The position numbers and the translations under genes were made by a program. Shown here piece by piece: positions 1 to 64,000 of a stretch of DNA of 64,000 nucleotides. Position 1 is the stretch's first letter; each line of letters begins with the position of its first letter. A model generated the notes under the pieces. It made no database searches. It had not been told where the DNA came from and saw only the letters and a list, made by a program, of their open reading frames with translations. The stretch is from Deltaproteobacteria bacterium (GTDB lineage: Bacteria > Desulfobacterota > Dissulfuribacteria > Dissulfuribacterales > QOAL01). Location: NCBI GenBank assembly GCA_026986785.1, contig JALSNW010000024.1:30223-94222 (forward strand), in the 5' to 3' direction.

Positions 1-129
1 TTCATGGAACCATCACATGCACGAAATGTAGGCATTGGGGCAGGGCTCTCTATTGAGGCTGTAGAAGATATCTATGAAGTCAACTGGAGGTGGCTACAAA
101 AAATCCTTAAAGGATGACAATCAAGACAA

Positions 130-1065
130 TCAAAATGATGCTGCCATGCCATATCCAGAGGCACCAACCGAGTATCCCCATCTCGGCAGGCTATCCGGGT
201 ATTCCGAATCGTTTCCTGTGAATCTCCAGGCTGAAGGACATTCAGCCAGGAACTTCATGATGTTGCAATGAAGTTCGTGCCCACTCTTTACTGCCTTTAC
301 CCTGGCCTTGAGAGGGGCGCCAAGAAGATAGAGATCCCCTATCAGGTCCAGGACCTTGTGACGCACAAACTCGTCAGAAAAACGTAGTCCTTCACTGTTT
401 AGGACGGTCTTTGCCCCAATTACCACGGCATTTTCAAGGGAGGCACCAAGGGCGAGTCCGTTTCGGTGGAGCATGTCCACTTCCTTGAGAAAACCAAACG
501 TCCTGGCCCTTGCAATGGATCTCTGAAAGACCTTTCGGTCGATCCTGCCCTTGAAACGCTGGGCATTTATGGCTGGATGGTCGAAATCTATTGTAAAGTC
601 TATATAAAAGCCGTCTGCAGGGAATAGTGTGACTTTTTTGTCACCATCCCTGAAAGAGACCTCTTCCAGGATCTCAATATAGCGCCTTGCCTTGTTCTGG
701 ACCTTGAGGCCCACCTCCTGGAAAAGCATAACATAGGTTGCAGCACTACCATCAAGGGCAGGCACCTCTGGGCCATCTATCTCGACAACGGCATTGTCTA
801 TCTCCATGCCTGAAAATGCTGCCATGAGATGTTCGATGGTGGAGATACGACAGTCCCCATTGCCAATACTAGTAGCGAAGTGACAGTCTACGATATTGTC
901 TATCCTTGCCGGTATCTCTGGTCTGGATGAGATATCGGTTCTCACGAATACGATACCGGTTCCCTCCCTGGCAGGCCTGATGGTCATGGAGACCTTTTGC
1001 CCGCAATGCAGACCGATGCCGGCGACTGCCACTTCCTTTTTTATGGTCTTTTGACAATGGCTCAT
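130..1065 (-). CDS. lpxC: UDP-3-O-acyl-N-acetylglucosamine deacetylase (LpxC)
   Basis: ORF 130..1095. The translation is LpxC-like along its full length (MSHCQKTIKKEVAVAGIGLHCGQKVSMTIRPA..GIVF..). The ATG at 1065 is preferred over the upstream TTG at 1095. Confidence 0.9.
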   Translation of the reverse strand: MSHCQKTIKKEVAVAGIGLHCGQKVSMTIRPAREGTGIVFVRTDISSRPEIPARIDNIVDCHFATSIGNGDCRISTIEHLMAAFSGMEIDNAVVEIDGPEVPALDGSAATYVMLFQEVGLKVQNKARRYIEILEEVSFRDGDKKVTLFPADGFYIDFTIDFDHPAINAQRFKGRIDRKVFQRSIARARTFGFLKEVDMLHRNGLALGASLENAVVIGAKTVLNSEGLRFSDEFVRHKVLDLIGDLYLLGAPLKARVKAVKSGHELHCNIMKFLAECPSAWRFTGNDSEYPDSLPRWGYSVGASGYGMAASF

Positions 1066-1126
1066 ATCTAAAAGGTCCCTATCCCTTCCGATCAAATTTG
1101 AAAAATTATTATTTGTCTGTACTTAA

Positions 1127-1142
1127 AGCAGGAAGTGTGCCA
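1127..1142 (-). promoter_or_regulatory. Sigma-54 (-24/-12) promoter candidate upstream of lpxC
   Basis: The reverse complement reads TGGCACacttcCTGCT. It matches TGGCAC-N5-TTGCW with the correct GG-N10-GC spacing and lies about 60 nt upstream of the lpxC ATG. Confidence 0.55.
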
Positions 1143-1223
1143 CCTAATGTATCGAATAAAACTTCAATTTTTTCCACAAGTTATAAGTATTACAGCAAGA
1201 AAAGAGGAGGGATTAAAGGGGGA

Positions 1224-1277
1224 TGAGACAAAAATGTCACAGGCAGGAGAAATGAAACCTGAGACAAAAATGTCACA
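1224..1277 (-). promoter_or_regulatory. Two perfect 18-bp direct repeats (possible enhancer-binding-protein UAS)
   Basis: TGAGACAAAAATGTCACA occurs at 1224-1241 and 1260-1277 (36-bp period). Each copy is an imperfect dyad on the gene strand (TGTGACA-N4-TGTCTCA). They lie 82-135 bp upstream of the -24 element. Confidence 0.45.
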
Positions 1278-2225
1278 CTAACCTTCGAAACCAAGTCGTC
1301 TCAATGCCTTTTCGTCCTTGGACCAATCCTTCAAGACCTTGACCCAGAGATCCAAGAAGACCTTTTTTTTGAATATCTTCTCCAGATCTTGACGGGCAAG
1401 GGTGCCTATCTTCTTTATAAACTTACCCCCCTTCCCGATAATAATGCCTTTCTGAGAAGGCCGTTCAACATATATGTAGGCCCTTATAGAGACCTTGTCG
1501 TCGTCGTCATGGATCTCTTCGACCTGGACGGCTGTAGAATATGGGACCTCCTGCTCGGCCATGAGAAAGATCTTTTCTCTCACCACCTCCTCTATGATCT
1601 TCTCGATGGATTGATCTGAGCTGGTCATAGAGTCATAAAACTGTGGCCCTTCCTCAAGGTGTTTGAGAATCTCGTCTAAAAGGATGTCCACGCCATCGAG
1701 ATATTTGGCCGATATGGGGATCAACGCCTCGAAGGGATACATCTTGCTCATTTCGTTTATAAGGGGCAAGAGATTTTCCTTGGCCACCTTGTCCATCTTG
1801 TTCAATACCAATATCACTGGTTTCTTGAGTTTTCTTATGAGTTCCAGTACGGCAAATTCTTCTTTTCTATTCCTATTTGTAACATCTACCAGGAACAATA
1901 TGAGATCCACGTCTTCGACCGCCTTCTCTGCAGCCTTGACGAGCTTTTTGTTTAGAAGTTTCTTTGAATGATGGATACCAGGCGTATCCACGAAGACTAT
2001 CTGAAAATTGTCTCCAGTCAATATCCCCCTGATAAGGTCCCTGGTGGTCTGGGGTTTGGGGGTGGCAATTGCAACCTTTTTCCCGAGAATGGAGTTCAGT
2101 AAGGTTGACTTGCCAACATTCGGGGCCCCTATGATGGCCACGAAACCCGACTTGAAACCTTTGATGGCCACGAAACCCGACTTGAAACCTTGCTTTTTCC
2201 CAGGCTGGTCTTTATCCGCTTCCAT
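1278..2225 (-). CDS. era: GTPase Era
   Basis: P-loop GAPNVGKSTLLN, DTPG, NKMD motifs and a C-terminal KH-like region. It sits immediately downstream of rnc, the classical rnc-era arrangement. Confidence 0.93.
   Translation of the reverse strand: MEADKDQPGKKQGFKSGFVAIKGFKSGFVAIIGAPNVGKSTLLNSILGKKVAIATPKPQTTRDLIRGILTGDNFQIVFVDTPGIHHSKKLLNKKLVKAAEKAVEDVDLILFLVDVTNRNRKEEFAVLELIRKLKKPVILVLNKMDKVAKENLLPLINEMSKMYPFEALIPISAKYLDGVDILLDEILKHLEEGPQFYDSMTSSDQSIEKIIEEVVREKIFLMAEQEVPYSTAVQVEEIHDDDDKVSIRAYIYVERPSQKGIIIGKGGKFIKKIGTLARQDLEKIFKKKVFLDLWVKVLKDWSKDEKALRRLGFEG
2131..2190 (-). repeat. 30-bp tandem duplication inside era (in frame)
   Basis: 2131-2160 and 2161-2190 are identical at 29/30 positions. 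The protein reads GFKSGFVAIK-GFKSGFVAII-GAPNVGKS. Confidence 0.9.
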
Positions 2226-2227
2226 AT

Positions 2228-2935
2228 TTATAGAGTAAATCCTTCGAGATTCCTAATCGCAGCCTTGGCTGCTTGTTGTTCTGCCTCCTTCTTTGTCCGG
2301 CCAGAACCATGGGAGATCTGCCTTTCCTCCAGAAAAAGGCCAACCCTGAAAAAGCGATTGTGTTCAGGGCCGGACACGTCTATCAACTTATAGGTGGGTA
2401 TGAAATGAAATCGCTTCTGCGTCAGTTCCTGGAGCCTGCTCTTGTAATCAATCAGTAGCCCCTTGCCAGGTGCTGACTCGACCAAAGAGCCAAACTGATC
2501 TCTCAGAAACGATGAGACTGCCTCGAATCCTCCATCCAGATAGATGGCACCAGTGACTGCCTCAAACGCATCGGCCAATATGGAAGGCCTGTTTCTGCCC
2601 CCACTTTTTTCCTCACCCCGGCTTAGCCTGAGGCCACTACCAAGATCCAGGGCCTTGGCCCTGTCGACAAGACGGGGTTCACTTACGAGATATGCCCTCA
2701 TCTTGGTGAGATCACCCTCCCTGAAGCTGTCCGAGAACTGTCTAAACAGCATATCACTGATGATCAATTCAAGGACCGCATCACCCAAAAACTCCAGATT
2801 TTCATTGTCCAGTTCCTCTCCCTCGGTCTCTGAGACAAAGGAACGATGTGTCAAGGCCTGTCTCAACAAGGCCTTGTCCTTAAAAAAATACCCTATCTTT
2901 GCCTCAATATGGGATAGCTGGTTCTCCACAGTCAC
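2228..2935 (-). CDS. rnc: Ribonuclease III
   Basis: RNase III signature NENLEFLGDAVLEL and a C-terminal dsRBD-like region. GTG start at 2935. Confidence 0.93.
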   Translation of the reverse strand: MTVENQLSHIEAKIGYFFKDKALLRQALTHRSFVSETEGEELDNENLEFLGDAVLELIISDMLFRQFSDSFREGDLTKMRAYLVSEPRLVDRAKALDLGSGLRLSRGEEKSGGRNRPSILADAFEAVTGAIYLDGGFEAVSSFLRDQFGSLVESAPGKGLLIDYKSRLQELTQKRFHFIPTYKLIDVSGPEHNRFFRVGLFLEERQISHGSGRTKKEAEQQAAKAAIRNLEGFTL

Positions 2936-3007
2936 ATCGCCTATTTCATATACATGTAATAAAAATAGTAGCCGACCTCAAATCTTTCATCCCGTGTTCA
3001 AACATAG

Positions 3008-3796
3008 TCAACCAGACATCCCTTCCATGTCCATGATGAAACTATCCTCAACAGCCTTTTTCATCTCTGCGGCCTCCTTTGGACTAATCTTGGCCCCCTT
3101 GAGGCCTCCAAAGAGGCTGATTTCAGAAAAATAGACCCCTCCTTCGGCTGTTTTGAGAAGATCTATGTGTGCATATGGATATTTCCCACGCATCATGACC
3201 TCTGAACAAATACGCAATTCTTCTCCACCGAGTTGATAATCACCTGACATGCCCCCAAAATGGAGGTTGTTCCTGAATCCCCTTGGATTTTTTCTCCAAT
3301 ATGCTTCCCTGTATATATCTCCAATCCAAACGATTCTTATATCGGTGCAGTTCCTCAAAAATGGTTGAATCACAAAGGGATAGGGAGGGGTTTGTGAAAA
3401 GGCCACCTGATTGAATACATCATCCAGAGATCTCCACCTACAGATCCCAAGGCCACAATCGGAATGATCAAGCTTCGTGATCACCTCGTCTATTCCTTTA
3501 TCTGAATAGACCTCCAGTACACGGGCCAAGTCCGCCTTCTTCCTCACTACGGATGTCAAGGGGGGCATCCATTGCGCAAAAATAGTGGCCTGGCAACACT
3601 TAGAGCGACTGGATAGCTGGGAGATTGCAGGAGGAAAGACAATCACTCCCCTCTCAACCATATCCAGGAGGAGGTAGTCCTCATTGGGGGCCAGATTCAG
3701 AACACAGGCAACGACATCTCCCTTTTTAAGTTCATGAAATCTCTGCCTTAATTCTATATTGGATTTTAGTATCAGAGGGTGGGACTGGCCTGTCAA
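3008..3796 (-). CDS. RimK-like ATP-grasp ligase, substrate unknown
   Basis: ATP-grasp motifs in order: VITKLDHSDCGLGI, FVIQPFL, DIRIVWIG, FRNNLHFGG (compare RimK FRxNLHRGG), HIDLL..GGVYFSEIS. Confidence 0.7.
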   Translation of the reverse strand: MTGQSHPLILKSNIELRQRFHELKKGDVVACVLNLAPNEDYLLLDMVERGVIVFPPAISQLSSRSKCCQATIFAQWMPPLTSVVRKKADLARVLEVYSDKGIDEVITKLDHSDCGLGICRWRSLDDVFNQVAFSQTPPYPFVIQPFLRNCTDIRIVWIGDIYREAYWRKNPRGFRNNLHFGGMSGDYQLGGEELRICSEVMMRGKYPYAHIDLLKTAEGGVYFSEISLFGGLKGAKISPKEAAEMKKAVEDSFIMDMEGMSG

Positions 3797-4086
3797 AAAA
3801 TCATCTCCGCAAATCTTCGATAATATTGCGAAAGATCAGCATAACACTCACCACAAAAAAGCTTTATATCTCCCAATATAGTGGATTCGTCACTTTGTGG
3901 GGTAAAGCTCCCGTCAGGGTTCTGGATATATCTGGTGGTAATCGTTACCTCTTGGGCGACCTCAAAGAAATCCTGATCATTTCCACATTCTGGACAGACA
4001 ATTCTCATCCCTGCCCTGGTAAGCCTGCCTGGAGAAGGTATCAGTACCTTTCTCCTCTTTTCAGTAGTTTTACTTTTTGCAGTCAT
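3793..4086 (-). CDS. Small zinc-ribbon-like protein (two CxxC pairs)
   Basis: 97 aa with CPECG and CGECY about 50 residues apart. Its stop overlaps the ATP-grasp start (ATGA at 3793-3796). Confidence 0.6.
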   Translation of the reverse strand: MTAKSKTTEKRRKVLIPSPGRLTRAGMRIVCPECGNDQDFFEVAQEVTITTRYIQNPDGSFTPQSDESTILGDIKLFCGECYADLSQYYRRFAEMIF

Positions 4087-4707
4087 GGGTCATATAAAGG
4101 TGATCACCACCGTACTGTCTTTATTTACCCTCATTCCCTCTCCTTTGGCAACATAAAAATTTATACTTATCCAAAAAATGGAATGCCCAGGGCCTGACAG
4201 GTGTTTTTGAGGCACAATTTCCCCCCTTGTCAATCTCAACCGAGAGGCCGTAGGTCCAAAGACATGTCGTCAATTAAATGACAAATTGACATATCAACCT
4301 CACAAAAATATGACAGATCAAACATTGTCATACATAAAATCAAACAACAAAAACAATACCATGGAAATATTTTTATTTTTTAATACAAATAGTTATGCAT
4401 TAATTGATGCTAACAAAACCAGAAACAGTACAATCGGCATAATATTTGCTTTATTAAAATTGATCGTTTTTTATAAATCTAAAAAGACCAAGAAAGAGAG
4501 CAAAAGATATGTATTGTTTAAAAAATCCAAACAGACCTACTCAGCCTGCAATTTGTAACAATTGCAAGAGAAAATGTGAAAGGGCTGGAAAGCGCAGGAC
4601 AAAGACGAAAAGTTAAACGCATAAACGAAGCCGGGGACACCGCCTCCTACCCTCCTCCTTTTTTATTCCGGCCTCACAGGTGATTCAGGATCAGGCCCTA
4701 CCTCCCC

Positions 4708-5547
4708 TCAGGTCTGCGCCTTGATTGCACGTACGGCCTCTTCTCCTCCAAAAAAACTCTCATCGAGAGAAGGAAAGTCCCCGGCTTCCACCTCTTTTTT
4801 AAAGGCACTCAAGGCCTTTTTGATTTCCGATGCCAGATCAGCATATTTCCTTACGAACTTGGGCGTAAATTTTTCGTACAGGCCAAGAAGGTCATTGGTC
4901 ACAAGTACCTGGCCATCACATCTGGGCCCTGCCCCAATACCTATGGTTGGTATGTCCACCTCTTCTGTGATCAATGCGGAAAGATCCGACGGAATACATT
5001 CCAATACCACGGCAAAGGCGCCTGCCTCTGCCACTGCGATTGCATCCTGAAAGATGGCCTTGGCCCGTTCGATATCCCGTCCCTGTACCTTGAATCCCCC
5101 GAGACTGGATGCAGTCTGAGGCGTAAGGCCCACATGCCCCATGACTGGTATACCAGCCCTGACAAGCCTACCAATGACCGGCGCCACCGATACACCACCT
5201 TCCAATTTCACAGCATCACAACCAGCCTCTTTTAGAAACCTGGACGCATTGATAAGCGCCTCTTCCTCGCTCACTTGATAGGACATGAAGGGCATATCTC
5301 CCACGAGCAAGGCATTTTTGACCCCCCTTGAAACCGCCTTGCAGTGATGAAGCATCTCCTCCATTGTAACTGGTACTGTGGAATCGTATCCAAGAATAAC
5401 CATCCCCAAGGAATCTCCTACAAGGATGATATCGATACCGGCACTATCTATCATGGAGGCAAAACTGTAATCGTATGCAGTAAGCATTGTCACAGCCGGC
5501 CCTGTGATCTTCCTGTCTTTGATATCCATTGGCGTGATAGTAGACAT
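4708..5547 (-). CDS. panB: 3-methyl-2-oxobutanoate hydroxymethyltransferase (PanB)
   Basis: The N-terminus MLTAYDYSFASMIDSAGIDIILVGDSLGMV is typical of PanB, and the length is as expected. Confidence 0.92.
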   Translation of the reverse strand: MSTITPMDIKDRKITGPAVTMLTAYDYSFASMIDSAGIDIILVGDSLGMVILGYDSTVPVTMEEMLHHCKAVSRGVKNALLVGDMPFMSYQVSEEEALINASRFLKEAGCDAVKLEGGVSVAPVIGRLVRAGIPVMGHVGLTPQTASSLGGFKVQGRDIERAKAIFQDAIAVAEAGAFAVVLECIPSDLSALITEEVDIPTIGIGAGPRCDGQVLVTNDLLGLYEKFTPKFVRKYADLASEIKKALSAFKKEVEAGDFPSLDESFFGGEEAVRAIKAQT

Positions 5548-5583
5548 TTTTCACCTCGTTCATCGTAAGTGCTTTGGGGATTT

Positions 5584-5603
5584 GCAATGGCTTGAGCCAT
5601 TGC
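5584..5603 (-). other. Near-perfect 20-bp palindrome / hairpin between rnpB and panB
   Basis: GCAATGGCT-tg-AGCCATTGC has 9-bp perfect arms and no U-run. It could be the 3' hairpin of rnpB or an operator for panB. Confidence 0.3.
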
Positions 5604-5655
5604 TTCTGGACATAATCACTCGAGGCTTCTCATTCCAGATGACTGATGGCAAAAA

Positions 5656-6028
5656 GGCCCTGAAAGAGGACTATAAGCCGGGTTCTGTATTCCACTACCA
5701 TTGTGGAACGATGATCATTCATCTGGGATGCCGGTCACCCGACACCTCAAGCAACCTACCCGGAGACTCAGGCGGGCCACCTTCGAACATCTCCCTATTT
5801 GGTCTTGCTCCAGGTGGGGTTTACCAAGCCTGCAAAGTTGCCTTTGCAGCTGGTGAGCTCTTACCTCACCTTTTCACCCTTACCCTGCAGGATATGCAGG
5901 GCGGTCTATTTTCTGTGGCACTTTCCCTGGGGTTGCCCCCGGTTCGCGTTACGAACCACCTTGCCCTGCGGAGCCCGGACTTTCCTCCCGCCTTACAACG
6001 GGCGATCATCCATCCTCTTTCAAGGCCT
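5656..6028 (-). ncRNA. rnpB: RNase P RNA, bacterial type A
   Basis: The reverse complement contains the universal GGAGGAAAGTCCGGGCTCC (5970-5988), GGTAAGGGTGAAA, AGACCAAATAGG and ACAGAACCCGGCTTAT (about 5673-5688). P1 pairing is visible between CCTTGAAAGAGGA (5' end) and TCCTCTTTCAGGG (3' end). Confidence 0.92.
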
Positions 6029-6106
6029 ACTGTAAAGTTAATGCATCACGTTTTATACTGCAAATCTGAAGAGACTGGTCAACCTCCATGTATATCCCCA
6101 TCTGGG

Positions 6107-6814
6107 TCACACCTTCAGGGCATAGATAATTCGTTGACACGAGGGACAAAACAGTAACTTTTCATCTCTGAGCAACTCGTTATACATCTGTGGAGGGATA
6201 TTCATGTTACACACACTGCAAATGCCTTCGTCCACAGCAGCCACCACTATACCAGCCCTTTTTTCAGATAGGAACTTGTAGCGGGCCATCAGATCAGGCT
6301 TCACCTCTTTTGCCACCTCATCACGTTCAGAGGTGAGGGATGCAATCTTTGAATCTATTTCTTTTTCTGCTTTGGCAATACGTCTTTCTTCAGCTGCGGC
6401 CTCCTTTTTGAGTTTTTCAACCTCTTTGGTCTTTTCTTTGACTGTCTTTTTGAGCCCTTCTATATCCTCTTCCAGTTGGAGGATCTCTTCTTCCCTGGCC
6501 TTGTTGGATTTTTTTATCTCCTCTATCTCCTTGGAAAGTGCCTGATATTCCCTGCTGTTCTTTACAGAACTCATCTTCTGCTGGGATTTTTTCAGCCGTT
6601 CCGTTTCGAGCTCCAGTTCATCTTCAACCTCTGTCTTTCTGGTCCGGAGATCTGCAAGCTTGTCTTTTAGTTGGGCGATCTCCTCATTCTTTTCATCCAT
6701 CAATTCCTTTAGGGCATCAAGTCTTTCTGGAAGATCAGCCTTTTCAAGGCCAAGCTTTCTGATCTCTAAATCTATCCCTTGAAGTCTGATGAGTGTAGAA
6801 AGTTCTGGTCTCAA
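6107..6814 (-). CDS. Coiled-coil protein with C-terminal C4 zinc ribbon (COG1579-like)
   Basis: Long K/E-rich coiled coil followed by CSVCNMNIP...CPSCQRIIY. It lies downstream of nif3, a commonly conserved pairing. Confidence 0.75.
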   Translation of the reverse strand: MRPELSTLIRLQGIDLEIRKLGLEKADLPERLDALKELMDEKNEEIAQLKDKLADLRTRKTEVEDELELETERLKKSQQKMSSVKNSREYQALSKEIEEIKKSNKAREEEILQLEEDIEGLKKTVKEKTKEVEKLKKEAAAEERRIAKAEKEIDSKIASLTSERDEVAKEVKPDLMARYKFLSEKRAGIVVAAVDEGICSVCNMNIPPQMYNELLRDEKLLFCPSCQRIIYALKV

Positions 6815-6881
6815 TTTATTTTCCCCTTTAAAAATTGGTTATTAAAATCGCATACATAGCGTCTGACTTGTTCAGCCATTA

Positions 6882-7691
6882 TCAATATTGCCAAAACCTA
6901 AGAGGCGATTTTTCCGAATCAAATATCACTGTCTCAAGCTCCCAACCATGTTCCTGCGTCTTAGCATCGAGAAATGCCTTAACATCGTGTACGACTGGCC
7001 TCTCCGTCTCAAAGTGGCCAGCATCTACCACCAGGATTCCTTGGGCCTCGGCCTGTCTCGCAATACTATGTTTGATCTCAGCAGATACAAAGGCCTCTGC
7101 TCCTCTCTTTACGGCCTCATGGAACAAAGTCGAACCAGAACCTGAACAAATGGCCACCTTTCTTATCGTTCTTTGAACTGCCCCAGCAGTAATGAGACAA
7201 CTCCTGCCCAAGGCTGTTGATATGTTGGCCAAAAATTGCTCCATGGGGACTGCCTTCTCAAGCATGCCTATTCGACCCAAACCTGCGTCTTTGTCCCCTG
7301 AACTCGGGACAAGGGGTTCTGTATCGCCGATACCAAGTAGCTTGGCGAGCCGATCGTTTACCCCTCCTTTGACAGAATCCAAGTTGGTATGCATGGAGAT
7401 AACAGAAATTTCATGACGCAAAAAACCCGCCAGGAGGCGGGCAGTGGCTTCACTCAGATCAAGCCGTTTGAGGGGCGAAAATATCAAAGGATGGTGGGAT
7501 ATTACAATATCTGCTCCCACCTCCAGGGCATAGGCGAGTGTGGCGGGCGTCACATCCAGGACAACAAGGGCCTTTTTCACTGGCCAAAAGGGATAACCCA
7601 CCTGAAGGCCCACGTTGTCCCATTCCTCTGCAAGCTCCGCTGGCGCCCAGGAAAAAAGCCCCTTGATTAGATCGTTGACTGTGGGAACCAT
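6882..7691 (-). CDS. Nif3-like dinuclear metal centre protein (GTP cyclohydrolase 1 type 2 homologue)
   Basis: The pattern WAPAELAEEWDNVGLQVG...ISHHPLIF...HTNLD...AGHFETE is typical of the NIF3/YqfO family. Confidence 0.85.
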   Translation of the reverse strand: MVPTVNDLIKGLFSWAPAELAEEWDNVGLQVGYPFWPVKKALVVLDVTPATLAYALEVGADIVISHHPLIFSPLKRLDLSEATARLLAGFLRHEISVISMHTNLDSVKGGVNDRLAKLLGIGDTEPLVPSSGDKDAGLGRIGMLEKAVPMEQFLANISTALGRSCLITAGAVQRTIRKVAICSGSGSTLFHEAVKRGAEAFVSAEIKHSIARQAEAQGILVVDAGHFETERPVVHDVKAFLDAKTQEHGWELETVIFDSEKSPLRFWQY

Positions 7692-7707
7692 AATATTCTT
7701 ACTGCAT

Positions 7708-7736
7708 TAAAAAAGGTGCAACTTATGATTGCACCT
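7708..7736 (-). terminator. Rho-independent terminator candidate
   Basis: The minus strand reads AGGTGCAA-tcataag-TTGCACCT followed by TTTTTT. The stem is a perfect 8 bp. Confidence 0.5.
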
Positions 7737-7858
7737 GTAAAAAGTCTCTTAAGACATATTTTATAGCATAGTCCCATATATTGTCGTTCCTCTCTTCAAG
7801 CCCCTGGCCACAAAGCTGGAATAAAAACAGCAGCATGGCATATTTCAAGGGACTGAAT

Positions 7859-7932
7859 TGGGCCCACCAGGATTCGAACCTGGGACCAACCGGTTATGAG
7901 CCGGTGGCTCTGACCAACTGAGCTATGGGCCC
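7859..7932 (-). tRNA. tRNA with CAT anticodon (elongator Met or lysidine-modified Ile2)
   Basis: Hand-folded cloverleaf: acceptor GGGCCCA/TGGGCCC, D arm GCTC/GAGC, anticodon stem ACCGG/CCGGT with loop CTCATAA, T arm CCAGG/CCTGG. C4-G69 and C5-G68 resemble ileX-type tRNAs. CCA is not encoded. Confidence 0.9.
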
Positions 7933-7984
7933 TGAACTGAAAAAACCAATATATCCATGCAAAAAGAATTGTCAAGATTTGAGG

Positions 7985-9202
7985 TCAGCTCTTTGCCCCC
8001 AGATCCATTGGCGTTCCTGTTGCCTTGTCCAGCATGGAAGAGGCAAGGGCTGCAGCTCTTTTGGCAGCACCCGGATCACCGAGAGACCTTACAACCTCTT
8101 CCAGGCCAGAGATCATCTTCTCACGAGCCCTATGATCTTCAAGCAAATCCTTAGCGGTTTCAGAAAGATATTCTGGGCTGGCATTGTCTTGCAAAAACTC
8201 GGGGACCACCTCTCTACCCGCGATGAGGTTCACCAGGCTCACCCAATCCACCTTTACCAGTTTCTTGCCAAGTTGATAAGAGAGTGGTGAGACCTTGTAG
8301 GTAACGATCATTGGTACCCTTAAGATTGCAGCCTCCAAGGTCACCGTACCTGAAGCAGCAACAATGAGCTCTGATGCAGACATCGCCTCGTAGGCTTGCC
8401 CCTCTACAAGATATATTTCAGGCCCTGTCGATGCATTAAAACCCTCGATCTTTCTTTTGAGAAGGCTCAATGTGGTATCCTGGAGACCAGGGGCTATAGG
8501 CAAACAAAACCACAAGCCGGGGACCTTGTTTGAGAGCATGACCACCGTCTCCAAAAAAAGCTCTATGTGTCTTTTTATCTCCCCTGCCCTGCTGCCTGGA
8601 AGTAAACATACGAGTCTTCTGGATGGAGGGATATCAAATTGAGAAAAAAACTCATCCCTTTTCATCCTTGTCTTTACGGAATCCAACAAGGGATGCCCCA
8701 CAAATTCCACGTCCATGCCGTGACGCCTATAGAAATCCTTCTCAAAAGGTAGAATGACTGCCATCTTGTCCACCAACCTCTTGATCCTCTTTACCCTCTT
8801 CTGCCTCCACGCCCAAATCTGGGGACTTATGTAGTAAAAGACAGGTATGCCAAGGGCCTTGGCCTTTCGGGCCACCAAGAGATTGAATTCTGGAAAATCA
8901 ACCAATATCAAGAGATTTGGCCTGACGTTCGACAGCCAGCGAGTGATCTTCTTATATGCACTCAGGATGGGCCTGAGATGATTGAATACCTCTGTTATAC
9001 CCACAACTGAGAGTTCCGAACTCTTTACAAGGATCCGTGTACCAGCCTGCTCGAGCCTTTCACCACCCACTGCCCATACATGTAGATTGGGCCTCAGCCC
9101 CTTCAGTTCATTCACCAGGGCTGCAGCATGTTGATCTCCAGAGGCCTCACCTGCCAATACCAGGACATTGTCACAGGACATCGGATATGCCAGCAGATGC
9201 AA
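7985..9202 (-). CDS. lpxB: Lipid-A-disaccharide synthase (LpxB)
   Basis: The N-terminus VLVLAGEASGDQHAAALVNELK and the overall length are typical of LpxB. The true start may be the internal M at 9181. Confidence 0.9.
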   Translation of the reverse strand: MHLLAYPMSCDNVLVLAGEASGDQHAAALVNELKGLRPNLHVWAVGGERLEQAGTRILVKSSELSVVGITEVFNHLRPILSAYKKITRWLSNVRPNLLILVDFPEFNLLVARKAKALGIPVFYYISPQIWAWRQKRVKRIKRLVDKMAVILPFEKDFYRRHGMDVEFVGHPLLDSVKTRMKRDEFFSQFDIPPSRRLVCLLPGSRAGEIKRHIELFLETVVMLSNKVPGLWFCLPIAPGLQDTTLSLLKRKIEGFNASTGPEIYLVEGQAYEAMSASELIVAASGTVTLEAAILRVPMIVTYKVSPLSYQLGKKLVKVDWVSLVNLIAGREVVPEFLQDNASPEYLSETAKDLLEDHRAREKMISGLEEVVRSLGDPGAAKRAAALASSMLDKATGTPMDLGAKS

Positions 9203-10127
9203 GCCCCTTGGCTATGGCCTCGTTTATATCAAGGGCAAGACAAAGCGCCTGAAAACCTGCTTCCCCGTCCACTTTTGGCCGTAGCCCCTCCCTGACAGAA
9301 CGGACGAAGTCCCTGAGCTCCATATCCAATATGTCAACCTGTTCATGCGTGAGGAATTCTGGCCTTATGGAAGAGGCTGGATTCTGGGCATTCCGTTCTG
9401 CAGTCACGACCAAGTTGTTTTTCTGGCTGCAATCGGCCGATATATAACATCCTGGCTGAAAAACCCTTATTCGCCTGAGATCCTTCAAGGAAATCCTACT
9501 GGCAGTAAGATTTGCAGTACAACCATTTTCAAAAATGATCCGCACGTTGGCGATATCTATACGGGAAGTGAGAACTGGTACCCCTGCAGCCTTGATCTCC
9601 TGAACCGGGGATTTCACAAGGGCAAGGACGATGTCTATGTCGTGAATCATCAAATCCAGTACTACATCCACATCTATTGCCCTTTCCTTGAAACCGCTCA
9701 ACCTGTGGGCCTCGATAAATAGGGGTCTGGTAACCCTTTCCTCAAGTGTAACTATGGCGGGATTGTATCTTTCAAGATGGCCTACTTGGAGTAAGACTCC
9801 ATATTTCTCAGCAAGCCCAATGAGATCAGAGGCCTCCTGCCTGGTGGTGGTCATGGGCTTTTCCAAAAGGATATGGATTCTATTTTCCAGTAGCCGCCTC
9901 GCAACCTGATGATGGACAGTGGTTGGGACAACCACCGAAGCGATTTCTATCTTGTCCAAGATATCCTCAATATTGGTAAAGGCCTTGGCATCCACTTCTG
10001 ATGCCACCTTCCCCGCACGTTCACGGTCTATATCGACAACAGCCACCAATTCCACATCTTCCATGGCAGCATATTTCTGCGCATGAAACCTACCCAGATA
10101 CCCTGCTCCTATTACTGCAGCCTTCAT
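9171..10127 (-). CDS. Gfo/Idh/MocA-family NAD(P)-dependent oxidoreductase embedded in the lipid A cluster
   Basis: N-terminal Rossmann motif MKAAVIGAGYLGRFH and the EKP motif (LLEKPM). Confidence 0.8.
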   Translation of the reverse strand: MKAAVIGAGYLGRFHAQKYAAMEDVELVAVVDIDRERAGKVASEVDAKAFTNIEDILDKIEIASVVVPTTVHHQVARRLLENRIHILLEKPMTTTRQEASDLIGLAEKYGVLLQVGHLERYNPAIVTLEERVTRPLFIEAHRLSGFKERAIDVDVVLDLMIHDIDIVLALVKSPVQEIKAAGVPVLTSRIDIANVRIIFENGCTANLTASRISLKDLRRIRVFQPGCYISADCSQKNNLVVTAERNAQNPASSIRPEFLTHEQVDILDMELRDFVRSVREGLRPKVDGEAGFQALCLALDINEAIAKGLASAGISDVL

Positions 10128-10150
10128 CTGTCTGATTCTTCCATGTCTTC

Positions 10151-10981
10151 TTACGATTCTACACCAATGATTACAATCCCATACCTATCGGCCAATTCGA
10201 TGGTCTCTTCCCTGTCAAAAAGTAGTGAGCGACCAGCCTCAGCCGCCAACACCCTTGCACCAGATTCTATCATGGTTTCCACAGTCTTTGTACCAAGGGC
10301 AGGCAGATCGAATCTCGTATCCTGACCAGGCTTGCAAACCTTGACCACTACAGAACCCTTTCCTCCGAGACGCCCCCCACGCCTGATGGTCTCGTCAGTA
10401 CCTTCTATAGCCTCTACAGCCAACACCGCACCATCCTTCACCACTACACACTGTCCTATATCCAACCGCCCTATATGTCTGGCAATGCCAAGACCGAAAT
10501 GGATGTCTTTCTCTTCCTGTCTCGAAGGCGCCCTTTTGGTCAGGATACCTGATGGGAAAAGCATATCCTTCAACAAGCCGGTGTAAGAAAGCACCCTGAT
10601 CCCCTCGTCTTCCAATTCCTGAGCCACTGCCCTCAGGATCCCATCATCCAAGTGTCCATCCAGCCGGTTCCATAGGGACAGTGCCCTTAGATCCGGACGT
10701 ATGTCGAAAAAGATCCTGGTCTTGGTTATCGTGCCAGCAAAAACAGCAGCATTCACGCCGTTTTCTTTGAAGAAGGAGATGAGTTTATTCAACTGCCCAA
10801 GCCTCAACCACTTGACAGAGAAACAACAACTTTCAATGGATGTGTCTGTCTCACCCTTGTGGGCTATTGCAAATACCTTGTATCCTCTCTCGGTCGCAGA
10901 ACGAGCAATTAGAAGAGGTAGCTGTCCGCCCCCGGAGACAAGGCCCAAAGAGCTACCTGGCTCTAATGTGAATTGTTCCAT
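10151..10981 (-). CDS. lpxI: UDP-2,3-diacylglucosamine diphosphatase LpxI (DUF1009)
   Basis: The N-terminus LGLVSGGGQLPLLIA and its position between lpxA and lpxB are typical of LpxI. Confidence 0.8.
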   Translation of the reverse strand: MEQFTLEPGSSLGLVSGGGQLPLLIARSATERGYKVFAIAHKGETDTSIESCCFSVKWLRLGQLNKLISFFKENGVNAAVFAGTITKTRIFFDIRPDLRALSLWNRLDGHLDDGILRAVAQELEDEGIRVLSYTGLLKDMLFPSGILTKRAPSRQEEKDIHFGLGIARHIGRLDIGQCVVVKDGAVLAVEAIEGTDETIRRGGRLGGKGSVVVKVCKPGQDTRFDLPALGTKTVETMIESGARVLAAEAGRSLLFDREETIELADRYGIVIIGVES

Positions 10982-11778
10982 TCCCCTGAAGGTACACCAC
11001 GCTTTGATTTTCTGATGAAATCCGTAAATTGGGTTACTTCGGCAACATCTGGATAGGCCTCTTCGGCCAGGTCAAGCCCCTCGGTTATGGTGGCGGCCTT
11101 GGCAAAGACGATCCTATATGCCTCCCTGAGGGCCTCTATAGTCTCCTTGGAAAATCCTGCCCTCTTCAGGCCCAAGACATTTATGCCAAAAAGATTGGCC
11201 CGTTGGCCTTGGTATTTGACAAATGGAGGGATGTCCTTGTTGGCGCCTGACATACCACCGAGGAATGCATAACGTCCGATCCTGCAAAATTGATGGATGG
11301 CAGAAAGCCCGCCTATAACAGCATGATCACCTACTTCCACATGCCCCCCGAGGGTTGCCACATTGGCCATTATGACCTGGTCTCCTATCTGGCAATCATG
11401 TGCAATGTGGGAATAGGCCATGATCATACACCTGGTGCCAATCCTTGTGGTTCCCCCTCCCTTTGGAGTGCCCCTGTGTATGGTGACCGATTCCCTGATA
11501 ATGGTATCGTCTCCAATGATCAGGCCAGTCCTTTCGCCCTTGTATGTAATATCCTGTGGTGCTGCGCCAATAGAGGCAAACTGGAATATCTGGCAGTTCC
11601 TCCCTATCTCCGTAACCCCCTCAATAACTACATGAGGAGCTATCCGACAGCCATCGCCAATAGAAACATCCGGGCCTATTATGGCATAAGGTCCAACAAA
11701 GACGTCTTCGCCGAGGCTTGCCGTCTCCTCTATTACTGCAGTGGGATGTACCCGGCAGGAATCTGGAATTTTCATCAT
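10963..11778 (-). CDS. lpxA: Acyl-ACP:UDP-GlcNAc O-acyltransferase (LpxA)
   Basis: Hexapeptide-repeat left-handed beta-helix followed by the LpxA C-terminal helical region, in a fabZ-lpxA context. Confidence 0.9.
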   Translation of the reverse strand: MMKIPDSCRVHPTAVIEETASLGEDVFVGPYAIIGPDVSIGDGCRIAPHVVIEGVTEIGRNCQIFQFASIGAAPQDITYKGERTGLIIGDDTIIRESVTIHRGTPKGGGTTRIGTRCMIMAYSHIAHDCQIGDQVIMANVATLGGHVEVGDHAVIGGLSAIHQFCRIGRYAFLGGMSGANKDIPPFVKYQGQRANLFGINVLGLKRAGFSKETIEALREAYRIVFAKAATITEGLDLAEEAYPDVAEVTQFTDFIRKSKRGVPSGEWNNSH

Positions 11779-11884
11779 CTATCACCTATAAAAATAATTT
11801 CTCTTTTTTCAGGAGGTCTTCAAAAGAAGTGGATGGCACGAGATTTTCAGCTCAGACCTGGTGCCTAATAACCTTCAAAGACAA

Positions 11885-12334
11885 TTATCTCTGGCTTGCG
11901 GCCATCAACGTGGCCTCTACTGCAGTCTTGCCATCTACCTGAGCAGCACCTGCCATCTTCCACAACATGCGTTTTCTCTTTATCAGATGGAGTTCTATGT
12001 CGAGCCGGTCCCCTGGGATGACTGGTTTTCGGAATCTAACGCCATCCATGCCGGCAAATACGAATAATTTGCCTGCCAGTTCATCCCCGGCAGTCTTTTG
12101 GGCGAATAGGATACCGAGCTGAGCCATGGCCTCGAGAATGAGAACTCCAGGCATTATGGGCTCTCCTGGAAAGTGGCCCTGGAAAAACGGCTCGTTGATA
12201 GTGACGTTTTTATAACCTCTTATATACTCGCCAGGCACCAACTCCGTCACCCTGTCTATGAGTAAAAATGGATATCTGTGGGGAAGAAGTCTTGTGATTT
12301 CATCTATCTGAAATCCTGAATTAGCTTTTTCCAT
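11885..12334 (-). CDS. fabZ: 3-hydroxyacyl-ACP dehydratase FabZ
   Basis: [13 protein letters not shown]...[16 protein letters not shown] is the FabZ signature. Confidence 0.93.
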
Positions 12335-13355
12335 CTTCCAGTTTCTCCAGTCTTTTCTTCAGATCTCTCATATCTGTCACCATTTCAGGCAGCCGTTTGA
12401 GGGCATTAACCATGCGGAGCCACTTCCTATGGGGCATGGCAGGAGAACCAGAAACAGTCTCGCCTGGAGGCACTGAATGGGGGACACCAGACTTGGCACC
12501 AATCCTGGCCCCGTCTCCAATCTCTATATGGCCAACTATGCCCACCTGGCCACCCATCATTACTCCGGCCCCGATCTTGGTACTGCCTGAGATCCCAACT
12601 TGGCTCACAATGATAGTCTGTGGCCCAACAACCACGTTGTGGGCTATCATTACCAGGTTATCTATCTTCGCACCATCCATTATGATTGTCTTTCCAAAGG
12701 TTGCCCTGTCGATGGTGGTATTGGCACCGATCTCCACATTATCTCCTATCTCCACGATCCCGACCTGTGGGATCTTCACATGGCCTTCTGGCCCTTGGGC
12801 ATAGCCAAACCCATCAGCACCTATAACAACACCAGCATGGATACGGCAATCGTTCCCCAGGACACAGCCATCATATATGACAACATTGGGGAAAAGTACA
12901 GTTCCCTTGCCAATCGAGACCCCAGTTCCGAGGACAACGCCTGGATGGATGGTGACCTCTGGACCTATACTGACATTGTCTCCTATGCATACCCCTGCAG
13001 AGATAGTGACCCTTTTGTCTATCTGACAGCCCTCACCAACAGTAACAGAGGGATGAATACCTTTTGGTCTAAAAGGCCTTTCTGCAAAGAAAGATGCTAT
13101 CCTTGCAAAGGCCAGATAGGGATCTTTCACCAGGATCCTTGGCCTCTTCTCGTCAAAGGGCCAATCCTGTGGCAGGATAAGTGCGCCTGCCTTGGTTGAG
13201 GCAACAAGCCTGGCTGCCCTCTTGTCAACTGCAAAACTTATGTCTTTTTCACCAGCATCTGTGAGAGAGGCAATGCCCTGAATGACAATGTCCTTGTCAC
13301 CTTCTATGGTACCATCCACCAATCTGGCCAATTCCTCAAGGCTAAAAGCTTTCAT
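12321..13355 (-). CDS. lpxD: UDP-3-O-acylglucosamine N-acyltransferase (LpxD)
   Basis: LpxD N-terminal domain plus a long hexapeptide-repeat region, upstream of fabZ. Confidence 0.9.
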
Positions 13356-13361
13356 GACGGC

Positions 13362-16118
13362 TTAGAAATTCCCCCCCATGCGAAACTCCCAGTTGCTCTT
13401 GTCGTCATCGGGTTCTCTCTGGACGTTGTACCCCCATTCCACCCGAAGTGGGCCCATTGGGGAAAGCCATCTGACCCCTCCTCCCAATGACATCCTCAGG
13501 TTCCCGATATCGAGATTGTCCTTGGACCAGACATTTCCCATGTCATAGAATACCACCCCATTGAGTCCCATATTCTTGATCAGGGGGAAGATCATCTCCG
13601 TCTGCATGTAACCCATGTACTCACCACCGATACGCTCGTCAGTTTCAGGGTCCCTGGGGCTTACATCGCCATATTTGAAGCCTCGTATGGAATCGAGTCC
13701 CCCGAGGAAAAAACGGTCATATACAGGCAGTTTGCCACCTGAGCCCTCAAACACATAACCGGCACCCAATTTGGCATGACCTACGATATCCTTCCATATG
13801 GTATGATAATAACCTGCGGTCGCCTGAAACTTGACATAGGCCGCATCCCCTCCAAGGAGGCCACCAGCGTACTCCACACCGAAATCGCTCTTCCAACCCC
13901 TGCTGGGATTGAAGTAGCGATTTCTGGAATCATAGGAAAGGCCAGCGTTCAAGGACCTTGTTGACTTGATATCCAGGGAGTCGCGAATTATCACAGAGGT
14001 ATTGTCGCTAATATCTGAAAGGTCGGTATAATCTGCCCTGAACCCGAAAAAGTACCTGAGATTGTCTGTGAGGGGATAACCAAACCTCAGGGCTCCACCG
14101 GTGCTGTCTTTGGTATAATCTGTGTAGTCATAGCGCCAATTGTAGATATCCACACCGAATGAAAATCTCGTATCCCTGAAATATGGCTCGAAAAAACTGA
14201 GGGAAAATCTCTGTGTGCTCCCCCCGAGTATCCCCTTGAAACTCAAAGTCTGCCCCTTGCCGAGAAAATTTCTCTGGCTTATCTCCCCCATCAACATGAG
14301 ACTGTCCACGGAACTATAGCCAGCACCGATACTGAAGGTACCGGTAGGCCTCTCCTTGACCTTCACGTCAAGATCCATGTGTTTTTCGTCCTTGCCCGGC
14401 TTCGGAGTGATCTCCACATCCTCGAAGTATCCCAGCCTCCTTAGACGATCGTTGCTCTTTTTGAGTCCGGTGGCAGAAAATGGCTCAAGCTCCATGACCC
14501 TGAGTTCACGACGTATGACCTTATCTCTTGTACGGGTGTTTCCAGCAATGGAAATACGATCGAAGTAGACCTTCGGTCCCCTATGCACGACCAAGAGGAT
14601 ATTTACTGCCTTCTTCTCTGGATCCTTGGTAATAGTAGGGGTTATAGTGCAGTGGGCAAAACCAAAGTCTGAATACTTATTGGTGAGGTTCATGATATCT
14701 TTTCTAAGGACTTCTTGGCTGAAATAGTCCTGTTTTTTGATCTCGAGATCAGAGAGCAATTCTTTCTCGTTCTTGAAGAAGTCCTGCTTGATCTCCACCT
14801 TACCAACCGAGTACCTGTCGCCTTCCATGATAGGGATGGTTATGTAGAGATCTGCTCCCTCTCTCTTCACCTTGGGCTCCCCTACCTTGGCATCAACGTA
14901 GCCATGATTGTGATAAAAAGCTGCTATCCTGCCAAGATCCCTTTCAAGTGCATCCCACTTGAGGACACCAGCATTGCCTTTGATTATGCTTACGATATTT
15001 CTGATGCTTGGGGTCCACCATGGTTTCTTTGCAGATACCTCCATGATACCAGTCAGATCATCTGCACTGAAGGCCTTCAGCCCTTGGAATTTGATGGCTT
15101 TGATATGTACCTTTTCCCCCTCGTTTATATCGAATACAACGTCCGCTGCCTGGGCAGAGACAGGCTTGATGGAAACGGTCACCGTTGTGCCCGCGTAACC
15201 CTTCTCGGCATAGAGTGCCTTTATCTTCTCTGCATTCTCTTGAAGAGCCTTTTCCTTTATGACTGAATAGGGCTTGAGGTCCATCACCTCTGAGAGCTTT
15301 TCATCCTTGATCTCATGATTACCCTCAAAGACAATCTTGCGAATGGCAGGCTTCTCCCTAACCATAAACGTTACAATCTTGCCTTCAGAAGTGTCTTCTA
15401 CGTCCACCTCTATATCGTCGAAGTAGCCCATATCGTAGACAGACTGAATATCTCGGGCTATCTTTGATGGATCGTATCTCTCACCTTTGGCTGTAGAGAT
15501 ATTCTGCAGGATGGCATCCGTGCCCACCCGCTTATTGCCTTCCACCTGTACCCTTGCTACGAGATAGGGGGTGAGGAACTTTTTCTCGATCCTCTCTCCA
15601 AGAAGGGTAACCAATTGTTTTGCCTTGTCCAATGGCCCCTGCACAAAGGCTATCTGCGGCTTCTTCTCTTTGGTGTCAGAACTTACGATAAAAAAATCAA
15701 GGCTTACCACCTTCCCCAAAACCGACACTGTGCCATAAATACCGTAGGTGGTATGCAGAGAGGCAATGAGAGTGCGTGCCTGGGCGGGGGTCTTTATTAT
15801 TTCACTGCTGGAGCTGACCACATTGCCTCGCGCCTCCATCTCCGAAAGCAAAAGCCTCTTGATCTCCCTTGCAACCACCTTTCTGTCTGGAGGTCCGATA
15901 TAGCCCAGATCAAAAACAGTAAGAGACACTGGAGGCTGCTGATCCCCATTGGCGATGTTACCCTGAGGATCCATGACGGCATAGCCTTTACCAGCTATGA
16001 GGATACAGAAAAGAAAAAAGACCAATTGCCAGACCACTTGGGACTTCATGGAGAGGGTGGGGAGATCTTGAGATCCCTCCGTCACATTCGATCCCTGGCC
16101 TCTTGACTGATTAATCAT
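13362..16118 (-). CDS. bamA: Outer membrane protein assembly factor BamA, with an extra N-terminal region
   Basis: POTRA-like repeats and a C-terminal Omp85 barrel ending ..WEFRMGGNF. The ATG at 16118 overlaps the lolD stop (ATGA). An alternative start at 16049 (MKSQVVWQLVFFLF..) gives a cleaner signal peptide. Confidence 0.88.
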   Translation of the reverse strand: MINQSRGQGSNVTEGSQDLPTLSMKSQVVWQLVFFLFCILIAGKGYAVMDPQGNIANGDQQPPVSLTVFDLGYIGPPDRKVVAREIKRLLLSEMEARGNVVSSSSEIIKTPAQARTLIASLHTTYGIYGTVSVLGKVVSLDFFIVSSDTKEKKPQIAFVQGPLDKAKQLVTLLGERIEKKFLTPYLVARVQVEGNKRVGTDAILQNISTAKGERYDPSKIARDIQSVYDMGYFDDIEVDVEDTSEGKIVTFMVREKPAIRKIVFEGNHEIKDEKLSEVMDLKPYSVIKEKALQENAEKIKALYAEKGYAGTTVTVSIKPVSAQAADVVFDINEGEKVHIKAIKFQGLKAFSADDLTGIMEVSAKKPWWTPSIRNIVSIIKGNAGVLKWDALERDLGRIAAFYHNHGYVDAKVGEPKVKREGADLYITIPIMEGDRYSVGKVEIKQDFFKNEKELLSDLEIKKQDYFSQEVLRKDIMNLTNKYSDFGFAHCTITPTITKDPEKKAVNILLVVHRGPKVYFDRISIAGNTRTRDKVIRRELRVMELEPFSATGLKKSNDRLRRLGYFEDVEITPKPGKDEKHMDLDVKVKERPTGTFSIGAGYSSVDSLMLMGEISQRNFLGKGQTLSFKGILGGSTQRFSLSFFEPYFRDTRFSFGVDIYNWRYDYTDYTKDSTGGALRFGYPLTDNLRYFFGFRADYTDLSDISDNTSVIIRDSLDIKSTRSLNAGLSYDSRNRYFNPSRGWKSDFGVEYAGGLLGGDAAYVKFQATAGYYHTIWKDIVGHAKLGAGYVFEGSGGKLPVYDRFFLGGLDSIRGFKYGDVSPRDPETDERIGGEYMGYMQTEMIFPLIKNMGLNGVVFYDMGNVWSKDNLDIGNLRMSLGGGVRWLSPMGPLRVEWGYNVQREPDDDKSNWEFRMGGNF

Positions 16119-16903
16119 GCTGCTTTTTCCATCACAAAATCTGCAAGCCTTTCCTTTTCGATGTCCAGGGTCTTGCCTGCCTTCAAGCCGATGCAGCGAT
16201 CGGTCCTGCGGGCAAGTTTGAGATTATGGGTCACTATGATAACAGTGGCATTAAAATGATCCTTCATCTTGAAAAGGAGATCAGCCACCTTCTGCCCACT
16301 CTTTTCATCCAGGTTACCTGTTGGTTCGTCAGCAAGGATCAGGCGTGGTTCCCTGACAAGGGCCCTTGCGAGGGCCACCCTCTGCTGTTCTCCCCCGGAA
16401 AGATGCTTCACGTTCTGTTGCATCTTGTCTTTCAGGCCAAGAAAATCCAGGAGCCACTCGGACATCTTCCTGGCCTCCGCCCTCCTTTGACCCGCCACCA
16501 GACAAGGCATCATCACATTCTCTATTGCGCTGAATTCTGCAAGGAGATGGTGAAACTGAAACACAAAACCTATCCTCCTGTTCCTAAACCAGGAAAGACG
16601 CTGATCAGACCACGAAAACACGTCCTCGCCAAAATGCAGGATCCGGCCATGGCTGGGACGATCGAGTGTACCTATGAGGTGCAAGAAAGTAGTCTTGCCA
16701 ACACCCGAGGCCCCTACTATGGCAACTGCCTCGTTTTCATAAATGGTACAAGACAACTGATCCAGTACGGCGATAGGTTTTCCGTCCGACTGATAGACCT
16801 TAGACAGGGCCTCAACAACCAAGGCCTCCCTTCTGTTTTGTTTCCCAGTTATGTCAAGTCCTCCTACCAGGCTAAAAGAGTTCAAGGGCTGCAAAAACGT
16901 CAA
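16115..16903 (-). CDS. lolD: ABC transporter ATP-binding protein, LolD-like
   Basis: Walker [10 protein letters not shown], signature [15 protein letters not shown] and Walker [13 protein letters not shown]. Confidence 0.7.
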
Positions 16904-17087
16904 GGCCCCAAGTCCTAAAACTTAGACCTCCTGGAACTGATAAAACATGTTGCCCACTGATAACAAATATGCCATCGCCAAGCAACCCAAATTATAGATA
17001 ACCAACAACAGAGAAAAAAATACCCTATAAATCAAGTAGATATCCTATATCAAAAGGGATGGTCCACGATTACGTCATTTGTCGGGC

Positions 17088-18791
17088 TCAGATATCCGGC
17101 ATATCCGAAAGTGCATCAGAGGCCCTTTCGAGCTTTTTCCTAATCCTTCTCTTGTCTTCCCCTTTTTTGGCATTCTTGAGTGCCTCCCTGTATTTTGCCA
17201 CTGCCTCTTCAAACATCTGCCTGGCCGAATAGGCATCGGCCAGATGTTCGGCAATTATTGGGTCGTCAGGGACAAGGGTGTTGGCCTTATTTAGATACGT
17301 GACCGCCTTTTCGAGACAGCCCTTTTTAAAATATACCCAGCCGAGACTATCCAGGATGTAGCCGTCATTTGGAGAAAGCCCCACAGCCTTCTTGACAAGC
17401 CTCTCTGCCTCGTCAAGATCCTTGTCGAGTTCTGCATAGGTATAACCTATATAATTGAGGGCTGGCACATAGTCTGGATCGAGTTTGAGGGCCTTTCGGG
17501 CGTATTTGATAGCCTTCTCTTTTTTGTTCATGGCGTCCAATGCCATAACCATGTTCATTATGAGCCCCTTGTTTTCTGGATGCTTATCAAGGCCTTTCTT
17601 TAACACTTTCACGGCATCCTTTTTCTTACCAAGCTCCTGGTAGATAGCGGAAAGTGCGGTTATCAGATGTACATCGCCAGGTTTTTTCCCAAGGGCATTT
17701 TTCAATATGGTCTCTGCCTTTATATTCCTTCCCTTTTTCATGAGGATCCTTGCCCTGTGGACAATTGCATCCACGCCAGGTTCGGAATCGAGAGGTATCT
17801 GCCCATAAAGCCTCAGGGCTTTCGAGGTCTTGTCTGTATACTCGTAGGCTATGGCCGTATAGAAGGCAAGATCGGGATTGTCGGGCAATTTGCTTCTCAA
17901 GGGCTCCAAAATCTCCAAGGCATCCTTTGGCATACCCAACTGAAGCAGAACCAAGGCTATCCTGAACTGGACATTTGTGTCCTTCTTGGAAAGCTGCTTC
18001 AATATCTTGATCTGCCTCATGGCCTCGTTTTTATCCCCCTTTTCCAGAAGCAAGAAAAGGAGTTTCTGACGGGCCTTGAGGTTGTTTTGTTGCCTCAGAA
18101 GAAGGGAGTGGTAGGTCTTTATGGCATCATCTGTCTTACCCTGTCTCTCGTAAACCTCCGCAAGCTCAAAGAGGGCCGGTGTGAAAAAACTGTTTTGCCT
18201 CACGGATTGTCTAAGATATTGCTCTGCTGCTGTGAGATCTCCCCTCTCCTTAGCTACCTTCCCCAAAAAATAATAGGCAGTAAAGGCCTTGGCCCCGCCA
18301 AGAGAAGCAGCCTTCTTCAGGCTCTTTTCAGCTTTATTCCACTGTTTTGACTCGGCATACAAAGTACCTGCCATCAAAAGGGCCTGTTGACTATCAGGTT
18401 CCTTTTTTAGGATCTGCTCTATGGCATCAATGGCATCCTTGATCTTGTCTTGCTGGATATAGATCCTGGCCATCAGAAGCAACAGGTCCTTGTTGTCAGG
18501 TTCCAACTCCAAGGCCAATTCTGTCCAGTGTTGGGCTTCACGAATCTTTCCAAGCTGAACAGCATTCTTTGAAAGCTCAGTCAGGATCTCAACGGAATTC
18601 TGATCGAGTTCATGAGCTGTTTGGAGCCACTTCTGGGCAGCCAGATAATTACCTCTCGAGATATCCATGAGCCCCATTACATAGGCAGCATAGGAATCGG
18701 CCATGGATTCCGAGATCTTGGCATTGCACTGAACAGACACTAAAAAAAACAATAACATCCATGAAAGCATGGAGAACAAAAATTTTTTCAT
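17088..18791 (-). CDS. Secreted TPR-repeat protein
   Basis: N-terminal signal peptide (MKKFLFSMLSWMLLFFLVSVQCNA) followed by many TPR-like repeats. Confidence 0.8.
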   Translation of the reverse strand: MKKFLFSMLSWMLLFFLVSVQCNAKISESMADSYAAYVMGLMDISRGNYLAAQKWLQTAHELDQNSVEILTELSKNAVQLGKIREAQHWTELALELEPDNKDLLLLMARIYIQQDKIKDAIDAIEQILKKEPDSQQALLMAGTLYAESKQWNKAEKSLKKAASLGGAKAFTAYYFLGKVAKERGDLTAAEQYLRQSVRQNSFFTPALFELAEVYERQGKTDDAIKTYHSLLLRQQNNLKARQKLLFLLLEKGDKNEAMRQIKILKQLSKKDTNVQFRIALVLLQLGMPKDALEILEPLRSKLPDNPDLAFYTAIAYEYTDKTSKALRLYGQIPLDSEPGVDAIVHRARILMKKGRNIKAETILKNALGKKPGDVHLITALSAIYQELGKKKDAVKVLKKGLDKHPENKGLIMNMVMALDAMNKKEKAIKYARKALKLDPDYVPALNYIGYTYAELDKDLDEAERLVKKAVGLSPNDGYILDSLGWVYFKKGCLEKAVTYLNKANTLVPDDPIIAEHLADAYSARQMFEEAVAKYREALKNAKKGEDKRRIRKKLERASDALSDMPDI

Positions 18792-18799
18792 GATCTCGT

Positions 18800-19762
18800 T
18801 TATCTTTCTGATCTTGGTGAAGTGGGGACTACATCTGGTAGGTGTGCCTCAAGATATTTACCCAATTTCTTTTTCAAGCGCGACTCTATCTGACGCACTC
18901 TCTCTCTGGAAACACCAAAGCGTTCACCCAATTCCTGCAGGGTCTTGGGCTCTTCTGCCAGAAGCCTTTGCTCGAATATTATCTTTTCTCTGTCCTTTAG
19001 GGTGGAGGCAAAATCTTTCAGCTGCTCACCGAGTTTATCCTCCATCTCCTTCTGGGCGATGGAGGACTCCACCCCAATGTCCTGACTGGGCAGAAAATCA
19101 AGGTAATTGTCCTGGGAATCCTGTTTCACTGGGGCATCAAGTGATACCTCCCATGAACCCATCCTCTGCTCCATGTCCACAACTTCCTGTTCAGAGACAT
19201 TCAATCTCTGGGAAATCAGCTTGGGAACAGGTTCAAAACCCAGGGCCCTGATATTTTCCTTTTCCTTGTTGAGATTGTAAAAGAGCTTTCTCTGGGCTTG
19301 AGTAGTGCCAATCTTTACCAAACGCCAGTTGTCCATAATAAATTTCAGGATATAGGCCTTTATCCAAAAAGAGGCATAATAGGAGAATTTTACCCCCTTA
19401 TACGGGTTGAATTTTTTCACTGCATGTAATAGCCCCACATTGCCCTCTTGTACCAGATCGAGAAAATTCTGCATCCAAAACTTTTGGAAATCCAGGGCAA
19501 TCTTCACTACCAGACGCAGGTTCGAAGCCACTATCTTATGGGCTAAGGCAGGATCCCTCGTTTCATAGTAGGCCTTGGTGAGTGCCTCTTCTTCTTTCCT
19601 GGACAACAGAGGGTACTTATTGATCTCTGCAAGATAGCGCTGTAGATTGTCTGCCTCGACAGGATATGCAGCTTCATTGTTCTTGGGCACAGGAAGACGG
19701 GCTTCCTTACCGGCCTTAGTATCCCTTTTCCTTTTTTTTCTGCCCTTCTTTATCTTTTTCAT
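18800..19762 (-). CDS. rpoH: RNA polymerase sigma-32-type factor (RpoH-like)
   Basis: Sigma-70 regions 2 to 4 and an RpoH-box-like QRKLFYNLNK. The N-terminus is lysine-rich. Confidence 0.75.
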   Translation of the reverse strand: MKKIKKGRKKRKRDTKAGKEARLPVPKNNEAAYPVEADNLQRYLAEINKYPLLSRKEEEALTKAYYETRDPALAHKIVASNLRLVVKIALDFQKFWMQNFLDLVQEGNVGLLHAVKKFNPYKGVKFSYYASFWIKAYILKFIMDNWRLVKIGTTQAQRKLFYNLNKEKENIRALGFEPVPKLISQRLNVSEQEVVDMEQRMGSWEVSLDAPVKQDSQDNYLDFLPSQDIGVESSIAQKEMEDKLGEQLKDFASTLKDREKIIFEQRLLAEEPKTLQELGERFGVSRERVRQIESRLKKKLGKYLEAHLPDVVPTSPRSER

Positions 19763-19834
19763 AGGTTTCCTGTATGCATTTGGTCAACGGTATCGAAAAT
19801 GGGATATATCTTGCCTCTACCTCTTCAGACTCTC

Positions 19835-20386
19835 TCAAAGCCTTGCCAAAACGCCCTTGTTGACCTCTTCCATTCTCTGTCGGCCCTCAAGCTTCTCAAC
19901 CAATGCCAGGGCAAATTCCAAGGCTGTACCAGGCCCTTGGCTGGTTATAAGCTGTCCATCACGAGCGACCCTCTCCTCAGAAAGGGTCGACTGTTTCACG
20001 GCATTTCTGCATACAGGATGACATGCGATGATCTTGCCCTTGGAAAGGCCATGCCTATCCAACACTGTGGGAGCCGCACAGATAGCCCCTATCAATCTAC
20101 CATTTTCGAGCTGTTTTTTAAGCATCGACACCACTGTCTCATTTGATGCAAGGCTCTCCGTGCTATCAAGGCCTCCTGGAAGTACGATCAGATCAAAAGC
20201 AATATCCTTCACTTGGTCGAGAAAGACATCGGGAACTATCTTCACATCCCTGGCAGAAGGGACAGGATTTGGGCCAACAGAGGCAATCCGTATATCCACT
20301 GCTGCACGCCTCAAGATATCCACCACAGCTACTGCCTCCAGTTCTTCATAGCCTGGGGCAAGAATTATCAGGGCCTTTTTGGCCAT
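19835..20386 (-). CDS. DJ-1/PfpI family protein
   Basis: Nucleophile elbow AICAAP and a typical length of about 180 aa. Confidence 0.85.
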   Translation of the reverse strand: MAKKALIILAPGYEELEAVAVVDILRRAAVDIRIASVGPNPVPSARDVKIVPDVFLDQVKDIAFDLIVLPGGLDSTESLASNETVVSMLKKQLENGRLIGAICAAPTVLDRHGLSKGKIIACHPVCRNAVKQSTLSEERVARDGQLITSQGPGTALEFALALVEKLEGRQRMEEVNKGVLARL

Positions 20387-20677
20387 TTACGAATCCTCCA
20401 TTATTTGATGCCAAGTTTATTGAAAAAAGATACTATAATTTATTGACAATTGCTAATGACTGTCTGAACTTGTCGAGTTAAACGATTGTGCTTCGCTTTA
20501 CCCCCAATTGGAGGGGTCAAAATTAAAAAATGCTAATTTTTTGATTAACTCAAAAGAAAACTACCCAGACAAATCTCAGTCTGCCTTGATCCAGATTTCA
20601 AGGATGACGAAAAGGATTTGATGATTATCTATCTTTCAATAGCTTAATTTGTTGCAAAAAGCAATCTTAGAAATGTT

Positions 20678-22045
20678 ATGAATAAAACGGCTGATGATAA
20701 AAAAATTCCCACTGTAGCTATTATTGGCAGACCAAATGTGGGCAAATCCACCCTATTCAATCGTCTCACTGGCAAAAGGGATGCGCTTGTAGACAAGACA
20801 CCAGGGCTGACCAGAGACAGACGTCATGCCATTGTGGAGCTTCGAGACCATCCAGTCGAGATAATAGACACAGCAGGCATAGAATCCTCTTCAGATACTC
20901 CTGATGTACTTGGTTTAAGGGCAAAAGAGCAAACCAAGCTGGCCATAGAGCAGGCGGACTGCCTTTGCCTGCTATTCGATGCAAAGGCTGGGCTCCAGCC
21001 AGGTGATCTGGATATAGTAGAACTGGCCAGGAAATCTTTTAAACCTTGGATTGCAGTTGTGAACAAGGTGGAATCTGGAAACATAAAGGCTGCGGCCCTG
21101 GAATTCTATGAAACAGGTATTGCTGAATTTACATTGATCTCTGCCAAGAGTGGCAGTGGTCTCGAAGAACTGAAAGATCGGCTTTTGGGCCTGTGGCGAT
21201 CTTATGCAGACAAAGAGACCAAGAAGGGCAATGGCCATGAATTTTCCCAGGGAGAAGCTATACGCGTCTGTCTCGTGGGCAGACCAAATGTGGGTAAATC
21301 CTCCATCATGAACCAGTTGGTGGGACAGGACAGGATGCTGGTCTCTAACATCCCTGGAACTACCAGGGATAGTATAGACTGTCTCTTACAACGACAACAA
21401 GGTAAGGATATAATCTTTGTCGATACTGCTGGTATAAGAAAAAGGTCGAAGGTAAAACACAGGGTGGAAAAATTCAGTGTCCTAAAGGCAATTGAATCCA
21501 TGAGAACTGCCCACATATGCATATGCGTATTTGATGCCAGTGAAGGGATAACAGAACAGGACAGACGCCTTGCCGGCTACACCAGGGAATATGCAAAGGG
21601 TTGCATAACGGTCTTCAACAAATGGGACTTGGTAAAGGAAGATGGCAAGTTGAGAAAGTTCCTGTCCGATGAGGCAAAAATCATGAAAAAGATGATGCCC
21701 TATGCCCCCCATCTGAATATCTCTGCCATAACTGGGAAGAACATAAAAAAGCTATTATCCCTCATAGACCAGGTATACTCTGACTTCTCGTCCAAAGAGA
21801 CCACTGGAAGGCTAAACAGGATCCTAAAGCAGGCTTTACTCAGGCGAAACCCGCCTGTGACTAAAGGCCACTTTCTGAAACTATTCTACGTGACCCAGAC
21901 AGATACTAGGCCTCCTGTACTGACCTTCTTCGCCAATTACCCTCATCTTTTTCCTGAACATTATAGAAGATTTTTGGAAAATTTTTTCAGGCAGGAGCTG
22001 GACATACCATATACGCCAATAAAGATCATCCTGAAAGAAAGATGA
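20678..22045 (+). CDS. der: Ribosome-associated GTPase Der (EngA)
   Basis: Two tandem GTPase domains (GRPNVGKST twice; DTAG twice) plus a C-terminal KH-like domain. Confidence 0.93.
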   Translation: MNKTADDKKIPTVAIIGRPNVGKSTLFNRLTGKRDALVDKTPGLTRDRRHAIVELRDHPVEIIDTAGIESSSDTPDVLGLRAKEQTKLAIEQADCLCLLFDAKAGLQPGDLDIVELARKSFKPWIAVVNKVESGNIKAAALEFYETGIAEFTLISAKSGSGLEELKDRLLGLWRSYADKETKKGNGHEFSQGEAIRVCLVGRPNVGKSSIMNQLVGQDRMLVSNIPGTTRDSIDCLLQRQQGKDIIFVDTAGIRKRSKVKHRVEKFSVLKAIESMRTAHICICVFDASEGITEQDRRLAGYTREYAKGCITVFNKWDLVKEDGKLRKFLSDEAKIMKKMMPYAPHLNISAITGKNIKKLLSLIDQVYSDFSSKETTGRLNRILKQALLRRNPPVTKGHFLKLFYVTQTDTRPPVLTFFANYPHLFPEHYRRFLENFFRQELDIPYTPIKIILKER

Positions 22046-22119
22046 TAACAAGTGCCACCCGAGTCCAGAAAACCATATTCTCGCCTGATCCATGCATCTG
22101 GACGTATAGAATGCATGTT

Positions 22120-22908
22120 CTAAAAGAGTAGTAGTGCTGCCACTATTGCGGATAAAAATAGCCTGTATACTACAAAGGGATAAAAGGTATTGTTTTTGAG
22201 ATAATTCATCAAAAACGCGATTACCAGATATCCAGACACTGCTGAGGCGAGAAATCCCCAAAGGAAATTCAATGTAATATGGGTATTGGTATTCATGAGC
22301 TTCAAGGCCTCATAGAGGCCCGCCCCAGCAATTATCGGGGCAGAAAGGAGGAAAGAAAAACGCGCTGCTGCCTCCCTGGAAAAACCGAGAAACAGGCCAC
22401 AGGTCATGGTGATACCACTTCTTGACACCCCAGGTATAATGGCCAAGGCCTGAGAAATCCCGATGAGGACCGCATCTGGCAATCCCAAAGAAGAAAAGGA
22501 CTTTTCAAGGCGAGCCAATTTTTCTGCAAGGCCAAGCAATAGCGCCACACCAGCAAGTGTAGCCACCACCACCCAAGGAGAGCGCAGATAAGTGGATACG
22601 GCATGCTCCAACAAGAAACCAGCCACTGCCCCAGGCACTGTTCCAGCCATTAGATATAGTAAGAGCTTTCTCTCCTTGGCTTCATGCCCCCCTGGCATTA
22701 TGGATCTTAGCATTCCTGCCCAGTCTTTGAAAAAAAATGCCATGACTGCCAAAAGGGTGCCGATATGCAAGGTGACATCAAAGGCCAAAGAGGTCCCTTG
22801 CAGCCCTAAGAAGTATTCTGCCAGGACCAGATGACCAGAGCTCGAAACGGGCAAGAACTCTGTTATCCCCTGCAACACCCCTAAAAATACTGCCTCTGAA
22901 ATGTTCAT
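22120..22908 (-). CDS. uppP: Undecaprenyl-diphosphate phosphatase (UppP/BacA)
   Basis: GITEFLPVSSSGHL and PGVSRSG motifs in a polytopic membrane protein. Confidence 0.92.
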   Translation of the reverse strand: MNISEAVFLGVLQGITEFLPVSSSGHLVLAEYFLGLQGTSLAFDVTLHIGTLLAVMAFFFKDWAGMLRSIMPGGHEAKERKLLLYLMAGTVPGAVAGFLLEHAVSTYLRSPWVVVATLAGVALLLGLAEKLARLEKSFSSLGLPDAVLIGISQALAIIPGVSRSGITMTCGLFLGFSREAAARFSFLLSAPIIAGAGLYEALKLMNTNTHITLNFLWGFLASAVSGYLVIAFLMNYLKNNTFYPFVVYRLFLSAIVAALLLF

Positions 22909-22980
22909 CTGATAAAATACACCACTGGTTTTCTAATTTGCCATTATCATCATAATTAGGTAATGAAATAGGATCGGGGC

Positions 22981-24066
22981 ATGGTTGAAAAAAACAAGCC
23001 CATCTTTATCTCCTACAAGACTAATTCATTAAGGGCTATGGGACAAACAAATTTCTGGAAGGATACAGGGATCGGAAATCTGATCATGACAGGACTGCCT
23101 GGAGCTTTTCTGGACCCTGGAACCAAGGATCTCATATCAAGATTTGGCATCTCCAATTTCATCATATTTTCTAAAAACACCAAAGAAGGACCTGATACTC
23201 TAAAAAGGCTTTGCCATGATATAGAATCAGCCTGTGTGACCCAGGGCCTTTATCCATTGATTGCTGTGGATCAAGAAGGAGGCCCAGTCAGGAGGCTCAT
23301 GCCCCCTCTCTTCCCAGATATGGGTTCAGCCACAGGTGTCCTCTCGTCCTCCCGCCCAAGAGATGCCATGAGAGAGCTGGCATGGACAACGGCCTCCATG
23401 CTGAAAGATGTTGGCATCAACATGAACCTATCCCCTGTTCTGGATCTATGCCTGGAAGCAGAAGGGCACGTGTTAAGAGGCCGCTGCCTCGGCCGAGAAG
23501 CAGAACAGGTTGCAGAGCTCGGCACTGTCTATATAGAAGAATTGCAGGGAAATGGCATAGTTGCAACGGCAAAACATTTTCCAGGCATAGGTATGGCCAT
23601 GGTTGATCCCCACCTTGAAAGAGCCATGGTGAGAGGATCGGACAAGAAAATTTGGGAAGGCCTGATCCCCTTTCGCCAGGCCATCAAGGCTGGTGTGGCT
23701 GCAGTAATGACATCACATGTGGTATTTACTGCCATTGATCCGTCAAGGCCTGCCACCTTTTCCAGGAAAATAGCCACCAAAATACTGAGAAGGGATCTTG
23801 GCTTCAAAGGGCTGCTACTTTCAGATGACCTTGAAATGAAAGGAGCAACAGCTCATGAAGCCATTGGACAGGCAGCAGTAGATGCATGTCTGGCAGGCCA
23901 TGACCTACTCCTCGTCTGCAACAACCAGGAAAATGTCATACAGTGCCTGGAATCCTTGAGGCAGGCATATGAAACCGGCGTGCTAAGCAAGACAACCGTT
24001 GAGGCCTCTTGCCAGAGGATACGATTGGCCCAAAAAACGGTACATGACAGAGAGACAAGACGCTGA
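22981..24066 (+). CDS. nagZ: Beta-N-acetylhexosaminidase, GH3 (NagZ-like)
   Basis: DQEGGPVRRL and KHFPGIG motifs typical of GH3 NagZ. The exact start is uncertain. Confidence 0.8.
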   Translation: MVEKNKPIFISYKTNSLRAMGQTNFWKDTGIGNLIMTGLPGAFLDPGTKDLISRFGISNFIIFSKNTKEGPDTLKRLCHDIESACVTQGLYPLIAVDQEGGPVRRLMPPLFPDMGSATGVLSSSRPRDAMRELAWTTASMLKDVGINMNLSPVLDLCLEAEGHVLRGRCLGREAEQVAELGTVYIEELQGNGIVATAKHFPGIGMAMVDPHLERAMVRGSDKKIWEGLIPFRQAIKAGVAAVMTSHVVFTAIDPSRPATFSRKIATKILRRDLGFKGLLLSDDLEMKGATAHEAIGQAAVDACLAGHDLLLVCNNQENVIQCLESLRQAYETGVLSKTTVEASCQRIRLAQKTVHDRETRR

Positions 24067-24343
24067 GACCTAATTGCAAATCAGCTCATAGTCTAGTAGA
24101 CTTTTATCCTATTCCCTGATTCACTAAGAGGTGCTTCCGCAAGCTGCCAGGGATGTCCCGCAGTTTACGCTGCAAGGGGTTTTCGATTTCGCTGGATTTC
24201 TTGTATTATCAAGGTATTGGAATACCAAGTATGCCCGGATCCTTGATGCCTTGCATCTTCATCAAACTTGCGAGCTGCAATATCTGGGTTTATATAAACT
24301 TACTCGACTGTTATGGAATCAAGAGGGGCATAAAAACATCAAA

Positions 24344-25258
24344 ATGGAGCCGCAACGCTCAAGACACCTCCCGCTTATCACCCTGCTAATAACCCTTTTC
24401 CTATCAACAGGCTGTTCCCTCATACCAAGGAATCAAGCCCGGCCCATTGCCAGTGGCGAGAACTGGAGGGTCAGGCTTGTAAAATACTCTGTGGGCTCAG
24501 ACCTGATCACCAAGGCAGGCTTTGAACATCCCTTTCAGATCAGCCTGGCAAAACTGAACAATATCCTTGCATCCATATACATCCAAGACAAGAACGTAAT
24601 TGGCAAGAAGGGACATCAACAGCTCTTCCCGGCAAAGGTCAGAAGGGTTCTCCTCCAACCGTTACACGATGCCTTTCAAAAGGCCAAACCCGACGAAGTA
24701 ATAGATTTTGCATTTGTACAGGGTAAAAGCTTCCTCTGGATCTTCAACCACGACCTCTTTACCAGCGGGATCTTTTTCAAGAAGAACGGCAAGTTGAACC
24801 TTGTCATGAGGGTAGTCAATTTCCAGTGCGACAGCTATCCTGAAGCACTCAGGCAGTTTGTAAGCGATCCCACTCAAAGGGCCATCACCAATGACTGGGC
24901 ATTTGTTTTGCGACCAGGAATGACCCTAAAGAAAAGGACCAAAAGGGGGTTCGCCCTCTTTCAAAAACCATATTTCCCCAACTGGGTGATAATTGATCTG
25001 GGCAGGGAATACAGACCTGAAAAAAGAAGGATCAAGCACTTTGAAAGGCTTATGAAGGCACCTCCATCTGTGAAGGAAAATCCCTCCCCTGTTGATTTCC
25101 GGCCTGTCAGACCGGAAATCATAAAACCACAGGCGCACAAAAGCATAGACAATCCAGAAGTAAGGAAAAAGCTCCAGGTTCTAAGGGAACTTTACAATTC
25201 TGGGGCAATAAGCCGCTCCACCTATGAAAGGAAGAAGGAGGAGCTGCTTTCACCCTGA
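24344..25258 (+). CDS. Lipoprotein of unknown function with SHOCT-like C-terminus
   Basis: The ATG at 24344 gives MEPQRSRHLPLITLLITLFLSTGC with lipobox LSTGC. The C-terminal LRELYNSGAISRSTYERKKEELL resembles a SHOCT motif. The upstream part of ORF 24131.. is discarded. Confidence 0.6.
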   Translation: MEPQRSRHLPLITLLITLFLSTGCSLIPRNQARPIASGENWRVRLVKYSVGSDLITKAGFEHPFQISLAKLNNILASIYIQDKNVIGKKGHQQLFPAKVRRVLLQPLHDAFQKAKPDEVIDFAFVQGKSFLWIFNHDLFTSGIFFKKNGKLNLVMRVVNFQCDSYPEALRQFVSDPTQRAITNDWAFVLRPGMTLKKRTKRGFALFQKPYFPNWVIIDLGREYRPEKRRIKHFERLMKAPPSVKENPSPVDFRPVRPEIIKPQAHKSIDNPEVRKKLQVLRELYNSGAISRSTYERKKEELLSP

Positions 25259-25380
25259 AGGGAATAGATAACAGGAAATAAGCCACCTATCACCTCTTGA
25301 ATATCAGTTATCCTATGTCAGGATGAGATGATGAACCAATAGGGTGCTATGCCTTTCCATATATGAGGATGTATAAATAG

Positions 25381-25917
25381 ATGTCATTTCCTGAGCTAAT
25401 TTTCGGCAATCAGGAAGCCTATTGCAGCACCCTGATCCAGATTGACAATTTCTTTCTGGATCACAGGAGACAACTTGCAGACGTAGACTTCAGGGCAAGG
25501 CAAATCAAGACGGCCTATATCTGTCTTGAACATTTCTTTCAAGAATTCACAGGGCCCATATGTAGTAGCTGCATGGAACCATGCTGTGTAAACCGCCATG
25601 GTTTCCCTGATTTTGAGGATCTGATAGTCCTCAGGGCCATGGAGATCGAGCCACCTGCCTTCAATTGTCAATGTATTGATACAGAGCCTTGCCAATTTCT
25701 CTCTCCTGCAGGCTGTATCCTTCCAAGAATCAGGAGATCCTACAGGTGCACTTGGTATTTCTGCGATGTATGTATGGATAAATTTCAGCAGCTCAACTGT
25801 GTAGAATTCATACACTTTCGATATGAAATGACCCTACTTTCCCAAAGACGCACCGAACTGTTGAGGCTGTTCGAAGAGGAGTGGATGCGATCCTGTCAGT
25901 CTGGATCATATGGGTAG
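25381..25917 (+). CDS. YkgJ-like cysteine-cluster protein (CxxCxxCC)
   Basis: CSSCMEPCC motif plus further conserved cysteines. Confidence 0.55.
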   Translation: MSFPELIFGNQEAYCSTLIQIDNFFLDHRRQLADVDFRARQIKTAYICLEHFFQEFTGPICSSCMEPCCVNRHGFPDFEDLIVLRAMEIEPPAFNCQCIDTEPCQFLSPAGCILPRIRRSYRCTWYFCDVCMDKFQQLNCVEFIHFRYEMTLLSQRRTELLRLFEEEWMRSCQSGSYG

Positions 25918-26931
25918 ATAGACCTTAAAGGCTGTCCCTCCAGAAACAGGCTGATCTATTGCCACAGTACCACCGTGGGCCTCTACTATTTTCTTGGTTA
26001 TTGGCAGCCCCAGGCCATTGCCGCTTGCCTTCTTTGAGAAATAGGGATCAAAACAGTGTTCCAAGGTCTCCTTATCCATACCTTGGCCTCTGTCCCTTAC
26101 TGTAATCAGGGCATATTTCTTTCGTTTCTTGAGGGAGATATGGACCTCACCTCCTGCCTTAGAGGCCTCTATGGCATTTGAGATCACGTTCACCAGTGCC
26201 CTCTCCAGCAAAAACGGATCAGCCTGAAGATATATCTCTTCAAGTTCTGTCTGCAACTTCACACCTGCCTTCATAGCCTTTTCTCTACACATCTTCACGG
26301 CATTCTCAACAACCTCCGACAGGTTACACAGCTCTTTTTTCAAACTAACAGGCCGTGCAAAGTCCAGGACATCGTTCACTATCCTTTTCATCCTGAGGGC
26401 ATCTTGCAACATTATTGGGACATATTTGGCACAATCTCCCTTGCCTGCAGAAAGCCTTTCGAGAAGTCCTATTATGCTTACCAAAGGATTTTTTAGATCA
26501 TGAACGATACCAGAAGTGATACGTCCCAGGGATATTATCATACGGTTTCTTTCCAGTTCAGTTCTGATCCTTTTGTCCCTGTCTGCAAGATATCCAGCCC
26601 CAAATGCAAAAAGCAGATAGAAGAAAAGGTCTATTATCCTGGCAGATTCGAGTTCCAGGCTCCCGTGCCAGGTATTGACGATAAAAGGGACGTAAAATAG
26701 ATAGATGGCCCCCAAGGATATCAATGCCCCACGCCTGCCGTAACGCATGGCTGCTATGAATATGGGGAAATAATAGAGTTCTCTTTCAAGTTCCCAGAGA
26801 TCATTTGAGCCAGTGCAAAAATACTGTATGGCAGTAATCCCAAGGATTGATATAGCTATCAACCAAAAAAATTTCTCTCTCAACAAATGAAGTGGGGCCA
26901 ACGATTTGATTCCTTTAACTTGTAATAACAA
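25906..26931 (-). CDS. Membrane sensor histidine kinase (orphan)
   Basis: Several N-terminal TM helices, H-box SGIVHDLKNPL, and N/G boxes NAIEAS and GNGLGLPITKKIVEAHGG. No response regulator is adjacent. Confidence 0.88.
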   Translation of the reverse strand: MLLQVKGIKSLAPLHLLREKFFWLIAISILGITAIQYFCTGSNDLWELERELYYFPIFIAAMRYGRRGALISLGAIYLFYVPFIVNTWHGSLELESARIIDLFFYLLFAFGAGYLADRDKRIRTELERNRMIISLGRITSGIVHDLKNPLVSIIGLLERLSAGKGDCAKYVPIMLQDALRMKRIVNDVLDFARPVSLKKELCNLSEVVENAVKMCREKAMKAGVKLQTELEEIYLQADPFLLERALVNVISNAIEASKAGGEVHISLKKRKKYALITVRDRGQGMDKETLEHCFDPYFSKKASGNGLGLPITKKIVEAHGGTVAIDQPVSGGTAFKVYLPI

Positions 26932-27572
26932 TAAAGTGCTTTGCCAGCAATGTGGTCCACATTCTATGCCAGATCAATCCATAAAAAAAACACAGGACGG
27001 ATAAGGTAAAATTGTATCAACGCAAATTACAGCTCCAGAGGGCATGTAGAACAGACATGCTTTTACATGCAGCCTGAAGCAGATGGGAATCGAGATTGTT
27101 TTCCCTCATCTTTATAAGGACATCTTTCCCCTATTGGCTACCTCTAAAAATCGATCTTACCCAAGCCAAGGCATGGTTAGGTTGTCTTCGAAAAATAATT
27201 CTCGAAGTATCGATCAAATCTCTGGGGTTATCTTTCTCATTCTCCTTGTCTCGAAACAGAATTCCCAATTTTTACAGATAACCATTGCTTAAGAACCCTT
27301 GGGAAAACAGGGCGAACAAAAAATATTAGCTGGTCATATTTGTGATATCCCTACCACCTTACACCAGATAATGGATATTATATTTACGGCAAAGAGGCAA
27401 TTCAAGGGGACTTTCGTCTGTTCTTTTATTATGTAAACAAAATTGAGCTAACTTTGGCTGACATACCATCTGTTTTTTGATCCAGGATTATACAGATCAC
27501 AAGCTTGGTTAAGATGTAAGGAGCGGACTACTTTTGATACTGCAACAGTCCGAGGACTTATCACTAATGGGA

Positions 27573-27593
27573 CTTTCACCTCATAGGTGAAAG
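27573..27593 (+). other. Perfect 8-bp stem / 5-nt loop hairpin in a non-coding gap
   Basis: The sequence reads CTTTCACC-tcata-GGTGAAAG. Confidence 0.4.
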
Positions 27594-27662
27594 CACAATG
27601 GAATCAAATGAATGTTAACCATGCAATCATTCAAGGGAATTAGTCTTTTCAGGCATTTTAAG

Positions 27663-27702
27663 TGTATAATTTGGGTTGCTGGGTCCTAATATAGTGTATA
27701 AT
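27663..27702 (+). promoter_or_regulatory. Two extended -10 boxes (TGTATAAT) upstream of yvlD-like gene
   Basis: TGTATAAT occurs at 27663-27670 and 27695-27702. The second lies 20 nt before the ATG at 27722. Confidence 0.45.
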
Positions 27703-27721
27703 CTTATCAAAAGGATAAAAC

Positions 27722-28129
27722 ATGATAGAAATCATCTTTATTTGGCTAGTAACTGCAGGTGGACTCTGGATCACCACAAAAATTGTAAAAGGTGTCGATG
27801 CAGAAAGCCCTGGAGCGCTCCTCGTGGCAGCCCTGGTCTTGGGGCTCATCAATAGTTTCATAAAACCAGTGCTCCTCTTTCTGACACTTCCCATCACCAT
27901 CCTGACATTTGGGATCTTTGCACTTGTCATAAATGCTCTCATGATCAGCCTGACATCGGTAATTGTACCTGGATTCAAGGTGGATGGCTTCGGATCTGCA
28001 CTGCTCGCTGCCATTGTCATGGCCCTCTTTTATCTCTGTGGTATCCTGCTTTTCGGCGCCTTCCTGGGGACTGGAGTCCATTGGATCTTCTGGTATGGAC
28101 ATCCCCATTCCTGTGGGATAGCCGTATGA
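27722..28129 (+). CDS. YvlD/DUF360 (holin-4-like) small membrane protein
   Basis: Four hydrophobic segments and the pattern GLINSFIKPVLLFLTLPITILTFGIFALVINALM typical of the family. Confidence 0.7.
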   Translation: MIEIIFIWLVTAGGLWITTKIVKGVDAESPGALLVAALVLGLINSFIKPVLLFLTLPITILTFGIFALVINALMISLTSVIVPGFKVDGFGSALLAAIVMALFYLCGILLFGAFLGTGVHWIFWYGHPHSCGIAV

Positions 28130-28132
28130 GTT

Positions 28133-28295
28133 ATGCACTTCAAATGCTTGGGTAAGGATTTTTTATAGAAAATCAGTCAATTATTTACATTTTTCCGGAT
28201 GAATACTTTCATCCAAAAGGTGAAGATTTTTCTGCTCTAAAAACTCAGACATTTTAAGCCGCAAGACGCTGCATATAATCCGGGATAAGAGTCAG
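28133..28295. repeat. Copy A of a diverged intergenic repeat family (see 41227-41904)
   Basis: The block ATGCACTTCAAATGCTTGGGTAAGGATTTTTTATAGAAAATC matches 41747.. at about 36/43 positions (hand alignment). A second block about 140 bp away shares the exact 14-mer ATAATCCGGGATAA with 41892... Confidence 0.6.
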
Positions 28296-28772
28296 GGCCT
28301 GAGCCGACCTGTTAGACTGGTTTGAAGCAAATCTGCTGGAGACACAACTCGCCACTGGCTGAATATGTAAGAGATTTTGGGATCACAAGCCAGCGCATGG
28401 TAAAAGATGTTGAAACATGAAAAATTAGAAGGGGATTCAGCACTTGGGCATGCAGTTGTAACCCCTAAAACAGATCAAGGCCTCAGCACTCGAAAAAAAC
28501 AGGCCTTGGCTGAAACAGGAAGGAAGTGAGTGCCCAGAAATTGACAAAGAAATCGTTTGTTTGTTAACTGTCTATTGTCAGGAGTCAAAATCCCAAAATT
28601 TCAGCTTATATAAAAAAGAGCGACACGAGCCACATGCTCATTATAACCTTCTAAGTTCATTAAAAATTTTTGCTTTTCTAACTACATAACCTGTATTTAC
28701 TGCTTAGATGACAGCGAGATGATCTCGTCGTTATATAAAAATGCCAGAACGAATAACTAATGGAGGGAAAAA

Positions 28773-29174
28773 ATGGGTATGATTCAAGAGTTTAAGGAAT
28801 TTGCAGTCAGAGGAAACGTAGTAGACATGGCAGTTGGTATCATCATTGGAGCTGCCTTTGGCAAGATAGTTTCGTCACTTGTGGCAGATGTGATCATGCC
28901 ACCAATAGGCTTAATCCTTGGAGGGGTGGATTTTTCCAACTTGGCCTTGACCATCAAAGCCGCAGTAGGAGATAGCCCGGCTATTACAGTCAAATATGGA
29001 AAATTCATTCAGACCGTTGTAGATTTCACCATAATATCATTTTCCATATTCATACTTGTTAAAGGGATAAATTCCTTGAAGAAGAAAGAAGAAGAGGCCC
29101 CCAAACCTGAAGAGCCGTCAAAACAAGAACTACTCCTTACAGAAATAAGAGATCTGCTGAAGGATGGTAAATAG
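28773..29174 (+). CDS. mscL: Large-conductance mechanosensitive channel MscL
   Basis: [41 protein letters not shown] is near-canonical MscL. Confidence 0.95.
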
Positions 29175-29273
29175 ATAGGGTGAAATATGATCACAGCCTG
29201 TTTTTTGAACACAAAAAGCTGATGATTTCCTGAAGTTAACCGAGAACGAGACAGCTAACCATATCATACGAAG

Positions 29274-29361
29274 TGGTGCCCGGGGAGAGACTCGAACTCT
29301 CACGGTGCAAAGCACCAAGGGATTTTAAGTCCCTTGTGTCTACCAATTCCACCACCCGGGC
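29274..29361 (-). tRNA. tRNA-Leu (anticodon TAA)
   Basis: Hand-folded: acceptor GCCCGGG/CCCGGGC, anticodon loop CTTAAAA, long variable arm, T arm GAGAG/CTCTC. CCA is encoded. Confidence 0.92.
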
Positions 29362-29501
29362 GTTTTGAAAAACAACTGAAAAACATATACTTTACACGAA
29401 ACAAAAGGTCAATCCAGCACTGCCCCCCTTTGAGTTCTGTCTTTGGTCAGTGGGACATGAAGCCCCGTACCCTTTGTTTACAAACCATCCTTTTAAAACG
29501 C

Positions 29502-29530
29502 TTGGCAGGATCTTGGTGCCTTACTATAAT
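29502..29530 (+). promoter_or_regulatory. Sigma-70 promoter candidate TTGGCA-N17-TATAAT
   Basis: -35 TTGGCA at 29502-29507, a 17-nt spacer and a perfect -10 TATAAT at 29525-29530. GGAGGA follows 7 nt before the TTG at 29566. Confidence 0.55.
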
Positions 29531-29565
29531 TGGCTGCTTTGAAACCAATTTCTGGAGGAACTAAA

Positions 29566-30759
29566 TTGGCCCAATCAATGAAACCAGTCGTCCTGCTTAT
29601 GTTCGTTCTCTCTTTGGTCTGTGCGGCAATGGCCCATGCTGCATCGTCTGACCTCCAGATGGAGGCGCTTTCAAATCTGTCATATCCACTAAAAGACGCA
29701 CCCAATGGAAAGGTGCCCCTAAAGGGGGGCAGGTTCACGGCCCCGCTGAAAGATAGTGCTGCAAGGTTTGAGGCTCGACTCCTCACCCCCATTGCTCTTT
29801 CTTCATGGCGGGGCAAAGAGGTAGCAGCCGTTGTGCTCTCATACTCATCAGGAGGAAGTGGTGTTTTCCGAAGGCTTTTTTTCCTCACCAAGGACGAAAA
29901 AGCTTGGAGGCCCAAGGCATGGACCTGCTTGGGAGACAGGGTCCAGATCAGATACCTGGGACTTGAACACCACGGTAAGATAGTTGTTGGTATGATCAAC
30001 CAAGGCCCGAAAGATCCCCTATGTTGTCCCACCCAGAAACAGGTCAGGGTCTATATTGTAAAAGGCAAAAAATTGTTACCCAAAAAAACTGTTCCCACAC
30101 AGATTTTCCCAGACCAGATCCACTTTGCAAGAAATATCTCCTCAGGAGACATAAAGGCCATACTCGTACCTGAACAAGGCTTTTCAGCCCATGGAATAAC
30201 CAAGGTTGCACCATATCCCTCCCATGTGGCCCTGATGATAGACGGGAAAATATGGCTCAGGATCCTGCCAGCAGAGGCATACAAGAATATGTGGATGAAA
30301 AAAAATGATTTTACCATCCAGATTGCCATCAAAAGGATAGAAAGGATCATCAAGGGAAAGGAGACGGATTTTACTCCCCCCCTTCCCATTTTGCCCCCAC
30401 AGCCTGGCATCAACGATTTGGCTGCAAGGGTAGAGCTTATCGACCTGGCACAAGGGCGAGGAATTGGATTTATTGGTAGGATCTCAAAGACCTTTTCTTG
30501 TGTTAAGCCCGGAGATTTGAAATATTTCTTTTCAGGCCTAAGCAATAAGGAAAGATTCGTCTTGTCTTTTTCCCATGAAATCTCTATCAAAAAGCTGCCT
30601 CAAGGCACCTGGTCATGTGAAAATAGCATCAGTGGACTCAGGTCCCAGATTGCTAAGGTAACAGAGTTACTAAAATCAGCCGATGACAACAGATTTCGAC
30701 CTCGCATCTCGATGCTGAAAAAATTCCTTGCCTCCATATCCATCGAGGATGGGAAATAA
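29566..30759 (+). CDS. Secreted protein of unknown function
   Basis: Signal peptide MAQSMKPVVLLMFVLSLVCAAMAHA (start TTG 29566 or ATG 29578). I recognise no family. Confidence 0.6.
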   Translation: MAQSMKPVVLLMFVLSLVCAAMAHAASSDLQMEALSNLSYPLKDAPNGKVPLKGGRFTAPLKDSAARFEARLLTPIALSSWRGKEVAAVVLSYSSGGSGVFRRLFFLTKDEKAWRPKAWTCLGDRVQIRYLGLEHHGKIVVGMINQGPKDPLCCPTQKQVRVYIVKGKKLLPKKTVPTQIFPDQIHFARNISSGDIKAILVPEQGFSAHGITKVAPYPSHVALMIDGKIWLRILPAEAYKNMWMKKNDFTIQIAIKRIERIIKGKETDFTPPLPILPPQPGINDLAARVELIDLAQGRGIGFIGRISKTFSCVKPGDLKYFFSGLSNKERFVLSFSHEISIKKLPQGTWSCENSISGLRSQIAKVTELLKSADDNRFRPRISMLKKFLASISIEDGK

Positions 30760-30815
30760 TAGCTCTGGGTGTCAATATCTGGTGGATATGAGGAAAAAGC
30801 ACAAGTCCTAAGATA

Positions 30816-30847
30816 GAAAAAAGGCCTGCCGGCAAAGCTGACAGGCC
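30816..30847 (-). terminator. Rho-independent terminator candidate
   Basis: The minus strand reads GGCCTG-tcagctttgccgg-CAGGCC followed by TTTTTT, 23 nt after the stop of the 167-aa ORF. Confidence 0.5.
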
Positions 30848-30869
30848 CAAGGGCATTCTACATACCCGA

Positions 30870-31373
30870 TCAACAACCTTCCACCTTCGCTACTTCTTTA
30901 ACCTTCAATTTTACCTGCTGGTCTTTTCGAGGCATAAACTCCTTTTCCGGCTGGATGACAGCCATCTTACCGTCTTGTTCCGAGTACCAAAGGATGATGC
31001 ATTTCCTATCTTTGATCATTCCTTTCAGCGTCCCTATATCCACAGGCACATCGACTACATCTATGACCTTTCCTGTGGTCTTGCCAGCATCCTTTGCTTT
31101 GAGGATGAGTGGCTGGTCCTTTCTCACTGACACCTTTTTCCCAGACTGGACAAGGACCAATGACGTCACACTCTTCGACTGGCTGGCAGGGCCGTTTTCC
31201 ATCTTTTTCACCACGCCAGCCAGGGCCTTTCCCAGTTCTTCGCCTGGCTGGACAACCGAAACCACCACACCCTTGGCCTTTCTGGCAGCCTGACACTGGG
31301 AAGATGCAGCCATTACCGTGGCCATGGACATTATCAGAATCGGTAACAGGGCCTTTATGCCAATATTTTTCAT
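30870..31373 (-). CDS. Secreted protein of unknown function, co-transcribed with the cytochrome
   Basis: Signal peptide MKNIGIKALLPILIMSMATVMAASS. Its start overlaps the cytochrome stop (ATGA). Confidence 0.6.
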   Translation of the reverse strand: MKNIGIKALLPILIMSMATVMAASSQCQAARKAKGVVVSVVQPGEELGKALAGVVKKMENGPASQSKSVTSLVLVQSGKKVSVRKDQPLILKAKDAGKTTGKVIDVVDVPVDIGTLKGMIKDRKCIILWYSEQDGKMAVIQPEKEFMPRKDQQVKLKVKEVAKVEGC

Positions 31374-31882
31374 TCTGTCACCCCTTTCCTGCTATGGCAG
31401 CCTCTACAGGAGGTTGGGCCAGTGGCCTTATGCTCCTTTTTCAGTTTCTTATGACACTTCAGACATATTCCGTGAAAATGATCCTTGAGCTTTCCAGGGC
31501 CTCCAGTTGCGTCCAGTTCTTGTTGAATACGCTTGCACCTGTCGGCCTTGAGGATATCGACCTCGGTCTTTGCACCATGATGACAAGTGGCACAAACAAA
31601 GCCTTTCCCCTCTTTTTTAAGGGCCTCTATATGGGCCTTATGAGAAAAATGATTCACCGCCTTCAGGTCTTTTTTCAGCCCCTTGAGATCTGGACACGAT
31701 TTCTGGATATTTATGTCCACATACTCTGGAGGGCCCTCTATACTGGCAGTACCTGTTTCGACAGCCAAGACCTGAGACGACATAACTGCTAAAAAAATAG
31801 CCACCAGTCCCACACACCACTCCATCGGGAATGGCTTTCTAACCCGTCTTATCAACAACAATTTGTTACCTTTGATCTTCAT
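31370..31882 (-). CDS. Periplasmic triheme c7/c3-family cytochrome
   Basis: Three CXXCH motifs (CATCH, CLKCH, CRGCH) plus FSHKAH, after a TM/signal segment. The ATG at 31882 is preceded by GGAGG, so the longer ORF to 32083 is rejected. Confidence 0.8.
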   Translation of the reverse strand: MKIKGNKLLLIRRVRKPFPMEWCVGLVAIFLAVMSSQVLAVETGTASIEGPPEYVDINIQKSCPDLKGLKKDLKAVNHFSHKAHIEALKKEGKGFVCATCHHGAKTEVDILKADRCKRIQQELDATGGPGKLKDHFHGICLKCHKKLKKEHKATGPTSCRGCHSRKGVTE

Positions 31883-32001
31883 GATACAATTTCCTCCTTT
31901 GCTCTTTGCAGAAACCCCTTGTGTCTTCCCGGCCAGCCGAAAGGTCATGGGTTTCATCAATCTATCCAAGACAACTCGAGTCTTTTTTGAACATCCCTTG
32001 G

Positions 32002-32049
32002 TGCACTGTCTTTTGGCCAAACAACAAAGTACCAATGCACTGTCTTTTG
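32002..32049. repeat. 14-bp direct repeat TGCACTGTCTTTTG, two copies
   Basis: Copies at 32002-32015 and 32036-32049 (34-bp period) in the divergent cytochrome/HTH intergenic region. Confidence 0.7.
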
Positions 32050-32082
32050 ATTTGACTCTACGGAAGAAGGATTGATAAAACA

Positions 32083-32141
32083 ATGGACATAGGGTTAAAT
32101 GTCCATAGATGTCTGGTGGACATTGGTAGACATGGTGTCTA
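32083..32141. promoter_or_regulatory. Operator-like array of (A/G)GACAT half-sites
   Basis: ATGGACAT-N8-ATGTCCAT (32083-32106), ATGTCT (32109-14), GGACAT (32118-23) and TAGACA-tgg-TGTCTA (32127-41). They lie 60-120 bp upstream of the HTH gene. Confidence 0.5.
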
Positions 32142-32202
32142 TGTAGATTATTTCTCTTTGTATTTCAGACTATTATCAAAACATGAGTAGGGCAGACCTT
32201 GC

Positions 32203-33258
32203 ATGAATAACCAGGGAGAAGGGCCCAAGATAGCCCCCGGACAACTGCCTCCAACCGTAAATCTGGACGGTTCGAAGGTGAGACAGATCAGGGAAGCCAA
32301 AGGACTAACCCAACTTTATGTGGCTACTGCGGTCGGGGTCACCACAGATACCATATCCAGATGGGAAAATAAGCGTTATCCCACTGTTAAGAGGGAAAAC
32401 GCCCTGAAATTGGCCCAGATACTTGAAGTGGATATATCTGAAATATTGGAAGACGTGGCCAATGGCACAGGAAACAATCTGTCACAAGGGGCTGAGCCCA
32501 CTAAGAACACTTCTGCCAAAGGGGATGTTGAATCCGTTGAAATTGATTCACAGATTTTGGCCCCTGAGGGGAAAGACCTCCCATCCCCATCAAAGAAGAG
32601 ATACTTCATATTCAGCCTCTTGCTCCTCCTCCTGACAATCACTGCCTTGGGTATCTATCTATATCTCAAGCCCCGCCAAGAGGCCCTGAAGATCACTGCC
32701 AGCAGATTTCTGCCAGACCACTGTGCCCCAGGACAAGTCTTCCCTGTTGTCATAGATGTCTATGTCAAGCCATCCAAACAGAGAACACTCTTGGTAAAGG
32801 ATGGTGACCACCAAGGTATTGAGTTCATCAAGGGCATCCCACACTTCACAAGCCGAAATGGCCTATATGTAAAATGGATCTTCCAGGGTGAACTCGGCTA
32901 TACCAAATTCATATATCTTGCCAGGATCAACAAGAATGCCGTGGATGGAGACGAATTTACATTTCACGGGCAAATCACTGTAAAGGAAGACAAAAAACAC
33001 TCCATCCCTATAGAAGGAAACAACCTGATATCTGCAATGCCCTTCAGTTGGGCAGACTCCAATAAGGACAACATAATAGACGACGAGGAGATACTCGAGG
33101 CCTACGACCTGCTTTCTGGCATAAAAGATGCCGAAAAAACACTGCACGAAGTGGAGGTATTATGGTCCGCTGGCAGTTACAGATGGGATATGAAAAAGAA
33201 ACGTTTTCAGCCTGTACAAAAGGCCATGGCATCAGAAGAGGCAAATGATCAAAAGTAG
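32203..33258 (+). CDS. Membrane-tethered XRE-family HTH regulator with periplasmic beta-rich domain and EF-hand-like loop
   Basis: N-terminal HTH (IREAKGLTQLYVATAVGVTTDTISRWENKR), one TM helix (YFIFSLLLLLLTITALGIYLYL) and a C-terminal domain containing DSNKDNIIDDEE, which fits the 12-residue EF-hand/dockerin loop pattern. Confidence 0.75.
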   Translation: MNNQGEGPKIAPGQLPPTVNLDGSKVRQIREAKGLTQLYVATAVGVTTDTISRWENKRYPTVKRENALKLAQILEVDISEILEDVANGTGNNLSQGAEPTKNTSAKGDVESVEIDSQILAPEGKDLPSPSKKRYFIFSLLLLLLTITALGIYLYLKPRQEALKITASRFLPDHCAPGQVFPVVIDVYVKPSKQRTLLVKDGDHQGIEFIKGIPHFTSRNGLYVKWIFQGELGYTKFIYLARINKNAVDGDEFTFHGQITVKEDKKHSIPIEGNNLISAMPFSWADSNKDNIIDDEEILEAYDLLSGIKDAEKTLHEVEVLWSAGSYRWDMKKKRFQPVQKAMASEEANDQK

Positions 33259-33288
33259 CAACCCCCACTCCAAACAAAAAGGAGAAAG

Positions 33289-33702
33289 ATGATGTATCAG
33301 CCCAAAAATTTCATACTATTTCTACCTATTCTCGTCCTTTCTTTCTTCTGTCTTTTCCCAAACCAAGCCCTTTGTGCCCAGGTTTCAGGAGATCTGAAAG
33401 CCCTATCTGGTCATAAGATCCAGATCATTCTTGATATAAAGACACCGGCGCCAAACACCATTATTATCACCTTGCACCTGCCTGCAGACACGGCTGTAGT
33501 TTCTGCACAGCCGGCAATTGCCAAGGCCCAACCAAGACAAGGCGAGGTCAACTGGCTCCTGTCCCATGTACAACCAGGCAAGTTGAGAATTCTGTGTAGG
33601 CTGAACAAGGAGGTGAAAATATCTGAATTAATCGCATCGGTCAGATATAAAAACCCTCAGACAGGAAAGATGGAAGAAGACATGATATCAGGTTCGGATT
33701 GA
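33289..33702 (+). CDS. Small secreted protein, apparently related to the periplasmic domain of the adjacent regulator
   Basis: Signal peptide, AAGGAG Shine-Dalgarno site, and a sequence pattern (..IQIILDIKTPAPN..LHLPADTAVVSAQP..GEVNWLL..PGKLRI) parallel to VVIDVYVKPSKQ..GIEFIKGIP..LYVKWIF in the regulator (by eye). Confidence 0.55.
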   Translation: MMYQPKNFILFLPILVLSFFCLFPNQALCAQVSGDLKALSGHKIQIILDIKTPAPNTIIITLHLPADTAVVSAQPAIAKAQPRQGEVNWLLSHVQPGKLRILCRLNKEVKISELIASVRYKNPQTGKMEEDMISGSD

Positions 33703-33789
33703 CAGCACTCAAGGCAAAAAACTGGAATCTTGCAATGTTGGATAGTCAAGGTATCCACTGAGCAAAATCATCTCTCTCCGAGGTCTAAT

Positions 33790-34461
33790 ATGAGTATTAT
33801 AGCCAACCTCTTTGGCAGATCGCCGTTTGGACCATTGGTGGAACATACCAAGAAGGTCCATGAATGCGTTGAAATGATAAAGCCTCTGATGGAGGCCCTG
33901 AGTCATGAAAATTTCATCTTGATCAGGGAACTCCACAATAGGATCTCAAAACTCGAATACGAAGCGGACAAGATCAAACACGAGGTGAGAAGTCAGTTGC
34001 CAAGACGCATCTTTCTTCCTGTGGACAGGATAGACCTTGAAAATTTTTTGAGATGTCAGGACAAGATAGCTGATTATACAGAAGACTTCTCTGTCATTCT
34101 CACCATAAGAAATACCAAGATCCATCCAAGCCTCATCGACAAATTCTTCAAGCTTGTGGATCAGATGTTCCAGGTCACAGGAACCCTTCTGACCGCGGCT
34201 GTGGAACTCCAAAATCTTGCCGAGGTATCATTCAGTGGGGCAGAGGCCCAAAAGGTCATGAAATGGCTGGATGGCCTTGGGGAGGAGGAATGGAAGGCAG
34301 ATCGCATAGCCAGAGATCTTTCCAGGGATATCTACAAACTTGAACATGAAGTTGAAACACTTACCATCATCTTCTATGAAAAGATGATCCGCAAGCTTGG
34401 GCAGATAGCCAATGAGGCGGAGAATGCCGGAGATATGCTCCGTGCCATGCTCATCAGATAA
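33790..34461 (+). CDS. PhoU-like DUF47 protein (Pit accessory protein)
   Basis: MSIIANLFGRSPFGPLVEHTKKVHECVEMIKPL is typical of the DUF47 family, and the gene sits directly upstream of a PiT transporter. The ATG at 33790 is preferred. Confidence 0.8.
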   Translation: MSIIANLFGRSPFGPLVEHTKKVHECVEMIKPLMEALSHENFILIRELHNRISKLEYEADKIKHEVRSQLPRRIFLPVDRIDLENFLRCQDKIADYTEDFSVILTIRNTKIHPSLIDKFFKLVDQMFQVTGTLLTAAVELQNLAEVSFSGAEAQKVMKWLDGLGEEEWKADRIARDLSRDIYKLEHEVETLTIIFYEKMIRKLGQIANEAENAGDMLRAMLIR

Positions 34462-34505
34462 GTTTTCTCCCTAATAATTCGCCAACAAAAGAGAGAAATT
34501 TCACA

Positions 34506-35817
34506 ATGGAGACCCTAGTTATAGGAATAGCCTCTTTGCTTGGTCTTTACATGGCCTGGAACATTGGTGCAAACGACGTTGCCAATTCAATGGCAGACGC
34601 AGTTGGATCCAGGGCACTGACCATTGGCCAGGCCGTTGTACTGGCTGGTATCTGTGAATTCGCTGGGGCGGTATTGGTCGGCGCCCCTGTAACAGACACG
34701 GTAAGAAAGGGTATCGTGGATCCAGACAGTTTCCTGGCCCTCTCGGGAGTGAGCCATGAACAGGCTGCAGCCCTCTTTATCATAGGGATGATCTCTGCCC
34801 TCATGTCTGCGGCCATGTGGCTCCACATCTCCTCGTTCCTGGGTATGCCTGTATCCACAACCCACTCCATCGTTGGGGCAGTGGCTGGTTTTGGGGTGAT
34901 AGCTGCAGGATGGAGTTCAGTACAATGGCACAAGATGGCCATGATAGTTGCCAGTTGGTTCGTATCTCCGATTGCCGGTGGGTTCATGGCCTATGTACTT
35001 TTCAAATTCATCAACAGGGCAATCCTTGGCCGGGGGCGACCCACAAGGGCTGCCATAATATATGCACCCTATATAGTCAGTGCGATAACAGCCACTGTGG
35101 TCCTGGCGACTATCTACAAAGGTTTGAGGAATGTGATCCACAATATCAATTGGCTCACTCCCGGGGTATCCGTACTAATCACCATAGTGGTGAGTATCCT
35201 TGCAGGCATAACATCGAGAATGCTTTTAAGACACCGGCTGAAGGGCAAGGACAAACTACCTGTTGGACGACAACTCGAACTTGTAGAGGAGGTATTTGTT
35301 CCAATAGTCATCATCACCTCTTGTTCCGTTGCCTTTGCCCACGGCGCCAATGATGTAGCCAATGCTATAGGGCCCTTGGCAGCAATTGTGAGGGTGGTCC
35401 AGACAGGAACGGTGCTGCAGAAAGTAGGGGGTCCCTTTCTGGGTCTTGGTACTTGGAGGCACTGGGATAGTTATAGGTCTTGCTACATTTGGCTATCGTG
35501 TGATGCGAACAGTAGGCACTGAGATTACAGAGATCACCCCATCTCGAGGCGTAGCAGCGGATCTGGCAGCCACTGCTACCGTACTCATATGCACCAGGCT
35601 GAAACTACCCATTTCAACGACCCATACCCTGGTGGGAGCAATCCTTGGGATAGGGCTCGCCAGAGGTCTGGGAGGCATCAATAGGTCGGTCACCAACAAG
35701 ATCTTTGGGGCATGGTTCGTTACTGTACCAGCAGCAGCAGCCGTACTATGCATCCTCCTTTTTTTGCTGGGAGAGTTCTTCTTTTTTGACTATCTTACCG
35801 CAGTCTGTACAAAATAG
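34506..35817 (+). pseudogene. PiT-family inorganic phosphate transporter, reading frame broken at a G5 run
   Basis: ORFs 34506..35522 and 35446..35817 are the two halves of one PiT protein (GANDVANS, two copies; PISTTHTLVGAILG). Removing one G from GGGGG at 35427-35431 restores ..LQKVGVPFWVLVLGGTGIVIG... Confidence 0.8.
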
Positions 35818-35876
35818 GTGTCACAGAGAGATAGACCTTTTTGTTACTATTCTTAAAATCCAGGAGATTTGCCGTT

Positions 35877-37670
35877 ATGAATGAAGATATTAATACACTT
35901 TTGAACACCACCGATGTGACATGGAGGCTTTCCGACTTGTATGAAGGCATTGAAGATCCCCGTATAAGACAGGACATGGATTGGTGCCAGAAAAAGGCGG
36001 TAGAGATAAAAGAGAGATATGCAGGCAGGCTTGCAGAACTGGCCCCAGGAGAACTACTCCGCCTGGTTCAAGAACTGGAGGAGTTGTCAGAGGTCATGGG
36101 AAGATTGGGTGCATTTTCATACCTCAATTTCTCCACAAGGGTAAATGATCCAGAGGCTGGCGCCTTTATGCAAAAGATCAAGGAATTCGGCAGCCAGATA
36201 GAAAAAGATACTGTATTTTTCGAGCTGGAATGGGCCTCGCTCCCTGATGAAATAGCCAAAAGATTCCTGGAAGAGCCTACCCTCCAACACTATCGCCACT
36301 ACCTCGAGGCTGCCAGACGGTATCGCCCTCACCTGCTTTCAGAGACAGAAGAACGGCTTCTCATTGAAATAAGCCCTGCTGGCCGTTCCAGTTGGATAAG
36401 CCTTTTTGACAAGGTATTAGCACATCAACGCTACGGCAAAAGACAAAGGACACAGGAAGAGGTCCTGACAGATCTATATTCACCAGATAGGCACACAAGA
36501 GAGAATGCAGCCATGGAACTGACTGAAGGACTCGAACAGGAGCTGCATATCATCACTCATACGTTTAATACGGTCTTGTGTGACAAGATGATAGAGGACA
36601 GGCTCAGAAAATATCCTGAGTGGATAAGCTCCATGAACCTTGCAAATGAACTGGATGATTCCACGGTCGACGCATTGATAAATGCAGTGACGAGCCGATA
36701 TGATATAGTTGCAAGATATTATCATCTGAAAAAAAGGCTCCTTGGCCTTGAACAACTATACGACTATGACAGGTATGCCCCTCTTCCATGGCTTCCCCAG
36801 AAACAGGTCTCCTGGGAAGAGGCACGTCAGATGGTACTCCAGGCATTCAATAGATTTTCCCCTGAGATGGCAATGATCGCAGAGTCATTCTTTGACAAGG
36901 GCTGGATACACGCCCCGGTCATACCTGGGAAGACCAGTGGTGCCTTTGCCCACCCTGTGACACCATCTGCCCATCCTTATGTATTGGTAAATTTTACCGG
37001 TACATTAAGGGACGTGGAGACCCTTGCCCACGAGCTTGGGCATGGGATTCACCAGGTGTTGGCGGCTAAGAAGGGTTATTTCAACAGTCAGACCCCCCTG
37101 ACCCTTGCCGAAACCGCCTCGGTCTTTGGTGAGATGCTGGTCTTTCGAGACATACTCAACCAGCTTGGCTCCCCAAAGGAGAAACTCGGGTTTTCTGCGG
37201 CCAAGATTGAATCCATCTTTGCCACTGTCTTCAGGCAGATAGCCATGAACCGCTTTGAAGATGCCATCCACCACCACAGGCGGAGAGAAGGTGAGCTTTC
37301 CCAGGACGCATTTTCTGAGCATTGGATCGAAACCCAATCGGCCATGTTCAAGGAGAGTGTGCAACTTACAAACAACTACCGGATCTGGTGGTCTTATATC
37401 TCCCACTTCCTCCACGTGCCTGGTTATGTCTATGCCTACGCCTTTGGGGAACTCCTGGTATTATCCCTTTATGCCATCTATCTGGAGGAGGGCGAAGGGT
37501 TTAAAAATAATTACATAGAATTACTTGAGGCAGGAGGCAGTGACACTGCCTACGAACTACTCAAGCCCTTTGGCATAGACCTTGCGGATAGCGATTTTTG
37601 GAACAGGGGCCTTTCGGTAATCGATGAAATGGTGAAAGAGGCCGAAGAGACGGCAGAAAGGATATCATGA
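35877..37670 (+). CDS. pepF: M3B oligoendopeptidase F family
   Basis: HELGHGIH zinc motif and typical length. The ATG at 35877 follows AGGAG. Confidence 0.85.
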   Translation: MNEDINTLLNTTDVTWRLSDLYEGIEDPRIRQDMDWCQKKAVEIKERYAGRLAELAPGELLRLVQELEELSEVMGRLGAFSYLNFSTRVNDPEAGAFMQKIKEFGSQIEKDTVFFELEWASLPDEIAKRFLEEPTLQHYRHYLEAARRYRPHLLSETEERLLIEISPAGRSSWISLFDKVLAHQRYGKRQRTQEEVLTDLYSPDRHTRENAAMELTEGLEQELHIITHTFNTVLCDKMIEDRLRKYPEWISSMNLANELDDSTVDALINAVTSRYDIVARYYHLKKRLLGLEQLYDYDRYAPLPWLPQKQVSWEEARQMVLQAFNRFSPEMAMIAESFFDKGWIHAPVIPGKTSGAFAHPVTPSAHPYVLVNFTGTLRDVETLAHELGHGIHQVLAAKKGYFNSQTPLTLAETASVFGEMLVFRDILNQLGSPKEKLGFSAAKIESIFATVFRQIAMNRFEDAIHHHRRREGELSQDAFSEHWIETQSAMFKESVQLTNNYRIWWSYISHFLHVPGYVYAYAFGELLVLSLYAIYLEEGEGFKNNYIELLEAGGSDTAYELLKPFGIDLADSDFWNRGLSVIDEMVKEAEETAERIS

Positions 37671-38347
37671 AGCCTAGGCCTTCGGAACTATTGAATGATC
37701 TCATAAGTCGAGAACGAAAGGCCCGCATAGAGCAGGTACTCGAGAATAGAACACGTTTCATAACCGTGGTACTGGACAACCTCTATCATCCCCATAACAT
37801 GAGTGCAGTTGTCAGATCCTGTGAGGCCTTCGGCATCCAGGACATCCATGTCATTGAGACGGAGAACAGGTTTGCTCCAAGCGAAGGGATCGCCATGGGT
37901 GCCCAAAGGTGGATATCTGTCATAAGGCATGCGTCTTCAGACGAGTGTGCCTCTTGGCTGAAGGAAAAAGGCTATACGCTCATGGCTGCTGATCCACCAG
38001 AAAGGGCAATGAAGACAAAGAGCAAGAAGGCCTTCAGGCTCGAACAAATATCCCTTGATCAAGGGCCCTTGGCATTAGTCTTTGGAAAGGAGCTCCATGG
38101 TATTGATCCTCACCTTAGAAGTTTTTGTGATGCCACGATTTTTATCCCAATGAAGGGATTTACCGAGAGCTTTAATGTATCAGTCACTGCAGCCATATGC
38201 CTCTATGAGCTGAGAAAAAGGCTGGATGCCCTACCAGCCATAAAATGGCAACTCTCCCCCAGGGAGAAATCCGACCTCAGAGATGAATGGTATGTAAAAT
38301 CTGTCCGTCACGGTCCAAAGGTGCTGAAAGAGCTCACCAATAGATAG
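37667..38347 (+). CDS. SpoU/TrmH-family RNA 2'-O-methyltransferase
   Basis: SpoU motifs (NMSAVVRSCEAFG, LVFGKELHGI, IPMKGFTESFNVSV). Its start overlaps the pepF stop (ATGA). Confidence 0.8.
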   Translation: MKPRPSELLNDLISRERKARIEQVLENRTRFITVVLDNLYHPHNMSAVVRSCEAFGIQDIHVIETENRFAPSEGIAMGAQRWISVIRHASSDECASWLKEKGYTLMAADPPERAMKTKSKKAFRLEQISLDQGPLALVFGKELHGIDPHLRSFCDATIFIPMKGFTESFNVSVTAAICLYELRKRLDALPAIKWQLSPREKSDLRDEWYVKSVRHGPKVLKELTNR

Positions 38348-38373
38348 AGAGGAATCTGGCAAGATAGAGACAG

Positions 38374-38415
38374 AAAAAGGGGCCTACTGGTATAAACAGC
38401 AGGCCCCAATACTTT
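38374..38415. terminator. Bidirectional terminator candidate between convergent genes
   Basis: GGGGCCTACTG-gtataaa-CAGCAGGCCCC forms an 11-bp stem with one mismatch, flanked by an A-run on one side and a T-rich tract on the other. Confidence 0.5.
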
Positions 38416-38436
38416 CGGAAGTATATGTCTTGGGAG

Positions 38437-38889
38437 TTAGATCTCCTGGATGGTGACAAACTTGAGCGCCCTTGTGGTACACTTGGTGACACAAGCTGGC
38501 TTCAAACCAACATCTACCCTATCCATGCAGTAGTCACATTTGACAGCCTTGCCCGTATTGGGATTGAACTGGGGGATGTGCCAAGGGCAAGCACCCGCAC
38601 AGGCCATGCAGCCTATACAGGAATCGGTATCTATATAGACAATGCCGTCTTCCCTCTTCTTCATGGCCCCTGTAGGACAAACAGGCACACAATATGGGTC
38701 TTCGCAGTGGTAGCATGAACGGAAGTGATACTCTGTCTTTGGAACACCCTTGACCGCCTTGAGCGGCTCATGAGATATCTCGCAGAGAAATGGCCCTACA
38801 GGCAAGTCCTTGTTGGTCTTGCAGTGGACCTCACACCCATGGCAACCTATACACCTCTTTGAATTCAGATAAATCATATATTTGTTCAC
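38437..38889 (-). CDS. 4Fe-4S ferredoxin-type electron-transfer subunit of the molybdopterin oxidoreductase
   Basis: Multiple CxxCxxCxxxC(P) clusters (CIGCHGCEVHC, CYHCEDPYCVPVCP, CIGCMACAGACP, CDYC...C). It overlaps the upstream catalytic subunit by 4 nt. Confidence 0.85.
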   Translation of the reverse strand: MNKYMIYLNSKRCIGCHGCEVHCKTNKDLPVGPFLCEISHEPLKAVKGVPKTEYHFRSCYHCEDPYCVPVCPTGAMKKREDGIVYIDTDSCIGCMACAGACPWHIPQFNPNTGKAVKCDYCMDRVDVGLKPACVTKCTTRALKFVTIQEI

Positions 38890-41000
38890 AGTTCTACCCT
38901 CCTTCTTGGGTTTCTGGGGCTGCGGCGCACAGTTACAAATTTCTCACACAGACAGAGACCGCCACCAGCAGGATCCATCATCTCAAGAAGACCTTCCTGG
39001 AGTTTCTGATCGCTCATCCCAGCATGATAGGCCCTGCTTTGCAGTGGCACCTGGCGGCCAAACCCATGTACCGTGTACACTGCCTCTGGATGGATAAAAT
39101 CTGTGACATGGGCCCTGATGGTACCCTTTTGGGAATCTGCAATAACATCTACCCAGTCACCTTCTTTTACACCCATGCGTGCAGCCACCCTGGAGTTGAT
39201 CCAGAGGGTATTTTCTGGCATGAGCTCATTGAGAAGTGGATTGTTGATGGTGTGACCATGGGCATGTACTGGACTCCTACCGAAGATGAGTCTGAAGCGT
39301 CCCTTGGGAGGCTTTTGTGGGCTCTCGTAAGGCTTGAAGGATGGTAGGCCATTTTCCTCCAGCATTTGGCTGACGAATTCTATCTTTCCAGATGGGGTCT
39401 TGAATTTTCCGTCCAGATTGTCCCGATCATACATTATCGGCGTATCCGTTAGGGCAACGAAACCCTTTTCCCTCAGGTCGTCTATCTTGTAGCCAGTGGG
39501 CTCAAGCTGGAACTCCCACATCTCCTCAGCGGTCGTCCATGGAAAATATTCGCCAATGCCCAGTCTGTCTGCCAACATCTTGAATATCTCCCAGGAGGGC
39601 TTTGTATCAAAACGTGGCTCCACAGCCCTGTCTCTGAATGCGAATCTGGGCTTTGGCCCTTTCTGGGTACAAACCGGTGTCTCCCTCTCAAGATACATCG
39701 ACTCAGGCAAGATGACGTCTGAATACCAACCGAATTCGCTGTAGTGGGTATCTATGGAGACGAGAAGATCACATTTGTCAAAGGCCTCTTTCTGTGCAGT
39801 CACGTCTGGGAAACAATTGAAAGGATCATGCCTGTAACAGATGACACCCTTTATTGGATATGGTTCTTCGGTGAGCATGGCATCATAAAAGAGATGGAAA
39901 AGTCCTGGACCTTTGTCGAAATGTTTGTATTTCCACCCCACACCATCTGCCCTCTTGTCCTCTGGCTTGGGGACCATGGAGCTGAAGGTACGCAGGCCCT
40001 TAACACCACAGTCGGCTGGTGTCTTGGGGAACTGCTGACCACCTTCCACCTCTACGCTGCCCATGAGCACGTTAAGGATGTGGAGCATACGGCTGGCATA
40101 GAAGGAATCTCTATATCTGGAAAGCATCCAGCCAGGATGGAAGATGACCTTTGGCCTCTGCTGTCCGATTTCAGAGACAAAGTCCTTGAGTTTCTTGACC
40201 TTTATTCCACACTCCTTGGCTGCCCACTCTGCAGTGTATTGCTCCACAAACTCCGCCATCTTGTCGAAGCCTGTGGTATATTTTTCGATGAATTCCTTGT
40301 CGTATGCCTCCTGCTTGATGACCTCGTTGATCATACCGAGGGCAAGGGCATAGTCTGTACCAGGCCTTACCTGGAAAAAGCGTGTTGCCTTGATACCGGT
40401 AAGGGTCTGGCGCACATCCACATAGGTAAAGCTTCCACCAGCATCTAACATGTCCATTATCTGGTTCACTTCTGCTATTCGCAGGGAAGCCATGAGATTA
40501 CGGCCAAAACTTATAAGGTGCTTCGCATTCTTTATATCATATATGAAGCCCTTTCTGCCCAAACCATAGACAGACTTACTGGCATGATGAACATTCCTAC
40601 CACAGCCACTGTCGTGGTTGGTAAAATTTGGTGATCCAAAGGCGTGGATAAAGCTTTTCCACAGGTCTTGCCATGGCCCTCCCCTACAACTGAGCATAAC
40701 CGCCTTGGCACCGTATTTCTCCTTGATCTTGTTCATCTTCTCTGCCACATAATCAAGGGCAGTATACCAACTGACAGGCTCCCATTTGCCAGCACCCCTT
40801 CCCCCTGCACGAATAAGTGGCTGCTGAGGCCTTTCGTGGTCTCTTTGAAGGGCTATCCCAGCAGAGCCTTTGGCGCAGAGTGCTCCTTTGAGGATGTGTG
40901 GATTTCCTTCTATCCACTTGACTTTCCCGTCCTCTACCTCTACCTTGATAGGGCATCTTACGGAACACATACTGCACATGCTCCAGACTGTCTTTCTCAT
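38886..41000 (-). CDS. Molybdopterin (MopB-superfamily) oxidoreductase catalytic subunit, cytoplasmic, substrate unknown
   Basis: N-terminal CSMCSVRC...C FeS motif and MopB-like length. No twin-arginine signal. The ATG at 41000 is preceded by GGAGG. Confidence 0.8.
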   Translation of the reverse strand: MRKTVWSMCSMCSVRCPIKVEVEDGKVKWIEGNPHILKGALCAKGSAGIALQRDHERPQQPLIRAGGRGAGKWEPVSWYTALDYVAEKMNKIKEKYGAKAVMLSCRGGPWQDLWKSFIHAFGSPNFTNHDSGCGRNVHHASKSVYGLGRKGFIYDIKNAKHLISFGRNLMASLRIAEVNQIMDMLDAGGSFTYVDVRQTLTGIKATRFFQVRPGTDYALALGMINEVIKQEAYDKEFIEKYTTGFDKMAEFVEQYTAEWAAKECGIKVKKLKDFVSEIGQQRPKVIFHPGWMLSRYRDSFYASRMLHILNVLMGSVEVEGGQQFPKTPADCGVKGLRTFSSMVPKPEDKRADGVGWKYKHFDKGPGLFHLFYDAMLTEEPYPIKGVICYRHDPFNCFPDVTAQKEAFDKCDLLVSIDTHYSEFGWYSDVILPESMYLERETPVCTQKGPKPRFAFRDRAVEPRFDTKPSWEIFKMLADRLGIGEYFPWTTAEEMWEFQLEPTGYKIDDLREKGFVALTDTPIMYDRDNLDGKFKTPSGKIEFVSQMLEENGLPSFKPYESPQKPPKGRFRLIFGRSPVHAHGHTINNPLLNELMPENTLWINSRVAARMGVKEGDWVDVIADSQKGTIRAHVTDFIHPEAVYTVHGFGRQVPLQSRAYHAGMSDQKLQEGLLEMMDPAGGGLCLCEKFVTVRRSPRNPRRRVEL

Positions 41001-41071
41001 AAACGCCTCCCTTTCTTGTTGATACTGCTGAAACAATAAACAGGTCCGATTTATATAATTTTAACTGATAG

Positions 41072-41100
41072 ATTATTGTATCATTTCCAATTTAAGTCAA
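41072..41100 (-). promoter_or_regulatory. Sigma-70 promoter candidate TTGACT-N17-AATAAT
   Basis: Read on the minus strand, about 75 nt upstream of the oxidoreductase start. Confidence 0.4.
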
Positions 41101-41226
41101 GACAAAACAAAAGAAAAATAGCTTGTTCTCATTTTCACAACTCATATATTCAATATCTTAAGTTTATACTTTCACAAATAAAATCCACATTTCTAACCAC
41201 ATTCTCTAAGCAGCCCAAATATTCAC

Positions 41227-41395
41227 ATATAGCCATCTATCACCTAACCCTTTGAAAATCCGAAGTTAACCAATGTTTGTAGGCATGATGTCCCTCAAGT
41301 ACTACATTGAGATCATCAACAGCTGCCTTTAACCTGGACTATGTACTTCAAATGCCTGGGGAAGGCTCGTCTATAAAAAATATCGAGAGGTTATC
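41227..41395. repeat. Copy C of the diverged repeat family
   Basis: ATGTACTTCAAATGCCTGGGGAAGG...TATAAAAAATATCG at 41341.. aligns with copies A and B. Patchy similarity to B continues about 110 bp to the left. Confidence 0.5.
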
Positions 41396-41573
41396 GTGTA
41401 AGTCGTCCCATCATTATCTGCAAATAGAAGGTGCAAGTGCATGGAGGAGGGATCTTCACACATCTGAACACGAGTCATGCAGCCCACAAGCTTTCCGAAG
41501 AGGATAGCCCACAAAAATGGTTTAGATCCTGTATACCTGCCATATCATATATAGTATTTGTCTATCTTTGGCA

Positions 41574-41587
41574 CTCAATATATTGAG
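41574..41587. promoter_or_regulatory. Perfect 14-bp palindrome CTCAATATATTGAG (possible UAS)
   Basis: Centred about 100 bp upstream of the -24 element at 41679. Confidence 0.4.
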
Positions 41588-41678
41588 GTAAAATTCAGTA
41601 AAATAGGATCTACTGCATACTCTCTAATATCTATTTTGTGATATGGCTATTACAGTGTAAGGATACACTTGGCCAAGT

Positions 41679-41694
41679 TGGCACCACTTTTGCT
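41679..41694 (+). promoter_or_regulatory. Sigma-54 (-24/-12) promoter candidate, consensus-perfect
   Basis: TGGCACcacttTTGCT is an exact match to TGGCAC-N5-TTGCW. It points towards the L,D-transpeptidase genes about 400 bp downstream. Confidence 0.55.
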
Positions 41695-41736
41695 TATTTT
41701 TTGGATTGTATAGCTCTAAAGCTTGGCGAAGAGATG

Positions 41737-41904
41737 AACCCGGATCATGCACCTCAAATGCCTGAGTAAAGATTTTTATAAAAAGTCGGACACTTGAAGC
41801 TGCAAGGGGCTTGCAAGTGTATCGCATCCGCTTTGTTGTCGGGTAGTTGAACATGCCCTCCGCTGCACATCGTCGGCAAACTTGGGCGTTGCATAATCCG
41901 GGAT
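41737..41904. repeat. Copy B of the repeat family, bounded by a 15-bp imperfect inverted repeat
   Basis: AACCCGGATCATGCA (41737-51) and TGCATAATCCGGGAT (41890-904) are reverse complements at 13/15 positions. There is an internal hairpin, CACTT..GCAAG-ggg-CTTGC-AAGTG. Confidence 0.6.
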
Positions 41905-42003
41905 AAAAGGAACTGCTTTTCCCAAGCAATTAAGGTTGCATAATAATGGAATGAAAACGCCATTAGCAGGGTCACCCACATTCCTCGTGAGGCAAGTAAC
42001 TAT

Positions 42004-42029
42004 CTGTAGAATCTGGCTGTAGAATCTGG
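42004..42029. repeat. 13-bp perfect tandem repeat CTGTAGAATCTGG, two copies
   Basis: Copies at 42004-42016 and 42017-42029. A partial inverted copy, TACAGATT, lies at about 42040-42047. The repeat is 65-90 bp upstream of the GTG start at 42093. Confidence 0.8.
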
Positions 42030-42092
42030 GTTGAAATTTTACAGATTATTATTAACATCATTGTCTGATTCTATAAGGAGGGTTAGGAAGAG

Positions 42093-42875
42093 GTGCAAAA
42101 AATACTGTGGTTGCCATTTGTAAACTATTTCTTATCCATTTCCATCATTATATGTATATGTCTCTCTCTGCCTGCTGATGCTTCCATATATTCCCATCCC
42201 TTAAAGGATAAGAGGTGTCAAAATTTCACCAGACAAAAATTCTATAGATATGCCCTCAAGGTCTACCACGAAACAGGCCTTGATAAATACACAGATATAG
42301 AGACCTTAGAGACCTGTCTCATAGGCTATCTCAATCTCAAGAGAAGGGAAATTATCAAGAAAGATGCACTGCTTGTATTCATCGATTACAGAAAACCATC
42401 TACAGTAAAACGTTTCTTTGTGGTGGACCTGAAGAGGAGGAAACTTTTATATAAGTGCCTGGTTGCACATGGCAAAAATTCGGGTGAACGCTTTGCCTGT
42501 AGTTTTTCCAACCGTCCTGGTTCGTATAAGAGCTGCCTCGGATTTTTCGTGACAGGCCAACCCTACTCTAACAAACACGGTTACTCTCTGAATATAAAAG
42601 GTGTGGAACCAGGCATAAACGATCAGGCTGAGCGGCGCCGCATAGTCATCCACGGTGCAGACTATGTCTCAAGACAGTTTATAAAAAAATATGGGAGACT
42701 TGGACGTAGCCTTGGTTGCCCGGCCCTTTCCAAGAGCATAGCCAAGCCAGTCATCGACACCATAAAGAATGGGAGCTGTCTGTTCATCTTCGGGAACGAC
42801 AAGACCTATCTGTCAAGGTCAAAGGTAGTGGACGCAAGGACTGCGATTGCATATTTCAATCATGCTGGTATCTAA
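42093..42875 (+). CDS. L,D-transpeptidase catalytic-domain protein (YkuD_2-like)
   Basis: Signal/TM segment, then CLVAHGKNSG...IVIHGADYV...GRSLGCPAL (H...S-x-G-C active-site pattern). Confidence 0.75.
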   Translation: MQKILWLPFVNYFLSISIIICICLSLPADASIYSHPLKDKRCQNFTRQKFYRYALKVYHETGLDKYTDIETLETCLIGYLNLKRREIIKKDALLVFIDYRKPSTVKRFFVVDLKRRKLLYKCLVAHGKNSGERFACSFSNRPGSYKSCLGFFVTGQPYSNKHGYSLNIKGVEPGINDQAERRRIVIHGADYVSRQFIKKYGRLGRSLGCPALSKSIAKPVIDTIKNGSCLFIFGNDKTYLSRSKVVDARTAIAYFNHAGI

Positions 42876-44562
42876 ACAGGCACAAGTCTGCATACATCTC
42901 ACTGCCTTTGTACTGGTCTTCTTTTCTACCTCGGTCACCCCACCTGGCCTCGATGCCCAAGAGACAGGGGATCCTGTGGCCCAACACATTTTCAAGAGAT
43001 GTGAATACCTCGAACAGTTCAGCCACATACCCGTTTGTTCCACCTGTGTGGCCTCTCACAAGACCATCCCTGCCTTTTATAGAAATAGGAATTACAAGCC
43101 TGCATGGACAGACACATCTACCATCAAGCAGATGTTCGAGGCCATAGAGACCTCAAAAGACGATGGATTGATGCCACAGGACTACCATTATAGAGAGCTT
43201 GCTTCACTCAAGAAGAGCCTGGACTCTGGCAGCACAGATCCAGTGACCCAGGCGGACTTTGACATGCTCTTGACAGATGCGCTTCTGAGATTGAGTTACC
43301 ACCTCTACTATGGCAAAGTCAATCCAGAAAGCCTTGATCCCGATTGGAATTTCAAGAGGAGTATCCGTAAAACCAAGCCAGAAGTCTACATCCAAGAGGT
43401 GATAGATTCAGGCAATATCGAAGGGGCGCTCGCAAGATTGCGACCCCATTACCCCTACTATTCCATCCTAAAAAAAGAGCTTGCCCGGTACAGAACCCTG
43501 GCCATACATCCCTGGCCTACAATCCCATCGGGTAGAATACTCAAGAAAGGGATGACAGATCCCAGGATACCAATCTTGTTACAGCGCCTCAGGATTGAGG
43601 GATACCAGGTGGAGGACACAGTAAACACGACGAGGTTGTTTGACCAAGGACTCGAAAGGGCAGTTAAAGGGTTTCAAAAGCATCATGGGCTCGAGACAGA
43701 TGGTGTCATAGGCAAAAATACCATTAGGGAACTGAATATACCTCCAAAAAAAAGGGTAGACACCATCAGGGTCAACCTCGAAAGGGCCAGATGGATACTC
43801 CGTGATCTGGAGCCAGAATTCTTGATAGTCAACATAGCTGGATTTGAACTATATTTTGTAAAGAATGGGAAGAGACAGTGGCACTGTAAGGTCATGGTGG
43901 GAAAACCTTTTTGGAAAACACCATGTTTCAGGGCCACAGTAGAATATATTGTTGTAAATCCCTACTGGGTCGTGCCTCCTGGCATCCTTGCCAAGGAGAT
44001 TATCCCCAAGATAAAGAAAGATCCCTACTATATCTCCAGAGAAAACCTTGAGATCGTGGACAGTAAAGGCAGACTCATCAATCCCAGATCCATCAACTGG
44101 TCCAGGATAAATCCCAACAGGTTTCCCTTTATCATAAGACAAAAGCCTGGGCCCAAGAATGCCCTGGGCAGGATAAAATTCATCTTCCCCAACAGACATT
44201 TCGTTTTCCTGCATGACACACCTGCCAAGAGCCTTTTTTCCAGGCCTGTACGGGCCTTCAGCCACGGATGCATCAGGGTGGAAAAGCCCCTGGAACTGGC
44301 AGGAATACTTTTGCAGGATTCAAAGAAATGGAACAAAGAAAAAATCGAGGAACTCATTACCACGGGAGAGACAAGGACCATCCACCTTGGCCACCCCATG
44401 CCTATTCTGATACTTTACTGGACCGTAACCTTGGCACCTGACGACAACAGACCTGTATTCCTCAAGGATATCTATGGAAGAGACAACAAGATACTCATCG
44501 GCCTGAACACTCCCTTGAGGATCGCAAATATCGTATTTCCGTGGAAGCAGGCCCAGAGATGA
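42847..44562 (+). CDS. YcbB-type murein L,D-transpeptidase with peptidoglycan-binding domain
   Basis: PG-binding motif AVKGFQKHHGLETDGVIGKNT and YkuD motif FLHDTP...FSHGCIRV. It overlaps the upstream gene. Confidence 0.85.
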   Translation: MHISIMLVSKQAQVCIHLTAFVLVFFSTSVTPPGLDAQETGDPVAQHIFKRCEYLEQFSHIPVCSTCVASHKTIPAFYRNRNYKPAWTDTSTIKQMFEAIETSKDDGLMPQDYHYRELASLKKSLDSGSTDPVTQADFDMLLTDALLRLSYHLYYGKVNPESLDPDWNFKRSIRKTKPEVYIQEVIDSGNIEGALARLRPHYPYYSILKKELARYRTLAIHPWPTIPSGRILKKGMTDPRIPILLQRLRIEGYQVEDTVNTTRLFDQGLERAVKGFQKHHGLETDGVIGKNTIRELNIPPKKRVDTIRVNLERARWILRDLEPEFLIVNIAGFELYFVKNGKRQWHCKVMVGKPFWKTPCFRATVEYIVVNPYWVVPPGILAKEIIPKIKKDPYYISRENLEIVDSKGRLINPRSINWSRINPNRFPFIIRQKPGPKNALGRIKFIFPNRHFVFLHDTPAKSLFSRPVRAFSHGCIRVEKPLELAGILLQDSKKWNKEKIEELITTGETRTIHLGHPMPILILYWTVTLAPDDNRPVFLKDIYGRDNKILIGLNTPLRIANIVFPWKQAQR

Positions 44563-44569
44563 CCAAGGC

Positions 44570-45289
44570 TTAAAACAACCAGCGCCAACTCCTTCCTGCC
44601 ATATATAGATCCTTGAGGGTCTTGATCCCGCCTCTGTTCAGTTTTCTCACCAGAAAGAGGAACAGATACGCTGTTTGTATGGCATCCTGGAGGGCATCGT
44701 GCTGGTCCATCTGTGGAAGGTTGTATTCCTTGGCAAGGTCGGACAGGTTGAAGGAGATGTTGTAGTTGAACTGGTCATAATAGTTACCCCACTGTTCCTC
44801 CCTGAACACCTGTGCAAGCCTCAAGGTATCGATACAAGGATTGGCAATGGTGCCGCCAAGGAGCTTCCTGGTTGCCTTGTTAATAAAGGCCATATCAAGA
44901 TCAATGTAATGACCCACTATCAGGCTGCCATTACAAAATCTCACAAAATCTTCCAAGACCGCCTCGAGAGATGGGGCATTTTTTATTTGCTCAGGGGTGA
45001 TCCTATGGATAAGGGTACTATCCTTTGGTAACTCCCCTGAGGGTTTTACAAAAACATAAAAATTCTGGGATAGCATTATCCTAAGGCCTTTTATCCTCAC
45101 TGCCCCTATGGAGACGATTTCGTCCTTTCTGGAATTAAGTCCTGTAAGTTCCGTGTCGAATACTATGAAATCGTATTCTTTGAGGGTTTTGTTCTGATCG
45201 AAATTGCTAAAATAGGCGTGATTCTCCTGGATGACAGGATGCTCCTTTCTCCAGAGACGGGCTACCTTGTCAATCAATAACACGGACAA
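44570..45289 (-). CDS. DEDDh 3'-5' exonuclease (DnaQ/epsilon-like)
   Basis: Exo I FDTELTGL, Exo II GHYIDLDMAF and Exo III HDALQDA. Confidence 0.85.
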   Translation of the reverse strand: MSVLLIDKVARLWRKEHPVIQENHAYFSNFDQNKTLKEYDFIVFDTELTGLNSRKDEIVSIGAVRIKGLRIMLSQNFYVFVKPSGELPKDSTLIHRITPEQIKNAPSLEAVLEDFVRFCNGSLIVGHYIDLDMAFINKATRKLLGGTIANPCIDTLRLAQVFREEQWGNYYDQFNYNISFNLSDLAKEYNLPQMDQHDALQDAIQTAYLFLFLVRKLNRGGIKTLKDLYMAGRSWRWLF

Positions 45290-45295
45290 ACCTGT

Positions 45296-47227
45296 TCAGA
45301 TCATGGGGAATACATCTCTTATGATGGCCTGAAGCCGCCCAATTACCGCAAAGGCCTCCTTGAGTGTCTGTTTTTCCAGATCTGACAGCTCCCTCGGATC
45401 GATATAATTGTCCGGTTGTTTGCCTGCCTCCATCATCTGGAGCTGGTGCACGAAACGAAGCTGCATCTGAAACTCATATGCCTCTACAGTCTCAATATAC
45501 AGCTCCTTTGAGATATGTTCACCTTCATAGAGAAGCTCTAGCCTGCCAAGGGTATTGGTCTCCTTTATTCCATATTTCAAGGACATAAGCCTTGCAAAAT
45601 CCACAAAGGGCACCAATCCCCTCGTCTTGATATCGAGTCTGTTTTTATGTTCCCCATCCTTCTCCACTATGAAATTCTTGAAAAAGGTAAGAGGGGGTTT
45701 ACTCTCCAGGCAATCCTTGGCCAGATGGAGCAGGAATATCTCCTGCCTTTGGGTCATCTTGTTCAGGTGCTCCCTTAATTGATAACCCATATTCAACTCA
45801 CCATAGCCAGGCCTGAAATCGAAAAAAATAGTGGCATGAAGTACCTGCTTTGGTTCTGGTCTCAATATCCAATCATCAAAATAGTTCTGCCATACCGAAT
45901 AGGGCTGACACCACTTTGGATTGGATGCCATTATATCCCCAGGACATCTTGGATACCCACATTTCACCAGGTGTTCAATGGCCTCTTGCCCAAATGTCCT
46001 AAAATATTCTTCTGCTTGCCGCCTTTGAGATTCCCCCTTTGGGTCTTGATACATTAGGGCATTGTCTTGATCAGTGCGAAATGTCTGTTCTTTTCTACCC
46101 TCACTGCCCATGAGAAGCCAACAAAATGGCACTGGAGGAGGGCCCAGGTTCTCTTGCATCAAGGTGAGAAGCCTGTCCAAGATATGATCGTTCAAGATAG
46201 TTATCATCCTGGTGATATTATTGGGTTTTGCCCCTTCCTCAATAAGAGTCCTCACTATCAAGGGCACCTTCTGGGACAAGGAGTAAAGGCCTTCGATCTT
46301 CCTCTGGCTCACTATCTCCCTGAAGAGATAGAGAGGAGAACTGCCTTGGAGGACCATGATGTCATGGGATGTTATAACCCCTACTATCCGGCCTTGGCGC
46401 TCAACAGCCAAATGGTGTATCTTCTTGCTCATCATCACGAGCAAGGCATCGAAACACACCTTGTGGGCGTCGATCTTTTCCACAGGACTGACCATGATAT
46501 TGGCCACTGGCTCAGTTATGGACCTGCCCTGAGCCACGACTTTTGTCCTGAGGTCCTTATCGGTTACGATCCCTACGATTTCTCCCTCTTCGTCCGTCAC
46601 GAGCAGTGAACCAATATGGTGCTCGGCCATCTTTGCTGCTGCACTCTGAAGGGTTGCAGAGGCAGGAATGGTCTGGAGTTTTCTCTTGATGAGATCCCCT
46701 ACCTGGACACTGAAAAGGTACAAAGTGCCTTCTGTCCTGGGGGCAACCCTATGCTGCCTGAGCTCGGCATAGGCAGTACGAAGAAACTTTTCGGAAAAAC
46801 TTTTAAGATAATATTGGGCAAACCGTGGATTGGACTGGATGAGGTTGAGAAATATCTCCTTTTTCATGAGGAAACAAAAGGTATCCTCTACAGTCTCAAC
46901 ATTCAGGTTTGCCCTGGTGCCCTGAATAATGGGAAGGGCACCAATATAGGAACCCTCTCCCCGGAAGTCCTTGAGGGTGATCAAGCCGTCTTCATCCTTC
47001 AAGTATATCTTCACCCCACCCTTTTGGATTATATAGAGGTACTCAACCTCTGTCTCATCCTGCCGGAAGATGGTGGTGCCCTTTGGGAAAAAATCAACAG
47101 TGCATTCTGCCGCTATCCTTTCAAGGATCTCATCATCCAGTTCGTTAAAGGGTAATGTCTTTTTCAAGAATTCTATCACCACCTCAGGTGTGACAGAATG
47201 GACATCTTTCTTGTCTTGCTGGCGCAT
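45296..47227 (-). CDS. cNMP-binding + CBS pair + DUF294 nucleotidyltransferase signalling protein
   Basis: cNMP-binding-like N-terminus (FPKGTTIFRQDE..LYIIQKGGV), two CBS-like segments, and the NTase motif GSEGRKEQTFRTDQDNAL followed by a DUF294_C-like region. Confidence 0.8.
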   Translation of the reverse strand: MRQQDKKDVHSVTPEVVIEFLKKTLPFNELDDEILERIAAECTVDFFPKGTTIFRQDETEVEYLYIIQKGGVKIYLKDEDGLITLKDFRGEGSYIGALPIIQGTRANLNVETVEDTFCFLMKKEIFLNLIQSNPRFAQYYLKSFSEKFLRTAYAELRQHRVAPRTEGTLYLFSVQVGDLIKRKLQTIPASATLQSAAAKMAEHHIGSLLVTDEEGEIVGIVTDKDLRTKVVAQGRSITEPVANIMVSPVEKIDAHKVCFDALLVMMSKKIHHLAVERQGRIVGVITSHDIMVLQGSSPLYLFREIVSQRKIEGLYSLSQKVPLIVRTLIEEGAKPNNITRMITILNDHILDRLLTLMQENLGPPPVPFCWLLMGSEGRKEQTFRTDQDNALMYQDPKGESQRRQAEEYFRTFGQEAIEHLVKCGYPRCPGDIMASNPKWCQPYSVWQNYFDDWILRPEPKQVLHATIFFDFRPGYGELNMGYQLREHLNKMTQRQEIFLLHLAKDCLESKPPLTFFKNFIVEKDGEHKNRLDIKTRGLVPFVDFARLMSLKYGIKETNTLGRLELLYEGEHISKELYIETVEAYEFQMQLRFVHQLQMMEAGKQPDNYIDPRELSDLEKQTLKEAFAVIGRLQAIIRDVFPMI

Positions 47228-47241
47228 GGATTGACCTCAAA

Positions 47242-47262
47242 GGCCCTGGAAAATCCAGGGCC
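47242..47262 (-). terminator. GC-rich hairpin between acs and the DUF294 gene (terminator/attenuator candidate)
   Basis: GGCCCTGGA-ttt-TCCAGGGCC forms a 9-bp perfect stem. On the minus strand it is followed only by TTTG. Confidence 0.4.
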
Positions 47263-47307
47263 TGTTAATCTTTTCAAAAGAGCCTACACTAAACTTGAAA
47301 GGATACC

Positions 47308-49299
47308 CTACTTCTTTTTCAGTATGGCCTTGCTACCCTTTATTAGATCGTCCACTACCGAAGGATCAGCAAGGGTGGAGGTATCTCCGAAGTCCTTGGT
47401 GTCTCCTGCAGCGATCTTTCTGAGTATACGGCGCATGATCTTTCCACTTCTTGTCTTTGGAAGGCCCGATGCAAATTGGATCACCTCTGGAGAGGCAATG
47501 GGACCAATTTCCTTCCTGACATGGGTTCTCAACTCATTCATTAGTTTGTCACTTTCCTTGACACCGGCCTTTAGTGTCACATAGGCATAGATGGCCTGGC
47601 CCTTGATTGGATGTGGCATACCCACTACTGCTGCCTCGGCCACTGCCGGATGGGCCACAAGAGCAGATTCTATCTCTGCAGTACCCATGCGATGGCCTGA
47701 GACATTTATGACATCGTCCAGGCGTCCCATGATCCAGAAATAGCCATCCTCGTCCCTTCTCGCCCCATCACCTGCGTCGTAAACCCCTGGGAATCTTTCA
47801 AAGTATGTGGTCTTAAACCTTTGAGGGTCGCCAAAGACACCCCTCAACATACCAGGCCAGGGTTTTTTGATCACGAGATGACCTCCCTCGTTGACAGAGG
47901 CACGGCTTCCATCCTCCCTGAGGATATCTGCATCCACTCCTGGAAGGGGAAGGGTTGCAGAACCAGGCTTGAGTGGAGTGGCAAAGGGCAGAGGGGAGAT
48001 GAGGATTCCACCCGTCTCTGTCTGCCACCAGGTGTCCACTATGGGCAACTTGCCCTTGCCTATATTTTCATAGTACCACATCCAGGCCTCTGGATTTATG
48101 GGCTCACCAACTGTTCCAAGGAGTTTCAGACTGGAGAGGTCATGTTTCTGTGTCCACTCCGTGCCTTCCCTCATCAGGGCCCTGATAACAGTAGGCGCAG
48201 TATAGAAGGTATTGACCTTGAATTTCTCCACGATCTGCCAAAATCTATCTGGGCCAGGATAGGTAGGCACACCCTCGAACATTAGAGAGGTGGCCCCAAG
48301 GGCAAGAGGACCATAAAGGATGTAGGTATGGCCTGTTATCCAGCCGATATCTGCAGTGCACCAGTAGACGTCTTCATCCTTCATGTCAAAGACCCACTGG
48401 GTGGTGTGGGCAGCATATACCATGTAGCCGCCTGTGGTATGTATTACACCCTTAGGTTTTCCCGTGCTACCACTGGTGTAGAGAATGAAGAGGATGTCCT
48501 CGGCATTCATCGGTACAGGATCACACTTGTCCGTGATATCACTGGCAGAGATCTCATCATGCCACCATGAATCACGGCCTTTCTTCATCTTTACTTCATT
48601 GCCAGCCCTCTTTACTACGATACAGCTCTCGACCGAAGGGCAATCCTTGAGGGCCTCATCCGCATTTGGCTTTAGTGGGATGGTCTTACCAGCTCTCAAC
48701 ACTGCATCTGATGTGATGAGGATCTTGGCCTGGCAGTCATGAATCCTGTTCTGCAGGCTCGATGCACTGAAACCTGCAAAGACAACGCTATGCATGGCCC
48801 CGATCCTGGCACAGGCCAACATTGCAATTGGCAATTCAGGGATCATGGGTAGATATATGGACACCCTATCTCCCTTTTTCACACCGTGTTTCTTTAACAC
48901 ATTGGCAAACCGGCATACCTCTGTATGCAGCATCTGATAGGTATATACCTTTACCTCTCCATCCGGTTCTCCCTGCCAGATGATAGCGGCCTTGTTGCGC
49001 CTGCCATCGGTAAGGTGCCTGTCCAGACAGTTATAGGATGCATTGAGTTGACCGCCGATGAACCACTCTATCTTCGGCTTATGAAAATCTGCCCTTACAA
49101 CAGTCCTCCACTTCCTGTTCCAGGAGATGAGTTCCTCTGCCCTCTTTCCCCAGAAACCCGCCGGGTCTTCCATGGATTTCTTGTAATGCTCCCTGTATTC
49201 CTTCATGCTCTTCACGTGCGCGGTCATCTGGGCCTTGCGTGAAGGGCGAAAGACTCGTTCTTCCGACATCAAGCTTTCGATTTTTCCACTTTTGTCCAT
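47308..49299 (-). CDS. acs: Acetyl-CoA synthetase
   Basis: AMP-binding motif [12 protein letters not shown] and C-terminal SGKIMRR. The sequence is Acs-like along its full length. Confidence 0.93.
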
Positions 49300-49333
49300 T
49301 TGCCTGGTTCTCCCTTCTTCAAATATTATTGGC

Positions 49334-49356
49334 CCGGCATATCGTATGCCGGTTTT
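49334..49356. other. Perfect 8-bp hairpin in the acs leader (terminator-like when read on the plus strand)
   Basis: CCGGCATA-tcg-TATGCCGG followed by TTTT on the plus strand. It lies between the predicted acs promoter and the start codon. Confidence 0.4.
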
Positions 49357-49375
49357 GAGTTGAAAAAACTGAGCT

Positions 49376-49404
49376 ACTATTCAATTATTTTGTCCTCTTG
49401 TCAA
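49376..49404 (-). promoter_or_regulatory. Sigma-70 promoter candidate TTGACA-N17-AATAGT for acs
   Basis: Read on the minus strand. The -35 is perfect and the -10 matches at 4/6 positions. Confidence 0.4.
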
Positions 49405-49576
49405 GGATTAATATTATGTTATTTTGGTTTAAATTTTAGCAAGTTAGCTTTTACTTTTGCGGCATACATAATTATTACTTTCTAAATGTTACGACAAATT
49501 ATATTTTCCTATTTTCACAAACAATATTATCTTTATTGCACAAGCTCAGTTATTTGCTTAAAAATTCTACAAAAAA

Positions 49577-50800
49577 ATGAAATCGGAACTGATTAGCAAA
49601 ATAAGGAAAAGGGCCCTGGAGATCCAAGATTGGATGATCCACATAAGACGCAGGCTTCATCAATATCCGGAGACAGCCTTTCAGGAAAAAAATACAGCCA
49701 AACTCATATGTGACGAATTGCTCAAGCTCGGAATCCCCTTCAAAAACCACATAGCCCTTACTGGGATAATTGGCTTCATAGGAGAAGACCAAGGGGAGTC
49801 GACACCGATAGTAGCTCTCAGGGCAGACATGGACGCATTGCCAATCCAGGAGGAAACCGGTCTCAGCTTTTCATCGAAAAGGCCTGGGTTCATGCATGCC
49901 TGTGGCCACGATGGGCATGTGGCCATGCTCCTTGGGGCAGCAAATATCCTCTCGGCTATCAATGCCGTTGATGGTGCTGGCATACGCTTGCTATTTCAGC
50001 CTGCCGAAGAAGGACAGGCAGGTGCACGATCCATGATAGATGATGGATGCCTCGAAGGGGTTGAAATCATCTTTGGAGGACACATCGATGCCAACCTACC
50101 TGTAGGGCGGATTGCAGTGCAAGAAGGCCTCATCTGCGCCTATGCCGATGGTTTTGAACTCTCAATAAAAGGAAAGGGGGGGCATGCGGCAAGACCACAT
50201 GAGGCATGCGACGCCCTGGTGGCCGCAAGCCATTTGGTAGTAATGGTCCAGTCCATATTGACCAGAAAGATAAATCCCCAGATGCCCTCTGTCATATCCA
50301 TTGGGCAATTGAATGCTGGAACCGTACCCAATGCCATAGCCTCGGAGGCCACCCTCACAGGGACTGTACGTACCACCGAGCAAGAGACAAGGGCAAGGCT
50401 CTTCGAAGAACTCGAACGTCTCGTAAGGGGCCTGGAGACCTCTTTCGGTGTCTGCTGCAATCTGAGATTCAATGACTCCTACCCCCCTGTGATAAATCAT
50501 CCAGAGGCTACTGCCATAGCAAAAAAAGCAGCCGAGGCGGTTGTTGGAAAAGATCTGGTCATACCCTATCCCATCCCCAGTCTTGGCGGGGAGGACTTCT
50601 CTTTTTACCTGAGACATGTCCCTGGTTGCTTTGTAAGATTTGGAGCGGCTTTGAAGACATCGGACAATGCCCCTGCCCCTGCCCATAGCTCCAGATTCGA
50701 TTTCAATGAAGACGTACTTGTGACAGGGGCAAGTTTCTTTGCCACATGTGCCCTTGAAGCCCTTTATCATCTAAGACAAAATGAGCACAAAACCAAGTAA
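49577..50800 (+). CDS. M20-family amidohydrolase (N-acyl-amino-acid/hippurate hydrolase-like)
   Basis: MHACGHDGH metal-binding motif and M20D-like length. Confidence 0.8.
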   Translation: MKSELISKIRKRALEIQDWMIHIRRRLHQYPETAFQEKNTAKLICDELLKLGIPFKNHIALTGIIGFIGEDQGESTPIVALRADMDALPIQEETGLSFSSKRPGFMHACGHDGHVAMLLGAANILSAINAVDGAGIRLLFQPAEEGQAGARSMIDDGCLEGVEIIFGGHIDANLPVGRIAVQEGLICAYADGFELSIKGKGGHAARPHEACDALVAASHLVVMVQSILTRKINPQMPSVISIGQLNAGTVPNAIASEATLTGTVRTTEQETRARLFEELERLVRGLETSFGVCCNLRFNDSYPPVINHPEATAIAKKAAEAVVGKDLVIPYPIPSLGGEDFSFYLRHVPGCFVRFGAALKTSDNAPAPAHSSRFDFNEDVLVTGASFFATCALEALYHLRQNEHKTK

Positions 50801-51914
50801 GGACAATCACATCTCATTTAAAAAAAGTAGGCTCTTCACCCTTGGCTGCGAGATAGAATTCCAACTACTCGATCCTGAAACCCTTGAACTCAAATCCAGA
50901 TCCGTGCAGATCCTTGACAGCTTACCCAAGAGATATAGGCCAAAGATCAAACAGGAATTCATACAGTCCATGGTGGAGGTATGCACAGGGATATGCAGCA
51001 ATATCATAGAGATAGAAAGAGATCTAAGGCAAACCATACACGAGCTCGACCACTTGGCAAAGGAACAAGAATGCATCGTGTTTGCCTCGAGCCTCCATCC
51101 CTTTTCCAGATTCGACCAGCAAAGGATCTTCCCAGACCAGCGCTATGAAAAGATACTGGAAGAACTTGGTATTGTAGGCAGAAGGCTCATCACCCAAGGA
51201 CTCCACTGTCATGTAGGCCTCGACAGTAGCCATATGGCCATAAAGGTCTTCGACAGGCTACGCCACTGGCTTCCCCTGCTTCTGGCCTTGAGTGCCTCCT
51301 CACCTTTTTTCCAGGGTGTTGACACAGGCTTTGCGTCATACAGGTCCAAGCTCTTCGATGCGCTCCCCAGATCGGGCATGCCCCAAAAACTCGGCTCATG
51401 GGGATATTATTGTGACCTTGTAAACCTCTTGAAAAAATGTGGCATCATTGATGCGCCCAGGGATATCTGGTGGGATGTCCGGCCTAGCCCTGACTTCGGC
51501 ACCATTGAAATAAGGATATGTGATGTACCAAGCCGTTTCACCTCAATAGTGGCCATAGTCGCCTTGATCCAGGCCATGGTTGCTGCCATTGCCACAAACA
51601 AGCTGAAACCACCAAATACGCATATCTCGATTCTTCTCAATAACAAATGGCAGGCTGCACGGCATGGACTCCAGGGATATTTTGTCAGCCAAGAACACCA
51701 TGCACAAAAACATATCAAAGACAAGCTTCTGGAACTATTACGAGAACTCGAGCCTGTTTTCTCTGAACTTGGTTCCTCGGATTATGTTCAGATCCTAAGA
51801 CAGATGGTAAAACAGGGCACTTGCAGCCACCTCATAAGGTCCATTGTAAAGGGACATGGAGATATAAAAGAGGCCATCAGGCAACTACACCAAGATTTCT
51901 GGAAGGGGTATTGA
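50781..51914 (+). CDS. ybdK: Carboxylate-amine ligase, YbdK / glutamate-cysteine ligase family 2
   Basis: The N-terminus FTLGCEIEFQLLD is typical of the YbdK family. It overlaps the M20 gene by 20 nt. Confidence 0.75.
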   Translation: MSTKPSKDNHISFKKSRLFTLGCEIEFQLLDPETLELKSRSVQILDSLPKRYRPKIKQEFIQSMVEVCTGICSNIIEIERDLRQTIHELDHLAKEQECIVFASSLHPFSRFDQQRIFPDQRYEKILEELGIVGRRLITQGLHCHVGLDSSHMAIKVFDRLRHWLPLLLALSASSPFFQGVDTGFASYRSKLFDALPRSGMPQKLGSWGYYCDLVNLLKKCGIIDAPRDIWWDVRPSPDFGTIEIRICDVPSRFTSIVAIVALIQAMVAAIATNKLKPPNTHISILLNNKWQAARHGLQGYFVSQEHHAQKHIKDKLLELLRELEPVFSELGSSDYVQILRQMVKQGTCSHLIRSIVKGHGDIKEAIRQLHQDFWKGY

Positions 51915-51937
51915 CAGACCCCCAGGCACAAGAAAAA

Positions 51938-52804
51938 CTACACGAACACCTGGGCGAACTCCTGGGCCTCCTCGTCTGCCTGCTCCAATATCATCATGGC
52001 GGATTCATGATCTGTGTTGAGGACATCCTTGATCACTTCAAGGATATGTTCCCGTTCCTTTTCCCCAACTCCATCTACTGGATACCTGAGGTGGGAGACA
52101 GCTCTTACAGCGGTTGTCACATCGGAATTGTCCCAGGCACTATGATGGTGAAGTATGGCCTCCAGGAGATAATCCGGGAAACACCACTTCTCAGCCATGA
52201 GGGCCCCTATGACCTGGTGATCAAAACCAAAGTTCTGCCTTTCCAGCTCGTGGAGCCTTATTTCATTGTCCACGTTCCATGACTCTATGGTCACACAATA
52301 ATCCATGTCCTTTACGTGAATAAGCACTGGGATGGCCATATCCTGGAGAAGGCCTGCGGTAAAGGATTCCATCTGTACCCTTGGATCCAGATGCCTGGCA
52401 ATGGCCCTGGCTATACATGCCCGTTTGGCACTAGTCTGCCAGAAAATCCTATGATCCAGGCATGCCATTTTGCTATCTGGCACAGCATTGCGCACTGCAA
52501 TCGGTAGGATTATGGATTCGAGGCGTGCCCTCCCGAGCAAGGTGATGGCATGTTTGATATTACCGACCTTCCTTGTAAGGCCGTGGGCTGCCGAATTCAC
52601 GGCCTTTAGTACGCTTACGTGCATGCCGGGATCGGCCTCTATGTTCCTGGAGATCTCGTTCAGGGGTGCATCGAGATCCCTCAACATCTCCAGCGTCTTT
52701 ACGACTGCAGCGGGGAATGAGGGTAGTTCGTAGCCGTCGAGAAGTTCCCGAAGCTCACTATCCGGATCTTTCTTCTTGCGTTTTAAAAAATCAAAAAAGC
52801 CCAT
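51938..52804 (-). CDS. HDOD domain protein
   Basis: LPSFPAAVVKTLEMLRD....ISRNIEADPGMHVSVLKAVNSAAHGL...AITLLG is the HDOD pattern. Confidence 0.8.
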   Translation of the reverse strand: MGFFDFLKRKKKDPDSELRELLDGYELPSFPAAVVKTLEMLRDLDAPLNEISRNIEADPGMHVSVLKAVNSAAHGLTRKVGNIKHAITLLGRARLESIILPIAVRNAVPDSKMACLDHRIFWQTSAKRACIARAIARHLDPRVQMESFTAGLLQDMAIPVLIHVKDMDYCVTIESWNVDNEIRLHELERQNFGFDHQVIGALMAEKWCFPDYLLEAILHHHSAWDNSDVTTAVRAVSHLRYPVDGVGEKEREHILEVIKDVLNTDHESAMMILEQADEEAQEFAQVFV

Positions 52805-52810
52805 ATATTT

Positions 52811-53806
52811 TCAGTCCGCCCTTCTCGCCATTTTATTGCTCAATATGGACAACAGACCACCTAACATTATGTAACCTGTTATCACTTCAGCCATGACTAT
52901 CACCTGCCCCAAGGCAGACGATGGGATCACGTCTCCAAAACCCAGGGTAGTAAGGGTAACTACACTGAGATAGAGATTGGAAATGGAGGTGGGATGGGGG
53001 CCATAATCAATTCCAACCATGGAATATAACCAGGTGAAGAAAAAGATTAACATTACTATCCAGATACACCAACGGGCCATGCTCCTTCCACAGTCACTGG
53101 TGATGAGCCACAAATAGTATACTATCCTGGAAATCCTTCCAGCCTCTTTGAATTCCTTAAGAAAATTTTGATCACTTGCAAAGCGCCGCATCAGATAGGC
53201 CCCTGCAAAGTTTACGTTTCTCAGATCTGTACCGATCCACATGGCCTTCTTGTATCCGCTAATAAGCCTGAGGCGACAGTCCCGCATGTCTGCGTTTGAA
53301 AAATTTGCCCCTTCCACCCTTGACATGGAGAGATCCGATGATTGAAGCACTGCCTCGGTAAAATCCGCCTCTCTCAGATCTGCCTCCCTTAACCTGGCAT
53401 TTTTCAGGTCTGCACAGCGCATATCAGCACCCCTGAGACAACCCTTTATGAAACTTGAAAGTTCCAACCTCGCGTTGAATAGACTGGCACCTGAAAGATC
53501 TGCCATGCCAAAGCTTGCCCGTATTGCCCGAACCTCGTCCAGATTGGCGCCTGAAAGATCTGCACCTGAAAGATTGGCACGCCTCAGATTTGCTCCCTGG
53601 AGTATGGCCCCTGAAAGATTGGCATTTAGGAGTACGCACTTGGATAGATTTGCGTCTGAAAGGTCTGCACCTGAGAGATCTGCCCCGCTCAGATTCATGC
53701 CGCTCAGGTCTTTTCCGGACAGATAGGCCCCCCTTAGATCTCTTACATCACTGAGCCCTTCGTCTTGGGCACTGGATAGAGGATCTGAAAAATTGGCTGA
53801 CTTCAT
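52811..53806 (-). CDS. Pentapeptide-repeat domain fused to a 2-TM K+-channel pore
   Basis: About 190 aa of A(D/N)LSG-type pentapeptide repeats, then TM1, a pore helix with selectivity filter TLTTLGFGD, and TM2. Confidence 0.8.
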   Translation of the reverse strand: MKSANFSDPLSSAQDEGLSDVRDLRGAYLSGKDLSGMNLSGADLSGADLSDANLSKCVLLNANLSGAILQGANLRRANLSGADLSGANLDEVRAIRASFGMADLSGASLFNARLELSSFIKGCLRGADMRCADLKNARLREADLREADFTEAVLQSSDLSMSRVEGANFSNADMRDCRLRLISGYKKAMWIGTDLRNVNFAGAYLMRRFASDQNFLKEFKEAGRISRIVYYLWLITSDCGRSMARWCIWIVMLIFFFTWLYSMVGIDYGPHPTSISNLYLSVVTLTTLGFGDVIPSSALGQVIVMAEVITGYIMLGGLLSILSNKMARRAD

Positions 53807-54045
53807 GGATCTCCTTTCCCATTCGAATCTTTCAGTCTGCTTATCGGATAAAAGGCCTTGTTTCGAAACGCTTCAGGTAAAGATCTTGCCACGACTACTT
53901 GAGCAAGGCATTGAAATCCCTCGCAAGGGCCATATTTCTATCAAACTTCTATGTCCACGAGGCATCGATGTGGTATATTTTCTCTGTTTTTTTTATTCGA
54001 ATTGGTCTGAAGTCTTGGATAATTTCCGGAAAAGAGGCCTACTTC

Positions 54046-55812
54046 ATGAGTGGACAAAAAAAAATCAAAAAACTTGGCGAGCTACAGGCAACGGCCATAT
54101 GTGGAAACGATATAACCTCGTCTGTCCTATATGTCTCTGCCCTATCCATCATGGCCGCAGGCAAATTTGCCTGGATAGCCCTGTTGATAGTAGCTGGCGT
54201 CCTTTATCTCTTCAGAAAGATCTACGGAGAGGTCGTAGGGGCTCTACCCCTGAATGGCGGGGCATATAATGCCTTGCTCAACACCACGAGTAAATCCATG
54301 GCCTCCTTGGCCGCAAGCCTCACCCTGCTCTCTTATATTGCAACAGCGGTCATATCCGCCTCCGAGGCCATGTATTACCTCCACAGTATCATACCAGCAG
54401 TACCTGTCATCCCTGCCACCATTGCTGTGCTGGCCATATTCATGGGCCTCACCATTCTCGGCATCGGGGAGTCTGCCATGGTTGCAGAGATCATATTTCT
54501 CTTCCACCTGGCATCCCTGGTACTCCTTGCAGGCACCATAATAAGCTATCTCGTCTCCAATGGTTTTGACATATTCCTCGCCAACAATCAGGCCCCAACC
54601 CCCCATGGCAGCGTAGTCAAGGCCATATTCTGGGGCTTTTCCGCAGCCATGTTGGGGATATCCGGCTTTGAAAGCTCGGCGAACTTCGTAGAAGAACAGG
54701 CCCCAGGCGTATTTCCAAAGACACTGAGAAACATGTGGATTGCAGTTAGCATCTTCAATCCCCTCATGGCCTTTCTGGCCCTTGCTATCGTCCCTATCGA
54801 TCAGGTGGGCAACTATGAATCATCTCTCCTTTCACACATGGCTGAAATAACTGGTGGGCCCTTGTTGGCCAGTCTGATTTCCATCGATGCAGTGCTGGTG
54901 TTGAGTGGTGCAGTACTCACATCCTACGTGGGTGTTACTGGCCTTGTAGAGAGGATAACCCTGGACAGGATATTCCCTGCCTTTTTGCTCAAGAAGAACA
55001 AAAGAGGCAGTTCATATAGGATCATAATCGCCTTCTTCCTCCTGTGTGTCTCCATACTGTTCATCACCCATGGCGAAGTAGAGGTGCTTGCCGGTGTCTA
55101 TACCATATCTTTCCTGTCCGTCATGGCCCTTTTTGCAATAGGCAATATCCTTCTCAAGGTAAAGAGGAAATCACTGCCACGGCCAGAGCGAGCCAGTTGG
55201 GGCTCGGTATTCTTGGCAATCATCGCAGTTGTTGCAGCCCTTACTGGTAACATCCTCAAGACACCTGAACCAGGACAGTCAGCAAACGTGGTCATATTTG
55301 CCGAATACTTCATACCAACCATTATCATCATAGCAATCATGCTCAACAGGATTGCTATCTTGGAATTGATCCTCCACTTCATAGAGATCATGTTCGAACC
55401 TGTCTTGAGATTCGTTACCAGGATCAACCAAAAGATCTTTGAGACCATAGACAGGATCCAATCCCAGGAATTCGTCTTCTTCACAAGGGGAGACAATCTT
55501 GCAAACCTCAACAAGGTGCTCCTCTACATCAGGAACAATGAACATACCAAAAAGATAAAGATAGTCACCGTGATGCAGGAAGAAGACAAGAAACTCCTTG
55601 AGAAACTTGAAAGAGACCTAAAATTTCTCGATCGAGAATATCCTGATATCAATATAGAATTTGTCAAGATCAAAGGTGAATTTGGCCCAAAGCTCATCCA
55701 GGAACTCTCTAAAAAGTGGGGAATACCAGTGAACTTCATGTTCATTGGCTCCCCAGGTGACAGATTCCCATATCGTATAGAAGAACTTGGTGGTGTGAGG
55801 CTGATCATCTGA
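54046..55812 (+). CDS. APC-superfamily permease with C-terminal cytoplasmic domain
   Basis: About 12 TM segments (ICGNDITSSVLYV start pattern) and a soluble tail of about 170 aa. The ATG at 54046 is preferred over the TTG at 53899. Confidence 0.7.
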   Translation: MSGQKKIKKLGELQATAICGNDITSSVLYVSALSIMAAGKFAWIALLIVAGVLYLFRKIYGEVVGALPLNGGAYNALLNTTSKSMASLAASLTLLSYIATAVISASEAMYYLHSIIPAVPVIPATIAVLAIFMGLTILGIGESAMVAEIIFLFHLASLVLLAGTIISYLVSNGFDIFLANNQAPTPHGSVVKAIFWGFSAAMLGISGFESSANFVEEQAPGVFPKTLRNMWIAVSIFNPLMAFLALAIVPIDQVGNYESSLLSHMAEITGGPLLASLISIDAVLVLSGAVLTSYVGVTGLVERITLDRIFPAFLLKKNKRGSSYRIIIAFFLLCVSILFITHGEVEVLAGVYTISFLSVMALFAIGNILLKVKRKSLPRPERASWGSVFLAIIAVVAALTGNILKTPEPGQSANVVIFAEYFIPTIIIIAIMLNRIAILELILHFIEIMFEPVLRFVTRINQKIFETIDRIQSQEFVFFTRGDNLANLNKVLLYIRNNEHTKKIKIVTVMQEEDKKLLEKLERDLKFLDREYPDINIEFVKIKGEFGPKLIQELSKKWGIPVNFMFIGSPGDRFPYRIEELGGVRLII

Positions 55813-55887
55813 CAAAGAGACAAGGCTTCAGACACAGCCTAACTTAAACAGTGGAGGTGAAGGCCGGTTCAGGCTATCTACAAATTC

Positions 55888-56391
55888 CTACATCTCGTAG
55901 AGTGTATCATCCCTCGATGGAGGCAAACACCTTCTCTTGAGACCTTTTATGGCCTTCTTGGCCCCTATGCTGGCAAAGATATCATCATCCTCAAAAAGAT
56001 CCCCTATCTCCTCTTCTATGGCATCTGGATCTTCCCCCGCCTCCATCCTCTTTATGGCCTCTTCCATGGGGCCCCCGACCTCAAGGCCAGTGGCGTCGAA
56101 GAGTTTTCTCATGAGCTTTGCCGCTTGTCTGGGATCATTCTCGTCGATGTTTTCTGCCTCGGATGCAAGAGACATCATGGCCTTTTCGAGTTTGGTCTCG
56201 TCAATATCACCCAGGGGAAAATCGTCCTCAGGCTCCTGCCTATTCTTGGAGATGGAGAAGATGGACATCTGCTTTTCCAGCTCTGGTCTTCCGCATCTCG
56301 GGCATGAGGGTCTCTTTTCGGTATTTATCCGCCGTGAAAAGAAATTGAATATGGTATGACAATCAGGACAATAGAACTCATAAACTGGCAT
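55888..56391 (-). CDS. FmdB-type zinc-ribbon protein with acidic tail
   Basis: MPVYEFYCPDCHTIF....CPRCG. The ATG at 56391 is preceded by GGAGG. Confidence 0.7.
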   Translation of the reverse strand: MPVYEFYCPDCHTIFNFFSRRINTEKRPSCPRCGRPELEKQMSIFSISKNRQEPEDDFPLGDIDETKLEKAMMSLASEAENIDENDPRQAAKLMRKLFDATGLEVGGPMEEAIKRMEAGEDPDAIEEEIGDLFEDDDIFASIGAKKAIKGLKRRCLPPSRDDTLYEM

Positions 56392-56474
56392 ACCTGAAAC
56401 CTCCTTCAGCCGTGCTGGCGCCAACCCATATCAAGATAAAAGATAAGCAGGCCCCATTGTGTTTCAACCGTGGT

Positions 56475-57047
56475 CTATGGTTCATACGGTTCAAACAGGG
56501 GAATCTGCTGCCCTTGGCCAGGTGCCTTCAGTTCCCTATGGGATGGTAGAGCACTTAGATCCTTTAGCTGAAAGACCTCGAGAAAGAATTTCGTAGTTCC
56601 GTAAAGTAGTGGCCTGCCTGGCACATCCTTTCTGCCAATGATGCGGATGAGCCTCTTGTCGAGAAGATATCTTATGGTACCGCTTGAATCCACCCCCCTG
56701 GCCTGTTCAATCTCTGCCCTGGTAACAGGCTGCTTATAGGCTATGATGGCCAATGTCTCAAGGGCTGCCCTGCTCAGGCGTTGGGGCGCCCTCTGACGGA
56801 GTCTTTGCACTTCCTGCCTGAACTTGGCCTTTGTCTGAAGTCGCCATCCCCCAGCGGTCTCGACCAATTCCACCCCCCTGTCTGGCCTACTCGTCTCCTT
56901 TTTGAGCTTGTCCAAGATCTCCCTGACCTCATCCTTTTCCACCCCTGATATTATCTCGCACATTCGCTTGAGGGTCAAAGGAGCGGGTGAAACAAAAAGG
57001 AGGGCCTCGATCTTGGCCTGCACTTCGCCCTGGACCTTTTCACCCAT
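56475..57047 (-). CDS. scpB: Segregation and condensation protein B
   Basis: IEALLFVSPAPLT...YKQPVTRAEIEQARGVDS...L..RLI is the ScpB winged-helix pattern. Confidence 0.88.
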   Translation of the reverse strand: MGEKVQGEVQAKIEALLFVSPAPLTLKRMCEIISGVEKDEVREILDKLKKETSRPDRGVELVETAGGWRLQTKAKFRQEVQRLRQRAPQRLSRAALETLAIIAYKQPVTRAEIEQARGVDSSGTIRYLLDKRLIRIIGRKDVPGRPLLYGTTKFFLEVFQLKDLSALPSHRELKAPGQGQQIPLFEPYEP

Positions 57048-57050
57048 GGC

Positions 57051-57347
57051 TCAGAGTTCTTCAACCACTACGATACCACTGACCTTGATGTCCTTTCCGT
57101 CATCGTCTATGAAGGATATATAGGAACCTTGCACCTCTATCTTGAACCGACCCTTCCAGGTCTTGATGACATTGCCATTGCAATCATAGAGGGTCACCTG
57201 TCTTTTGAGCCCAATGATATCGGATTTCAGGTGTTTTATATTCTTTCTCTGGCGCTCTGTGCATCCACCTATCAGGACAAGACAGGCTATCAAAAAAAGC
57301 ACAATAGCAAAGACAGAGATGCCTTTTCTCGTCATCATCTTTTCCAT
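57051..57347 (-). CDS. Small lipoprotein of unknown function
   Basis: Lipobox LIGGC after a hydrophobic segment. Its start overlaps the iorB stop by 1 nt. Confidence 0.6.
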   Translation of the reverse strand: MEKMMTRKGISVFAIVLFLIACLVLIGGCTERQRKNIKHLKSDIIGLKRQVTLYDCNGNVIKTWKGRFKIEVQGSYISFIDDDGKDIKVSGIVVVEEL

Positions 57348-57937
57348 CAGCACTCCACCTTGGAAAGGCCCAATTCAAAGGCCTTGAGGTTTGCATCAAC
57401 AAATTTGCTTTTCACGTTTTCTCGGATGGTCCTCTCCATCATCTCCCTGGAGACAGGCACCACTCCGAGGCCAATGAGAGTACCAAGCAAGACCACATTG
57501 ACTGCCCTGGTAGTCCCGGCCTCCTTGGCCAAGGACTCAGCGTCATAGGCACATACCCTTGAAAAATTCTCTTTCATGAAGCCTATCCAGTAATCCATAT
57601 CAGGATATTCGGCCTGCCCGAGCTCCACGGTAAAAGGGACAATAGGCACAATATTGGTCACGATGACACTGTCTACAGAGCATCTTTTAAGCGCTCTCAA
57701 GGCCTCAAGGGGCTCGAAACTTACCAATATATCAGCCTCACCGTCTGAAATTATGGGGCTATTAAGCCCTCCGAGCATAACTGTGGACTCCACCACACCG
57801 CCCCTCTGGGCCATACCATGTACTTCACTCACTCTCACAGGCATACCTGCCTCAGTGGCAGCTTGGCCAAGGAGCTTGGAAGCCAGAAGTGTGCCCTGAC
57901 CTCCCACACCTGTAAAAAGGATCTTTTTGGTTTCCAT
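57347..57937 (-). CDS. iorB: Indolepyruvate:ferredoxin oxidoreductase beta subunit
   Basis: ILFTGVGGQGTLLASKLLGQAA is the IorB/gamma-type pattern. The start METKK at 57937 overlaps the iorA stop by 1 nt. Confidence 0.8.
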   Translation of the reverse strand: METKKILFTGVGGQGTLLASKLLGQAATEAGMPVRVSEVHGMAQRGGVVESTVMLGGLNSPIISDGEADILVSFEPLEALRALKRCSVDSVIVTNIVPIVPFTVELGQAEYPDMDYWIGFMKENFSRVCAYDAESLAKEAGTTRAVNVVLLGTLIGLGVVPVSREMMERTIRENVKSKFVDANLKAFELGLSKVEC

Positions 57938-59640
57938 TACCTCTTGCCTCCAAACTTTTTGTAATAAAGGATACACGGGGCCTCAGCTATGACCACAGAA
58001 AGCCCTTCTCTGGCCAACACTTCTTTGAATATCTCTATAGCATCCTTCTTCTTGTATGGATTGATCTTGTGTATGTCGTCTATGCCAAGCCCCCTGACCA
58101 CATTTTCTATAGGGATCCTGGGCTTGTCATATCCCGGCGGGCGTATCTCTATACCAGGATTGGGCTGATGGCCTGTCATGGCCGTGGTGCTGTTATCGAG
58201 TATTACCAGGCAGAAATCGTGTTGGTTGTGGTAGGCACTGGCCAGAGAAGAGATACCCGAATGAAAAAAGGTCGAATCCCCGATGAAAGAGATGATCTTA
58301 TGACTGGTTGACACGGAAAAACCAGCAGATGTACCTACACTCGAACCCATGCAAAGGAGATAATCTGCCATCTGAATCGGTGGCAAAAGCCCCAATGTAT
58401 AGCAACCGATGTCTGTGGGATAGATGGCCTTTTTCTCAAGGCCAAGCTCCTTGAGGGCTGTCTTGACAGCATTATACGTCTCTCTGTGGGGGCAACCCTT
58501 GCAAAGCACCGGGGGCCTCATGGGCAAGGTCGGCAGCCCGGACAGATCTGGTTGTGCAGCTCTTTCGAACTCTATTCCAGCAACGTCAGCAATAGCCCTT
58601 TTCACCATCAGTGGCTCGAATTCATACATCCTGGGAAAATGGCCGGAAGACTTTCCGAGCACAGAAACATCCAGACCGTGCCTCTTACAAAGAATATTGA
58701 TCTCGTCTTCCAAAAAGGGCTCCAATTCCTCGACCACGAGCACCTTTTTGGCATCCTTTAAAAAAGAGGCGATCGTCTTTTCTGGAAAAGGATATGGAAA
58801 TCCAAGCCTCAAAAAGGCCACATCACTGGCACAGTCAAGCTCCATCAATGCATCTTCCACATAGCAGATAGATACCCCTGAGGCCACTATGACCAAATCC
58901 GCCCCCTTGTTGGTCAAGATGTTAAAACCTGAGTCTTCGCTGAGGGAGCGGGCCTTTTCCACTTGGTCGAGCAGCACCTTGTGACGCAACCTGGCAACTG
59001 CAGGTACAGGCACCCACCTCTTGGGATCTTTTTCAAACTTTCCCTTCCTTTTCACATCCGTGGGCATGGGACCAAGCTCCACTGGCCCTCGTACATGGGA
59101 GATCCTTGTGGTGGTCCTCAGAATGACTGGCAGTCCCAATGCCTCAGAAAACCCAAATGCCGCAATCGTCATATCCTTGGCCTGCTGTGGAGAGGAAGGT
59201 TCGAGCATGGGCAGATTTGCAAACTTGGCAAAGCATCTATTGTCCTGTTCATTCTGGCTGGAGTGCATGGAAGGATCGTCTGCCGTAATGATAACCATTC
59301 CACCCTTTACCCCGACATAGGCCAAGGTCATGAGCACATCCGAGGCAACATTCATCCCTACGTGCTTCATACAGGTCAGGGAGCGGACTCCAGAGGCCGC
59401 CGCAGCGGCTGCCACCTCCATTGCCACCTTCTCATTGGTGGAAAATTCGAAATAAATGGGTGCATTTTCCTCCTGGGAGATGAAAAACAGATTGTTTCCT
59501 ATCTCTGACGAAGGAGTCCCTGGATAGGCTGCCGCAACGGCGCATCCTGCCTCGAGGGCTCCACGTACTATTGCCTCATTCCCCAGAAGGAGCATCTTCT
59601 TTCCGGTATCATCAGCCAATAAAGGGTGCATTCTATTCAA
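57937..59640 (-). CDS. iorA: Indolepyruvate:ferredoxin oxidoreductase alpha subunit (TPP enzyme), apparently without the usual C-terminal 2x[4Fe-4S] domain
   Basis: IorA-like N-terminus (LLGNEAIVRGALEAGCAVAAAYPGTPSSEI), the CKGCPHR motif and a TPP-binding region. No CxxCxxCxxxCP motif is seen before the stop. Confidence 0.75.
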   Translation of the reverse strand: MNRMHPLLADDTGKKMLLLGNEAIVRGALEAGCAVAAAYPGTPSSEIGNNLFFISQEENAPIYFEFSTNEKVAMEVAAAAAASGVRSLTCMKHVGMNVASDVLMTLAYVGVKGGMVIITADDPSMHSSQNEQDNRCFAKFANLPMLEPSSPQQAKDMTIAAFGFSEALGLPVILRTTTRISHVRGPVELGPMPTDVKRKGKFEKDPKRWVPVPAVARLRHKVLLDQVEKARSLSEDSGFNILTNKGADLVIVASGVSICYVEDALMELDCASDVAFLRLGFPYPFPEKTIASFLKDAKKVLVVEELEPFLEDEINILCKRHGLDVSVLGKSSGHFPRMYEFEPLMVKRAIADVAGIEFERAAQPDLSGLPTLPMRPPVLCKGCPHRETYNAVKTALKELGLEKKAIYPTDIGCYTLGLLPPIQMADYLLCMGSSVGTSAGFSVSTSHKIISFIGDSTFFHSGISSLASAYHNQHDFCLVILDNSTTAMTGHQPNPGIEIRPPGYDKPRIPIENVVRGLGIDDIHKINPYKKKDAIEIFKEVLAREGLSVVIAEAPCILYYKKFGGKR

Positions 59641-59663
59641 CTCCTGTTCAAAAGATATTTTTT

Positions 59664-60749
59664 TTATTCTGCAAGTTCTGACATCTTCACTACATCTGTA
59701 ACATCGAAGCCCGATCCATTCAGGATCTTTGCCCTTGAGGCATCGGTGCCAAAGAGCTGGTCTATCTCTATGGTCCCTTTCAACTGGCCCAGGCCAAATC
59801 CAAGAGACCTCTTGGTTATGGGATCGATTATCTCCTGGCCCCGGGCATAGACCTTCAACTTGTCCCCGGGCTGGAGGCCGGTAAGCCTTCCTGCATTCAG
59901 ATAGACATGACCATCTTCCACCTTGACTATCCTACACGACCACTCGGTCCCCCTTATGACATCCTTGGAGATCTTTTTGGCCACTTCTTGAAATTGTGCC
60001 ACAGTTGCAAGATAGGAACCTATCAACACGTTTTCGGTAGCATGAATGACATCGAGCCTCAGAGCAGACCTTTCGCCCTTGGCCACTGCTGTGTTCCCTT
60101 GGGGGAAATAGACGAAGATGTATGCCTGGATCCCGGCGATTGCCGCAATCTCACGCCTTACCGATGCCGAGGCAAGATCGGCAACCGAGAAGCCATGCTC
60201 CTTCAATAGTTCAGCAAGCTGGCCTGAATCCACAGGCACTATTCCATCGGTGCGCCTCAGGGCTGCGGGAAGGAGAGACAACACATCGAGTCCAAGATCT
60301 CCCAGCAACGATATCAAGACCACCTTTCTCCTGAGCACCGGTAGACCGTGACTGTCCACCTGCCTTTCAGGCAAACCTTTGAGCCTCTGCTCGAGCTTGG
60401 CAAGCCTTTCCTCAAGTTCCTTTTCTCTCTTGCTACTTCCAAAGAGCCTGATCTTACTGGTCGACCCCTGAGTCTTTCGAAAATATTCTGCTGTTACCCC
60501 AAAAGTAGGGTCAGAGATCACCTCTTCATCAAGCTCTGCAAGTTCCTGTTTATCTTGTTGTTTTTCCGAAACCTCCGTGTTTTTCCCTGCCTTTTCTTCC
60601 TGGCCTGTGTTTTCCCCAGCCATTCCTGCACAAGAAGTGAGTAAAAAAGAACAGAGAATCACTATGAGTACGACTTGAAATATAGCTTTGACCCCTGTTT
60701 TATCTCCTGGTTGAAGAACTATGCCCCGTCTGCCTCTTTTTCTATTCAT
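59664..60749 (-). CDS. Lipoprotein of unknown function
   Basis: Lipobox LLTSC, an acidic/coiled linker and two further domains. It is the first gene of a tightly packed unit with iorAB. Confidence 0.6.
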   Translation of the reverse strand: MNRKRGRRGIVLQPGDKTGVKAIFQVVLIVILCSFLLTSCAGMAGENTGQEEKAGKNTEVSEKQQDKQELAELDEEVISDPTFGVTAEYFRKTQGSTSKIRLFGSSKREKELEERLAKLEQRLKGLPERQVDSHGLPVLRRKVVLISLLGDLGLDVLSLLPAALRRTDGIVPVDSGQLAELLKEHGFSVADLASASVRREIAAIAGIQAYIFVYFPQGNTAVAKGERSALRLDVIHATENVLIGSYLATVAQFQEVAKKISKDVIRGTEWSCRIVKVEDGHVYLNAGRLTGLQPGDKLKVYARGQEIIDPITKRSLGFGLGQLKGTIEIDQLFGTDASRAKILNGSGFDVTDVVKMSELAE

Positions 60750-60863
60750 TATCAGATTAGCTCCATTGGCCTATGCCTGGTCCTTTTGGAAAGGGAAGAT
60801 TGATCGCCCTTAAAAAAATCGACCTAAGATTCGAGATTAAAAAAGGTTTTCCGAAACCTCAAA

Positions 60864-60892
60864 ACTATAGACTTACAGACCTTCAAGGTCAA
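60864..60892 (-). promoter_or_regulatory. Sigma-70 promoter candidate TTGACC-N17-TATAGT
   Basis: Read on the minus strand, about 115 nt upstream of the lipoprotein start at 60749. Confidence 0.5.
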
Positions 60893-60927
60893 GAAAACGA
60901 AAGGGGGCACCAAGGCACCCCCTTTCC
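60891..60927 (-). terminator. Rho-independent terminator after the beta-barrel gene
   Basis: The minus strand reads GAAAGGGGG-(10 nt)-CCCCCTTTC followed by GTTTTCTT, 23 nt after the stop at 60950. Confidence 0.6.
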
Positions 60928-60949
60928 AACAGTATGGGCAGGTACAACT

Positions 60950-63310
60950 CTAAAAGCTGTAACTCACATAGCCCATGAGCATCTGGGTGGTAGAGCCTTG
61001 ATCCCTATAGACATAGGGATCTTCATCGTCAAAGTAGTACAGGTAATAGTTGAGATTGAGCCCTATACCATTATCCATCTGATAGGAGGTGCCAATGCTG
61101 AAATCCACCTCCTTGTAGTCGAGATCCGAATATTTGTCCATGCCATTTAGGTAGGCCACGTCATAGAGGTGAGGCATGTCTGGATTGACTGCAGAGACAT
61201 CGAGATCGAGTTTTGCATCACCTGTTGGATACATACTGGCAAAATCCAGATCAGTGATATTTCCGTGTCCTATGGTGAAGGCCACATTGGTTGAGATATT
61301 CCATCTCGGCAGGATAGAATAGGCGATATTCGCATTGAGAGTATGTGCCTCAGTCCTGTAGTCCATATCTGTATGTTCCGAACCAAACTGGTCCGTTGTG
61401 ATAAAATTGCCTCACCCATCGTATATGGCTATACAATACTGGGAGTCATAGCTGTCATACATGTATGTATAGCCTGCCGACAGGACGAGATCCTTCACCG
61501 GCATGTATACGCCGCCAAGACCTGCCATAACCATATTCTGTTTCCAATCCCTGCCATCGACATCACTGTTCTTGGCATAGCGATATTTGACATGGAAATT
61601 GGTAGACAGGCTCTGCACTGGATGCCAATGGCTTTTGACCATGATCTCATGTACATATTCTGGCATATTGGAGCGGGCTGCTGTCCTTTCATCATAAATG
61701 GCTGGTGCATAGGCCCTTTCCACGTCGTAGAGGCCTGCAGGAAGCCCTGAATACACCCCGTAGCTTCCATCTGGCGTGCATTCGGCGTCTTTCAGTACAT
61801 AGGGGTCATCCACGTATTCGAATCTATAATCGAAATCGAATTTCAGGCTGTGATTCACATGCCAATCGCTGGCAAGACTCAACCTGTGCTCCTTGGTGGA
61901 TCTGGGCACATGGTGGTGTTGGTAATTATCCCTCTTCTCCCGCTGGAATTCGTAACCAAACTTGAACTTGAGTCCCCGGGTTATTCTCCACGTCAGGTCT
62001 GTTCCAACGAGGTAGGCATTACTATCATATCCTGATGGCCTGCTCTCCTCTTCCTCAAAGTAGGACCACCCGCTGTGATCGATATAGCCTTCAGCCAGGG
62101 TTACGGCCCCTCCTGGGGCCCCTGGAGGATTTGTCCTGACATTCTTTTTTATATCCACTGAATCGTTATTGAGGTCCTGATAACGTCCAAAGATATTGAA
62201 GGAAAATGCCCTGTTGACCTTACTGTGAAACTTGGCGTTTACAATATTGCTATGTAGATCTATCTCATCACCAAACTTGCCCATGAGGATATCATAGGCG
62301 CCATCCACAGTTTGATTGGTGTTCTGGGAATATATGTAATTTGCCGTAAAGGTATTGTGGGCATTGAGATCCCAACGTATCTTTCCTTTGAAGGAATCCT
62401 TGGTTGAGTCAGGGGTCCTGCTGAAGGGCAATTCACCCGTGGTATTGTCATACTGGAGCCTGTTCATGAACAGCTCTTTCCCCTTCAGACCGTTGTAGAC
62501 AATGGCCATGTCCTCATTTCTGGTATCAAACTCCCTGTGCATATAGGAAAACTCCATGGCAAGGGTACCGATTCTCAGGCTTGCCTTTGGAGAATAGTCG
62601 TTGGTGGTCTCATGGATGTTTTGAGAATCGGAAACGATGTGACATGCCAGACACTTGCTATTGCTCATCACCTGCTTGTCACCCTTTCGCTCCTCGAAAC
62701 GGTGGTTGAACGTGAGCTTGAGACCTGGTAACAGGGGGATGTTGAAATCCACTTTGTTCTTCCACTCGGCCCTGGCAATACCAAAAAATTTATCGGCTGC
62801 AAGATCCGTATGGTATACATTTGCCGATCCGATGGTCTTGCCACCCGAGATCCCGGCAAGATCAGGGCTGCTCCCCCAGTTCTTCCATCCCGTTGAGGCA
62901 GGGGGAAAGATATGGGCGTTTAGATTGTCCATATAGTCGTGATCCAACCGGTGATAAAAACGGCTGTAATCGGTCTTGAAATTGATCACCCTCTTGAGGG
63001 ATACCATGCCGGAATAGTCCTGTTCATATACGTCCCTATAAAGGGCATTGGCACTAAAGGCAAATCCATCCCTCATGGCCTCGATATTTCCACCGAGATA
63101 GCTGGTCCATCTCTTGTCGAAGAGTGAATTGTACTCTGGGCCACCCTTGGCGCCACTTTCCCTACTGTCCAGTTTCTCTGGTATGGCAGTGGCACCAACC
63201 TCGAGCTTTCCAGAATACCACTTTCCATCCTTTTCTGCGCAGACGACACCTGCCCCGGCAATTGCCAGTGCAAATATTGCCGTCAGTATAAATACTGTGA
63301 TTTTTCTCAT
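60950..63310 (-). pseudogene. MtrB/PioB-like outer-membrane beta-barrel, interrupted by one in-frame TGA (61412-61414)
   Basis: ORFs 61412..63310 and 60950..61366 are in the same frame, reading ...YDG-TGA-GNFITTDQFGSEHTDMDYR... There is a signal peptide at the N-terminus. Only the downstream piece ends in the typical barrel terminus (..YVSYSF). The sequence is alternating and aromatic-rich, and the gene lies next to an MtrA-like cytochrome. Confidence 0.65.
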
Positions 63311-63329
63311 GGGCTCATACCTCCTTGGC

Positions 63330-64000
63330 TTACCGGGTCAGCCCGTGTCCGCTTGTGACAGACTGGGATGTAAAATCAGATCCATGTACGTTGTGGTGAC
63401 ACTGGGTACATTTGGTCATAAACGACTTCTGGAAACCGTAGTTGGTCCCTGGAATGACCCTGCCATTGTCATATGGACTGCCTCCTCCTGGTATGCCGTG
63501 GGTTTCCAGACTAGATGCCCTCGCTGCGTGAAAATGGGCCTCGTGACACTGTAGGCAGAGGAACGGCTCCTGCTGCTGAAGCAGGTTGTTGGCCACTGTG
63601 CCATGGGGATCATGACAAATGAGGCAGTCTTCCACCACTGGATCATGCTCGAATACGAAGGGGCCTTGATAGCGGGTATGACATCTGAGACACAAGTCGT
63701 TTACACGCTCGTCGGTCCTAAGCATACCTTCCACCAGGCTCCCGCTTCCGTGGGGATTGTGGCAGTCAGAACAGGTCATCTTCCCTTCTTTTACCGGATG
63801 ATGGGACATGAGATACATCTGTGCGTTGACATCTGCGTGGCATTCTGCACACAGTTCCCTCTCTGGTACCTTGGCCAGTAGTGCCGTGTTGTTATTATGA
63901 TGGATCTTGTGACACGTGGTACATGCCACGTCCCTTTCGGCATGGGTGGAACCAGGCCAATTCATGTGTTCATCAATTTGATGACAGGTCGTACAGACAC
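63330..64000 (-). CDS. MtrA/DmsE-like periplasmic decaheme cytochrome c (5' end lies outside the window)
   Basis: Eight CXXCH motifs in the visible 223 codons. The frame stays open past 63965 to the window edge (..VCTTCHQIDEHMNW..). The C-terminal CTQCHHNVHGS is typical of the family. Confidence 0.8.
   Translation of the reverse strand, partial: VCTTCHQIDEHMNWPGSTHAERDVACTTCHKIHHNNNTALLAKVPERELCAECHADVNAQMYLMSHHPVKEGKMTCSDCHNPHGSGSLVEGMLRTDERVNDLCLRCHTRYQGPFVFEHDPVVEDCLICHDPHGTVANNLLQQQEPFLCLQCHEAHFHAARASSLETHGIPGGGSPYDNGRVIPGTNYGFQKSFMTKCTQCHHNVHGSDFTSQSVTSGHGLTR

Follow-up and report, generated by a model that had tools for sequence, protein, structure and literature searches.

Gene organization of the locus

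The window, which is the whole 64-kb stretch of DNA analysed, contains a gene for a membrane-anchored XRE-family regulator and, immediately after it, a gene for a small secreted partner protein. The genes for a small cytochrome and for a secreted protein ending in Glu-Gly-Cys (EGC) are located divergently on the opposite strand, and a conserved non-coding element lies between the two gene pairs (Table 1). Each of the four genes occurs only once in the 64-kb window.

The cytochrome gene starts with the ATG at 31882, which is preceded by a GGAGGA ribosome-binding site, and has 171 codons including the stop, as in the gene calls of its homologs. The preliminary description had placed this start at 32083, which the ribosome-binding site and the homolog gene calls showed to be wrong; the intergenic region, given there as 32002-32141, is therefore 31883-32202. 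The cytochrome gene and the EGC gene share 4 nt (ATGA) at the stop of the former and the start of the latter, and appear to form an operon, with the hairpin and T-run downstream of the EGC gene as the likely end of its transcript. The divergent triheme cytochrome and secreted protein described earlier are indeed present; however, the gene of the secreted protein (30870-31373) lies outside the interval 31370-33702 to which it had been assigned.

Table 1. Features of the regulator-cytochrome locus, in positions of the window
Feature	Position	Strand	Evidence
Hairpin and T-run 3' of the EGC gene	30817..30847	-	Sequence reading; homologs followed by similar hairpins
Secreted beta-rich protein, 167 aa, invariant C-terminal Glu-Gly-Cys	30870..31373	-	ORF, AF2
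Periplasmic triheme c3/c7-type cytochrome, 170 residues (CATCH, CLKCH, CRGCH)	31370..31882	-	Cytochrom_CIII, E 1.1e-8
Conserved non-coding element, candidate operator and promoter	32072..32137	+	nhmmer, RNAalifold, metagenome scan
Membrane-anchored XRE-family regulator, 351 aa	32203..33258	+	ORF, HTH_3, AF2 model, full-length Desulfobulbia homologs
Cytoplasmic helix-turn-helix, residues 26-81	32278..32445	+	HTH_3 match, conservation in 41 sequences
Low-complexity linker, residues 88-127	32464..32583	+	pLDDT < 50, variable length and sequence in 41-homolog alignment
Single transmembrane helix, residues 134-155	32602..32667	+	Kyte-Doolittle, AF2
Periplasmic Ig-like beta-sandwich, residues 163-278	32689..33036	+	AF2 strands with pLDDT > 90, Foldseek, hhalign
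EF-hand-like 12-residue loop DSNKDNIIDDEE, residues 285-296	33055..33090	+	Liganding positions conserved, EF-hand_5 in 16/41 homologs
Small secreted partner, 137 aa	33289..33702	+	ORF, profile comparison, synteny; start 30 nt past regulator gene

Domain structure of the regulator

The N-terminal helix-turn-helix (HTH) of the regulator matched the Pfam family HTH_3 (PF01381) with an E-value of 3.4e-12 and 46.7 bits (cut-off 23). All 41 homologs match HTH_3 as well. Its recognition region (...TTDTISRWEN...) is nearly invariant across the family, and the residues R30, E31, L35-Y39, V46, T47, D49, T50 and S52-N56 are invariant in the 41 sequences. The linker that follows is poorly conserved and disordered in the AF2 model. 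Residues 134-155 are the sole hydrophobic segment of the protein according to the Kyte-Doolittle analysis; the corresponding AF2 helix spans residues 131-155, and a KKR motif is found on its N-terminal side. The HTH is thus predicted from sequence and model to be cytoplasmic, and the C-terminal part periplasmic. The topology first proposed for this protein, with an XRE HTH in the cytoplasm, a single membrane helix and a beta-rich domain in the periplasm, is supported by HTH_3, Kyte-Doolittle and AF2. With a predicted cytoplasmic DNA-binding domain and a membrane segment in one chain, the regulator has the architecture of the transmembrane transcription regulators (TTRs), which are defined by such a domain together with at least one transmembrane segment. 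A census describes the TTRs as widespread, and found that the DNA-binding domain they carry most often is a helix-turn-helix (PMC10269533); to have an XRE HTH in a protein of ToxR-like topology is not unusual.

The AF2 model has a mean pLDDT of 85.4, and shows the sandwich at residues 163-278, followed by the loop, two helices and a hairpin at residues 279-337. Foldseek searches with the sandwich returned generic sandwiches only, including CLIPPER (9ifr, 2e-6), PapD-like, YcnI, adhesin/pilin and cohesin structures. Neither a Pfam family nor a solved relative was found for the periplasmic domain; its motifs are conserved in the 41-homolog alignment.

The DSNKDNIIDDEE loop opens the C-terminal subdomain (residues 279-337). 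D285, I292 and D294 are invariant in the 41 homologs, while N287, D289, D293 and E296 are conserved in at least 90%, and the canonical EF-hand loop positions 1, 3, 5, 8, 9 and 12 are all kept. Weak matches to Pfam EF-hand_5 were obtained for 16 of the 41 homologs (best E 4.6e-4); the window regulator itself reaches no EF-hand Pfam model. The EF-hand-like loop noted earlier is thus a real feature of the family. In the AF2 model it is preceded by a strand and coil, and a helix begins at loop position 10. There is no entering helix and no second loop in the model, which differs from the helix-loop-helix and the paired hands of a true EF-hand. Because the entering helix is absent, the loop might be closer to a dockerin loop-helix, or to another structural Ca site of extracellular proteins, than to an EF-hand that acts as a switch. 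The dockerin and EF-hand-like extracellular loops also have the 12-residue pattern D-x-N-x-D-x-x-I-D-x-x-E directly followed by a helix. Dockerin has a duplicated loop pair and the calmodulin-type EF-hand a helix-loop-helix pair; whereas the regulator has one loop, with Glu at position 12 as in EF-hands, and does not match Dockerin_1.

The secreted partner as a paralog of the periplasmic sandwich

The N-terminus of the partner is signal-peptide-like. BLASTP detected no similarity between the regulator and the partner (E 68). A search of 3663 ORFs with a profile built from five of the small proteins, however, matched 25 regulators in their periplasmic domain (best E 2e-8), and hhalign comparison of the partner with the regulator sandwich gave a probability of 97% and E-values of 1e-10 to 3e-11. 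The alignment at 97% and 1e-10 covers 47 columns and is extendable to 94 (regulator residues about 174-271). The controls were much lower, with other families at 13% or less and 30 column-shuffled alignments at 9% or less. By these comparisons, the partner is a paralog of the beta-sandwich only and lacks the Ca-loop subdomain; the parallel with the whole periplasmic domain drawn in the preliminary description holds for the former and not for the latter. A word-seeded search yielded only 6 partner homologs, yet a partner is present in 70 of 76 loci. No terminator-like site was found 3' of the partner gene, and therefore the regulator-partner pair may head a longer operon (PhoU_div, PiT, PepF).

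The divergent cytochrome and the EGC proteins

The cytochrome belongs to class III (c3/c7), with 35.8 bits to Cytochrom_CIII (cut-off 22.9) and three CXXCH motifs; its score for Cytochrome_C7 (21.6 bits) is under the cut-off of 24.8. Among solved structures, its best match was to HmcA, a 16-heme protein, in the N-terminal domain of the latter (E 2e-12).

The AF2 model of the 167-aa EGC protein shows two small barrels and a disordered tail, with a pLDDT of 76 from an alignment of only four sequences. This long EGC family is narrow, with 28 representatives among 1.84 billion proteins in a profile search. The Glu-Gly-Cys C-terminus itself is common to three unrelated protein types, the c3 cytochromes, the ExtJ-like mini-proteins and the 167-aa double barrel; moreover, the proteins that replace the cytochrome at the divergent position in other loci also carry the tail. 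Short EGC proteins of 68-77 aa, encoded at the divergent position of other loci, scored 56.2 and 51.0 bits with the ExtJ model (NCBIfam NF040942, cut-off 52.5). The 167-aa protein matches no NCBIfam model, ExtJ included, and is distantly related to the short ExtJ-like proteins (hhalign 94%). A literature search on EGC-ended cytochromes found nothing specific.

Two other explanations of the EGC proteins were considered. Selenocysteine read-through after the EGC codons was rejected, as the stops are TAA (18), TGA (9) and TAG (6) and are followed by terminator hairpins. A SoxY-like sulfur-carrier fold is not supported; the EGC protein has no SoxY Pfam match and no PDB match with E < 0.1, and its weak matches are small beta-barrels.

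A conserved DNA element between the divergent genes

The intergenic element contains a promoter-like TTGATA-17 nt-TTAAAT sequence, with ATGGACAT/ATGTCCAT around the -10 box, followed by GACAT/ATGTC pentamers about 10 bp apart. It was the sole nhmmer match in the 64-kb window (E 1.4e-14), and the 41 nhmmer matches in about 835 kb of loci almost all adjoin the module or a few displaced sites. In a DNA-only scan of 241 million metagenome records the element was found in 18 contigs, in all 18 of them in this intergenic region. Upstream of the regulators, palindromes of the type GAYAT-N5-8-ATRTC show an enrichment of about 13-fold. The conservation of the element is one of sequence: RNAalifold gave 0 pairs for 24 sequences and nothing relevant was found in Rfam, and the idea of a structured RNA or riboswitch was rejected on these grounds.

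In the window group, the nhmmer match is located 66 nt from the regulator start and about 190 nt from the cytochrome start. Two rearranged loci show which gene the element follows. In L026, with a toxin-antitoxin insertion, and in L105, where MotAB genes replace the regulator, it is still found about 70-80 nt from the cytochrome start. Four Desulfobulbus-type loci have a variant of the element 3.4-4.9 kb away, beside a glycine-zipper gene. A conserved element between the divergent genes is as expected if the HTH binds there. Because the block could also pass for an ordinary promoter, part of its conservation may be unrelated to the regulator.

Distribution and gene neighbourhood

The regulator family has 413 confirmed loci among species-representative genomes; the 80 that were retrieved all belong to the Desulfobulbia/Thermodesulfobacteriota; SEEP-SRB2 loci are among the family matches. 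The partner gene is immediately downstream of the regulator gene in 70 of 76 species-level loci. A divergent small cytochrome (3- or 4-heme) was found in 35 of 67 loci, and an EGC protein in 43 of 67. The divergent cytochrome arrangement persists from 70% down to about 36% regulator identity, which supports the suggestion that a divergent triheme cytochrome operon is co-conserved with the regulator (to about 40% identity). The expected co-occurrence of all four genes was found for the regulator-partner core; the four are not one fixed unit, the cytochrome being elsewhere replaced. Since about half of the loci are without a divergent cytochrome, the regulator is not tied to it. A literature search on this regulator family found nothing specific.

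Relationship to known regulators

The ToxR/CadC-type TTRs likewise begin with a DNA-binding domain in the cytoplasm, cross the membrane with one helix and end in a periplasmic sensor domain, and they act beside their target genes. ToxR, CadC, TcpP and VtrA carry an OmpR-type winged helix; whereas the window regulator carries an XRE/Cro-C1 HTH, with no Trans_reg_C among its matches up to E = 1, so that it falls outside the ToxR-like family. Its sensor, an Ig-like sandwich with a Ca-loop subdomain, is also unlike that of the ToxR/CadC type.

Cassettes of a regulator and its partner are known, such as VtrA/VtrC and ToxR/ToxS (PMC9214523). These share with the present locus a membrane regulator gene followed at once by the gene of a fast-evolving periplasmic partner. 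VtrC and ToxS are anchored in the membrane, have a lipocalin-like barrel and show no relationship to their regulators (PMC9214523); whereas the partner here is a secreted Ig-like paralog of the regulator's own sandwich, and not lipocalin-like.

Two further systems share the combination of an XRE-like HTH and a membrane part. BcrR of Enterococcus faecalis is a membrane-bound XRE-type bacitracin sensor, whose HTH is fused to its membrane part, and is likewise a one-component sensor-regulator; however, it has four membrane helices, and is not known to have a large periplasmic domain or partner protein. In RodZ the parts come in the same order as in the regulator, an XRE-like HTH at the N-terminus being followed by a single membrane helix and then by a beta-rich domain in the periplasm; it binds MreB and is not known to be linked to a DNA element or divergent operon. 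Membership of the RodZ family was rejected, as neither HTH_25 nor DUF4115 is among the matches of the regulator or its homologs up to E = 1.

Proposed mechanism and alternatives

We interpret the module as a one-component transcription regulator that spans the membrane and acts together with a periplasmic partner transcribed along with it. The arrangement is 'co-component'-like and loosely ToxR/ToxS-like; we give this reading a somewhat better than even chance. The XRE HTH, on its flexible linker of about 40 residues, would bind the GACAT-repeat element between its own gene and the cytochrome operon. From there, the regulator would control the cytochrome-EGC operon and probably also its own promoter. 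In the periplasm, the Ig-like sandwich would form a heterodimer with the free secreted paralog, and this complex, presumably stabilised by Ca2+ in the EF-hand-like loop, would receive the signal. The most specific lead to this signal is the Glu-Gly-Cys tail common to the divergent gene products, and the circuit would then read out the state or amount of EGC-tailed periplasmic proteins. We infer these steps, including the direction of regulation, from sequences and models. The ATGGACAT/ATGTCCAT half-sites are 16 bp apart from centre to centre, which is unusual for a dimeric XRE operator and counts against this interpretation, as does the degenerate second arm of the more distant loci. Further points against it are the many loci without a divergent cytochrome, the displaced element variant of the four Desulfobulbus-type loci, the Ig-like rather than lipocalin-like partner, the promoter-like look of the conserved block and the lack of a terminator-like site after the partner gene.

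Alternatively, the regulator could be a latent repressor or activator that is held at the membrane and freed as a soluble HTH by regulated proteolysis, with the partner shielding the periplasmic domain against cleavage by a site-1 protease, a role like that of ToxS towards ToxR. Such proteolysis of membrane regulators is generally well documented, and both the long disordered linker that joins the HTH to the membrane helix and the tightly co-conserved partner would fit. The linker equally suits DNA binding from the membrane, however, and no protease gene is conserved in the neighbourhood; the PepF (M3) gene that follows in several loci presumably encodes a cytoplasmic oligopeptidase. This alternative is considered unlikely. 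A dedicated periplasmic sensor of Ca2+ or divalent metals, in which the occupancy of the loop switches the regulator and sets cytochrome expression, is judged quite unlikely. It would account for the location of the loop in the periplasmic sensor part of the AF2 model, for the invariant or nearly invariant liganding positions 1, 3, 5, 9 and 12 and hydrophobic position 8, and for the weak EF-hand matches of 16 of the 41 homologs. However, the window protein reaches no such model, and a single unpaired loop without an entering helix matches the build of the structural Ca sites that extracellular modules have. Moreover, many of the hosts seem, from their record titles, to be marine or hydrothermal, where Ca2+ would be high and steady, and nothing connects a c3/c7 cytochrome with Ca2+. 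The earlier idea of Ca2+ as the signal is unsupported.

The regulator and its partner could also be a real pair whose adjacency to the cytochrome is inherited synteny, the element being only the autoregulated promoter of the regulator. The loci without a cytochrome, about half of the total, and the shorter distance from the element to the regulator start in the window group (66 against about 190 nt) would be consistent with this. It is nevertheless regarded as improbable, as the divergent layout persists from 70% to about 36% regulator identity with both 3- and 4-heme cytochromes, the element stays with the cytochrome where the genes are separated (L026 and L105), and the replacements at the cytochrome position have the EGC tail too. 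The least probable alternative is a RodZ-like membrane scaffold rather than a transcription factor, in which the HTH binds protein, and the sandwich and its paralog organise the cytochrome and EGC proteins of the envelope. The same order of parts in RodZ, the cohesins and adhesin/pilin sandwiches among the Foldseek matches, and a dockerin-like loop-helix adjoining a cohesin-like sandwich point in this direction. On the other hand, neither HTH_25 nor DUF4115 is matched up to E = 1, the regulator gene is accompanied by a conserved DNA element, and divergent placement relative to the target operon is typical of regulators.

Among the Desulfobulbia are organisms that reduce sulfate or disproportionate sulfur, partners of methane-oxidising archaea (represented here by the SEEP-SRB2 loci) and relatives of the cable bacteria, and to our knowledge the regulation of their periplasmic electron carriers is largely unknown. 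The module offers a testable triad of regulator, operator and target for small periplasmic cytochromes. The preferred one-component reading would also extend the idea of a regulator plus periplasmic partner past the ToxR/VtrA type of the enteric bacteria; here the regulator is of the XRE family and has a copy of its own sensor domain as its partner.

New here are the intergenic-only DNA element that stays with the cytochrome, and the three protein types ending in Glu-Gly-Cys, a tail that may mark a common modification, cargo or recognition step. As a long shot, the C-terminus could be a tag that is read by the Ig/Ca-loop domain and the free paralog, both binding the flexible EGC tails. The sensor might then tell a free terminal thiol from one that is persulfidated, metal-bound or modified in some other way; if so, the tag would represent a new periplasmic product-feedback or chalcogen/redox circuit for the electron and sulfur carriers of the Desulfobulbia. 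The closest known counterpart of the short EGC proteins is ExtJ, encoded in extHIJKL of Geobacter sulfurreducens, which is also a small periplasmic protein beside periplasmic cytochromes (PMC6148476, PMC5877670). The 68-77-aa EGC proteins match the ExtJ model; whereas the 167-aa window protein does not. The Geobacter ext clusters are reported to have a LysR-family regulator on the opposite strand (PMC6148476); whereas the regulator here is an XRE membrane protein.

Gene organization of the module

The preliminary description had proposed a membrane-tethered XRE regulator, a small secreted partner, and a divergent cytochrome followed by another secreted protein. This four-gene observation was borne out, and the coordinates were corrected. 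The longest possible cytochrome ORF starts from a TTG codon at 32083; the start was set at ATG 31882, because this codon has a GGAGGA ribosome-binding site and agrees with the 171-aa cytochrome gene calls in relatives. The cytochrome stop overlaps the start of the 167-aa gene by 4 nt (ATGA), and a hairpin and T-run lie 3' of the latter; therefore the two genes form an operon.

Coordinates of the module, its neighbours and related features (window positions unless a related locus, L number, or regulator residues are named)
Feature	Location	Strand	Basis or remark
409-aa secreted protein	29530-30759	+	no family match
167-aa secreted protein	30870-31373	-	ORF map, gene calls on close relatives
Its Glu-Gly-Cys (EGC) end	30870-30881		C-terminus
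Cytochrome, 170 residues	31370-31882	-	ORF map, gene calls on close relatives
Intergenic region, 320 bp	31883-32202
14-nt direct repeat	32002-32015, 32036-32049		34 nt apart
Promoter-like sequence	32070-32150		TTGATA-17 nt-TTAAAT
Conserved element	32072-32137		nhmmer
Regulator, 351 aa	32203-33258	+	ORF map, gene calls on close relatives
Partner, secreted, 137 aa	33289-33702	+	ORF map, gene calls on close relatives
PhoU_div, PiT phosphate transporter, oligoendopeptidase PepF	from 33730	+
PiT (PHO4) gene	34506-35817		two frames, shift near 35425-35440
HTH bundle	residues 18-81		AlphaFold2 model
Disordered linker	residues 88-127		AlphaFold2 model
Long helix	residues 131-155		AlphaFold2 model
Beta-sandwich	residues 163-278		AlphaFold2 model
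Coil with DSNKDNIIDDEE	residues 285-296		AlphaFold2 model
Helices	residues 294-304, 308-323		AlphaFold2 model
Hairpin	residues 326-337		AlphaFold2 model
Variant element	L054 9836-9898; L070 9779-9841; L071 8390-8452; L058 6645-6704		Desulfobulbus-type loci
PIN-toxin cassette	separated module, L026 1194-3276
MotB/MotA-like genes	separated module, L105 520-2671
Multi-pass membrane protein loci	L007 6394-10996; L009 6379-10993		more distant branch
EGC type 1			~165-aa beta-rich protein
EGC type 2	L037, L043, L044, L052, L053, L057, L066, L077, L084		mini-proteins, 68-77-aa precursors
EGC type 3	L038, L045, L047, L051, L056, L060, L065, L068, L078, L079, L088		tetraheme c3 cytochromes, 141-153 aa, ending KKAVEGC

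The 409-aa protein is encoded convergently to the 167-aa gene; it is kept at that position in the closest relatives only (L001, L003), and was therefore not regarded as a module member. The PiT frameshift is due to a single additional base within a G/C run (AAAGTAGGGGGTCCC in the window, AAAGTTGGTGTGCC in L001). PiT homologs are intact (435 aa); the split gene reflects an assembly error or else is a pseudogene.

Structure of the regulator and its partner

Pfam HTH_3 matched the regulator at residues 26-81 (E 3.4e-12), and the rest of the protein matched no Pfam or NCBIfam family. An AlphaFold2 model was built with 41 homologs as input (mean pLDDT 85.4). Residues 134-155 are the sole segment hydrophobic enough for a membrane span; with the HTH necessarily in the cytoplasm, residues 160-351 are expected to lie in the periplasm. 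Foldseek against the PDB gave generic Ig-like sandwiches only (CLIPPER, PapD-like, YcnI, pilin and cohesins; TM-scores 0.4-0.67 on the target), and a profile search of PDB sequences gave weak HTH matches only; neither search found a described relative of the periplasmic part. Chlam_OMP6, which we take to be a relative of the DUF11 repeat, was touched weakly by 6 of 41 regulators, consistent with a DUF11-like Ig fold.

The Ca-binding loop pattern noted in the preliminary description is real and under selection. Across 41 homologs of 34-70% identity, W283, A284, D285, I292, D294 and L298 are invariant, and N287, D289, D293, E296 and I297 reach 90% conservation or more; these residues include EF-hand loop positions 1, 3, 5, 8, 9 and 12. 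Of these 41 homologs, 16 had a match to Pfam EF-hand_5 (best E 4.6e-4), the window protein not being among them. The AlphaFold2 model has neither an entering helix nor a second loop. Such a loop-helix unit resembles dockerins and other extracellular Ca sites, and is unlike the paired switch EF-hand. Given the conserved loop and this architecture, Ca2+ binding by the putative EF-hand-like loop is likely, and a structural role is more likely than a sensing role.

The suggested similarity between the periplasmic domain and the partner was confirmed by profile alignment. BLASTP found no similarity between the two proteins, and a word-seeded search with the partner recovered six homologs only, so the partner evolves fast. 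With a profile built from five downstream proteins of related loci, nearly all loci showed a homolog directly behind the regulator; among 3663 ORFs, this profile also matched 25 regulators in their periplasmic domain (best E 2e-8). Moreover, when 76 partners were aligned with the C-terminal regions of 84 regulators, hhalign gave a probability of 97% (E 1e-10, 47 columns); at a looser setting the alignment extended to 94 columns and covered the sandwich completely (regulator residues ~174-271). With the same query, the EGC family gave 13%, the cytochrome family 1.4%, and 30 column-shuffled alignments never more than 9%. On these alignments, the partner is a free paralog of the regulator sandwich, without the Ca-loop subdomain.

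Conserved DNA element

The -10-like box of the promoter-like sequence is flanked by ATGGACAT and ATGTCCAT; beyond it come GACAT/ATGTC pentamers at a spacing of ~10 bp. This block is kept at loci whose regulators are only ~40% identical. An nhmmer profile of it had a single match in the 64-kb window (E 1.4e-14) and 41 matches in ~835 kb of related loci: most precede the regulator by at most ~310 nt, one is beside the cytochrome in L026, four are the distant variants of Desulfobulbus-type loci described below, and the remaining few are weak or at contig edges. GAYAT-N5-8-ATRTC palindromes are ~13-fold enriched upstream of regulators, and at least three pentamers occur in 30/79 regulator upstream regions versus 72/1947 background windows. 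RNAalifold predicted no pairs in 24 element copies and Rfam has no family matching the element; what is conserved in the block is the DNA sequence, not an RNA fold.

When 241 million metagenome records were scanned independently, on DNA alone, for a 22-nt pattern, 18 contigs were recovered; within contig reach, the element lies between a divergent triheme cytochrome and the regulator in 18/18. At two related loci the arrangement is interrupted: a PIN-toxin cassette is inserted between element and regulator in L026, and MotB/MotA-like genes stand in place of the regulator in L105. In both, the element is still ~70-80 nt from the cytochrome start, which argues that it serves the cytochrome promoter besides the regulator's own.

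Four Desulfobulbus-type loci have no element upstream of the regulator; a variant lies 3.4-4.9 kb off, where it precedes by ~100-170 nt a gene whose product is a secreted glycine-zipper/proline-rich protein (Rick_17kDa_Anti). The regulator family may have another target in this gene. In more distant loci, variants such as GCCGACATCGGTCGATGTCTACC were recognized by eye. The 14-nt direct repeat TGCACTGTCTTTTG, whose two copies match perfectly, lies in the cytochrome-proximal part of the intergenic region and is not conserved in L001.

Distribution and proposed function

Full-length regulator homologs occur across Desulfobulbia/Thermodesulfobacteriota, with 413 confirmed loci when each species was represented by a single genome. 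Co-occurrence was counted in 80 retrieved loci plus the window; the retrieved loci came from Desulfobulbaceae, Desulfurivibrionaceae, SEEP-SRB2, Thermodesulfobacteria-labelled MAGs, Desulfobulbus sp. Tol-SR and Hydrosulfovibrio ferrireducens. The expected co-conservation of all four genes held for the regulator and partner, the latter lying directly downstream in 70 of the 76 loci with enough flank; a divergent small cytochrome (at least 3 hemes, within 800 nt) was present in 35/67. A divergent EGC-ending protein lies within 1.5 kb in 43/67 loci, eight of them without the cytochrome. The constant core is therefore regulator plus partner, and the divergent gene varies. For example, a 154-159-aa multi-pass membrane protein replaces the triheme cytochrome in L007 and L009, and its gene adjoins the EGC gene; just downstream, on the other strand, large multiheme cytochromes cluster with a beta-propeller protein, which is suggestive of a connection with outer-membrane electron transfer. 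One MAG (CAZNKP01) carries two complete paralogous modules (L016 and L020) of EGC protein, triheme cytochrome, regulator and partner, so the module duplicates as a unit.

The best-supported reading of these sequence comparisons is that a transmembrane transcription regulator would work with its co-transcribed periplasmic partner and act on the candidate GACAT operator; it would thereby control the divergent operon and probably also its own gene. The logic of a regulator with a periplasmic partner is that of ToxR/ToxS and VtrA/VtrC (PMC9214523); whereas here the HTH is of the XRE type, the sensor is Ig-like, and the partner is a paralog of that sensor. The regulator has no winged helix and falls outside the ToxR family, and the partner did not pass as a lipocalin. 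Transmembrane transcription regulators of the HTH type are frequent (PMC10269533), which makes the topology by itself unremarkable. The module as a whole is uncharacterised, widespread in one bacterial class and internally coherent.

Other explanations were weighed against this reading. Release of the regulator by proteolysis is unlikely; it would fit the disordered linker between HTH and membrane helix and a partner that accompanies the regulator in nearly all loci, but such a linker suits DNA binding from the membrane just as well. A dedicated Ca2+ sensor is less likely again: the loop is strongly conserved, but its architecture favours a structural site. The earlier interpretation, a periplasm-sensing circuit controlling an electron-transfer module, is supported in part. 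Mere synteny of regulator and partner with the cytochrome is improbable; the divergent gene does vary, but the element stays with the cytochrome where the regulator is separated or replaced. A RodZ-like scaffold, sharing the membrane-tethered HTH, is very improbable. The HTH recognition region is almost invariant and the element is confined to the regulator's neighbourhood, as would be expected of a regulator and its candidate operator.

The Glu-Gly-Cys tail

The most unusual element of the module is the C-terminus (V/I/M/L)-E-G-C, which the 167-aa protein shares with every one of its counterparts. Among the ORFs of the loci, no other C-terminal tripeptide comes near EGC in frequency (55/3663, versus 18 for the next), and it ends three unrelated types of secreted protein, all encoded divergently from the regulator. 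Selenocysteine read-through was ruled out by the varying stop codons, which are followed by terminators. DsrC, SoxY and other sulfur carriers have flexible C-terminal Cys arms, which offer an analogy only. Since no further genes of the module are conserved apart from those of regulator and partner, one might speculate that their periplasmic parts read the tail as a tag.

The AlphaFold2 model of the 167-aa protein, based on four sequences only, has two small barrels and a disordered tail (pLDDT 76), and no PDB match had E <0.1. The mini-proteins match NCBIfam ExtJ (56.2 bits, cut-off 52.5), a small periplasmic protein of unknown function from the Geobacter extHIJKL cluster (PMC6148476, PMC5877670). 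They are distantly related to the 165-aa family (hhalign 94%, partly carried by signal peptides), which is narrow, with 28 representatives among 1.84 billion proteins.
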